This document shows, piece after piece, positions 1-64,000 of a stretch of DNA of 64,000 bases; positions within the stretch are counted from its first letter, which is position 1; every line of letters starts with the position of its first letter. Below the pieces are notes generated by a model. The model saw nothing but the letters and a program-made list of their open reading frames with translations. It did not search any database and was not told where the DNA came from. The DNA lies in NCBI GenBank assembly GCA_010909165.1, contig VJWM01000044.1:1922001-1986000 (forward strand), written 5' to 3'. Position numbers and translations under genes: made by a program. The stretch comes from Anthoceros angustus (taxonomy: Eukaryota; Plantae; Anthocerotophyta).

Positions 1-421
1 CTACTCGCTCTCACTTGCGAATGCGAATTGGAATGCCAAGGCTTCAAATTCGCCCTTGCGAGCTGTCGATGGCAACGTGAATCTCGTCTGCAACGCAATC
101 TCTCCTTCCCTTGCTCACCTACATTCGTTTCAATGAAACCGGTCGTCAAATTTGAAGCGGGAAACTGTTTAAAGTTCTGTTACAGCACTGCACTGCGCAT
201 TTTCCACGACTGTTACAAGTCCGTGCATGTAGTCAAGTCTCCTTTTCCACTGCAGCCTCGCGGCGAAACGTTCACAAAACGTCTCCACCTCAAGTTGAAA
301 TTGTACATCGTACGTAGACTACACTACATGAGCTCACCAAAATGCATATCCGACGAGCGAGCGGAGACGGAGAAGGAGAAGGAGAAGCGGGATACTGCTT
401 TGTGGGTTGAAGAGGAGGCAT

Positions 422-510
422 GAGACGCTGGAGACGCAGGAGACGCAGGAGACGCAGGAGACGCAGGAGACGCAGGAGACGCTGGAGACGCAGGAGACGC
501 AGGAGACGCG
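422..510 (+). repeat. 9-bp minisatellite (GAGACGCAG/GAGACGCTG) x ~10
   Basis: Direct reading. It explains the low-complexity ORFs 290..658, 324..743 and 334..603. Confidence 0.95.
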
Positions 511-3500
511 AATCCTGTGAAGAGACCGTTGTGAGACGGAGTTGGGTAGTGGCTGGCCACTGACACTGTGTGCCCATCGGTGCGGTTCCCATAAAGATAA
601 CACACCGCCCGGTGCGAGCAGCTAACCGCGCCCGCGCCGGTGCCACAGATGCGACCATCTTTTGAGACCTTCACTCCCCCTACCCGCCGTTGACATACTG
701 TGGCCACACGGCGCCCTCTCTTTTCCTTGCATTTTGTTTGCACTTGTTTCCGTGAAAGAAAAAATAAATTGGAATACGGGAATAAAGCCCCACACTACAG
801 CCCACGCTTTGACTCACCCTTTTTCCTTTTTCTCGCTTCAAAATCGCATTTGTGCCTTTACACAGCTCACAGCGAGCGAGCTGACTCACGCTACTGTAGG
901 CGTATCAAGAACCGATAAATTTTTAAGTGGATGAGGTGAAGCTATGTCTCTACATACATGTTTGTTATATCTACACATGCAACCTCAGAATCGTTTTCGG
1001 TTGGGCACTTTTTTCTAATATCCATAACCATGGGTAGCACGAGGTGTGGATCCTTGCACCCTTATTTCTTGGGTGCATCAAATTTAACCATGGTCCTTGA
1101 GTTGAGTTCAACGGCAGTATGACGTGGTGTTTCTATATTTAGGCTGTATATTCTCATGATGCCTTATTGACTCTTGTGACAAGTTTTATCATTTTAATAC
1201 CAAGGATTCCTTGTGAAAATATTTTTTTATAATGATATAATCTAGAAAATCATATTTTGTTGTTTGATAAAAATTAAAATCATAACCTTGGATGAAAATC
1301 TAAGCGCACACAGGTCCATTCTGAGTCATTTATGATAATTCTGCAATATGGAACTAATCTTAAGCTGGTAACAACTTTGTGCAACTTGAAGTGACGATTT
1401 GACATATATCCATGTGGCGTTGCTCTTCAAAAAGGGTTCTATGATGGAACAATATATAAGACACAAAATAGAATGGCTCAAGATAGATTTTCCTGTGAAC
1501 TAAGCTGATCTCATAACAAACTATTTGGACCTTGTGTTAATCTACATGTATAGCATAAACATAGGGAGTAAAATGACATAGTTATGTACAACAAATTTTG
1601 ATAAATTATATTTTAAGCTTAGATCTTCCTCCACGATCGAGGTTACAATCACCAAAAGCAATTGATTCGCACAGGGAAGAATGTTTTATTGTACTAATGC
1701 ATTGAACAACACACAGGGAATAAATATTAAGAAAATAGAATCATATCACACATGAAGAATACATCCTTTGTGCTCAAAACTATGTACTGGTGACCTACTC
1801 GTGCACGCTTTTTACACAGCAGCATGGGTACCTTATCCTTGTTGATCTTAAATAATATGACTGATATTTAGTTGAAAATTTTATAAAAATTTTGATACTA
1901 GACTTATACTTTGTCTAACAAAATTTAAGCATCCTGAGCTAGGGCCACAGGCAGGCCGTTGAGGATATGGAGCTGGACGCCAAAACGGGTGATTGCAACC
2001 TATTGAACGCTACTGGTCCGCGCTCGGCTGCAGCGCTGTGCGCAAGTGGTTGACGGTCGATTCCCGGTTTGGGGTTGGACATTGCCCGAAAAGGTAGCAC
2101 CAGCATCGATGTGGCTGCGTGCCACTACCTGGCCAGACAGCGCGTGTAAACCAGTTGTCTGTCTGACCTGACCCTGACCCTGATCCTGATCCTCGCCGTG
2201 GCCCTGACGCCCTGACGGGGTGGTTGGCCTCCAGCCTCCATGGATCCAGCTTGCGTTCAGCTTTCAGTCTGCCATCCAAAGCCATGTATTTTATTTATGT
2301 ATGTGTGTAGTGGGGTAGCCAGTGGGGCATGGCGTTGATGGACATTGAGTGCAGTGACTGGGGTCATTGCAGGCTCCAGCCTGCTCCTATGTAGATCTGG
2401 CGACCTCGGCCAGCCAGCATTGGGAAGGGTGTTGTCCGACGGCCGGGCAGCTTGCAGCTTGCAGCCTGCAGATTGGGAACCGATGTGGCAGACGATGATT
2501 ACCGTGCTAGCGCCCACATTTGTGCATGCGGTTTCACGGAGCGAGGGATCATGGCAGAGCCCTGAAATGGTGAGGCGGAAGTGCGGTGCGGGATCTTGGT
2601 CAGTGCGGCGGTTAGGTTGGCACTGGCGGACTTGCAGGCAAACTGCCCATCATCGTCTTGGTTGTGCTCCAAGTTGCGGATTGTCATGAAGCCCACACGA
2701 TTTTGATGATTCTAGGGTTGCAGGCCTTTATCAGATGATGCAGCGTGTGAGTAGCATGTGTTGCTAGCAAGCACACTTTGTTGTTACCGAGGAAGGACAA
2801 GCCGTGCTCCGGCACCTCCGCCGCAGGCTCGCATGTTGCCACTTTAGGTTGGGTATTTCATAGGAGTGCTGGGCGGATCCGGGATGAGGGAGCCGGCCGG
2901 GAAGGGAAGGAATCTTCAATGGAATTGGGAAGGAGAACTTTATCAAGTCATATACACCGTGTTGACTATGGTTGACACCCAGACGAAGAGACGAAGACAC
3001 ATACCTACATGCATATACCATGATGTCAAGCCTGTCAATTGGTTGCTCGAGTGTCAGAAGGGCGTTCGGTATACCTGTCTGTTGCGCGATGCTTGTCAAA
3101 GCTGCTGTCCTGACTTGTGAAACGTGTTTCTGCCATTTCTCCTTGTTTCACAGGTTTACATGGACCATATGTATGTCCATACCCGGCCTGCCCATGGAAT
3201 TGAACCTTTGTGGTGCAAGTGAATCTTGTAAAGTGGAGTCGGACAAGCAAGCTTCACCAAAATCTCTCATCACGCTTATTGATCAATTTGTGTTTCCTCC
3301 TTACCACGCACAAAAACATTCTCGTGGTGCGAAGTCCTAAGCTATAAATAGGTCGCAGAAATAATGTTTTCTGAATCAAAGAATTGAATTCTATTGCAAT
3401 TTTGTGATCTGAACAGCGTTGAAGTGGATACGCAAGGATATCCGGATCGTGCTATGGCGAGTTGCTGCTGACCACGGAGTCCACTTTGCTGCAGTAAGGG

Positions 3501-3831
3501 CTGTGAGAGAAGGGGAGCTTGTCCAAGAAGGTGAATGAAAGCGACGACGTATTGGCCGGATCACCACACAGTAGGATCCATTTCATACATATATGTGGAG
3601 ACAAAACAACCGTGCTAAGATGCTTAATGCAGTGGACTTGGGAATCTGAGTCGGGAGGAGCATCTTTATCGTTTCGGAGTACATATGCGCGCACCAATGG
3701 TTCCTGTTGGAGCAATCTCATTGTTGTGCTGCTCCTGATCGAGAAGCTTGCGGATGTGAGACTGTGAGGTGCATGCCGAAGATACCTGTCTCACAGATCT
3801 GATCCATATCTTTGCACATTCCCCCTGAGCA

Positions 3832-4335
3832 ATGGCATCCGACACCAAGTTCTGGAGTCTGGAAGTTGTGGACCAAGTGAGGGCACCGATTGATGTTGTG
3901 TGGGAGCTGTGTTCAGACTTCGTCGGGACCGATCGATGGTATCCAGGTGTGACCTCAACCCTAGTCTCTGGAGAACCCGGAAAGCCAGGCGCGGTGCGGC
4001 GCCTTCAGGAGATCACGACCGGCCCGTCATCAACTTTCGCTAACGAGCAGCTGCTTGTCTTGGACACGGCCAACCATCTCATCACATACCAGCTGCTCGA
4101 AAACACCTGGAATCTGAAGGAGTACCAGGGGACTTTGAAACTGACCGCCGGTGCTGATCCGGGTGTCACCGTAATTTCTTGGTCTTACCAAATGGTGCCG
4201 AACAACGAGACGACGTCGGAGGCGGTTGCAACCATCTTAGGATTTCTGTTTCGGAAAGGAATTGATCATCTGAAGTTACTTCTGGAGAAGGATGACACGG
4301 AAGCTGATGGCGCTGCTCAGAAAGCCAGACCCTGA
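3832..4335 (+). CDS. SRPBCC / Polyketide_cyc2 (Bet v1-like, lachrymatory-factor-synthase-like) protein, paralog X, 167 aa, intronless
   Basis: VRAPIDVVWELCSDF..DRWYP, G.PGAVRR, NEQLLVLD..NHLITYQLLE, VISWSY and a C-terminal helix fit the START-like SRPBCC fold pattern. Confidence 0.85.
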   Translation: MASDTKFWSLEVVDQVRAPIDVVWELCSDFVGTDRWYPGVTSTLVSGEPGKPGAVRRLQEITTGPSSTFANEQLLVLDTANHLITYQLLENTWNLKEYQGTLKLTAGADPGVTVISWSYQMVPNNETTSEAVATILGFLFRKGIDHLKLLLEKDDTEADGAAQKARP

Positions 4336-6087
4336 CTGTAGAGCCTGCTGCTCTGGCTTCCACGGATGTCGGCAAGAGCCAAGGGGAGGTCAGATCTGAG
4401 GTGAGCCATTGACTGCAGCTGGTGTTCACCGTTCATCCTCCAGTCGTTAGAGGGGAGAAGATCACGTCATTCCTAGATGCCTTTGTAGGTGACAACGTTT
4501 AGTACCACCTCGTTGTTAGCCTGCTTTTATGAAGATGTGAATAGACAGTGTACGTACATATGTACTGTGAGAGGGTGTGACCTGACAGCTTGTGAAAGAC
4601 AGGCGCCATCAACAGCATTCTCATCACAGGCTATGTACATCCAACGCAGAGGAAATAAATTAGTCCCCATTGTCCATGCCAGAATGCTTGGAGTCTACAG
4701 GTGTCCAGATGTACATACATGCTAGCAAGCATATGTACTTCACTTCACAGGATTGGTCAGTGGGAGAGGCACAGACGTGGAGGGTCGGTCAAGGAGGTGT
4801 GACCATGGGCGATGATGAGCACTACACACATAAATTGAGGTGAGTGGCACCTTGCCGCTGCTCACTCTCATTGATGGTCTCATGGCTGCTCCATAAATGG
4901 GCATTTATCATCCCGCCTTGACCGCAGTCGTGGTCGTCACCATGCCCATTGCCCAGAGACTGGATGCCTGGCTGACACGAGCCGGCGCGAGAGGAAACAA
5001 AAGAAAAGGCAAGCTATTACTTTGCAGCGATATTTGAACCAGAAATTTAATATTCCCGTGAGATTGTGCAATATCGAGAGTGCTGTCGTCGTTGTAGTTG
5101 GGGCTTTCAATGTGCAGACATTTTCTGCTTGTCCTACAAGACGACAGCTCTGTAACCTCGGTTTTCTGTTTCTCCACAGATCCTCGCATCCAGGCAAGCC
5201 TTGCCTTGATTTTTGGGCAGCGAGCCAACATGCACATCGATTCAGAGCAGGCCGGCACCTGCGCCCAGTCCCTGCATGAATGACCTTCACCTGACTGTCA
5301 CCTTGATCAAGGCCCAAACCGCCTGGACCTGGCCTGGTTGAATCAGGCGTTTCACTAAACCCTAATTGCCAATCCGACCTGGATCTGCCAGATCGCCTTC
5401 GGCAGTCCGGCTGCGGCAACCACCGTTTGACGGGCTACGAGGAGCTGACTCCCTTCAACATCTGCACGGTGACCTCCGACCGACGTGGATTCAGGGACTG
5501 CCACCAGATGGACTCTGCATGTACAAGTACGGTCATGTACAATTGACTTTGGCCACACACCGACGGCTTTGCTCTCAACCAGACCAGTGCAACGGAACCC
5601 ATACACTACACATGTACTAAGTTAGCAAGTGCGATTAGGCAGCTGGATTGCTTGAAATCATCAAACAAAAATAATTTGCAACGGGTGAAAACTGACGACA
5701 TTTCTCATGTTCTACCTAGTCTGCCACGCCAGCGCGGTCACACTAATGCCTCCTGCCTGCTTCCAGATTTGCTTTCCTCCAAAGCAAGTGAAGCTTTTTC
5801 TTGGGTCCTCCTGAAACGAAGGCCTGATCACAACAAGTCAATCTTATCAACAACGGTTCACAAACACGTCTTTCACATACAAACTCGAAACATTAAGAAA
5901 GAGGAACTTACACAGGCATAAATGCATAAGCAGCAATGTAAATCTGAAGTCCAGCTCGGTGTTCACAAATCCGAAAGTCACCTACGCAACACACAGTGGA
6001 AGTGGCAAAAGCATCAGAAATGCCAGTCTTTAGAGTGAGGCAACTTGCAACGAAACGTGGCAGTGACTTACTCTTATCGGGTCCTGC

Positions 6088-7542
6088 TCATCCCTTGCCC
6101 TTCGGCATCTTTCGTGCATCAGCTGAAATAGACAGAGGAATAGCATGTGAGTGGACTAACAATATGGAAGCAAAAGTTTTCACCTCAACTCAAGTCAGCA
6201 GCGCAGATGCACCAGGTGAAAGCAGCCAGCAGAGGCAACAGTTTAGAGGAATTGAGCAAACTCCCACACAATCTACAAACTGGAGGCATTGGACAGGATC
6301 TCACCATCTTCGACATCCTTCATCTTGTGGAAGTAAGGGGCAAGTTCAATCAACCATTTAAGGTGGACCTCAATCACCTATGACCACGAGGCAGGCACTG
6401 GGATCACGAGAGCTTTGAACACTGACAGTTTAACCACGCTGGTTTGGAGGTCTTTTACAGAGTACTTTGCATGCCTGTCGTATGTATTCCTTCGTAGTGT
6501 ACACAAGTTCGTGATACCAAAACCCGGTGCGGCTGCACCTGACGGCAACATAACAGGACATGTATGGTAACATGGATGCTCATGTTGAAAGTTCACAAAT
6601 AGTGGACATACATCCCAGCTCTGTAGGACCAGAGCTGGGATGTATGTGAACGATTTGAGGGTTCTTAACTGAAATGTAGGACCCATTCTTCTGACGCTTG
6701 GCCGTATGGTAGAAGAAACCTGCCACAGTCACCCAACGTAAATCCAAGCCACCATCCAAGAACTGCAGCAGCATCCCAACTAGCAGGTAGAGATGCCTAT
6801 CTGATGCAATAGCCTTCTTTATTGAATCCAGATTGCTGTCACTTGACACCACTATTTCCACTCTTTCCAGCAATCTTTCCTGCTGTTCCCCGATGTCCCT
6901 TGCTCGCTTCATGCTGTCTCATAGCACCACTGAGTTGAGAAGTTGGTTTCCTTCCAAGTTTTGGAGACCTACATCAGCCAACTAAGGTGAGTCACTTCCA
7001 CAGGTAGTCACTGTTCACAATGCTATAACATTTCACCCTTTCAGATAGCAGTCGTGGCACACATGGTTTCAGTAGTGATACATGGAACACATTGTGTGCT
7101 AAAATGCATTCAGGCAATTGACCTTCAAGGGCGTAAGATGACCGCCCACGTTGCCAAAATGGAAGTTCGTCCGTGCATTGTCAGCATGCACCTGCTTGCC
7201 CTTGGGACGGTAGAATATTGAGTTGCCCACTGACAACATTGCAGCTCTGCTGAGGATCTCCTCAGAACAATTACATGTATCAGGGACAACTATCATCTTT
7301 GAAAGCATGGGCTCAAGACGAAACTCAGCCATCCCCCTTCCTAAATTGATTAGATCACCCCGATCATGCGGGAAAGCTGCTCAAAGGCCCATAACAGGCT
7401 CTCTACTGGAGGAGGGTCCATGAAGTCAAAGTTGACGAGATCATGAATGCCAAGGCTTTCCAACATAAGAACTACATTCCCCAGGTTTGTCCGCTGATTC
7501 TCAGGTACAGTGTGAGCATCTTTTTTCATTCTGGTAGGACCA
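6088..7542 (-). pseudogene. 5'-truncated duplicate of the DEAH helicase 3' end
   Basis: Matches helicase exons ([61 protein letters not shown]). Deletions and frameshift near 7365. No upstream exons; homology stops at ~7542. Confidence 0.9.
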
Positions 7543-7804
7543 GAGTGCATCCCTGCTCTTCCATGGCTCACCAAACTGATTTCAGCGAAAATCCACGCGA
7601 AATTTGAAGGGGAGTATATGTTCCACACTTGCTGTTCCTGCACTCTACTGCAGATTTTTCATGACTGTTATAGTAGGTCCGTGCATGTGGACGCCACGTC
7701 TTGTTTTCCACTGCAGCCTCGCGCGGTGTTAAAACGAAACGTCTCCACCGTGATAGAAATTGTATACGTTCAAGACCACATAAGCTCACCGAAATGATAT
7801 ACGG

Positions 7805-7921
7805 GAAATTTATCACATTCGTGATTTGCCTAAGCTCATGGTTATGGATTTGACCGGAAACAAGTTATGCCGAGCTAATGACTATAGGACTTACACCATA
7901 TTCTCTCTGAGGAAGCTCAAG
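7805..7921 (+). pseudogene. Isolated exon of an SDS22-like LRR / LRRcap protein (LRRC9-like by recollection)
   Basis: Frame EIYHIRDLPKLMVMDLTGNKLCRANDYRTYTIFSLRKLK ends exactly at a GT donor (7922). The LDLxGNxLC...YR.Y.I..L..LK pattern is an LRR plus LRRcap. Confidence 0.6.
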
Positions 7922-8589
7922 GTTTGTTACCACATTTTTGTCCTGTTCTTGTTGCCTTGGTACGAGAGGAGTCACGTTATGGTTCGACGAGCGAGGGGAG
8001 ACGCGGGATAGGTACTGTTGTGAGACGCCTGATAGAGGCCACTGATGGCCTGTTCACATCGGAACCGGGCATGCTGCGTAGACTCGCCGTAAAGATCGGG
8101 CGAACCCCGTCTTTTTCGGTTTCTTTAACCAAACGATAAGGTCGATACTGCGCAGTAAGGCGCAGGACCGGGCCGTGGTCACGCAGGGCCGAGCTGTGGT
8201 CCCATGACCCGTGATGTTATGGTATTAATATTATATTACAAAAATAGCATCGTGAGGATGCAAGAGGCTCGTCTTCTCATTTTCAACGTCGCTTTCTGTT
8301 GTGTGGCTTGTTGTGTTTTCGCTCCCTTGGCCTTGTGTCTAGACCTGGCCTCGTGTGTCTTGTCCTTTGTTTGCTTGGGGTCATGGATCCATGTTATTTA
8401 ATATTTTATTTGGTTTTTTCATGAAATCTTATGTAGAATGCACGGATCTACCTATGGATGATGGTATGATGAGTAATGATGGATGTTTTGGTATTCCTTT
8501 AATACCTTCATTGGTTGGAGTGTACTTCTTTCACTGGGATATTGAGCAGCAGTCTTGTCTTCAACGAGATTTTGGTGGACGTTTCCGCG

Positions 8590-9397
8590 CCAAAATACAA
8601 CTTGGAGTTCTTTACACATGCTTGCTTGGCACCTTATGGGGCAAAAACACTTTGGATGCACAATGGAGGAAGGAGTATAGGATGGCCTACTCAACTTTCA
8701 AGCTTTTGGTGGAAGAATTGCGTCCTTACATCCAAAAGAAGTCTAACAGGCCACCTCTACAACTTGAGCTTGGAGTTGCCATGGTCTTGCACAGGTTAGC
8801 TTATGGAGCTGTACCTGTGTTGTCGCTAACACCTATGGAGTTGGACCATCCATTGTGACAGAGTATACCAAGTTGATTACTAGCATCCTTAGTAATCCAA
8901 TGAAGTTGGCTTCAAAGTTCATCAACATGCCAAGTGGCCAACGACAACTACCATGTGCAGACAAGTTATTGGTTGACAACACCAATATTCGGCCTTTTTT
9001 TGTTGGTGATAGTGCTTATCCAATCATGCCTTTCCTCATGAAGGCATATGATATACCATGCGCACCAGACAAACAAAGGTTCAATAGGAATCTGCACAAA
9101 GGAAGGGTGAAAATTGAAAATGCATTTGGGAATTTGAAGAACAGGTGGAGTATTTTGAAGGACATAAATGTGGCTCTTCCTTATGTGGGACAAAGTGTAG
9201 TAGCTTGCACAGTGTTACATATTTTTTGCATCATGCATAAGGAGTCTGATGTGGCAAATGTGCTGGAAAATCCGGACCCTTATCGCATGCACCATCAGCC
9301 ATTTTATTTGGAGAATGCCATGGAGGAGCAGCTTCAACGAGTGGGCAACGAACAAAGACAAGCATTGTTTGAGTTTTTGATGAATACAAATTGTTGA
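8590..9397 (+). mobile_element. PIF/Harbinger DDE nuclease (DDE_Tnp_4-like), frameshifted and internally deleted
   Basis: W..EYRMAYSTFKLLVEELRPYI, VAMVLHRLAYG, VGDSAYPIMPFLMKAY, FN.NLHKGRVKIENAFGNLKNRW.IL, ACTVLHIFC are HARBI1-type motifs. The central DG segment is missing. Confidence 0.85.
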
Positions 9398-10038
9398 GGG
9401 CAATTGTGATTGTTATTGTATGTTAGACAATATGTGAGGCCATCATGCCCAATCATAACAATACATGGAAGAACAACGAGGCTCTACGAACTAAAAGAAA
9501 TAATTATCTCCTTTAAATTAGAAGGTGTCACAAAACACAAGCTTATTAAACTCGAGAAAGGACTACCAGTCTTGGACACAATATCCACCTGAGAGTCTTA
9601 GTGCCTACATTGGAAGGAGCCTATGCTGCCGAATTGAACGTCTGCTATTCCTCCCATGCTACATCACCATTTTATTTGGAGAATGCCATGGAGGAGCAGC
9701 TTCAACGAGTGGGCAACGAACAAAGACAAGCATTGTTTGAGTTTTTGATGAATACAAATTGTTGAGGGCAATTGTGATTGTTATTGTATGTTAGACAATA
9801 TGTGAGGCCATCATGCCCAATCATAACAATACATGGAAGAACAACGAGGCTCTACGAACTAAAAGAAATAATTATCTCCTTTAAATTAGAAGGTGTCACA
9901 AAACACAAGCTTATTAAACTCGAGAAAGGACTACCGGTCTTGGACACAATATCCACCTGAGAGTCTTAGTGCCTACATTGGAAGGAGCCTATGCTGCCCG
10001 AATTGAAACGTCTGCTATTCCTCCCATGCTACATCACC
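9293..10038. repeat. Direct tandem duplication, 368-bp period, 2 copies
   Basis: Identical ORFs at 9410..9592 and 9778..9960 (offset 368). Covers the nuclease 3' end and downstream sequence. Confidence 0.95.
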
Positions 10039-10129
10039 TGTCATCATCAAAATCAGAAGTAGGCCTATTTCGTTTTGTTTCAACTTGGGAACTGGCAAAT
10101 AATTATGCTATCTTCAACTGGATTTCAGC

Positions 10130-11935
10130 TTGCATTTGCTGACGTTGTAAATCATGAAGTACTCTGGCATGTTCCACTTTCTGCATGAATTCCAGTCTCT
10201 GCCTCTCCAACTCCTGTGCGTGAAGCAACTTAGCCTCCTCAATCTACACATAACTTTGGGCAAAAGCTTGCATACCTTCGCGAAAATCTGACTTGCCACT
10301 GAAGGATAATTTTCTAGTCTTTCTTTTCCCAGCTCGTTGTGCGAGACACCCGGCAAGCTTTTGATCTGGGGTAGAGGGGTATCTGGTGTCGTTTGCCCAT
10401 TATCTGGATAAGAATCTGTTGCTGCTGAGGACGGAGCGGGAGTTGGCGTGGTGCCCTTGCCACCAAGCTTGGCTAGGGAGGTTGTAGTATCCTGGTTAAG
10501 GTCTTCATCTTCAAGGTTGACAAAATCTGGAGCAATTGGGTCCTCATTTACGGAAAAAGTACCATCAATCGCAAAGCTCCCAATATCAACGGACCCTGGA
10601 ATGCCACAAAATTTCGGATTTGTGCCCAAGAAGAAGTCCATCTACTCGAAGAAAGGCCAAGAGCTTGGTGTCCCCCCTCATATATGCTTGACCTTCTCTC
10701 TTTCCTAGTTGTATTTCTTCTTCTGCCTCTCCAACTCCTGCGTGAAGCAACTTAGCCTCCTCAATCTACACATAACTTTGGGCAAAAGCTTGCATACCTT
10801 GGAAAATCGACTTGCCACCGAAGGATAATTTTCTAGTCTTTCTTTTCCCAGCTCGTTGTGCGAGACACCCCGGCAAGCTTTTGATCCGGGGTAGAGGGTA
10901 TCTGGTGTCGTTGCCCATTATCCGGATAAGAATCATTCTGCGAGGACGGAGCGGGAGTTGGCGTGGTGCCCTTGCCACCAAGCTTGGCTAGGGAGGTTGT
11001 AGTATCACAGTTAAGGTCTTCATCTTCAAGGTTGACAAAATCTGGAGCAATTGGGTCCTCATTACGGAAAAAGTACCATCAATCGCAAAGCTCCCAATAT
11101 CAACGGACCACAGAATGCCACAAAATTTGGTTGTGCCCAAGAAGAAGTCCATCTACTCGAAGAAAGGCCAAGAGCTTGGTGTCCCCTCATATATGCTTGA
11201 CCTTCTCTCTTTCCTAGTTGTATTTCTTCTTCTGCCTCTCCAACTCCGTGCGTGAAGCAACTTAGCCTCCTCAATCTACACATAACTTTGGGCAAAAGCT
11301 TGCATACCTTGGAAATCGACTTGCCACCGAAGGATAATTTTCTAGTCTTTCTTTTCCCAGCTCGTTGTGCGAGACACCCCGGCAAGCTTTTGATCCGGGG
11401 TAGAGGGTATCTGGTGTCGTTGCCCATTATCCGGATAAGAATCATTCTGCGAGGACGGAGCGGGAGTTGGCGTGGTGCCCTTGCCACCAAGCTTGGCTAG
11501 GGAGGTTGTAGTATCACAGTTAAGGTCTTCATCTTCAAGGTTGACAAAATCTGGAGCAATTGGGTCCTCATTTACGGAAAAAGTACCATCAATCGCAAAG
11601 CTCCCAATATCAACGGACCCTGGAATGCCACAAAATTTCGGATTTGTGCCCAAGAAGAAGTCCATCTACTCGAAGAAAGGCCAAGAGCTTGGTGTCCCCC
11701 CTCATATATGCTTGACCTTCTCTCTTTCCTAGTTGTATTTCTTCTTCAGTGCCTCTACCTTCTGCTTACATTGCTTCCAACGAATAATTCAGGTGCAGTA
11801 CGGAGAAACCAAACTGCAAATTTCATGCCAATGTTTCACCTCTAAATTGCCTTTGTTCGCCTATAAATTCTTCTCTTGAAACAAGGCCTGGGTGCCTTCA
11901 TCTGTCCAAGTCACCTTTTCCAGACCAACCGGCTG
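10130..11935 (-). mobile_element. Harbinger accessory Myb/SANT (trihelix-like) ORF, degenerate, convergent with the nuclease
   Basis: Minus-strand translation of ~11935-11600: VTWTDEGTQALF...KGNLEVKHWHEI...WKQCKQKVEALKKKYN*ERE...SSWPFFE*MDFFLG, with in-frame stops. Confidence 0.8.
10198..11750. repeat. Tandem triplication, ~510-525-bp unit
   Basis: Near-identical ORFs at 10448, 10963 and 11472. Copies differ largely by small indels. Confidence 0.95.
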
Positions 11936-12544
11936 GCTGCAATGTTCAAGGTGCCCGCGAGGAAAGTCTGCTATTGAACGCGGCAGGTCTGCCATAGCTT
12001 TCTAGGGCGCAAAGCGGCTTGGTACGGCTAGTTGGAAGATCTTAGGTTGTTTAATGCACCACAAAACATCTCGGGTGATCAAAATGCACATGGGATGGAG
12101 CACGGGTTGAGAGCGCTATGGTATGCAGGCACTGCGACTACGGGGTGTGGCTGTAGTCACAGTGACAAGGGCAGAGTGGATCGACAATAGCTTAATTTAG
12201 GTGAGCCCGGTGAGCAAGGAAGCTGCGCAGTTTCCTGGGCAGAACGAACTGCGTTGTGGTTTTCTTTATGTGAACAGGCGATGAGACATGGTTACTCATT
12301 CATCCAATTCCCATACACACGTCTCCACCGCCTGGTGCAAGCAGCGGACCGCGCCACCAACCATCTTTTGACACCTTGACATCTTATATGCAAAAGTCAT
12401 TGTGGAGTGTTGCCCTATATACAGCTACTTCACATGGCACTTAAGCACTCTTCGGCTTACGGCTACCACATCATCACGCGTTGCACGCCAAAACGGGTGA
12501 TTATGTTGCTCCCTTTATGTAGTGACATCCAGACATGAGTTCAT

Positions 12545-12790
12545 AGGGTCCCACCCATCCCAAGCTTCACAGCTCTATGGAGCTACCTATTCTCAACATC
12601 ATGTCTTCGTCTCCACGCCGTGTGGGGCCGCCAGTTGTAAGTGTCCTCCGGGGTTACTCTAGATCAAGCGCCTAGCACTTGCGGGACTTTGATGTATACT
12701 TTGACATAGGTAACCTAGCGGCTCCAGAAAATACGGGGTAGGGGACTTCGATGTATACTTTGACATAGGTGACCTAGTGGCTCTGGAAAA
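12545..12790. repeat. Dispersed repeat (related copy at ~30638..30770) with an internal ~60-bp dimer
   Basis: cccacccatcccaagct...tcaacatcatgtcttcgtctcc...gcgggactttgatgtatactttgacata matches gccacccatccccagct...tcaacatcatgccttcagtctcc...gcgggacttcgatgtacagtatacttcgacata. Confidence 0.65.
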
Positions 12791-12904
12791 TATGGGGCAG
12801 CGGACCCCATGCACGGGTCCCCTCACCTACGAGCCCTGGAGACCGCAAATGGTCACTGCGTGCCTCGCTCACTGGGCGGTGGAGCGAGGCACCCAGTGAC
12901 CACC

Positions 12905-14461
12905 AGTCAGTTTCGATGGTTGCATTGGTTACGCTTTGATGATACGCAGTTGGTCGAGTTATAACTAAACTCTGAGATGTGTATTTATAGCCTCTTTACT
13001 CACAATAAAATATTCCATTCTTCCAAGTAAAGCTAGTTTCTTTATGGTATCAGAGCTCTGGCATTAATTCCTCACCCTTTGGGCACAGCTCAGCACCGTG
13101 GACGTGATCTTTATCAATCCCACGCCATGGAGTGAGCACCCGTTCGGCAATCGAGGAATCTCCGATCCTAAGCAAGACGACATGCCTAGGCGCCGTACTC
13201 CGGCCACTTATGCACTGCCAGGTAGGGTAGCGCCCCCAACACCAACCGTCTGCAAACACAACCGGGATGACATAGCTCGCACCGCATTCTTCCAGGTTGT
13301 TAGAAATCAAAGATTCAAGCAATCCTGGGAACACACCACTAGCTTGCCACCACACGCTCGCACATCGACCCTACCAGGAAGAAACAACAATCAGCCACAT
13401 ACATTACGTGAAATCTATCAATACGCCAAGCTAAATCGATTACCTTTCAATGACCCAACTCCCAGTCGTCCTCGTCGGCTGCTTGAAGTCATGCACTCCG
13501 ACATCTGCGGGCCCATGAGCATCATTCTTACTTCATTACCTTTCTAGACGAGTGGAATCAGTACTGCCATATATACTTCCTCCGTCACAAAGATGAAGCC
13601 TTGTCCTGCTTCTAGGAAATATTCCTTACTGCTGCAGAGCGCAAGGTAGGTTTCCAGGTAGCTGCCCTGCGTACAGACAACGGGGGAGAATACGTCAACC
13701 ATGCCTTTCAGTCCTTCAATGCCTCAAAAGGTATCCACAGGTAGCTAACAGTGCCCCACACACCAGCTCAAAACCCTTTCGCAGAATACCTTAATCACTC
13801 CTTGCTTGAGATTTCCCGCTCCCTGCTTAAGTTAGCTTGCCTCTCAAAGGGCTACTAGGCAAAGGCAGTCTCCACTTCCACCTACCTGAAGAACAAGCTT
13901 CCAACAAAGGAGCTGCCTAACACCACCCCTTTTGAAGTTGCAGTGCATTTATCTCAGCTTGAGGGGGAGCACACAAATCTCCTCCTGCAACTCTTGCAAG
14001 CGCATTTCCCTTTCCAGAGCTTGTTTCCATATTTGTGCTCGAGCACTCCAGTTCGCTCGAGACTGAAATCCTCATGCATAGTGCTAAGATCATGTGACTC
14101 TCGAGCTGGAGAAGCCACCACATGCTGGACAATAGGCTCAGGATCAACCGCACATAGGAGTGTTTCATAGACGACATGGTGGGCAAGACTAAGCGCACAG
14201 GATTAGTAGCAAGGGGGAGCATTGGAGTTAGCGTTGACAATCCTTGTTCTGGGATTAGGGCACGGTTTGTATAAAAGCTGTAACTAATATTATCTAGTCA
14301 GTTCCCATGGTTGCATCAATTACGCTTTGATGATAGGAAGTTGGTCAAGTTATGACTGAACTCAGAGATGTGTATTTATAGCCTCTCTACTCTCAATAAA
14401 ATATTCCATTCTTCCAAGTAAAGCTGATTTCTTTAGATAGTGTCGAAATCTAATTTCAACA
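12905..14461 (+). mobile_element. Degenerate, internally deleted Ty1/copia LTR retrotransposon
   Basis: LTR-like direct repeats ~12905-13044 and ~14297-14435. PBS TGGTATCAGAGC (tRNA-iMet) at 13045-13056, polypurine tract aagggggag at 14211-14219. Integrase remnants LEVMHSDICGPM, LRTDNGGEY, PHTPAQN with stops. Confidence 0.9.
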
Positions 14462-15074
14462 GGCATCTACGTGAGGCACATAACTCGCTAGGTATACTTG
14501 CACTGTACATGGGACGTCCACGCAAGCGGAAACTATAGACATCCATACCCCAATAGTGGTGGACTCACATCGCAAGGTATGGATATTTGAGGTACGAGAA
14601 GAACCTCTAAAGCAAGCAGCGAGCAAGTCATGTTATTGGGATGTCTGTCATCATGACGGCTCTAGCCCAACTGAAGCAAAAGACATCAAGCAAAAGGAAC
14701 AATGGATGGAAAAGTAGAGGAAGGCCTATGACATGAAATATGAAGAAGGATGCGAGGACGAATTGAAGGAGCATATTGAGAAGGCAATTGACCATAGGAG
14801 ACAAACACAGGGGTGGAGAATGGGAATGTAGTCATGTGCATGATTTTACGACAAAGAGTGTTCCAGTGAAGAGGGGGAGGAAAAAGAAGAGGTGGAGGAA
14901 GGCGGGAACGTGGAGGAGGACATGGACACATGGGAAGAAATGGAGGCCACCCAACCCAAGTCGTCCCCCTCAGCCAAGAAGACCCCTCCAATGGGAAAGG
15001 CAGGGCAAGCGAAGCCGGGTACCAGGCATGGTCAAGGCAGGAGAGCCTAGTGCTTGGTAGACAAAAAGCTATTG

Positions 15075-15320
15075 GCTTGTACATAATGAAACCACTCTAT
15101 GAGAAAAGGACCATGGCCATGATAGGATCTAGTTTATAAACTTAAGTTTCCGTTTCTTAACTAAGTAATAATATATGAAAAGCACTATGTGAAAAAGACA
15201 CCAAGGCCATTGATGAGACTACTTTATAAACTCACTTTTCAGATTATAAAGTAATTAATAATATATTAAAACCACTATGTGAAAAAAGACCATGGTCATA
15301 ACGAGATCTAATTTGTAAAT
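15075..15320. repeat. ~90-bp degenerate tandem repeat x3, further copy at ~16467..16555
   Basis: Recurring aatatat.aaaaccact.tgtgaaaa.gaccatggtcat motif at ~15085, 15175, 15265 and 16470. Confidence 0.7.
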
Positions 15321-15496
15321 TGACAGAAAGCGCTAGCTAACGCTATTATTTATAGGACGGCTACGTGCGCAGGATTAGCGGCTTCTTCAACACTAGTGGT
15401 AGGTAGGCCCTTCATCATCCCTAATCACGATATCATTGGTGCAGTAGGTAGTTACGGGAAAGGCATTCGAGAGGACTAGGACTTCCCCTTTTATCA

Positions 15497-15937
15497 TTAG
15501 CCCTTTTTAAACTTGTACGCAGGATTCAACTCCCATGTCTTTGAGTCAAACCAAGTGTACACGGATCCACGCGTCAACTTGGTATATGGATTGTCCATCC
15601 CGGGCTTTCCATGGGCAGTCTTAAGATAATGCAAAGCAGTAGCAAAATTCCTATGCTTCGTAACACTTGCTTTTATAGGAGGCCATAGATGGTCTTCAAA
15701 CCATAAAGTATAAGGACCTCTTCGTTTCTTATGCATATAGCTCCTGACATCCTCATCCTCTTGCTTGATCCTCTTCATTGGTAGAAGAAGAACTGCTTCA
15801 CATGTTGTCTTGCGAGGTCTTCCAATTGGTCGCTTCATAGGTGCTAGCCCTGATACTTTTTCAAATGAAGTCCTAGCCACACTTGTAGAAAGCAAGTCCA
15901 CATCTTGTGCAATTTCAGCATCCCTCTCCTCTCTCAA
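15497..15937 (-). mobile_element. AT-hook plus putative HTH ORF (146 aa), probably DNA-transposon-derived
   Basis: KRPIGRPRK AT-hook, then RGPYTLWFEDHLWPPI...LTRGSVYTWF. Flanked by ~90-bp repeats inside a TE nest. Family assignment is inference. Confidence 0.45.
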
Positions 15938-17667
15938 TTTTACGAAACATGGATGTTACCCGAGATTGTTTGTTTGTTGGTACGTTTGGGTGCTTGCAAG
16001 TAGCCACTTTCCCAAATAAGAAAGGCACAATGAAATCAGGTCTTGAAAGTGCTTGTTTGAAAAGCTAGGGCTTCTTAGAAACTAGGACTTGTTTGAAAAG
16101 CTAGAGGTTGTTTGGGAAACTTGGGTTTTTGTGAAAAATTAGGGCCTGTTTAGGGGAGGTCTATACATATCTATTAGTTCTATATAGATTTTTTTTTAAA
16201 TTTGGTATTTTGAAAATAAATCAAAACAACCCCGGGGGAGAAATCTTCAGCAAGGGTTCTGATTCCCCTATGTTACACATCGTATCATCCCAGAGGAAGA
16301 AGTTCTATATAGATACCTATGTATTCTAATAAATATTGAAATTTGATAAAATTATTTTTCATAAATATTGAAATTTTGAAAATATAAATATTTATCTTGA
16401 ACCTTATTTTTAAAAAAAAATAATTATTTCGACATTACCCTGTTGAACCACCCCTCAGGGTACGGCAATAATATATCGAAACCACTTTAGTGGAAAACAG
16501 ACCATGGTCATGACGGGTTTTTTTTGTAAACTGAATTTTCAGATTCTAAACTAACCAAAGAAACCCTAGCATGAAGCCGGATCGCAGCGAAGAAAAGTCC
16601 ACCGAGTCGGGGGAAAGGGAGGGACGAAAAAGAAAAAAGAATGAGCAAAAGCCGATGGAGCGAGGCACCGGGTGACCGCTTGTAGTCTCTAGGCCCAACC
16701 CACGGTCCCCTGGCAGTGTAGTGCTGTGAAAGTGGTTGACGGTCGATTCCCGGTTGGGTCGTTGGGTTGAACATTGCACGAAAAGGGGGCACCAGCATCA
16801 CAGACCGCGCGTGTAAACCAGTTGTGTGTCTGACCCTGACCCTCACGGGGTGGTTGCCTCCAGAATCAATGATCCGGCTTGCTGTCACTCCGCCATCCAA
16901 AGCCTTGTCCTGTATTCATGTATGTCGTGGGACAGCCACTAAACCACTAAACCCGCGCATGGCGCATGGCATGCATGATGGACAGTAGCTCGGGTTTGGT
17001 GGCGCCTGCAATGCGTTTTTGGTCATCACCGCAACGGTCCAGCCTGCACCAAGATCTGGCGGGTGGCGACCTCGGCCAGCCAGCATTGGGAAGGGTGTTG
17101 TCCGACGGCCGGGCCGCTTTCCCAGCCTGCAGATTGGGAACCGATGTGGCAGACGCTGATTCCAATGCTAGCGCCCACAGTTGTTCGTGCTGTTTCACGA
17201 AACGAGGGATCATGGCAGAGACCTGAAATGGTCATCAGGAGCGGAAATGCGCTGCGGGATCTTGGTCAGTGCGGCGGTTATGTTGGCACCTGCAGGGTTT
17301 TAGGCAAACTGCCCGTCATCGTCTTTGTGCTCAGAATAGCGGATTATCATAAGGTCAGACGATTTTGCTGATTCTAGCGTGGCAAGGCATTATCAAATTA
17401 TGCAGCATGTATCCATGTAGTGTGTGTTGCCACTAGCTAGCATTGGCAAGCACACTTTGTTGTTACCGAGGAAAGACGTGATGCTCTCGTCAACTGAGGC
17501 GCAGGTTCTCATGTAGCCACTTCAGGTTAGGCGTTTCATCGGAGTGCTGGGCGGATCCGGGATGGGGGAGCCGGCAGGGAAGGGAAGAAAACTTCAGTGG
17601 AATTGGGATGGAGAACTTCATCAAGTAATATACACCATTAGGCATGGTTGACAACCAGACAAAGGCA

Positions 17668-17673
17668 CATACA

Positions 17674-17702
<29 letters not shown>
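17668..17702 (+). repeat. (ACAT)n microsatellite
   Basis: Direct reading; expanded relative to the paralogous site near 3000. Confidence 0.95.
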
Positions 17703-17706
<4 letters not shown>

Positions 17707-18791
17707 GTACCATGATGTCAAGCCTGTCAGTCGGTTATTCAAGTGTCACGAGGGCGTTCAGTACCTGCCTGGAGCGCAATGCTTGTCAGAGCTAAATGTC
17801 CTGACTTGTGAAACGTGCTTCTGTCATTTCTCCTTGTTTCACACGTTTACACAGACTAAAAGTATGCCGATACCGGCCTGCTGCCCCTGGAAGTGAATCT
17901 TGTAAAGTGGAGTCGGACAAGCAAGCTTCACCAAAATCTCTATCCTGCTTACTACCCAATCAAGTTGTGTTTCCTCTTATCAACCAGAACACATTTTCCT
18001 GTGGGAAGTCCTGTCCTGATAGATTGTAGAAATAATGTTTCCAGAACAACGTACAAGTGGACAAGCGAGGATATCCGCCTGGTGCTATGGTGAGTTTCTA
18101 CCGACAACGCGGTCTGCTGTACTGCCGTAAGGGCTGTGAGAGGAGCAAAGCTTGTGCAATCAGATGAATGAAAGCGGCGATGTATTGGCCGGATCAGCAC
18201 ACAGTAGTGTGTTAGGACAAAAAATGCCGTGCCAAGATGTTGAATGTACTGGACACCAAGATCTCGGTAGGATGAGCATCTTTATCGTTTCAGAATACAT
18301 GTGTGCTCACCAATGATGCCTGTTGGAGCAATGCTGCTGCTGCTTCCACGGATGTCGTCGAGCAGGTTGCTGTTCATGACCTCGTGCATACAGTCGCTCA
18401 TTCATCCCTGTGAGATTGTAATTTATAGCTGTTACATGCGTTGTGTCGCGGAATTAGTTTACCTCATCGATCAATGTGAGAGCTGGCTTGTTTGGTTTCT
18501 GTTTGAAATGTGCAGCTAATTTTGTTGATCTTTCTCTAAGTACCCCATCTAGGTTCCTTTCGAATTGTGATAATTCAACAATTCAACCACATCCATACAG
18601 TAGGCGGGAGGTATGTATTGGGAGGAGAGTGCGAGAAGTATTGTATGGGTGACTGTGACTGATTGACAGCGCAACAATGTGTAAGGCTATACGGTAAGAC
18701 ATATCCCCCTTTTCTGTCACTTGGTCTCAGTGTGATCTCTACGGTCTACACAACCCTCGCCTGTTGTGGCACAGTTTCCCTGGCTTTCGAA

Positions 18792-19262
18792 ATGGTGGGC
18801 GAGAGCAAGATCTGGACTCTGACAGTCACCGATGAGGTGAAGGCACCCATCGACAAGGTGTGGGAGTTGACGTCTGATTTCCTGGGGCTTGAACGATGGG
18901 TGCCATATCTGCAATCGACTCTGGTTTCTGGCCAACGTGGAGAGGTAGGGGTTGTGCGGCGCGCAGGGCGAGGGGATGGTGGTGGCTACGCGCTCGAGCA
19001 GCTGGTGAGCTTGGACCATGAGAAGCATTACTACAAGTATAGGCTGCTGGAGACTGACCTGAAGCTCAGGAACTACGAGTCGGAGTTTCAGTTGACGCCT
19101 GGCAGTGAGCCAGGAACGACTGTTATCACCTGGTCATATGAGATGGTACCCTATTCCGAGACTACGGAGGAGACGGTTGCAGCTAAAGTGGGAACTTACT
19201 TTCGCTTTGGCATCGAAAACGTCAAGAAGATGCTAACTGGAGTTGAGGCTGAGGGCAAGTAA
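18792..19262 (+). CDS. SRPBCC / Polyketide_cyc2 protein, paralog Y, 156 aa, intronless
   Basis: ATG at 18792 (MVGESKIW). VKAPIDKVWELTSDF.GLERWVP, GEVGVVRR, LEQLVSLD.EKHYYKYRLLE, VITWSY. Confidence 0.85.
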   Translation: MVGESKIWTLTVTDEVKAPIDKVWELTSDFLGLERWVPYLQSTLVSGQRGEVGVVRRAGRGDGGGYALEQLVSLDHEKHYYKYRLLETDLKLRNYESEFQLTPGSEPGTTVITWSYEMVPYSETTEETVAAKVGTYFRFGIENVKKMLTGVEAEGK

Positions 19263-20853
19263 GATCTGAGGTGGGCCATTGGCTGCAGCTGGAGTGGAGC
19301 GTGTTCATCCTCCATTGGGTTTAGGGTTAGAAGCCATCATAGCATTCCTTGATGCCTGTGCGAGTACCTCCTTGTTGTTAGCCTGCTTTCATGAAGATCT
19401 GGATGTGCAATGTACATCCTGTGAGGCTGTGAACTTGATCTGACAGGTTCTGCAAGGCAGGTGCCATCAACATCCTTCTCATCACAGGCTATGCGTCATA
19501 CGATGTAGAGGAAATAATTTATTCGCCATTGTCTATGCCAGAATGCTTGGAGATACAGGTGTCCAGATGTACCTGCGGTGCAGCCACGCATATGTACTTC
19601 ACAGGCGTGGGCATGGGGGAGGGGCACAGACGTCGAACGTCGGTCAAGGAGGTGTGACCATGTGCGATAATGAGCAGCCCAAACATTGAGGTGAGTGCCA
19701 CCTTGCCGCTGCTCACTTCTAATTGAAGGTCTCAGTGACACTCTAAATGGGCATTTATCATCCCGCCTTGACCGCAGTCGTGGCCGTCACCATGCCCATT
19801 GTCCAGGGGCTGGATGCCCGGCTGACACGAGCCGGCGCGAGAGAGGCTCGTCGTTGTAGCTGAGGCTATCTGCGTGCAGACATTTTCTGTGTGTCCCACA
19901 AGACGACAGCGCTGTGACCTCGGATTTCTGTTTCTCCACAGATCCTCGCATCCAGGCAAACTTTGTCCTTATCCTTGGGCAGCGAGCCAACATGCACATC
20001 AATTTAGGGCAGGCTGGCACCTGCGCCCAGTCTCTCCATGAACGACGTTCACATATATCGACAAAAGTCACCTAGCTGACTGACTGTCACCTTGATCAAA
20101 GCCCTAGCCGCCTGGGCCTGAGCCTGGGCTGGTTGGATCCGCAGCCCAGACACATGGGGGATCGCGTTTGGCAGTCCGGCTGCGGCAACCGTTTGACGGG
20201 TTACGAGGAGCTGACTCCCGTCTACATCTGCACGGTGACCTCCGACCGACATGGATTCAGGGACTGCCACCAGATGGACCCTGCATGTACAAGTATGGTC
20301 ATGTACAATTGACCTTGACCACACACCGACGACTTTGCTCTCAACCAGACAAGTGCAACAGAACCCATACACTACACATGTATTATGTATGTGAGCAAGA
20401 GCGATCAGCCAGATGGATTGCTTAAAATCATCAAACAAAAATAATCCGCAAGGAGTGAAAACTGACAACGTTTCTCATGTTCTAGTCTGCAATGTCGGCG
20501 GGGTCACACTGATGCCTCCAGCCTGCTTCCAGATTTGCTGTCCTCCAAAGCAAGTGAAGCTTTTTCACGGGTGCTGCTGAAACGAAGGCCTGAGCACAAC
20601 AAGTAAGGCTTATCAACAATGGTTCACAACCAAGTCTTTCACAAAAAACCTGAAACATTAAGAGGGACTTACACAGGCATAAATACATAAGGTAACGTAA
20701 TTCCGGGGTCCAGCTGCTGCAGACGCGGTGTTCACGAATCCGACAGTCACCACCACCTGCGCAACACACAGTTGGCAGTGGCACTAGCATCACAATGCCA
20801 ATCTTCACAGTGAGGCAACTTGAAACGAAACGGGAAAGTGACTTACTCTACCA

Positions 20854-26277
<5,424 letters not shown>

Positions 26278-26808
26278 CTCTGATCCACGTCCACGTACAA
26301 TTGGGCTCAAGGAAAAGTTTGGTTTCCACAACACGTCCAACTTTGAGCTGCGGAGGACAAGTTGAGCAGATCACATCTGAGACTAACAATGTCCTATCGC
26401 TTTCCCAGCAACTCGAACCGCAGGCGAAAAGGATTAGACACTAGGCTTTTGACACTGGGCAAGACGCTCCCATTATGCTTCAAGCTTTCCTGCTATGATC
26501 GATTGTCAAGTAGGGTAGGTCACTCCCCTATACAGGCCGTGCTCTGTGTGGCTGATTCTTGAGGACTCAGAGGCCTACTAGATTGCTAACAGCTCTTGCA
26601 GGATTTGTAACAGCTTGGATTCAGGGGATTCGATTTGCGCAGCAGGGTATTTTCTATGCAAGTTATGGTCTTGGATCGAAACGTCATGTGTTGGACAGGA
26701 AGTGCGGAGACGAGCGGTGTAGCCCTGAGTGGCTTGTGGGCGCCAGATCCCGTTGACAATGAAACGGAACCTCGCGTGAAGATCTTGAGCTGAATCCTTA
26801 GGTCAGCG

Positions 26809-27844
<1,036 letters not shown>

Positions 27845-28168
27845 GCCACTTTGTCACGGAGGTGGATTCGCACACGACCCCACCAAGGCTCCCGCGGCAA
27901 GATCCATTGATCAACTCTAGCCTCATGTATCTGTGGTGTGAATTATCATTGCTTTCGTGACATGTTGGTATATTTACGGGACCCTGGCACCCGTGGGGCT
28001 CACCGGAATAGTTCCACATTACCCATGGGGTTTTTTGAGTACCTACCTAATAAACGCACGTCCATTCACGCCAGTTCTTTCCTTGCGCAGCGAGAGATCG
28101 ACTGATCAGCAAGTCTCTTGATATCCAGTGAACCCCGTCAGGAGCAGAAAGACTTATCTCCATTATAT

Positions 28169-28370
28169 GGGTTAAAACCCGGTTGCTGTAAATTATAATT
28201 CTCGGTGGGCTTGCCTGCTAGCTTCTGCAGCATGGAACAAGAAACAAGAATATTTGAAACAAAATAGGTACTTACCAACTCAAGCTGTAATTGTAGCCGA
28301 AAATAACAGGTTAGTGGAAGGAGCAGACCGGGGAAAACTCCAAACGATCAATCGTGAAGTAAAGTCTGTT
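28169..28370 (-). pseudogene. Deleted relic of the aldolase locus
   Basis: 28169-28225 matches aldolase CDS 33359-33415 at 49/57 nt. 28245-28360 matches the aldolase upstream region ~34295-34430. Confidence 0.75.
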
Positions 28371-28562
28371 CATTTCCCTAAAGCTAAATCTAGCTGACGA
28401 GGCGTCTGCAGCATTGACTGGATGGAGGATTTGGCATCTGGAAGAGACGAGGCGGTCCAACGACATTAACTGTCACTAGTCCCAGGACCGCGACAGCAGC
28501 AAAGATGCAGTGCAGCCGCAGACGTTGATGGCGGAGTAGCGAGGCAGGTGCAGCGGGCCGCC

Positions 28563-30083
28563 ATGGATCCCAGGAACCAGTACAGGCCCGGGGGGGGCCC
28601 GGGCCCGGGGGCGGGAGGGCGCAAGCAGGAATCGTATGTGCAACTGGACCTGGATCACGACGTGCAGGGCCAGCGGTCCCGGGACATGGACGGGTACGGA
28701 GCTGAGAGCTCCAGGGGGGGGCCCTCGCCTCCGCACTACGAGCAGATGCAGCAGCAGCAGGGAGGCCAGCAGTCTCCGGCTGCGCTGCAGAACATCCTTG
28801 AGGGCACCGTCAGGATGGTGTCCATGCTCAACTTCATGAAGGTACAGGTCGAGTGGAGGCGGCGGCAGGAGAGGGAGGAAGCTTGGAAGGAGGAGCAGGG
28901 ATTTCCTGACAAGCTTGGCTATGGCAGGTGGAGTTAGGGGAGACGCAGGACCTCAAGAACAAGGAGCAGATGAGGGCAGCAGGCGCCGAGTGCCTGGGGA
29001 CCTTGCTGTTCGTCTACCTCGGCTGCGGCTCGGTTGTCGCCTCAGGCAGGTGACATAGATCTGGGAACGGCATGGCAGCAATGGCAATGGCCACATGGCT
29101 AGGGCGTGGCGCCAGGGTTTCATTCTTGCTTGCATTGTGGATGCGTTTGTCTGCGCAGGGATGCTGGCGGCGGGGATGACCCCGGCCAGGCTGCTGGTGA
29201 TTGCGCTTGCGCACGGCTTGGCCATCGCGTTTCTGGCGGGGGCGACGGGGGCCATCTCCGGGGGCCATCTCAACCCGGCCGTGACTGTAGCATTTGTGGT
29301 GGCCGGGAAGGAAACCCTGGTGAGGGCCGGGATGTACATAGGAGCGCAGCTGTTCGGAGCGATTTTAGGCGCGTTCCTGCTCAAATGCTCCACGCCTGAC
29401 TACTGGGAAGGGTCGCTGGGATCGCACGACCTGGCCAACGGGATCTACGGGTCGCAAGGGTTTCTCATGGAGGTCCTGCTCACCTTCGTGCTCGTGTTTG
29501 TCATCTTCGGGGTGGCTGTGGATCGGCGGGGACCAGGTTAGGTTATTCTCCCTCAGGCTGGTTTCATTGAGCAAGCAAGGTCCCGTCTGCTGCAATTGAT
29601 GCAAGCTTTGGATCACCAGGCCATGGATGCTTGTGTGCCTGATCTAGGCAGTCTCAACTTGAAGCTGGCTTGCAGGTGTGATTGCACCTATTCCTATCGG
29701 CTTTGCTGTTGTGGTGGACCATTTGGTTGGAGTGCCCTACACCGGGGCCTCCATGAACCCTGCCAGGAGTTTTGGTCCGGCTTTCGTGTCTGGCCAGTAT
29801 GGCACCGCCCACTGGATCTACTGGTTTGGGCCCTGTCTGGGTGCTGCATTTGCCTCTGCAACTTACAGGTGAAGGGTTCTGCTTTTCCTGCTTTGCTGCA
29901 CGTGCGCACAGCTTTCGCATCTGCGCTTTGAGTTCGTACGTAGTTCCTGACCAGGGACTGCTCACCTGCATGTCTTCCTTCAGATACGCCTTTCTGGAAC
30001 CCGCTCTGGCTGAGGCTGAGGCTAGGGAGGCTGCTCTGGCGGCATCGAATTCTTCCCGACCTTCTCGGTCCTCGAGGTCTTGA
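28563..30083 (+). CDS. HIP1: Aquaporin, HIP (hybrid intrinsic protein) subfamily, 5 exons
   Basis: Exons 28563-28841, 28928-29045, 29159-29536, 29676-29868, 29984-30083. Two NPA motifs ([17 protein letters not shown]). ar/R filter H (ALAHG), H (VDHLVG), A, R: His at both H2 and H5 is the defining HIP signature. Confidence 0.88.
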
Positions 30084-30885
30084 CACTCGTGGCAGGAGAG
30101 ATACTATCTAACCTCCTATCAGCAAATAATCCAGCACCTCGTCAGCTCCTCTCCTCACCCAAGGTTAAAAATTTTAAGAGACCTTGGGGACCCAAGAAGA
30201 ATCAACACCCGGATAACACAGGAGCTGCAAACGTTCTGACCTATTCGGTTCTCATCATCTCCAGCCTGTCTCGGCATCCCTCCTCTTCCGAAACTGCTTA
30301 TGCCTTGATGCCTTCACCTTTAATGCACGTTCAGGTTAGATTGGGGTCATAGAAAAGTTTGGTTCCCACACAACGTTGAACCAAATTTAAGCTGCGTAGA
30401 GGATAGTTGCTGTTTCCCAGCCGCTTGGACTCCGCGGGTTAACAGAATGAGCTACTGCGATCAATTTGAGCAGCAAGGTTGAAGATGTCCCTACGAATTT
30501 TGTATGCAAGCATTATCTCGTTAGCTCGATGAAATGTCTCGTCCTGGTCCTCCCTTCAAGAACTGACATCCAAGCATTAGTCCATTGGAAGTTCCCAGTT
30601 CAGCATCCTAAGGACGGATCACGGATCAGTGCTCGGATGGGGTGCCACCCATCCCCAGCTTAATTGGCCCTGGTGGGCTACTTTTATCAACATCATGCCT
30701 TCAGTCTCCGCAGCGTGCGGGTCCGGTGCGGGACTTCGATGTACAGTATACTTCGACATATCTATAAAGGTCTCTGAATTCGCTAAACAAAATGTCTCGT
30801 CTTGGACAGAAATTGAGAAGACATGGCGTAGCCCCGGGTGGCTCGTGGGTGCCGGAAGATACTGAGCGGGATCCTCAGGTCGGCG

Positions 30886-31880
<995 letters not shown>

Positions 31881-32300
31881 ATCACCCATCAAAGGTCTGC
31901 GGAAAGTCTCAATTTTGTGTCTAAAGCCTGCTTACAGTCACGCCACCCCCTCCTTGTGGAGTGAGATACTGATGAGGAACTCTGTTGATGTCCAGTGGAC
32001 TGCCATTAGTTTACGTGCAGAAATATGTTTGTAGAGACTGGTTGCACAAAGCGTGACTGTGGTCACACTTGCACATTTACTGTTTGTTTCCACGTATTTA
32101 CATATGTACTTTTTTGGGATCATTGGATGACTTATGTACGATTAGGTCATTAAATGTCTCATCATTTCCAGTAAATAGATAGGTACATAAACTTCGTGCC
32201 TACTGCCACCTAAGTTCTAAATACACCCGTATGATTGTTTTCCTATGGCTAATCTTATTAATAAGAATAGATTAATTCTTAACATCTATTTGACCAGCGT

Positions 32301-32372
32301 TCCGTAATAGTCTAGTGGTTAGGATACCTGGCTTTCACCCAGGCGACCCGGGTTCGAGCCCCGGTTACGGAA
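32301..32372 (+). tRNA. trnE-UUC: tRNA-Glu (anticodon TTC)
   Basis: Acceptor stem TCCGTAA/TTACGGA, anticodon arm CCTGG-CT TTC AC-CCAGG, T-loop GGTTCGAGCC, downstream T-run at ~32390. Confidence 0.95.
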
Positions 32373-32482
32373 TATGACTCGGCTTAGCCTTTTTCATTTT
32401 AGAACATACTAATTCGTCAGAACTTTCAGAACTTTTTAGATATTTAGCTACTTACTATTTTATATTATTAGATCTTAAAAAT

Positions 32483-34236
32483 CTAATATTTATAGTCCTT
32501 GACATGTAGGGATTCTGAAGCTGCACCTCCAGCAGTGGGATCATGAACATATTTGCCTAACGTAGCTTCTGAATTAGCCTTACATCGAGCTAACAAAGCC
32601 TTTTGTGCATCATAAATATTGTCCTTTTTCCCACCCCATGCTTTTAAAGTACTTTGCTGCAAAGCTCTTCCATATGAAAAGGTTAAAGTCCAAGGTTTGA
32701 CGCCATTAAATTTGTTTATAGCATTTAAATTGATAGTAGCTTCTTCCTCACTTTGACCTCCTGAAAGGAAGACAATCCCTGGAACAGCAGGAGGTACAGT
32801 TCTTTGAAGAGCGGTAACTGTACATTTTGCAATAACATCAGGATGAACCTTTTTAGCCTCTGAACCAGGTGTGACCATGTTAGGTTTCAAAAGGGTTCCT
32901 TCTAATAGGACATGTTGCTCATTCAATGCCTTGTAACACGCAGCTAATACCCTTTCAGTAACCTCTTGACATTTTGCAATATCATGAGATCCATCAACCA
33001 AAATTTCTGGCTCGACAATTGGTACCAAGCCATTCTCTTGGCAAATGATGGCATATCTAGCAAGACCCTGAGCATTTTGTTGTATGGCAAGCTCGGAAGG
33101 CTCGTTAGGGCCAATTTTTAAGACAGCTCTCCATTTGGCAAATCTGGCACCAGCTTGATAATAGGTTGCACAACGCTCTGCAAGACCATCTAATCCTTGA
33201 GTGGTTGTCTCTCCATTAGTACCAGCTAGCTCAACTGTACCTTTATCTACCTTGATCCCAGGGATGACACCACCTTCTTCCATCACTTTAACAAACAATT
33301 TTCCTGTTGAGGTTTTTTGATATAGAGTTTCCTCATATAAAATTACACCACTAAGATAGGGTAAAACCCCGGGTGCTGTAAATAATAATTCTCGGTAGGC
33401 TTGTCTATTAGCTTCAATGTTTTCAACATTTATAGCTGCAAATCGCTTGCCAATCGTCCCAGTACTTTCATCTGCTGCAAGAATGCCCTTACCTGGTGTT
33501 GCTATATATTTGGCATTTTTTATTAACTCTTCTGTAAATTTTAAAAATATAGTGTTAATATATATTATCAAAATTCACAAAGAAAGGTCAAATGCTTACA
33601 TTAATATGTCAATGAATCTTTTTCTCTATGAAGTAAGGAGCTTTCTTTTCACCTAGAAAAGAGACGAAGAGCTATTTGTATTTGATTGAAAACCAAATCT
33701 TTTCATAGATGTGATCAAGGATTTTGAAGGGTCAATTATTGCATTTGGTAAGCTGGGTTGAGTCAAATTCCGAGTCTCACCGCACTTAGCACAATTGCAG
33801 GCCATTGGAAATCTCACTCTGGAAACTCACTCAGGGAATCCTTACCCCTTATATTGGATCTTTGAATAGAGAGTTACTTAACTAAAGAGATACACTTTCC
33901 TATTTTCAATGATCTCAAAATCAAGGAACTATAGATAAGAGATCTGATCACCATACATGTTAGAAAGAAAACATATTGAACAATATGATGATTTCAAATT
34001 CTTTGTCTTATACTATAAGAGAAATCCAGGCAGATGCACTAAAAAGATGGGAGCGTGCTTTCAGATTAAATTGAATTACTTTAAGTATGTGCTCTCAAAT
34101 TGAGTTGAATTTCCCCATGATTCAAGCTTGATATCTATATACTCAATAATCATATATATGTGCTTTTGTCCTTAAAGCATGATATATAATTACTGAGATG
34201 TGAAGTACCTGTATACTTGTTGGTGAACGCAGACAT
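32483..34236 (-). CDS. FBA: Cytosolic class I fructose-bisphosphate aldolase, 358 aa, 2 coding exons
   Basis: Exon 1 34209-34236 ([10 protein letters not shown]|GT), intron 33532-34208, exon 2 32483-33531; total 1077 nt in frame. Motifs [48 protein letters not shown]-terminal Tyr. Confidence 0.97.
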
Positions 34237-35124
34237 CTTTACTAAAATAAAGACTTGAAGAAGGCTTACAATTGTCTTCTTGAGGCCTGCAATAAGAATA
34301 TTTCAAGCAAAATAACTCAAGCTGTAATCTTTTCAAAAAAAAAGGAAAAAATGAACAAATGAATAACAAAGGTAATAGTGGAAGGAGCACACCGGGAAAC
34401 TCCAACCGATCAAGTTAGAAGACAGAGTTTTCAATGCCCATGTAAAGTCTTGAAGAAATTATCCCTCAAAAGAAGGACCATGAATAATAGGAAGGGCAAT
34501 CGACGCAACCTTCTATCTCTCGATTTAATTCCAGACTTCAATACCTGGCTTTATTTTATATTAATATATTTTATCATTTTTTATTAGGTGTATGAATATC
34601 ACCCCACGTAGACATAAAAATAACCATCAAAAGGTAGTGTTGTGGGGGCAGCTTGTTCCATTGACATCTCACACACTTGCAAGAGCACGGAAGATCGACA
34701 CCTCCGAGCGCATCACACGGTGTACCAGTTTAGGGACTCTGGAAGCGGAATGTGGTATCTGGAATGCACCATCCCTCCATATATGCGTGCCCACAACAGG
34801 GACATTTTATTCCTGGCAGAAAGCGATACACCTTACGGTATACAAAACTTTGCCACAGAAAGAATGATGAGACTCCTTGACGGAGTGTCAATCTCATGCG
34901 TCCGTATGTTACAGCATTGTACAGGCTGCACATCTAGCTACTTGCACGCAAATGCGGTCAAGCAGCCTCATTCCGCTTCACGCATTCGGCGAAGGGCCCA
35001 CGAGAAAGACGTACCTCCAGTCAGACAGCAGCACCTCAAAAGGGCCCCAAGAAATCTAGCTACGAAGATGACCTCAAACAAGCTTGTCCTTCCCCCTTGC
35101 AACGCCGATGCATTACCAAAAGAC

Positions 35125-38100
35125 TCAACGCAACTTGGCTGACCTCGCTGCTTCCAATGTGTCAAGTTTCACCAGTTTCACATTCTGGTATACACGTCTC
35201 AGCTCCTTCATCGCCTCTTCCTCAATCTGAATGCACCGCAAGGATGAAGGACTCTCCTCATCTGGCTTATACCATCTATTCGGGTTCTCAATGGAAGTTC
35301 CTGGGGAATGGTCTGCATTCACGACAAATCCGCTACTTGCACCATGTGTGGGTCCAAAGGGACTGATCGACTGAGGACTACCCCAAGGATTGCTGCTCCG
35401 CTGGCTCCCTTTATGTTTCCGCTGAACAACAAACGAACCCATCAAAGATTAAACGGACAATGAAGTAAATTGCCAGAGACAATTCAATAACAAATAGCAG
35501 AGATTACCTGCTCCAGCTGGATGTCACGTAAAGATCGCACCGATTGCCCAGGAGAAGCACCTGACCATGGCGGGGGACTTGACTCCAAGAGGCTTTTAGG
35601 AGTTGCCGGAGCAGTAACCACAGCAATAGGTTCAGATGCACGGACAAATGGAGTCCATTGCACCCTCTTGTTCCCACCCTTGAACTCTTCGTGCAGGTTG
35701 TCGCTACTCCCAATGCGGTTTAGGCCCCCACTCTTCACTCCCTTAACAGGTTGTGAATGTTTTGGCGTGATGGGGCTTTGCACCGCTGCTTCAACTGCCA
35801 ACTCTGCTGTCTGACTCGTCTGTATTTCTAGCAATGAATCTGATACCTTGGCAGCTTTAGCTCCTCCCCAGGCAGGACAATCGGCTCTTGCAACTACCCG
35901 TTTTGGAGGAGCTTCCAATGCACCACTCAAAAACATGGACAATCCTCCTTTCTTTGCTTTCTTCTTTGTAGCCGCTAATCCAGGAACAGTTCTGGGAAAG
36001 TGATGCGTAAATTCAGGTGAAAAATCTGAAAGTCAACAGACAAGGAATTGCAATGAGTTGATGAATAAGAAGACATGATCGCCATGCAACTAGCACACAG
36101 ATCCTTGCCTAGAAGGTTTGTGCTTCTGTGGTAATCGAAGGTATCAATTCCACCACGTGCATGCTGAGAGGCTGATTGCAACCTCGCTTTAGCCTCACAC
36201 CAGTTATCCGATGGTGGGATGTCCTACATCCCAACCAACGAGAGGATAAGCAGGAAGGCTTGTTAAACAGGACAGTAGCGTGCAAGAATCAGAACCACCT
36301 CGCAACTCACCTCAGTCCCCACGGATGGTATTTCAGGTTGTACCACCGATGTCACTGGCGTGCTGACATCTTCATCACTTTTTGAAGGGAGTGTCAACTT
36401 CTTCGGCTTCTTTTTACTTGCCTTCCGATGTGACTGAGAAGCATGTGTCTTTTGCTGACTGGTATTCTCCGCAGGCTTAAGATCACCTGTCTCCTTCTGT
36501 TTCTGAATCGACCTGGGGAGGACACCTGACTCCAGAGAGGCAAGAACTTCCTCCAAATGCTGCTTTGTTTGAAGCTTGGCATACTGCTGACTGTCAAGTG
36601 TCTGACCCGTGGAAAGTTTCAGTTCAAGTCCTTCGATCTGCTGCAATTTCTTCCGGACAGCTCGCATCTGCTTCTGAATATCCTCATCTGCAACACTCGC
36701 CAAGTGGTTGACTTCCTCACTGACTCTCACATCTTCTGGTGAAAGCCCAGAAGGATTGTGAGGAAGCATTCCTCGCACTCGAGCACTAATATCGCAACTT
36801 TCCTCTTCACTATCAATAACAGCTGGAAGAGTGGCAGTATGTGTCGGCAGTCGACGATGACTCCAGGGGTGCACGGAACTGGCATCCAATGATTTCTCGA
36901 GTTCAGCCAGCAGTGCTGGTCTCAATTGACCAAACACTGACGACGACATGGTGAGCACGTAACTTAGATTGTGCAGCAACATATCCTGGCCCACAAGAAA
37001 AGGCACAGATCAAACCAACATCTGGGGCTTCTACTGTGGAAGAGCCCTGAAGTCTTACCCAGGAAAATCAACCTCTGCAGGTCATGGTACATACCTCACA
37101 AAAGCTCCGTAGCTTCTCAGCTTCAAGGGCCTCAGCAATTTCGAAGACATGCAGTACATTCTTTGGTTCAACCATAGACTCGATGACAACTTCTTGGCAC
37201 AGTTCCTTGAGGCTAGGCACGACTGGCGCCACCTTATTTACCAGAACCTCAGGCAAGAACTCAAACTCTTCACAGAGTTCTGTATCCTCACCACTTTCTT
37301 CACCTGCTTGATGGGCGCTCTTTGATTCAAGCATTGGCTCAGGCGGATAAACAGGGACAAACAATGATGCTACGACAAGTGAATGATTTTCACCCACAGA
37401 CAAGGTTGTGGCATGCTTGATTCCATGCACACGCATTGGTGCAGGTGGACTTTCCCCTTTACTGTCCTCTCCATCCCAGATGAAAACGCAGCCATCCCCA
37501 GTAACCACAGACGTCCTGTATTTGCCAGCTGCAACTGCAACAGCTTGATGTCCAGACATAGCGAACAACTGCCACATTAGCATAAGCATATTAGCTTGGA
37601 GACAAATGACAGGATTCCTCCACTAATTGCACTTCTCAAGCAGTTCAAGTAACTTGCGGACCTGATGACTTTTAAGATTTTGATCTCCCGAAGACCAATA
37701 GAAAACCGTGCCATCTTCAGAAATAGCTGATGTGTGCATAGTTCCTGCTGCTATGGCAACTATATGCAGTCGCTCTACACGGTGAAACTTCAGAGGTACA
37801 AGACCACTTTTCTTAGTGTTCCGGGTGATTTGCACGCGCCTAGGTGTAACCATCTTATAGCCCCATGTGTACACCTGCACGAAAATTTGCATCTCAGTTT
37901 GACTTGGTGGGTTCAATACAACTATCAAGCTCACCAGAAGTGTACTGTCACACTTACTTCCCCTTCACTTCCAAGAACAACAGTATGATACTTCGAAGCA
38001 GAAATGGATGTCATCTTTTTCCCCTTCAAGTAGTCCACACATCGAGGGGCACAATTATAGGAAGAATTTGACGTCCCATATCCTAATTGCCCTTCAGTGT

Positions 38101-39518
38101 TGCAGCCCCAAGTCAACACCTCCCCAGTTTCGGTCACAACTGCACTATGCTTGTTCGCAGCAGCCACTTTCACCACTCTTGCTTTCAGTGTGCTGACTCG
38201 ACGAGGCGTTGGCTGTGTGTCCACAGCAGGATAGCCAAGCTGACCCTCTGCAGTCAAGGAGAACTGCGCCTAAGCAACCAAGAGCAGGACCAAGCAGTGA
38301 ACCGGAAGAAAAGAACTTCACTTTAAAGCCATACCTCGGTTTGATCCCCAGGTATAAACTTCGCCATTGTCCGTAGCTACAATCGTATGATGTTTCGCTG
38401 CAGCTATGGCAGTAACACGGCGTGCACCCAGCCCACTGATTACTTGCTGAGGAGTGATGACTGCCACTTGCCCACTTCACACACAAATCCTTCATGTCAG
38501 CAAAACGGTACAGACAGTACGAAATGAGGAGACCAGTTATATCGTGTGATGGTCTGACACAATTTGTGTTCTCTTTCCTTAAAACCACCGTGGGTTACCT
38601 GTGGATGTCAAAATCCGGGTGCCCCAACCGACCACCTCTCCCAAAGCCCCAGGAATAAACGTCTCCACTGGCAGTGAGAGCAACAGAGTGGAATTTGGCC
38701 GCCGCCACAGACTTCACATCTAGTCCTCCTAACGTATCAACTCTGCACGGCTTTCTCTGAATCCCAGATGTACCCGTCCCAAGTTGATAGTTGAATCCAT
38801 TCCCCCAACTGTACACTTCAGTGGCACTCTCTGAAGCACAAGTGTTACTGGTTAGGCACAGGACTATCCGCGACCACAAACACCGATTCCCAGCCATCAA
38901 AATTTTATGGAAAATGGAGAAAGGCTACGGCCAATCATCCCATACCTCCACCCTTCGAATCTCTTATACTTTGCTGAACAGGACCTGAGATCATGTCCAC
39001 GGGAACCCGCCCCTTAGTATCCTCTACAGTCAAAGAAGCTCCAGCTTCGATCAAGACTCCCGACACAGCCAGGTGTCCAAAGTGGAAAGCTCTGTGCAGG
39101 CTTGTCCAACCAGATTCTCCATCCTGAGATAAGATGAGGGAAATCTCAGGTTAGCGAAGAAATCGGGGTACTGCAAGACTACCTACCTTTCGCAAAAATG
39201 GCTATAGAGAGACAAACTGCATGAAGGAGCTTCTGGCTTAAGCAGGAATCACCGCACCCTGGCATCTGGATTGGCTCCGGCGGCAAGTAACCTTTGAACA
39301 ATGGGGACATGGTTCCTCCAGACAGCAATATGAAGCGCGGTGGACCCAAAAAAATTTCTCGTATCAACATTGCCATTTATCTTCTTCAGTGCTGCCAGAG
39401 CCACCTCAACATCGTGGACTGAGCCATCTCTCGCAGCTGCCAAGAGCTCCTTGGACGGGGTTCGGCTCCTTGAACTCCCATGCTTCGACGGGGTCCCTAC
39501 AAGAGCCGAGGTCTCCAT
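35125..39518 (-). CDS. Ankyrin-repeat plus RCC1-repeat (plus BTB/BACK-like) protein, IBTK-like, multi-exon
   Basis: GSTALHIAVWRNHVPIVQRLLAAGANPDAR ankyrin; RCC1 repeats VYSWGNGFNYQLG, AAKFHSVALTASGDVYSWGFGRGGRLG, TWGCNTEGQLG; PSLKELCQ...AEKLRSFCE; C-terminal RWYKPD...IQIEEEAMKELRRVY. Internal exon limits not all resolved. Confidence 0.85.
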
Positions 39519-40989
39519 TTCCAATGCAGGCCCCTCGCTCTGCTGCAGTGCACGAAACCCCACACTAAATCTGACCGCTGCAATGCTGTCCTTCAGCTGT
39601 GCTGCTGCCCGTCCCTCTCCCCGATCTCGTCACCGATTCCTTTTACACTGATGCACTACCACATCCGTCTTCATCAATCTCACCGCCCAAGTAGCAAGTA
39701 AGAACCAGAAGCCACTGGCATGAACCCATAAATCTCCCTGGACACACTACATTCCCCAGAAAGGAGCAGCTACTGCGACTCCACGGAATTAACAGGAGCA
39801 TTAGCTCAAGTTTTCAAGTCTCCCACACCAATTTCGGTCTCGGCAACATCGCACGCTGAACGCAAGCCACGATTCTGCGTCCAACCCAGTTGCACCCACA
39901 CAACGAGCGTTAGAACCCTAGACTCCACCAACTGAACCACGACCACATGCGGAATGTGATCCTATCCCACCTTGTAAATCCGAAAATCCACTCCACCAGC
40001 TCCAACACGGACCCCGCAGCCGGCACAGTGACTCCCGATTCGCGAACAAGAATTGCACAAAAGCAAGGTTGATCTTTCCAATTGCGAGGCACACCAGCAG
40101 CCTGGCGGGAGATCGACGGTGTTTTCCGTGTGGCGCAAGACTGCGAAAGGGAACGGAGAGCGTGGGAAGGCCCTCTCCTTATCTTGAGGCAATCAGAGAG
40201 GAAAAGGCACCTCAGAACCTTGCCAAAGGAATATCACTCCAAGACCGCACCTTCCTGCTGCCACAGTCGCATATTACTTCTACTCTGTCCGACAACCACG
40301 TGGGGCCTGTGTTGGACTTCCAGTGACTTGGATTTCATTGGCTGTCGTGGACACGACATTCTGCACCTGGCATTTTGCCAAAGCGTCTCCAACGTTTCCA
40401 CAAATTAGAAGAATTTTGAGGCCGAGAGTTTTTCTGTTTTTGGGGGTTGTTCGTACGGTAGTTCCCGTGGTTGTTTCATACAGGTACATAGGTACATAAC
40501 CAGTATATGTACATAGAAAGGTACTCACCTGTATAGAATCCGAGATGACAGTTCTAAAGTGTGTTGAATATTATATATAATTTAATCATATTAGATGATC
40601 TATCTAGTAGGGTATACATATATTAATCATGATAGCTATCTCCATTAATATGAGCTTCTCAAACTACATAACCGATGTTAAGAAAATAATCTCATCAGTA
40701 TGGCGCACTTTATCTTCCACTTCATTCAAAGGTTCTAAAAGACCTCACAACAGCTGAGGTATACCCACTATGAGAAGACCCTTATAATAAGGGCCACTTG
40801 ATTGTGCGCCAAACAGCAAAAATAGTAAATCAAGAAGTCCTTCGTATTTTATGTTCCTTTGACTACGGAGAGGCCAGAAAGGGCTTGTAAAAGATCTACC
40901 ATTGAGGACCCGATAGCAAAGATTGTATACCACGCACCCCTGAAGGCTTTTATAACAAGGCGTCAAAAGGGCTTCACAAGAGGCTGGGC

Positions 40990-42480
40990 CCTTAATAATA
41001 GGCAGACCCTAGAGGGCAAAGGACAAGGTTGTTGAAGGGCATCAAAATAAGTAGGCTACCAAGGGCCAAGAATATCCCATCCCATGAAAGCTCTATAGGG
41101 TGTCAAAACAATCAGGCCACCAAGAGTAAGAATATTCATCCTAGTAGTGCTTTGAAATGTTCCCAAGTCAAAGAAAGAGAGGAAAAAATATATATTTTGA
41201 ACCGAGCACAACATGCCTTTGCTAAGGACTCAAGACCTTAAATTTACAAGGCTGACATTCTACCACTTAGTCTAACAACAACAATAATGATATTTATATC
41301 TAAGGGTGGAAGGACCACCATCATGGGATAGAAAAAGTACAGCTGAAATGTGGTAAGAAAAAACGTACACTTACATACATTAAAACTAGATAAATGGAAA
41401 CAGTGGAAAGGAAGTAACAAACAAAAGTGCAACCAAATCAATCAATCAACTGTATCAGTAAAAGTTTAGGGACGAGGATTATATATAACCAACTGATCTC
41501 TACGGAATAAGGCCACTTGACCCGCAGCACGAGCAGCCTTAAAAGTAGGCAATTTCCCCTTCTTATGTTGCCATTGCAACGGTGTAAGATCCTTGGTAAC
41601 GTATAAACCTGTTTCTCGCAAACTAGTCTTTGCCTTCAAAACCTTAAACCGATAATCCAAGGAATGGAAAGTCATCATCAATGTGTGCTCCCGGCCGAGA
41701 ACCTTTTCAAGGCTCGGTTCGAAGTTTCAAAATAAACTTCTTTGGAAGCAAGGGGGACCGTAATCTCTACAGAGACCCATAAATTTCTCTACATATGTAG
41801 GTAAGGCCAGGTCCTAATCTATTAATAGCCTTTTCCGTAACTTTTTGGGAGAAATCATCATTCTTCAGCCCACTTCTATAATGCCTGCGCTGTCTCCACT
41901 ATTTAGAATCAATAATTTTGCAAAAAACCTTCACAAACCACCATGACTTGTCATTCATCTTTGATCGAACAAAAAGTGTGATTTGCCGAGAAGAAGGTAA
42001 GGCAAAGACCACACCTTCCAAGGCATTGACCTGTGATAGAAGAGGACGAAGTTGATCCTTGAAGAAATGCTCTAAATGTCGGGCCCTGTGTTGGAGAGCA
42101 TACTGCATTAACGGATCCTTACTAGCAGAGCAATTAAATAATCAAAACACCTTTTGACGCAAAAACAAAACCATTACTTGCAAATAAAGGGTTAATGGGC
42201 TGAATAGATACAGTAGCCGAGTGAAGAGACTGTTGCAACTCCTTAATCATATCATCCTTTATATTCTTCCGAGCAAATTTTTTCATATTTATCCCCAAAA
42301 CCAGAAGAGTAATATTATTGCTATTAAGCTTGTTAAAACCCTATTGTAAATTTTGGATAAGGACATCTTTATCAACCAGGTTCTTCGTAATTTTAGTCTC
42401 CAAGGCATTCACCTGGTGATCCAATGCAATCAACTTGGTGTCCCTAAACTTTACCATATGAGGTTTCGAAGGAATAGGTT
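40990..42480 (-). mobile_element. Degenerate LINE remnant (ORF1-like C-terminal domain and start of endonuclease)
   Basis: KVLKAKTSLRETGLYVTKDLTPLQ...KAARAAGQVALFRRDQLVI resembles LINE ORF1 C-termini. It is followed by a stop-riddled *NV...LTWE segment like an APE endonuclease start. Confidence 0.5.
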
Positions 42481-42494
42481 GAAAACCTAGAGAG

Positions 42495-42637
42495 TGGAGG
42501 ATTGCGATGCAATAATAACCCAAAGAAAAAATTACGAAACCTGGAGGATTGCGATGCAATAATAACCCAAAGAAAAAATTACGAAAACCTGGAGGATTGC
42601 GATGCAATAATAACCCAAAGAAAAAATTACGAAAACC
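42495..42637 (+). repeat. 47-48-bp tandem repeat x3
   Basis: tggaggattgcgatgcaataataacccaaagaaaaaattacgaaaacc at 42495, 42542 and 42590; no spacers. Confidence 0.95.
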
Positions 42638-43590
42638 CTAAATTACCACTAGGGCAACGGCCCCAGGAAGCATGGGCAATGTAGCAAACCCCCAACTGGA
42701 GGCCCCTAACGCAGAGCATCGCACCCCATAGCCAGCCCTGCCCCGAGCAGAACCTAATGGATCCTCGTCACCTGCGGAACACCAAACCATACGCTAACCC
42801 AATCCATTTCACTAATTATTTGATTCATGAGGAGTTTATGTAGGTTTCGCTCATCAAAAGACCCATGGAACCGTGGATGGTGTCTTGTCCTATAGATAGG
42901 TTCAGGTTCGTCTCCACAATGGAGAAGCTGAACGTCGAGTATAGGAGCCTAATTTTAAAGTGATACAACATAAGATAAAAATTCCTTTAGATCTCCTGTG
43001 TGACGAGATGATATTGTAACATCACCCTCATTACCTCCTATTTTTCTTCCATTCCATTCTCACATATCCTTTCAAACATATCAACCATTTTGATCCTTGC
43101 GAGTCCCCTAATATCAACCGTCTTAGTGTGTGTACCAAGTAGTTTGCCCAAGGAATTGCTCGCGAGATGGGGCAGAGCAAACAATAGAAATATCAATTTG
43201 GGTGTGATCCCCTTGAAGTGAAGATGTCATGGCACCAGAACTGCAATTAGTATTCTTATTTATATTTGACAATATTCATATTTTTGGAGCAACTAGAGGT
43301 TAAGGATAATCAAGTTGGCCAAGGAAATTCGCAAGAACGGGAGGGAAGGAAGGAACAGGAAGCCACAATAGCTAGAGCTTAAGATTAATAACCAAGGAAA
43401 AAAAGGAGCGAAAGGCTAGTAGAGTAATGAAAAAAAGGGAGGCGGCAGATTGAGAAGCTAAAAGAATGGGAGAGAGCGCACATAGAGATGGATCAAGCGG
43501 TTAAAAGTGTTGTTCTAGTTGTAAGGGATGTAGCAGTATCATTGAGAGAAGGCAAAGTGGACTGCAATAGAAAGAGCCACCGCAGAAGCA

Positions 43591-43612
43591 AGAGAGAGAG
43601 AGAGAGAGAGAG
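43591..43612 (+). repeat. (AG)11 microsatellite
   Basis: Direct reading. Confidence 0.95.
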
Positions 43613-44367
43613 CAATTACTTCGGCTCTTGTCGCTGAAGGAGGTACAGTTTGTGAAAGCTGCTACAAGTTTTGTTTATTCCTAGTAATCGACTTAGTGGT
43701 TCTCACCTTACTAAGTGTGAAGAGACTAGTAGCATGTAAAGACGATGTACAATTACGCATCTATCTATTTAAACAATGATTGTTTTTCCACTAAAAAACT
43801 TCTATGGGGAGAGTTGCACCCATTGAAGCTTGTGCAAGGACGGCACGAGAGTGAGCAACTTAGTATCAATAGCAAGAGTGATGGACTTTAATAAGGTTTT
43901 CTACAATTGACCAAACAATAAGCCATTGGGTGTCTTAATGATGCAATGGCATTGTACTCTCTAGATGGTAAGCAACAATTTTTTATTTACTTTGGTGTCC
44001 TTCATCAAGATCATACATAGAATCACGAGGTTTTTTGGGTAAATAGAAGAATCATGAGGTTAGCCAGACCTTTGTGAATAAACAAAGGAGCCTATCATCT
44101 TCAATATGGCCCCTTGTTGGGTTATTACCATTAATTGTTAACTCCAGTGTTGCTCCGCTTCATTACGGTTTATAAGTAAGGATAATGATATTGATTGTAA
44201 ATTTTCTCTTAAACATCTCAACTTATCTAAATATTTAAGTTATATATATATATTAAATATAATTTCATAAAAAATCTAAAAAAATATAACTATGTAATAA
44301 TCAACTAGATATTATTTCAAGAAACTTGAGTGAAGATTGATATTTATAAAAATATGAGAGATGAAAT

Positions 44368-46602
44368 TTAAAATTCAGATTGAATGATTGGAATTTCCTT
44401 AACTTTAAGAGGCGTACATGCTGATATGCTATCTCGCATATCTGTGGGATGAGGTGTTTGAAAAGCAAAAAGTCGTATTTGGTACCTTCTAATTTGTTTA
44501 AGCATGAGGTTGGAAAGAGGTAACCATGTAGGAACTAAGGATGTTGGCACCACAAATCCATTGAACAGGGATGTGTCACAAATTTGAAGAGACTTTTTAA
44601 TATGCACTAAAGCACGACCAGTCTCAATTGAGTTCAATGATACAGAGTTTTCTATGCATAATCGAAGTAACTCAAAATACTCTGTGGGTCCAAAGACGCC
44701 TCCGGACTGCAAGAGATATGACAAAAAAGATTAAAATATATATTTCCATAAAATAAAAATAGAATTATTGATATTACCTCCACAACTTGTCGTATATTGT
44801 TAAGTATAAATAGTTCTTTATCGCTCGGCTCCCTTTGATTCGAAAACGATATATCAATCAACTCTTCGTACCATCGATGTTTTTCTAATGCTTTTCGAAA
44901 GGTTTCACCTTTTCGAGGACTTGCAGGCCCCCATTCTGCATTCCGAGCAGATTGGGAACCCTGCCAAAATTTTCTTCAACTCTTAAATAGTTTTTAATAT
45001 TTTTATATAAAAATTAAATATTTTTTGTATTCATTTAAACCAAAAAGGTTTTGATACTTACATTCAAAGTGGAGTATCGATGCGAATAAGTATAATATCG
45101 AACTATATTCAATGATTTGAGTTCTTGGAGAAGGTGCAAATTAAGATTATTTTGTAGTGATGTTGTATCTGTTTGTCTATTTAAAATAATGCCTAGTTGT
45201 TCTAGACTGTTGTCCTCACATGCTTTAGAAGGCATGTCATTAAAAGATCTTTGAGTGATAAAACCTTGGGATAATATTTTAGCTGCTAATTTATCTCGTT
45301 CTGAGGGCCATGAATAAACCTCTGGTATATGATGCTCAATAGAAGTAGATCTGTTGTGATTTCATTTTTTTTATATCAATATTTGGATACTGAAAATATA
45401 CCTCTATATACCTTCGCAAATGCAGCACATCTATCTATGGAAAAGAGATTACCTAGTTGATGTAGGTGTTGTTGGTCCTCGAGTGCTACCTGCTTCCTTA
45501 TAACGTGCTAAGATGTTAGCGTTAGCTTCCAAGTGTTGGGCATTGCTGTAACCTGAAAGAATACTTAGACGTAATGGTGGAATGTATGGTCTGTTTCGTT
45601 TTTTGTTTTCCACTTTCATCTTTTTCTTTTCTTTTTGCATTTCTTGGGAATGTGATCTTATTCCCGTTAAAAAATATTGACCGTTCCTGCACTTAACTGG
45701 TTGTTCCACAAATATACAATTAGATTATTTTAAATATTTAATTTTATTAAAAACTTTATACAATATAAAATTTATTTTTTAGTGCTTTATGCTAGGATAG
45801 GTCTTATATTTCAAAATTTTCTTCAAAGTGTGTATAAGATTGGTGTTCACTTTATTTGTTAGCAACAACATCCTCCAAAAAAATTACTGTAGTTACCACA
45901 CATTTTTCATTCAAACGTACCGAACATTTTTAAGTCGTTCTTGAGATTTTAAGATTTCGTGATTGAGAGCATTAAATCCACTGGAAGCATGAGCGCCAAG
46001 TGCACTAAAAGGGGCACCACACCAACGCTCTCCATTCCAATAGCTTCCTTTAAATCTCATAGGTAATACTATAGCTTGTTTTGGAGGCTCTACAACATCT
46101 TCCAATTCAGGCCAAGGTTTTGTAACTTTTAGATACTCTGAAGGAGGCCTGTAAAATTGATACTTTTTTGGTAGACGTGATCGATCTCTCCTCAAATCAG
46201 GTGTGCCTATAGTGTTCAAGAAAAAGAATAATAATTATTATAATTAAGATCAAAATAGAAATAAAACAACACTTTGTAATAGCAAAATGCATTATTACCT
46301 AAGGGCCGGTATGGAGCGGCTCGTGCAGAACATAACCCTTTCTCTTTGAGCTGAGGCAGCTCTAGTTGGTGTTCAATGTTAGGTACAGACCATTCATCAT
46401 TTCGAGGTATGTAGCCATATTCATGTGCAACATATTGTACCCAAGCTTCTGTCAACAAAGGTCTTCCATCTAGACCTAATATAAGCCCATGATCTGAGGT
46501 TGAATCACTGGAACATGCATCTGCGGATAAAACTCGTTGATCCACATCGGACGCTAGTTTACTCTTTGGATTTGTATCATCTGAACCCACAACTTCTTCC
46601 AT
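44368..46602 (-). CDS. Uncharacterised ~544-aa protein, 6 exons, AT-rich
   Basis: Exons 46602-46299, 46206-45921, 45686-45453, 45350-45062, 44960-44778, 44706-44368. All five introns are GT-AG with matching phases (1,2,2,0,0); total 1635 nt with no internal stop. No family recognised. Confidence 0.75.
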
Positions 46603-46642
46603 TTTTGGAAGGTTCCTCAACGTGGTCCTGAAGGCAAGCTTT

Positions 46643-46744
46643 TCACACAAATCCAGCCATTCCAGCCCACCCACAGCCGGCGGAGCCAAAATGTGATCTA
46701 GGAAAGAGAGAAGGCGAGGTTTTGTAAGATGGAGTAGCAAACAT
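46643..46744 (-). promoter_or_regulatory. Candidate 33-aa uORF (MFATPSYKTSPSLFPRSHFGSAGCGWAGMAGFV*)
   Basis: ATG in GCCACCATG context, stopping 41 nt before the ATG proposed for the orphan gene. Confidence 0.35.
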
Positions 46745-47257
46745 GGTGGCCTCCACTTGGGACGTTTAAAGGTTTAAAGCCCAGGCTGAGAGTCGAATGA
46801 ATTTGTGTCATGTACTAACCCGAAATCCAAATCCGCTACGAGTCTACCAAATAAAAAAGTGGGCGGTTGGCACCCCATCTAGGCTGGGTCCTGGGTCCTG
46901 GGTCCTGGGTCCCGGAGCGCGGAGCTTCAACTGCCGCTTTCAGGGGTGAGGGATACTCCGTGTTCACGGTAACCACACGATCAACTCTCCGGGTCCGGTT
47001 GGTCGTCCGCCCAGAGGCTCGGAGGGTGCCTAGAATTGCGCAATCCAGGGCCAGTCCTGCAGCAAGCTCAGAAGGCAGTGCAGGCTCAAGGCCAGTTGGT
47101 GGGCGGTGCCGGAAGGGAGACGGAAGGGCAGCTGCAGAGGACTGCCCAGAAGAATGGCGTGGGACGGAGATGCGGTAGAGCATGCTGGGGCAGGGCGCAG
47201 GAGGGTGGCATGAAGGAATCGCGGGTGCGGGTTTCGGCAATTGGGCGACTGCCTCAG

Positions 47258-50200
47258 ATGAGCGAGGCGCGGCGGGAGCGGGTGCAGGTGGTGGTTCGCT
47301 GCCGCCCGCTCTCGGACAGGGAGATTGCCGACGGTCGGCAGAGCTGCGTGCACGTAGACCCCCACCGATGCACGGTGCAAGTTCGGGGTGGGCGGCCCGG
47401 GGAGCAGACCACCAAGCTCTTCACTTTCGACAGGACGTACGACCCTTCCTGCACGCAGCGCCAGCTTTACGACGATGTTGCGCACCCCATTGTGCACAGC
47501 GTCATGTGCGGATACAACGGCACGGTGCTGGCCTACGGCCAGACTGCCTCTGGCAAGACCTTCACCATGGAAGGCTTGGAGGATCCATCCGGTAAGCCTG
47601 GGTTTAGGGTTACCATGGCTGCTGCATGTGGCTGATGCATGTGGCTCATGGCGGCGGCATCGTGTGCAGAGATGCAAGGCATCATACCCAATGCGTTTGA
47701 TGACATCTTTGCACATATACAGCAGAGTCAGAGCTCAGATCACTTCCTGGTTCGGGCTTCGTATCTCGAGATCTACAATGAGGAGATTCGGGATTTGTTA
47801 GCTCCGGCAGGCACACATTCCAAGTTGGAGCTGAAGGAGAGTGCGGATGCTGGAGTGTACGTGAAGCACCTCACTTCTCTTACTGTGCACAGCGTGCCTG
47901 ACATCCGTCGCCTTCTGATGGTTTCATATCTACTCCATCCCATCTTCTCCTGGTTAGGATCTATAAGCCTTACGTACTGGAGTTAACCTAAGGGACTGGA
48001 AGAATTTGAAGATGGCAGGAAGGGAGTCAAGCACTGTAGCTCTGCAAAACGTGCAGTTAGGAGGTAGATGCATTCTTGCTGCTAGAGTGTCAGCGCACCC
48101 AGGGCCCTTTCATCTTCTCAAGGTCGAGCTTTGTTGTTGGATGGAAAGAACCTCGTTTTGTATTAGGGGATGCGGAGTGTGAGGATTGCTACCACCCTGA
48201 GTGTAGATGTTTGCATGAGACAGGCTGATAGGAAACCCACGTCACTCTGTTTCATTGGAAGTTGCTGCTTGATGACTGCAGCTTCCTTAAATCACTGTGT
48301 TCTGTTTCAGGTGGGCAAGAAAAACAGGTCGGTTGGAGCAACGTTGATGAACCAAGATTCATCTCGTTCACATTCAATATTCTCAGTCACTGTGGAGGCC
48401 AGTGCACGACCTACTTCAGATTTGGATGGAGCGATGCATATTCGTGTTGGAAAGCTGAATCTTGTAAGTCCTGCCACGTTCTTGGATTTTGCCCAGGTTT
48501 TGACCCACCTTGGATGCTGACTGTTGAGGAAACGAACCAGGTTGATCTTGCTGGGAGCGAGAGGTTGAACAAGACAGGAGCAACAGGGGAGAGGTTTAGA
48601 GAGCTGACCAATATTAATTGGTCTCTTTCAGCCTTAGGGAATGTCATTTCAGCTTTGGTGGATGGCAAAAGCTCTCATATACCTTACAGAGACTCCAAGT
48701 TAACCAGACTGCTTCAGGACTCACTTGGTGGAAACACCAGAACAGTCATGATAGCGAATATTGGCCCAGCTGACTACAACTATGAGGAGTCCATCAGTAC
48801 GTTAAGATATGCTAATCGGGCCAAGAGCATAAAGAATAAGCCCCGCATCAACGAAGATCCTAAAGATGCCATCCTTCGGGAATTTCAGGAGGAAATTGCG
48901 AGGTCTGGTCTCGTAATTCCAGTACAGCACTGGGTTTTCTGCATCACACAAGCGGACTGCTGAGTTGCTAGGTTGTTGAAGTGATGGTTGGCTCTTCAGG
49001 CATGCCTGTATAATGATGTTCTACATGCATGTATACAGGCTTAAAGCACAGTTGGAGGCAACCAGCAGTGTGGGTGACGAAGCAGCAGCTGCTCAGGCTC
49101 TCCCCGTGGAGCGTGATAGTGCTGTAAGTCCTGAGGTTCTACAGCAAATCAAGGACCAAATGCGCCGTGATATAGAACTCGAGACTTGCCTACGACAGTC
49201 CATGAGTGAACAAGCAATGGCCTGCATCAAGGCTGACCTAGAGCGTAAGGCAAGACTACTTGAACCCAGGCTTCTTGTATGCTATATGAACCTATGTCCC
49301 TTTGGTCGAGCTTTTTGGTATAGAAAGTGATTCAAATTAGTCATGAGCTAGTAATTTGCCTGATGAAATGGCTGTGCGATTGGCTTGCTCCAGAAAGTGA
49401 TATGGACGTCTCTATTGCTGTTGTATTGTATCCATTGTCCTCTGACGTGGTTTCTCTCCTCTGTCTCATCCTACTTCTATTTTCTGGCTTGCTGGTGCCG
49501 CCTCATTCTGATTGGCTCGCTTCATGTCACTATGTTGTCCAATCTTTCACTTCTCCATCACACTTTTTCTTCCCTCATCTTCCTTCATTTTTACAACTGC
49601 TTCTCCTGGGTGCTCTGAAAGACAGATGATGGCTCGCATTGGTGCAATAATCCCAGCCTTTTTGCTGAATGCTAGTCCTGGCAGAAGCATCCACACATGC
49701 CACAGATGCTCAGCAGCAGGCTCTTGCTGTGCACTGTCAAGAGCTGCTGCACAGCCTTTATTGGAACAGCAAGGTCTTGCACAGCCTGGAAAAGAGCATA
49801 CCGCTCGATTCTCAGCTGCTGCGGCCGCTTTGCAGGCTTTAGAACTGTCACTCCTATGTGAAGATGACTCCGATTTTGTCCGACAAGGCCAGGAAGCCCT
49901 AGCAACAGCTTGCCTTTGTTTCTCTAAAGCTTCTGTTGCTGCTGCCCTTCCTGGTTCCCAAGTCAGTAGGGTTGGAACTAGGGAAGAGAGAAGAGTAGAT
50001 CCTTCCACAGCCAAAATTACTGAAGATAGTGCTAGCAGAGATGAAGGTCCTGAGCAGGAGAGTCATCTTCCTGACACACTGCCCCAGCCTGTCTCTGCTT
50101 TGGTGGGACAGTTGCTTGAAGCGATGGAAGCACATGTTCAGAGGAAAACTGAGAATAACACTATGGCATATACAAGGAGGGAACCCGTGAGAGAGACTGA

Positions 50201-52715
50201 GGATACTGTTTCCCTCCCATTTTCCACGTGCAACTCCCTTCTTGCCCTGCTCTCCCCTTTCCAGTCCTCTACTTCCTCTCTTCCTCCTTTCGTTGTTGCG
50301 CAGGAGCCCGAGCTTTCAGGTCAAACTTCGCAACATTTCGCAAGCGATAAGGCAATGCATATGTATGCGCACTTATATCCCTATGCGGGTTTCTTCGTAG
50401 ACGGGGTCACAGATGCTGGCATCCAGGTTGAAACATTGAAAAGTCCCACCTCAGATAAGGAATCACAAGTTGATGGCAATCAACCGGAATACTCTTCGTC
50501 TCCTGATGCCTGCACATTTTCAGGAGATGATGAGCAGTTCAGATATAGCTCTGTGATATCGACTATGGATACCTCCTGTCCAGGGGCTTATTTCCAGCAT
50601 TCTAATGCCGTTCAGTTTGGCAACAGTGATCCTCACTTCTCAGGGTGCTTTCCCACGCAGTACGGTGCAGCGATTTCTGAGAGGGATGTACTTGAGATGT
50701 TAAGGGACATGCAGTGTGAAGGAAACTTGTCAGGAACTTCTATGCCAGGCAAATTCATTTTTGATGACGGAGATCCTTGTCTCAATTTAGATGGGTTACC
50801 CCTGGGCGACCGAAATATGTTTTTCAGACGAGCCTCTCGCATAGAAACGATGCTGAATGTCAGCCCGCTTGAGATGCGTCAGCAGTTGCATATCCACCTG
50901 CGCATGTAGCATCAGTTGTTTTTCTTTCTTGTCACATGTAAGGTGTTGAGATAGTCTGAACGTAGGGAGTTACAGGCCAAAACAGTGACAGGAGAACTTG
51001 GACAAGTTGTTGTTTAACGATCGGTTATGTCACATTCATGAATATGAAAGATTAAGATTATGTTTTACTGCTTTAACTTTTCTGCTGTTTCTGTAACACA
51101 ATTTGGCAAGTTGCATGTGCACCGGTTTTGTGAGTCGATTGTGGTTGTTGCCGTTGTTGCTGATTGATTTTCCAGTGACTTTGTCGTTCGTGTCGTCCCT
51201 TGCCAATGATGTAGAACTACCTAGCCTCCTGCACCTGATGATAATGAGGGCTTGGGGACCTATGAAGGATTGCAGGCTCAACTGGAGATAGAAGCCTTGA
51301 AAGCAGAGAAGGAAAGAACAGAAGATGAGAAGCAAAGGATATCTGAACTGCTCCAACAGCAGCACAAGGAACTGCAGTCGCACTACCAGGTAACTACATG
51401 CTTTGTGCGAAGCGAGCCTTTGATGCAAGCTAAAACATGACAGCGGAAATGAACCGAGAACACAACGCTTTCCAGGCTTTGGCCAAAGAGAAAGAGGATA
51501 GGGACCTGTTATCGATCAAGCTCAAGTCCCTAGAAGAGAAACTACTGCATGGAGAAGCCACAGACAATGCGAAGTTGATAGAGAAGGCTAGGCAACAGGA
51601 GCAGGAGCTTGCGCTTCGTGAGCAGCAGCTTCACGAGCAGCAATGCCGCGACGAAGAACGGCGGAGAAAGATAGCGGAACTAGAAGTAAGGCTTCACGTC
51701 AGAGACAATCCAGTGTCAAAAAGCAGCGTTACGGTTTTGACTGGGACGAAAGGCCTGCCTTTGTGCTGTGGCCATGCTTATCTGAACATTCAGCAGATAT
51801 GAAACTGTAGGAAGCACAGCTCATGGCTGAGGAGAAATGTAGCACTATGGAGGAGGAAGTGGAAGTCAAAACCCGGAAGCTACGGAAGCTGATGGCCCGC
51901 TACCTCCAAAGCAAGCAGGAGGTTTCAACCATCAGAACAGAATTACAAGACACGATTCATGAGTTCCAGCGAGAGAGGACAGATTTGTTTTTGTCACTGA
52001 GGTCTTTAGACCAACAGCTCCAACTGAAAACTTTCATCATCGAGGTAATCACATAATTTGCAACACCACCTCGTCCATCCCAGATTCTCTTTTGGTATCT
52101 TATTCTTTACCGCAAAACACTATACATTACTGTTACAAAATCTGAATGGCCGCAGAATTTCATCCCAGTCGACGAAGTCGAGAAGATTACCAGACGAGTA
52201 CACTGGGACGAGGAGTCGGAGTCGTGGGTTTTACAGAGCATGTTATTGTCAATGCCATCTCGGACTGGGTCAAGATCTTTCATTACGGATGGCGTCAACC
52301 TCAAGCAGCCACTGCAGCGACCCCCTTCAGCCACTGGAAGAAGCAGGCCCATTTGTCGCCAAGCTGCTGAAGCCATTTCGAAGGGCGACAGAGATCCTCG
52401 CTATCTGTAAGCCACATTTCCCTGTAGCTTTACTGATCAGCACATGTGAGACACCCGACCATGTCCTGAGACGTAAGCACTTGCTGCTACAGGGTGGACA
52501 ACATTCTGAAGTTGGAGCTAGACATGCCAGAGAGATCCACATACGACTACGACAACGCTGAAGACAGAGCAAGGGCAGAGGCTGATGCTGCCCTTGCACT
52601 TAGCGCGTTCGATGATGACGGGCCGTATTTCTCATACGAGTCCACAATACCCCCTGTTCGTCCCAAGTCCGCCCGCAGCAAGCATCATCCCCGCCCGAGA
52701 ACAGCGGCTGGATAA
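47258..52715 (+). CDS. KIF3: Kinesin-2 (KIF3/FLA10-FLA8-like, intraflagellar transport motor), multi-exon
   Basis: [106 protein letters not shown]. Kinesin-2 tail [20 protein letters not shown] and [17 protein letters not shown]. Confidence 0.93.
49626..50909 (+). CDS. Intronless 427-codon ORF inside a kinesin-2 intron (nested gene or alternative terminal exon)
   Basis: Stop-free frame 49512-50909. ATG at 49626 directly follows CAG and a pyrimidine-rich tract. Lies between kinesin exons ending ~49249/49276 and starting 51276. Confidence 0.55.
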   Translation: MMARIGAIIPAFLLNASPGRSIHTCHRCSAAGSCCALSRAAAQPLLEQQGLAQPGKEHTARFSAAAAALQALELSLLCEDDSDFVRQGQEALATACLCFSKASVAAALPGSQVSRVGTREERRVDPSTAKITEDSASRDEGPEQESHLPDTLPQPVSALVGQLLEAMEAHVQRKTENNTMAYTRREPVRETEDTVSLPFSTCNSLLALLSPFQSSTSSLPPFVVAQEPELSGQTSQHFASDKAMHMYAHLYPYAGFFVDGVTDAGIQVETLKSPTSDKESQVDGNQPEYSSSPDACTFSGDDEQFRYSSVISTMDTSCPGAYFQHSNAVQFGNSDPHFSGCFPTQYGAAISERDVLEMLRDMQCEGNLSGTSMPGKFIFDDGDPCLNLDGLPLGDRNMFFRRASRIETMLNVSPLEMRQQLHIHLRM

Positions 52716-52899
52716 CCAAACAAGTGGGCATGATTCGGTTATTTCAGAAAAAATCCTGTCCTCAAAATGTCATGGAGCGAACACGGGCATAGAGCAATAC
52801 CTAATGCCCTTTTCCCGAATGGCTAGGTCTTGATGAAGCTGCCGCGCCCCTCAGATATCCATTCTTCAGTGCGAGTCGAACTTCAGCTCATGCAGATAG

Positions 52900-53230
52900 T
52901 CACCTCTCCTAAGAGCCGTACTTCTTCCGTTCATAGATGAGAGAGGTTTTCGCAGATCCAAAATTCACAAATTTAGGAGAACCATCTCTGTCCTTCTCCT
53001 GCTGAGTACACTCCTTGCATGAGTGAGCATCCGAGATTCCCAAACCACCGCAGATGACACACCTCCCTTGGTAGGATCCGTAGTTGCACTCTTCACAAAC
53101 CCTAACCAGAATGCAAGGGCGAACACAAGAATCACAAACCACATACCTTACCACACTTCTCGCACAGTCTTCCTTTTGCGATACCAGGCTGTTTGCGGCA
53201 CATGATAAGGTCAGGATGATGCTTCGCCAT
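52900..53230 (-). pseudogene. PHF5A: PHF5A/RDS3 (SF3b14b) pseudogene, intronless
   Basis: [26 protein letters not shown], then a frameshift, then [54 protein letters not shown]. Cys>Ser in DGCPK and a premature TAG at 52909. Confidence 0.9.
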
Positions 53231-53344
53231 CTAATACAACCTCCCCTCGCCCCTTCTTCACCGACCTACGCATGGAAAGAACAACGAAGTATAACAGACC
53301 GCAAAACCCTAAATGCCAGAAATCACAGGAAACAGCAAGCAAAA

Positions 53345-54135
53345 ATATATGCTGCATGGTCTGTCCCAAAGAGTCATCGCGGCGACGCCGCACTCCAGGG
53401 CAATGGAATATGCTGCACTTCAACTCGGAGGCATACAGAAACCCTAAAGTCCCAGAATGCCATCAACAAGCAAGCTTCAATGTATGACGTTCATGCTGAG
53501 CTTTACGGCACAAACAGCCGCCTCGATGCATGGAGGTGACATCTGCCAAGAGTGTCATCCTTCGTCAATCACGAATATCTAGCCTAACGGCTGAAAAAAG
53601 GTTAGACTAAAGATACAAATGCATGCAAATGTAGACAAATGTATGCTGCATGGTCATTCCCAAAGAGTCACGGCAGCGACGCTGCGCCCCAGGGCAATGG
53701 AATATGCGGCATCAGGGTTCGGAGGCATACAAGGATCGTGAACTTCCCGAAAGCCATCAACAAACAGACTCTATTTCTGACGTTCATGCTGAGCTTTACG
53801 GCACAAACTGCCGCCTCGATGCATGGAGGTGACATCTGCCAGGAGTGCCATCCTCCGTCAATCACGAACATCGAAACCTAACCGCTGGAATGACAATCAA
53901 AGAAACATGTTTGCCGCATGGTCATTCCCAAAGAGTCATGGCAGCGACGCTGCCCTCCAGGGCAATGGAATATGCCGCAACTGGGTTCGGAGGCATACGA
54001 GGAGCGTGAACTCCTCAAATGCCATCAACAAACAGACTCTGTTTCTGACGTTCATGCTGAGCTTTACGGCACAAACAGCCGCCTCGATGCATGAAGGTGA
54101 CATCTGCCAGGAGTGCCATCCCCCGTCAATCGTGA
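53345..54135. repeat. Diverged tandem repeat, ~270-295-bp period, 3 copies
   Basis: Recurring ccaaagagtca.ggc.gcgacgc...cagggcaatggaatatgc and gacgttcatgctgagctttacggcacaaac.gccgcctcgatgcatg blocks at ~53350, 53640 and 53910. Confidence 0.9.
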
Positions 54136-54423
54136 CACCACAGACAAGCAGGCAAGGGAGACATTTACCTCAATCCGATCGCAACACCAACTCACAGAGA
54201 GAACGGGAGACAGCATGCTCAAGATGGTGGAGCTCGAGCGGATTATGTAGTGTCCAGCAGCATACCCTAACCCTAATTTGGCAGATGACAGAACCTCGAG
54301 TCCCTGCACTGCATGTTATCACATGGCAAGAGACGTGTATGTATATATACGTACACAGTAGGAAGGAGGGATAACAATGTGGCGTCGGCAGGAATTGCAA
54401 ATGCAAAGGTGAGTGTGCCGAGT

Positions 54424-57400
54424 TCACGGCGAGCTTTGATGGAGTCTGACAAGGGAAGCATAGGATCCAGCATTTCGCTTGAGAGTGTCGTGGGAACCGA
54501 GCTCCAGGATTTTGCCATCACTGATGACGGCGATGACGTCGGCATTCCTGACTGTAGAAAGGCGATGAGCCACCACGATGGTGGACCTGGCGACCATGAT
54601 CCGCTCCAGAGCCTCCTGCACCAGCTGCTCGGACTCGGAGTCGAGAGCGCTGGTGGCCTCGTCCAGCAGGAGGACCTTGGGGTTCTTGAGGATCACTCTG
54701 GCGATGGCGATGCGCTGCTTCTGGCCGCCGGACAGGTGGCGGCCCCGCTCTCCCGCGGGGGTCTGGTAGCCCTGGGGCAGGCTGGCTACGAAGTTGTGGG
54801 CGTTGGCGGCCCTGGCTGCGGCCTCGATGTCCTCGTCCGCGACTTGGCCCTGCTTCCCGTACGCTATGTTCTCCCGGATGGAGACGTTGAACAGGGCCGG
54901 GTCCTGGCTCACCAGCCCTAGCTGCTGCCTCAGCCATTTCAGCCGCAGCTTCCTGATGTCCACGCCGTCCAGCAGAACGTGGCCCAGGTCGGGGTCGTAG
55001 AACCTCTCCATCAGCGAGATCACTGTGGACTTGCCGCTGCCGCTTTCGCCCACTAGAGCTACTGTCTGGCCAGGGAAGGAAGGATCCGGAGCATGGAGGT
55101 GAGTACGGTCATGGGCAGGTGAGATGCAAGAGAGCATGCAAGGGCAGGTGTTGGAGGAGGCTTACTTGGCCTGGTTTCACTGTGAGGCAGAAATCTTGGA
55201 AGACCTGCACATCTGGGCGGGTCGGGTAGCTGAAGGAGATGTGATGGAACTCGATGTGCCCTTTCACGTCTTTCAAGATGCTCCCTGAGGTGTCGGAGGA
55301 GTCGATTTTGGAGCTCCTGTCCAGTAAGGCGAAGATGGAGTTTGCCGCTGTCTTTGCTCTTGCTATATCAGGGGCCAGCCCCATGGACTGCGCAACACCA
55401 AAGGCCGTGCACACGATGGAGAAGAACACCTGTGCAGCAAGGTGTTTGTGTGTGAGGCAGGTGTGCGAGCACATGACACATGACATGGTGGTGGTGTCAA
55501 GAGTGGTGGTCTTACGGTGAACATTTGGTTGAAAGTGGTCTTCCCTTCCCGCACAAGATGGGCACTCAGCCAGAAGATGAAGGCATTGCAGCCATAGGTG
55601 GAGAAGCTGGAGATGGCAAGACCACTTCCACTGATCAAACCTTGGCGGATACCGCCTGCCAACGGTAGTTTACACTTGCTCTGGTACAGGGAAGACACCT
55701 TGTCCTCAGCACAGAAGGAGGCCACGGTTCTGATGCTACTCACGGCTTCATTCGCCAGTATACTAGCATCCTCGTACATAGCCTGGCATGGCATGAACAT
55801 TAGACCAGGAAGAAGGGGGAGAGGGCAGTCGTTGTGAGCGTGTGGAAGAATGCTACCTTGGAGTCCTTGCTGTGGCCCTTGAGAAGCTTGACTTGCATGT
55901 AGGTGCCGAGGCCCAGAAGGGGCAAGATGGCCAACATGGAGCTGGAGAGCAAGAAGTTGGAGAGAAATGCAATGAGAAGACCTGTGAGCACAGCAGCTGC
56001 ACTTTCCACATAAGTGGACAGAGCATCTCCGACCATGCTTCTCATCCGTGCTGCGTCTTGCGACAGCCGAGCTCCAATGGAACCCCTGCCACCAGCAATG
56101 TAGAGATCGTGACCTGCAAGCCTTGCTGACTAAGGAGGATGGGGAACGGGGAACCTTGTGAGGGAGACTAACCCCGAGCTCTCTTTCTCGTCAAACCAGC
56201 CAACCTCTTGCTGCAGTATCTTCTCGAAGATCAACAACCTGATCCGACGCACAAGTCCATTACCAGCCACGGCGAAGGAAAACATTTGTATGGGACACAC
56301 GAGAAAGTTCCCGCAGGCAAGGACCACCAGCATGATTGCCCAGAAGCTTGCATCCTTCTTCATGTGATGAGGGTCGTTTCCAAAGAAGGAGATTATGAGG
56401 CGGCTGAAAATAAGCCCACACGTCGGCAGCAAAGCGCCATGCACAGCAGCCGCCGCCGAACCTATCACGAACATGGGCGTCTCCGGTCTATTCAAAGCAG
56501 CAAGGCGGAGGAAGTATCTCCTCTTCGGGATGACTGTCGGCCCGGCCTCCAGATCATTGTCAGACGCAAAGTCAGCTTCAGCAGGGATGGCTCTTGGGCA
56601 GCTGCTCAAGATGATGTTGGAGGCACTGTTGGTGCGGGTGTGGCTGTGGGAATGGCTGCTGCTGGTTCTGCTTAACACAACTTCTGCACCAGCCATGGTA
56701 GATTCCGCTTCATCACCGACGTCGTCGTCTCCAGGGGGTTCTTCCTGCACATTTTGATGATGAGCAAGCTGGCTGTAAGCGCCATCACTTTTGCTCAGAA
56801 GCTCAGCATGTGTCCCTGTGCAACCGTGGATGGGAACTCAGCCAAGTGTCCAGTCTGCAACTAGATGGAAGGTTTAGAACAGAGGAAAGGTAGTTACCGA
56901 CCCTGTTCAACGATGGCTCCCTGATGCATCACAGCAATGTGGTCGGCAGTCCTTATGGTGGTGAATCTGTGAGCCACTATCAAGGTAGTGCGGTCGCACA
57001 TGATCCTCTCCAAAGCCTGTTGAACCACCCTCTCGGAAGCAGCATCCAGAGCACTGGTGGCTTCATCCAGGAGCAGGATCCGAGGATTTTTCAAGATCAC
57101 CCTAGCAATTGCTATCCTCTGCTTCTGTCCTCCAGACAGTTGGACTCCATTTTCTCCCACCTGCGTGTTGTAACCCTGCACATAGATTGCTTCTTTCAGG
57201 ACCGGAGCAACAGAAGACAGCATCCATCCCTACCCACGAGTCCACCGAAAACCTACTTGTGGCATTTTGTCGATGAAGGTTGCAGCGTTGGCAAGCCTGG
57301 CCGCAGCCATGATCTCCTCACCGGTGGCGCCATCCTTCCCGTAGGCGATGTTCTCCCCGATGGTAGTCCCGAAGAGAACAGCCTCCTGACTGACCAACCC

Positions 57401-59717
57401 GATCTGCTGGCGCAACCATCCCACTTTCATGGTCTTGATATCGATTCCGTCCAGGAGCACCTCGCCTCCTTGCGGATCGTAGAACCTCTCAATCAGCTGA
57501 ATGATAGTGGACTTGCCGCTGCCACTGCCCCCCACCAAAGCAGCGGTGCGGCCGGCGGGAATCTGAAACGAAAGCTTGGAGAAGACGGCAACCTCAGGCC
57601 GAGCCGGGTACGAAAAGTCCACATCCCGCAAACGGATGTCGCCCCTGACGCTGGCAACCGAGATCCCGGCCGGGTCGGCCGCGTCGATCTCAGGCCTGCG
57701 GTTGATGAGCTCGAAGAGCTTGTAGGCGGCCGCCTGCCCTCCTGCGAAGGTGCTGAAGCAGAGGGACGCCTGGCCCAGGGCGCTGCCCACAACAAGGTCC
57801 TTCAGCTTCAGGTCATGATTCCCGCAGCCCATGGGCAGTGCAATCGCAAATGCAAAGCATTCCCTCCCCTCTGAGGCTCGCTCACCTACCACCGATGACG
57901 ATGGAGAAGAAGACGGTGATGATGGTGCCGCCGGTAGCGCTGCCATTGACAGCCAGCCTGGAGCCGTACCAGAGGGACAGGGCGAAGGAGCCGTAGGCGA
58001 AGAAGCCGACCAGGCCCGCCCCAAAGCCCGACGCCAGGCCCTGCCGCACGCCCACCTTGTACGCCTTCCTCAGCGCCCTGTCGTAGGCGCCCACCGTCCG
58101 CTTCTCGCCCGTGAAGGACATCACCTACAACACCATCTCTGCGACGCTGCAATCAGCTCAACTTCCTGCTGCCCTTGCCCCAGAGCTGCGGATGCTTCAT
58201 AGCTGGCAGAGAGTGCCTACCGTTCTGATGGCCCCGATCACCTCCACCACCACCCTGCCCGCATCGCTGTAGGAGGCCTGCCCGGAGGTGTCGAGCTTGG
58301 AGATCTGCGACGCCGTGGTGGCCCCGAACGTGACGATGAGCGGGATGGTGGCCAGCAGCACCAGGCTCAACTTCCAGCTCTTGGCGAAGGCCAGCACCAT
58401 GCCGCCCACGAATGTGGTCATGTACTCGATCACCTTGCCCACCTGCGCCGGCGTCAGTTAAGTTGGTTAACCTGGTCACCCACCGCCCACCCCAGTCCGG
58501 GGCCTGGGACTCTCCCGTTGTTTACCTTCTCCCCCGTTGCCCTCTGGATGGAGGCCGTGTCCCCGGACATCCTGCCAAGAACCTCCCCACTCGTGAGCTC
58601 CCTGTCGAAGAAGGACACGTCCTGCCGCAGCAGCGCCTTCAGGTACTCGCTCCTGATGCGAGCAGCCTGCCTCTCGCCCGAGCACATCCAAAACGCCACC
58701 TCTGCATTCCACCCTCCACACCATCATCCAACGTGTCTACCTCATAGACTCTGAAGCCCTAAGAGCGAAATACGAGGACATGGGCATACCACAATATCCG
58801 CCTATTGCAGCTGCCATGGCCACAAACACGTAGTGCACAGTTGCCTGCACCGCACGACGTGGAGCAATTCCATCGAGTTCAGCTTAAAGGAATCATGTTG
58901 CAACACACAACAACACTCCACCCAGGGATGGCCGACCTTGCTTACATACCTTGGAGATTTTTGCGACCAGGGCATGGCCGTCGATGGGGGTCTTGGCCTT
59001 GACGTCCCCGAAGGCGTCGGTGACGGTCCCGAACACGAGCACCACCATGATCTGGCTGAGCCCGTTGATGACAGCCCCGGCGGATCCCAAGGCCATGAGC
59101 GCGAAATCCAGGCTGTCTGCGAAGGCGAACAAGCGGTAGAAGGGGGCGGAGCCAGAAGAAGGTGCGGCCTCGGGCTTGGACGCCGGCCGCTTCGGGGCGG
59201 CCACGTCGTGCAAGCCGGGGAAGGGGCCATTCAGAGTGCTCAGAGCCAGGCCCAGCGCTCCCAAAAGCTTGCTTTTGGGGGACTTGGCAGAATTGATGCC
59301 CTCGCCATCGGATGCGGCATCCGTTTGCAGCAGCACCGGCTTGATGGACCGGATCTCGCTCAACACCTGCTCCACCAGCGGGGTGTGCGAGATTTCGATG
59401 TCGATGAAGCTGCCGTTTGCAGTGTCGGTGTCGTCCCCACTGTTGCTGTTGGAACAAGAGCCATGCTCCTGCTGCTGTCCCTCCTCCCTCGGCTTCCTGC
59501 AACTGTCCAGGACCAGAGCGTCTTCTCCTCCTGCGACCTCTTCGTCGGGCTTCCTGCAACTGTCCACAACCAGCGCGTCTTCTGCTACTGCAACGTCCTC
59601 GTCGGCCAGAGGCTGCGATTCCGCTGCAGCAGCGTCCTGCTCGATGTGGGTATCGAGGATCAAAGCTTGAATGCTGCTGTCGTCACGCTCGGCACCAGCC
59701 CCATTACCATCATTCAT
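54424..59717 (-). CDS. ABCB: Full-size ABCB (P-glycoprotein/MDR) transporter, multi-exon
   Basis: [14 protein letters not shown] start; two NBDs with [12 protein letters not shown] / [41 protein letters not shown]; plant ABCB4/11/21-like TMD2 ([22 protein letters not shown]). Start MNDGNG is tentative. Confidence 0.93.
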
Positions 59718-60195
59718 CTTCCTTAGGCGGAGGGATCCGAGAAGCACTACAAAATGCGCATCCTCACAGGCACGGGCATTCCGGCGATGGTGCGGCAAGG
59801 GATCAATGCCGCTTGCGGGGCGGGGTGGCGGGTAGCAATTCCGGAGCCGGCTGACGCTTCACGAGCGAGAAGAGGGATTCCAGGATGAGGTACAGCATGG
59901 AGACAACGGACATGGTGCAGAGAATGTAGGTGAGCAGATCCGTTGAAGTCCATTCCATCTCTTGTGCCACCATTGTTGCTCACCACCACCTCCTTGAGAA
60001 GCGTAGCGACATATCCGTCGCCCTCCCTACGGCTTTGCTTCGGCCTAACTGAATCCTTCCGGAAGACGCATGCCACCTGGCTCTCGTTAACGGGCAGGGC
60101 ACTTCAGAAACGTGTTCCATAACAAACGGTAAATGGCAAGAAGTGCGTGGGTACCGTTTCTCCGATCACAAACCCATGTAAGCGGTGGATGGCTA

Positions 60196-62421
60196 TCATA
60201 CAGAAGTCCAATGCCTGAACTTGCAAATTCCTCGCCGTTTCTCTGCAAAGCAGTCGCGTACAGATTGCAACATGGCAGCCACTGCCGGAACCCTGGACAG
60301 CTCTTCACGGGAACCCTGCGCACTCACAAGGGTTGCACATAGCGTTAGAATTTGTGGGTTGTTTGTTTGCATAAAGATCCGAGAGATCTGTATTCCTACC
60401 AGATCTGAGAGTCGTTCCTCCAGGCCGCCAGCGTCAGGACTGCTGTTCATGAAAAGTTTGATGTATGCGCTTCTAATGGATCGGACCTGCGATGAACCTC
60501 CAAAGTTCAGAAGACCACACTTTCAGGCAAACGGCTGTAACTCATGGTGAAGGGAGGTCTCACCTCCGTATCTGAGAAGCCACATCGTCTGAGACCCTCC
60601 AGGTTCAGTCCACGTAACTCGGCTCTGTCTCCTGCCACCATCATGTACATCGGTACGTCCCGATCAACCTGAAACAAGCCTCAACCTTCAGACATCGGAG
60701 CCACTTGCTTCTGAAGCAAAACACTGACAACCATTCAACAGGTACGACCGATAAAGCAGCTACTGCACCATGGAGCCACCGGCCAAAAAAGAGTACGACG
60801 CTATGTGACAGAATTGATGCACAGCCACAGCTCCGCCTGTGTGGACAAAATCCTGCACTTGAAAGCGAATCAACCGTGATTCAGATTTCGTCACTCGTTA
60901 CTTTCCGTAATCGAAAGTTCGGCAGCTCAGTTTAAGAAGCAGACCTCCAGCACAACGTGGCCACCTAAGAGAGTGCCGTTGGCTAGGATGTTCCGGTTAC
61001 CCATTTTGCAATCGTGAGCAATGTGTGAGGTCCCCATGATAAGGTTGTCACTCCCGATTATCTGCGAGCCGTGAATGTGGTCACCCTCACCCGTCCACAA
61101 TACCAAGCGAGATCGATGACCGAAAAAGGGATTGGTTCACTTACTGTGGAGTCATTTGGTTTGGAAGAACGATGTATACTGACATACTCTCTGACATCAT
61201 TGTTGTGTCCCATAATCAGAGAGCAGTCATCACCTTCCTGCATAGTAAACAGCCTTTCGATGAGCAGAGACCAGCATAGGCCCAGCGACAGTCTCAAAAC
61301 CCTTTCCGGACAACTCCTGCATAAATCCCAAACAGAAAAAAGAAAAATATCTTCGGTGTTTCAGCAGCTTCATCCTGGAGGTGATCAAGACTTCTAGGAA
61401 ACCATATGTACAGCCGTTCCAGAGCTGATCAGAAACTGCAACCCTGGACGATCCAAATGTAGACCACAACACCTGCCTCACCTTATACTTCAAGTCCTGG
61501 CATTTGACGCCAACCACAGCATGATAGCCAATGGAGTTGTTGTTACCAATGAGCGTATGACCAGGAATATCTGCACCAACAACAGCACCACTGACATACA
61601 GCATTGGAAACCAGGTTACATAAGTAAGCGAGCCAGACTGACTTCAGAGCCAGGTTGAGAGCAATGGCAGTGCCATCACAGATAACAAACAGCATCCAAC
61701 GGCTGCTGGACGGATTGCTCACCAATATGCCACTTACGTGTATATCACACACCGCTCCCCAAGCTCCGTCTCCCCAAAAATGTGACTGTTAGCGTGCATA
61801 ACGCATCCATCTCCAAGCCTGGCCCCAGGCCCCACTGTACAGAACGGTCCTACCACAACTCCCTGCATCCAAACCGACATCCTCATCAGCCACAACAATG
61901 CCGTCAGCAGCAAAATCGCAGCACCACGAAAATGCCAGACCCAACCTGCCCCAAAATGGCATCCGGATGCACAATTGCTGTAGGGTGAATGTCTGGTCGT
62001 CCCGGAAGCAGGCTGGTTGCTGCGTGACAGATCACCCCCGAGTCCTTGGACGAAGGATTCTGCCTCCGCCTCTCAGCAACCTCACCTTCCCTGCTCTCGG
62101 GCACGTCGGCGTCTGAAATACTCCGACATCCAGCCCGGTCAGTACACCCACCTCCACACTGCAATGCGCAACCATGCCTACACTCCAAATCCAGCTCTCA
62201 CCAGCTGATGCCCGCGCCCCCCGCCAAAGCCTGCCGGACACCAGCCTGCTGCTGCCAGTGCTACAGCTCCTTGGCGCAGCAGCGTCGAGCCGAATCCAGT
62301 ACTTCCGGAACAACACCACCAACGGCCTGGCCCTGGCGCAGCCGTGGCCCTCGCTCACCTGGTGCTTCCCTGCCAAAATCCTGGCCAAGCTGCGATTCGG
62401 CGCGCAGCACGCGCCCGACAT
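60196..62421 (-). CDS. LPXA: UDP-N-acetylglucosamine O-acyltransferase (hexapeptide-repeat), organellar, multi-exon
   Basis: [97 protein letters not shown]. The 5' (transit peptide) exons are uncertain. Confidence 0.88.
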
Positions 62422-63081
62422 TGCGCCGGCTCCCGCCTCTGCACGCCAGGCTTCAAGCTGAGCCAAATCAGCCGCAGCAGTCGAGTGCCACAAGGTTTCT
62501 GAGCGGCAATTTCAGGCTCCCATGCATTCGAATGAGACCAGCTCGCTCTTCGCAGATCCGAGACGATAGTGTAGTGTTTTAGGGCTCCAGTCGACGGAGC
62601 GTGATTCGAGCTGGCGAGCAGCTTTGGCGTGGTATGCATGTAGATCTCGGACATGGTAGACAGCGCCATGGTGCTGTTCTTGACTGGTACCACATGTTCG
62701 TGCGGGGACGAGTGCAGAACCAGTAGAAATGAGGAGAGGCAGTGGCGTGGGCGGCGGCTGGGCGGCCTTGATCCTCCGTGACCGCAATTCCAGTCCACTG
62801 AGATGTCTCGAGCAATGGTTGAGACGTGGGTCCTCCGTCTGCCCCGCTGTGGAGCAGTGGAATTGTGCGGCTGGTCCCCGTGAGTACTGGGTGCTCTTGT
62901 GATGGTATTGCAGGTGTTGCCGGCTCTCAAATTCTCACGTTTGCCGGCTTGCAGTGCAGCCAGGTGCACGGCAGGCTTTGGGGGACAGGGTTGTGGGCAA
63001 GCGCTCAAAGTGGGGCAGCACGCTGGATGAGGTGATCCATGCGCCTTCGAATTTGTTCTGTTATGGAGTTGCGTAGGCTTC

Positions 63082-64000
63082 ATGGGATCTGAGGCGGTGC
63101 GTGAATCTGTGCAGACGGGGAATTGGAATGGTTATTTCGCGGATTTCATTCGGAGCACAGAAAGGGACTCCATGTGGATTGGGTCGGAAAATGCAGGAAG
63201 CTTGCTGGTGTCACGAATTGCTGGACTCGGGGCATTCCATCGGCCTGGTTTCGACCCTGGAGGGTTGCGAGAGGGCTCTGGCAGGTTTTCTTCCAGCTTC
63301 TTGTTTCTTCGTAATTTTCGCCAGCTGTGGTGTGTTGTAGCATGAGTGGAAGGAAAGGCTGGCTTAACTCGACGGCTCTCACCATTGCAGGGAGGCCATT
63401 GAGGAAGAAGTGTTAGTGATTGGAGCTTGGAATGAACTGTGCGAGGAGAGGGGGCTGTATTGGGCCGTTGAAGTGTTGGACCTCCTGGTTCAGCGATTCG
63501 GATCTCAAGTTCCTGCGTCTTTTTTCTACTGTGTTCTCAAAGGGTGCATCGCGCAGAAGGATTTGGCTGTTGGCAAGCGTGTGCATGCTCTTGCTCTTAC
63601 TAGTGGGTATGAGTCAAATAGTTTCTTGGCCAACCATATTATCCGGATGTACGCTTCCCATGGCAAACTGGAGGAGGCAATGCTAGTGTTTGATAGGGTG
63701 GCTGTGCCCAGCATTTTTATGTGGTTTTCAGTTATATCAGCACATGCTGAGCAGGGACTTGCAGCACAAGCCCTCGAACTATATGGACGGATGCAACAGG
63801 CGTCTGTGAAGCCGAATAACTACGTGTTTGTGGCGGTCCTTAAGGCATGTGTGAACGCACGAGATTTGGCATCTGGCAAGAAAGTGCATGCTGATGTCTT
63901 GGGACAGTTGCTTGAGGCCAACGTTTTTGTCGGCAGCAGCCTAGTGGACATGTATGTCAAATGTGGTAGCTTAGAGGATGCTCAGACTGTGTTTGACAGA
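63082..64000 (+). CDS. PLS-class pentatricopeptide repeat protein, 5' part (runs off the window)
   Basis: Frame from 63391: GKRVHALA...NHIIRMYASHGKLEEAMLVFD...MWFSVISAHAEQG..AQALELYGRMQQASVKPNNYVFVAVLKAC...LVDMYVKCGSLEDAQTVFD. Putative first exon 63082-63329 and intron 63330-63390 are tentative. Confidence 0.88.

Follow-up and report, generated by a model that had tools for sequence, protein, structure and literature searches.

Nested intronic genes, retained introns that act in plant spermatogenesis, polycistronic nuclear mRNAs and alternative last exons are the described systems closest to a hornwort kinesin-2 locus that we analyzed in a 64-kb window (the whole stretch of DNA studied, numbered from its first nucleotide). 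As with known nested intronic genes, one host intron encloses a whole coding sequence from start codon to stop codon, the arrangement is kept between species, and the host mRNA can form only if the nested gene is removed with the intron. Unlike in those systems, the nested sequence here is on the host strand and is found on transcripts that run on into host exons, its protein falls outside any described family, and it occupies the greater part of the only long intron of the host, in a compact genome with short introns. In Marsilea vestita, retained or detained introns gate translation during spermatogenesis (Boothby et al. 2013, as cited in PMC4947347), and Marsilea and Physcomitrella have a single kinesin-2 each (PMC4947347). 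The hornwort side of this comparison consists of the one kinesin-2 gene examined here, which is similar in that one intron of a sperm-flagella gene stays in otherwise spliced transcripts (RNA data sets L002 and X9) and different in that a conserved protein-coding open reading frame (ORF) lies in the retained intron. Polycistronic nuclear mRNAs of green algae, as outlined in PMC7896298 and PMC11291117, likewise carry two ORFs on one capped transcript, a likeness that holds if the intron-retaining hornwort RNA is functional; leaky scanning is the mechanism named in PMC11291117. Unlike the algal cases, the present one is from a land plant, and its upstream ORF comprises ~445 codons of kinesin motor. 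Leaky scanning is expected to need a short upstream ORF. The locus also resembles alternative last exons that alter kinesin tails and cargo binding, with matching reading frames and, ahead of the ORF, a pyrimidine tract and an acceptor-like CAG, but no such junction was found here, a conserved ATG-ATG stands at the start, and the ORF is unspliced in all RNA seen.

We read the locus, with a probability of roughly 0.55, as a lineage-restricted gene that is sense-nested in a kinesin-2 intron and translated from its own conserved ATG. Its features are listed below in window coordinates, with comparisons made to the orthologous locus of a second species (L001) and with a slash marking splice boundaries.

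47258..47593, + strand: first coding exon of kinesin-2 (motor N-terminus); presumed ATG at 47258, 3′ end approximate; 86% identity to L001 5289-5642 (tblastx), where the L001 genes carry PF00225
47663..47856, + strand: kinesin-2 motor exon; 5′ end approximate; RNA joint 47856>48311, GT..AG; 86% tblastx identity to L001
48311..48463, + strand: kinesin-2 motor exon; RNA joints 47856>48311 and 48463>48541, both GT..AG
48541..48902, + strand: kinesin-2 exon N-1 (motor end and neck linker); PF00225; KIF3B/OSM-3; RNA joint 48900(+2)>49037(+2); omega 0.009 against L001
49039..49276, + strand: kinesin-2 exon N (stalk start); phase 0 end, CTT/GT; 72% amino-acid identity and omega 0.22 against L001
49277..49625, + strand: non-coding leader from the kinesin donor to the ORF start, 349 nt; barely alignable to L001; in all RNA contigs seen
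49626..50909, + strand: nested intronless ORF of an orphan protein family, 427 codons; evidence from ortholog, omega and in-frame indels
50910..51275, + strand: non-coding trailer, either 3′ UTR of the nested gene or remainder of the intron; ends at the conserved acceptor
51276..51389, + strand: kinesin-2 exon N+1 (stalk coiled coil); phase 0 to phase 0; 82% amino-acid identity and omega 0.05 against L001; acceptor and donor conserved
51437..52715, + strand: remaining kinesin-2 stalk and tail exons; single-frame tblastx blocks with 71-92% identity to L001; block limits approximate

Judged by sequence similarity, the host is a kinesin-2, the motor of flagella and intraflagellar transport (IFT), as its motor and neck are nearer to KIF3/OSM-3 than to other kinesin families. 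The exon segment at 48553-48927 matched the Pfam Kinesin family (PF00225) with an E-value of 6.8e-41, and the orthologous exons in L001 carry the same domain. The best matches of the motor exon among solved structures in the PDB were KIF3B (199 bits), OSM-3 (198 bits), KIF3C and Giardia kinesin-2, whereas kinesin-1 trailed by about 60 bits (139 bits) and the remaining families scored lower. Conserved blocks of the stalk and tail were located by tblastx against L001 at about 51473-51712, 51802-52047, 52135-52299, 52303-52410 and 52491-52715, and the tail motifs read at 51437-52715 (NFIP..., LELDMP) presumably resemble those of KIF3-type tails. The long host intron (49277-51275) spans 1,999 nt, against 47-454 nt for the gene's other introns. 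An earlier note on this DNA had put all of these others below 400 bp, which is slightly off: an RNA joint confirms 454 nt for 47857-48310. That note had also proposed two phase-0 ends for exon N. The end at 49276 (CTT/GT) is the one supported, as the window and L001 have in common both this donor and, immediately upstream, a 3-nt indel that keeps the frame; the end at 49249 (AAG/GC) is unnecessary because coding conservation extends to 49276. A third, strong-looking donor (GTAAGG at 49245) was discarded, being of phase 1, which fits neither acceptor, and not conserved in L001. The acceptor at 51276 (TGCAG/GC) is kept in both species. The frame compatibility that had been noted is real: the end of exon N, the start of the ORF and the acceptor at 51276 are all of phase 0, and CAG/ATG is conserved in both species.

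The same-strand, intronless frame of 427 codons previously described within the ~2-kb intron was recovered at 49626-50909 (+), a complete coding sequence inside a single host intron in a position conserved across two species. It opens with ATG ATG (49626-49631), the second of which has A at -3 and G at +4, closes with TAG (50907-50909), and is free of stops from 49510. Its ortholog in L001 (P0001) is full length, has 57% amino-acid identity and lies between the same kinesin exons, so that the ORF is indeed intronic in the kinesin-2 of a related genome, a check that the earlier note had proposed. The same ATG-ATG start and the same stop are conserved in L001, where the start, CAGATGATGGCTC, stands amid otherwise unalignable DNA; the string CAG/ATGATGGCTC at 49623-49635 is kept in both species. 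The second check proposed there, dN/dS, gave an omega of 0.25 over 415 codons in the ORF frame against L001, indicating purifying selection, as opposed to 1.43 and 1.53 for the two shifted frames. Omega was 0.17-0.36 in every 70-codon slice, and its overall value is close to that of the kinesin stalk exon (0.22). Differences between the two ORFs fell 92/86/193 on the three codon positions. The frame has been kept open in both species at a dS of ~1, the other two frames holding 14-33 stops, and an open frame of 427 codons under these conditions is far beyond what would be expected by chance. In two close relatives, indels within the ORF are of 3 nt only (at 49937 and 50042); those in the flanks and kinesin introns are of single bases, including leader positions 49396 and 49432, one behind 49275 at the exon-leader boundary, and a 1-nt indel at 51071 in the trailer, which aligns poorly to L001 save for its last ~13 nt. 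Divergence in these relatives is 3.3-3.9% in the ORF, 6.3% in the leader, where substitutions show no codon pattern, and 2.0% in the motor exons. The ORF is thus, as its substitutions and indels indicate, under frame-specific purifying selection, and selection in this frame (omega 0.25) in turn argues that it is translated. A longer N-terminus beginning at the in-frame ATG at 49524 was rejected (the added stretch is not conserved, and substitutions there have no codon pattern), as was an in-frame cassette exon (the ORF stop is conserved, with no in-frame donor downstream). The leader is 39% T, has a pyrimidine tract at its end and contains at least six upstream ATGs, one of which opens an 88-codon uORF; as the 5′ UTR of a separate mRNA it would be awkward.

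The RNA data consist of assembled contigs from four data sets (X1, X2, X9 and L002), representing three or four species or strains and probably vegetative samples. Such contigs do not show RNA ends, strand or levels and drop rare isoforms; contig depth was not used for ranking isoforms, and mean depth is about equal between contigs of the pre-ORF stretch and those of the ORF. Taken together, the four data sets have contigs that run unbroken through the ORF and the preceding 349 nt, and the ORF is transcribed on the + strand. An antisense origin of this RNA was dismissed, since these contigs also carry a GT..AG splice of the + strand. The leader is crossed by contigs from X1 (49162-49315), X2 (49301-49789), X9 (49037-49765) and L002, of which those of X9 and X1 pass 49276 unspliced. 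In X9 the ORF is continuous with upstream spliced exons from the joint 48900>49037. In L002 a spliced contig carrying the whole ORF has lost the 93-nt upstream intron and fully kept the 2-kb intron, running continuously from exon N-1 through exon N and the whole intron to the end of exon N+1, with no branch at the donor or acceptor of the long intron. This intron, or at least its 349-nt pre-ORF stretch, is therefore found unspliced while neighboring kinesin introns are removed, and the continuity in X9 and L002 means that at least some ORF-bearing RNA is an intron-retaining kinesin transcript rather than a separate mRNA. The two X2 contigs (49301-49789 and 49863-51138) include no kinesin exon, and this lack of kinesin exons may be a filtering artefact. 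The Anthoceros-like contigs end at about 51138-51217, and L002 runs past these positions.

These data bear on four other readings of the ORF. That it is non-functional, whether open by chance, left over from a transposon or retrogene that has decayed, or part of a non-coding but conserved intron sequence, might be argued from its lack of any domain, a homolog in one related species only and a low-confidence structural model (pLDDT 30.6). We consider this highly improbable and largely refuted by the transcription, by indels that are in frame only within the ORF, and by a frame open in two species at a dS of ~1.0 with an omega of 0.25 in this frame only. The earlier note had named lack of transcription or of conservation over 49626-50909 as grounds for giving up the ORF, and RNA contigs and the L001 ortholog attest both. 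Its remark that no transposable element (TE) motifs are present also holds up: Pfam returned no TE protein domain in the ORF at E≤1, a repeat search found no terminal repeats around it, only short chance repeats, and no second copy occurs in the 64-kb window or in L001. With no TE domain, terminal repeat or paralog in the window or L001, the TE reading was set aside. A functional ORF could still lack a promoter of its own and occur only on intron-retaining kinesin-2 transcripts, either as the second cistron behind a truncated motor and neck that ends at the stop at 49328-49330, or on RNA stored or detained until its intron is removed at spermatogenesis, as in Marsilea. We regard this as unlikely. 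It would account for the L002 contig that reads from spliced exon N-1 and exon N across the entire intron into exon N+1, and for the like continuity of X9 from the joint 48900>49037 into the ORF. It has precedents in the retained-intron removal that controls translation in fern spermatogenesis (Boothby et al. 2013, as cited in PMC4947347) and in green algae, where nuclear mRNAs can be polycistronic (PMC7896298). However, mere storage of kinesin mRNA would not explain translation of the ORF, to which the omega of 0.25 points, and X2 has the ORF region without any kinesin exon. Moreover, ribosomes are not expected to pass an upstream ORF of ~445 codons and many AUGs, and leaky scanning is expected to fail past so long an ORF.

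The tail-swapping alternative last exon put forward in the earlier note would join the donor at 49276 to the CAG/ATG acceptor at 49626, removing a 349-nt intron and fusing motor and neck to a 427-residue tail with new cargo specificity. Phase 0 at both ends and a CAG directly before the ATG, each in both species, are compatible with such an isoform, as are the T-richness (39% T), pyrimidine tract and length of 49277-49625, which is like that of the gene's other introns. The splice would also discard the many upstream ATGs, and ORF-bearing contigs are physically joined to upstream kinesin exons in X9 and L002. Nevertheless, the proposal gained no support and appears quite unlikely: the contigs cross both sites unbroken, none of the four RNA assemblies contains a joint from 49249 or 49276 to 49626, and the conserved double ATG in good initiation context would be needless for a purely internal exon. 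No kinesin neck-ORF protein of 235-747 amino acids occurs in the searched collection, which holds very few hornwort RNA products, and a search with the neck of the RNA-contig product L002:3-716 (residues 118-200) returned only a genomic read-through product (P0003) from a collection that seems to omit genes touching contig ends. As the samples are probably vegetative, a sperm-specific isoform of this kind could have been missed. An unlikely but broader proposal is that the locus is a two-output gene, with vegetative intron retention giving a hornwort-specific, largely disordered protein, and spermatids either removing the intron to make the motor or splicing at 49626 to give the motor a different tail; which of two unrelated proteins is made would then be decided by how a single intron is spliced.

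The nested gene, which the earlier note had offered as its other option, fits the conserved start and stop, the omega of 0.25, the kept intron position and the transcription. Its protein would be made from its own start codon. The mRNA for it probably starts within the kinesin gene, at around 49277-49600, and is likely to terminate upstream of 51276. Full-length kinesin-2, which only sperm flagella require, would be produced after splicing from 49276 to 51276, and because the whole nested gene would be lost in that step, both products would be mutually exclusive on any single transcript. Such a gene would add a conserved, expressed, lineage-specific member to a plant group with few characterized orphan genes, in an unusual arrangement that combines sense-strand nesting, co-transcription with the host and a retained intron in a flagellar motor gene expected only in sperm. 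A kinesin with a swapped cargo-binding tail is not supported at present. Hornworts are transformable, so the locus could be used to test the interplay of intron retention, nested promoters and host expression in a compact plant genome.

Potential relatives of the ORF protein were sought in several collections. Pfam gave no match at E≤1, a word search of 5.8 billion proteins returned P0001 alone, an HMMER profile search run in full against 1.84 billion representatives found nothing except P0001, and the ESM Atlas had no match to the entire protein or to residues 40-215. The protein thus has no family relatives beyond the L001 ortholog in the collections searched. The exact ORF sequence is absent from a 15-billion-protein collection and was therefore apparently never called or annotated. 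An AlphaFold2 model from the two-sequence alignment had a pLDDT of 30.6 and a pTM of 0.19, a quality too low for fold comparison, and most of the protein appears disordered. Its N-terminal block is helical and conserved and includes an LxLxL (EAR-like) string, and its C-terminal end, which the earlier note had called conserved-looking, is conserved (RRAS...SPLE.RQQ.HIHLRM).

The 427-codon ORF of the window is a real, conserved and transcribed gene, nested in sense orientation within a retained intron of the kinesin-2 gene. The kinesin exon at 48541–48902 matched the Pfam Kinesin model (E 7e-41), and its nearest solved structures are those of KIF3B, OSM-3, KIF3C and a Giardia kinesin-2, with a lead of ~60 bits over other kinesin families. 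The earlier note's observation of an intact ORF within a ~2-kb intron was confirmed, but its limit of <400 bp for the remaining kinesin introns was slightly too strict, as these measure 47–454 nt. The ORF frame is free of stops from 49510 onward, and 3′ of the ORF the kinesin-2 stalk and tail resume as single-frame conserved blocks (51276–52715). The features concerned are as follows.

49626–50909, + strand: nested ORF, read from the sequence, ATG ATG at 49626 to TAG at 50907–50909, 427 codons
49277–51275, + strand: ORF-bearing intron, 1,999 nt, within the kinesin-2 gene
47857–48310, 48464–48540 and 48903–49038, + strand: other kinesin-2 introns, all GT..AG, confirmed by RNA contigs
52912–53154, − strand: PHF5-like splicing-factor gene (PF03660, E 2.5e-25), convergent with the kinesin gene
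54424–58024, − strand: multi-exon ABC transporter gene, ABCB/MDR type, two nucleotide-binding domains (PF00005, exon 54427–55137, E 9e-33)

Conservation, whose absence the earlier note would have held against the ORF, was found in the same intron of a second species. The sole relative returned by a word search was P0001, a 435-aa protein that is 57% identical over its full length and is encoded between the orthologous kinesin exons of L001, a genomic contig of that species. At the DNA level the two species share 75–77% identity in the motor exons, 70% across the whole ORF and 67–68% in the tail exons, and the intron DNA flanking the ORF is hardly alignable. Over 415 aligned codons the ORF has a dN/dS of 0.25 (Nei-Gojobori, dS ~1.0), with values of 0.17–0.36 in every 70-codon slice and 92/86/193 differences at codon positions 1/2/3. 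When the same alignment was shifted by one or two bases, omega rose to 1.43 and 1.53 and 14–33 stops appeared. For scale, omega is 0.22 for the kinesin stalk exon immediately upstream (exon N, 49039–49276), 0.05 for the exon immediately downstream (exon N+1, 51276–51389) and 0.009 for a motor exon. Two closer relatives were compared through contigs from sequencing runs X2 and X9, which are 93–97% identical to the window. Indels within the ORF in these relatives are of 3 nt (at 49937 and 50042), and single-base indels occur in the flanks and kinesin introns (49275, 49396, 49432, 51071, 51712, 51743 and 52121); mismatch density is 3.3–3.9% in the ORF, 6.3% in the contig at 49301–49789 and 2.0% in the motor exons. 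Judged by this pattern of substitution, the ORF is conserved coding sequence and not a chance frame.

The ORF protein had no Pfam match at E ≤ 1 and no usable match in the ESM Atlas, and its exact sequence is absent from a 15-billion-protein collection; a HMMER search of 1.84 billion representatives with the two-protein profile returned P0001 alone. The family is undescribed and apparently restricted to hornworts. AlphaFold2 predicted a few helices for the ORF protein, with a pLDDT of 30.6. Conservation is strongest in a central helix, at residues ~58–117, which include an LxLxL string that might be an EAR-like motif, and at the C-terminus (RRAS...SPLE.RQQ.HIHLRM), where a conserved-looking motif had already been noticed. 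Searches for transposable element domains, for terminal repeats and for a second copy in the window and L001 were all blank, in agreement with the earlier reading.

Exon N ends at 49276, where the proposed CTT|GT border is kept in L001 with an in-frame 3-nt indel immediately 5′ of the donor, and the TGCAG|GC acceptor of the canonical next exon at 51276 is likewise conserved. Another candidate donor, GTAAGG at 49245, is missing from L001 and lies in phase 1, and was rejected. At the ORF start, 13 bases (CAGATGATGGCTC) are the same in both species and are surrounded by unalignable sequence. The 349-nt stretch 5′ of the ORF looks intron-like, with 39% T and many uATGs. An 88-codon uORF (49363–49629, + strand) has a TGA stop sharing bases with the ATGATG at the start of the nested ORF (aTGAtg); neither this uORF nor the in-frame upstream ATG at 49524 is conserved in L001. 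Several further uATGs, at 49279–49532, are not conserved in L001 either, which has uATGs of its own.

RNA evidence was drawn from assembled contigs in four assemblies (X1, X2, X9 and L002), and ORF sequence occurs in all of them, so that the absence of transcription over 49626–50909 envisaged in the earlier note was not observed. None of the listed runs is recorded as RNA, but spliced joints in its contigs, such as 48900>49037, prove X9 to be RNA; one of these contigs (49037–49765) continues without a splice past the donor at 49276 and the ATG at 49626, and another extends from 49888 to ~51217. The X2 contigs cover 49301–49789 and 49863–51138 and hold no kinesin exon, and those of X1, identical to the window, comprise one that is unspliced across the donor (49162–49315) and pieces of the ORF. 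L002, from the second species, is a 2,471-nt Logan contig of a neighbouring run, reached via P0002, the other member of P0001's cluster. It corresponds to L001 6591–6952 joined to 7046–9157 at 100% identity; therefore, exon N-1 is spliced to exon N, the whole ORF intron is kept, and exon N+1 follows. The splice between exons N-1 and N removes 93 nt (GT..AG), the contig reaches the donor of exon N+1, its ends coincide with exon borders on both sides, and no branch occurs at the donor or acceptor of the long intron, which is essentially unspliced in this sample. Since the + strand splice sits in the same contig, the RNA is of the + strand.

The best-supported mechanism, to which we assign a probability of roughly 0.55, is independent translation from the ORF's own ATG. 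The nested gene that the earlier note had offered as one option agrees with the conservation around the start codon, with selection acting on this frame specifically and with the X2 contigs, which lack kinesin exons, although some of the ORF-bearing RNA is clearly an intron-retaining kinesin transcript. Were that transcript, bicistronic or stored, the sole carrier of the ORF, the contigs would be accounted for, but translation of the ORF behind ~445 kinesin codons would be left unexplained, as leaky scanning is expected to fail past an upstream ORF of that length; we consider this second-ranked explanation unlikely. The tail-swapping last exon of the earlier note, a 49276>49626 splice fusing the kinesin motor and neck to the ORF, ranks third and is more doubtful still. 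Given compatible frames and the intron-like look of the 349-nt stretch, such a fusion could occur, but only as an isoform that is rare or confined to sperm: none of the four assemblies contains the joint, and the ORF is never seen there without the supposed intron. That the ORF is non-functional is highly improbable.

Green algae have polycistronic nuclear mRNAs (PMC7896298), for which leaky scanning is given as the mechanism (PMC11291117). For Marsilea, PMC4947347 cites retained-intron control during spermatogenesis (Boothby et al. 2013) and reports a single kinesin-2 there and in Physcomitrella. The likeness to Marsilea lies in one specific intron being retained in a sperm-flagellum gene.

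The PHF5-like gene has a minus-strand intron 3′ of its stop, seen in RNA contigs as the CT..AC joint 52707>52801, which excludes 52708–52800 from the 3′ RNA, with a further 3′ part at 51281–52707 (− strand). This long, high-depth 3′ part runs antisense over the exons of the kinesin-2 tail, reaching 51972 in X1 and 51281 in X9, and may amount to a natural antisense overlap with the 3′ half of a flagellar motor gene. Synteny between L001 and the window stops directly after the kinesin gene: at L001 10600–14800 the PHF5 and ABC genes give way to genes for an nsLTP-like protein (PF00234) and a PPR protein of the DYW type, the latter in keeping with a land-plant genome. The antisense overlap is therefore not common to L001. 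A 268-nt unit is repeated in 1.8 copies at 92% identity (53639–54131), and several similar short ORFs, e.g. '...SFPKSHGSDAA.QGNGIC...', occur at 53080–54370. On the other side of the kinesin gene, upstream and in head-to-head orientation, 44368–46740 (− strand) contains blocks conserved in L001 at 66–77% DNA identity (45055–46496).
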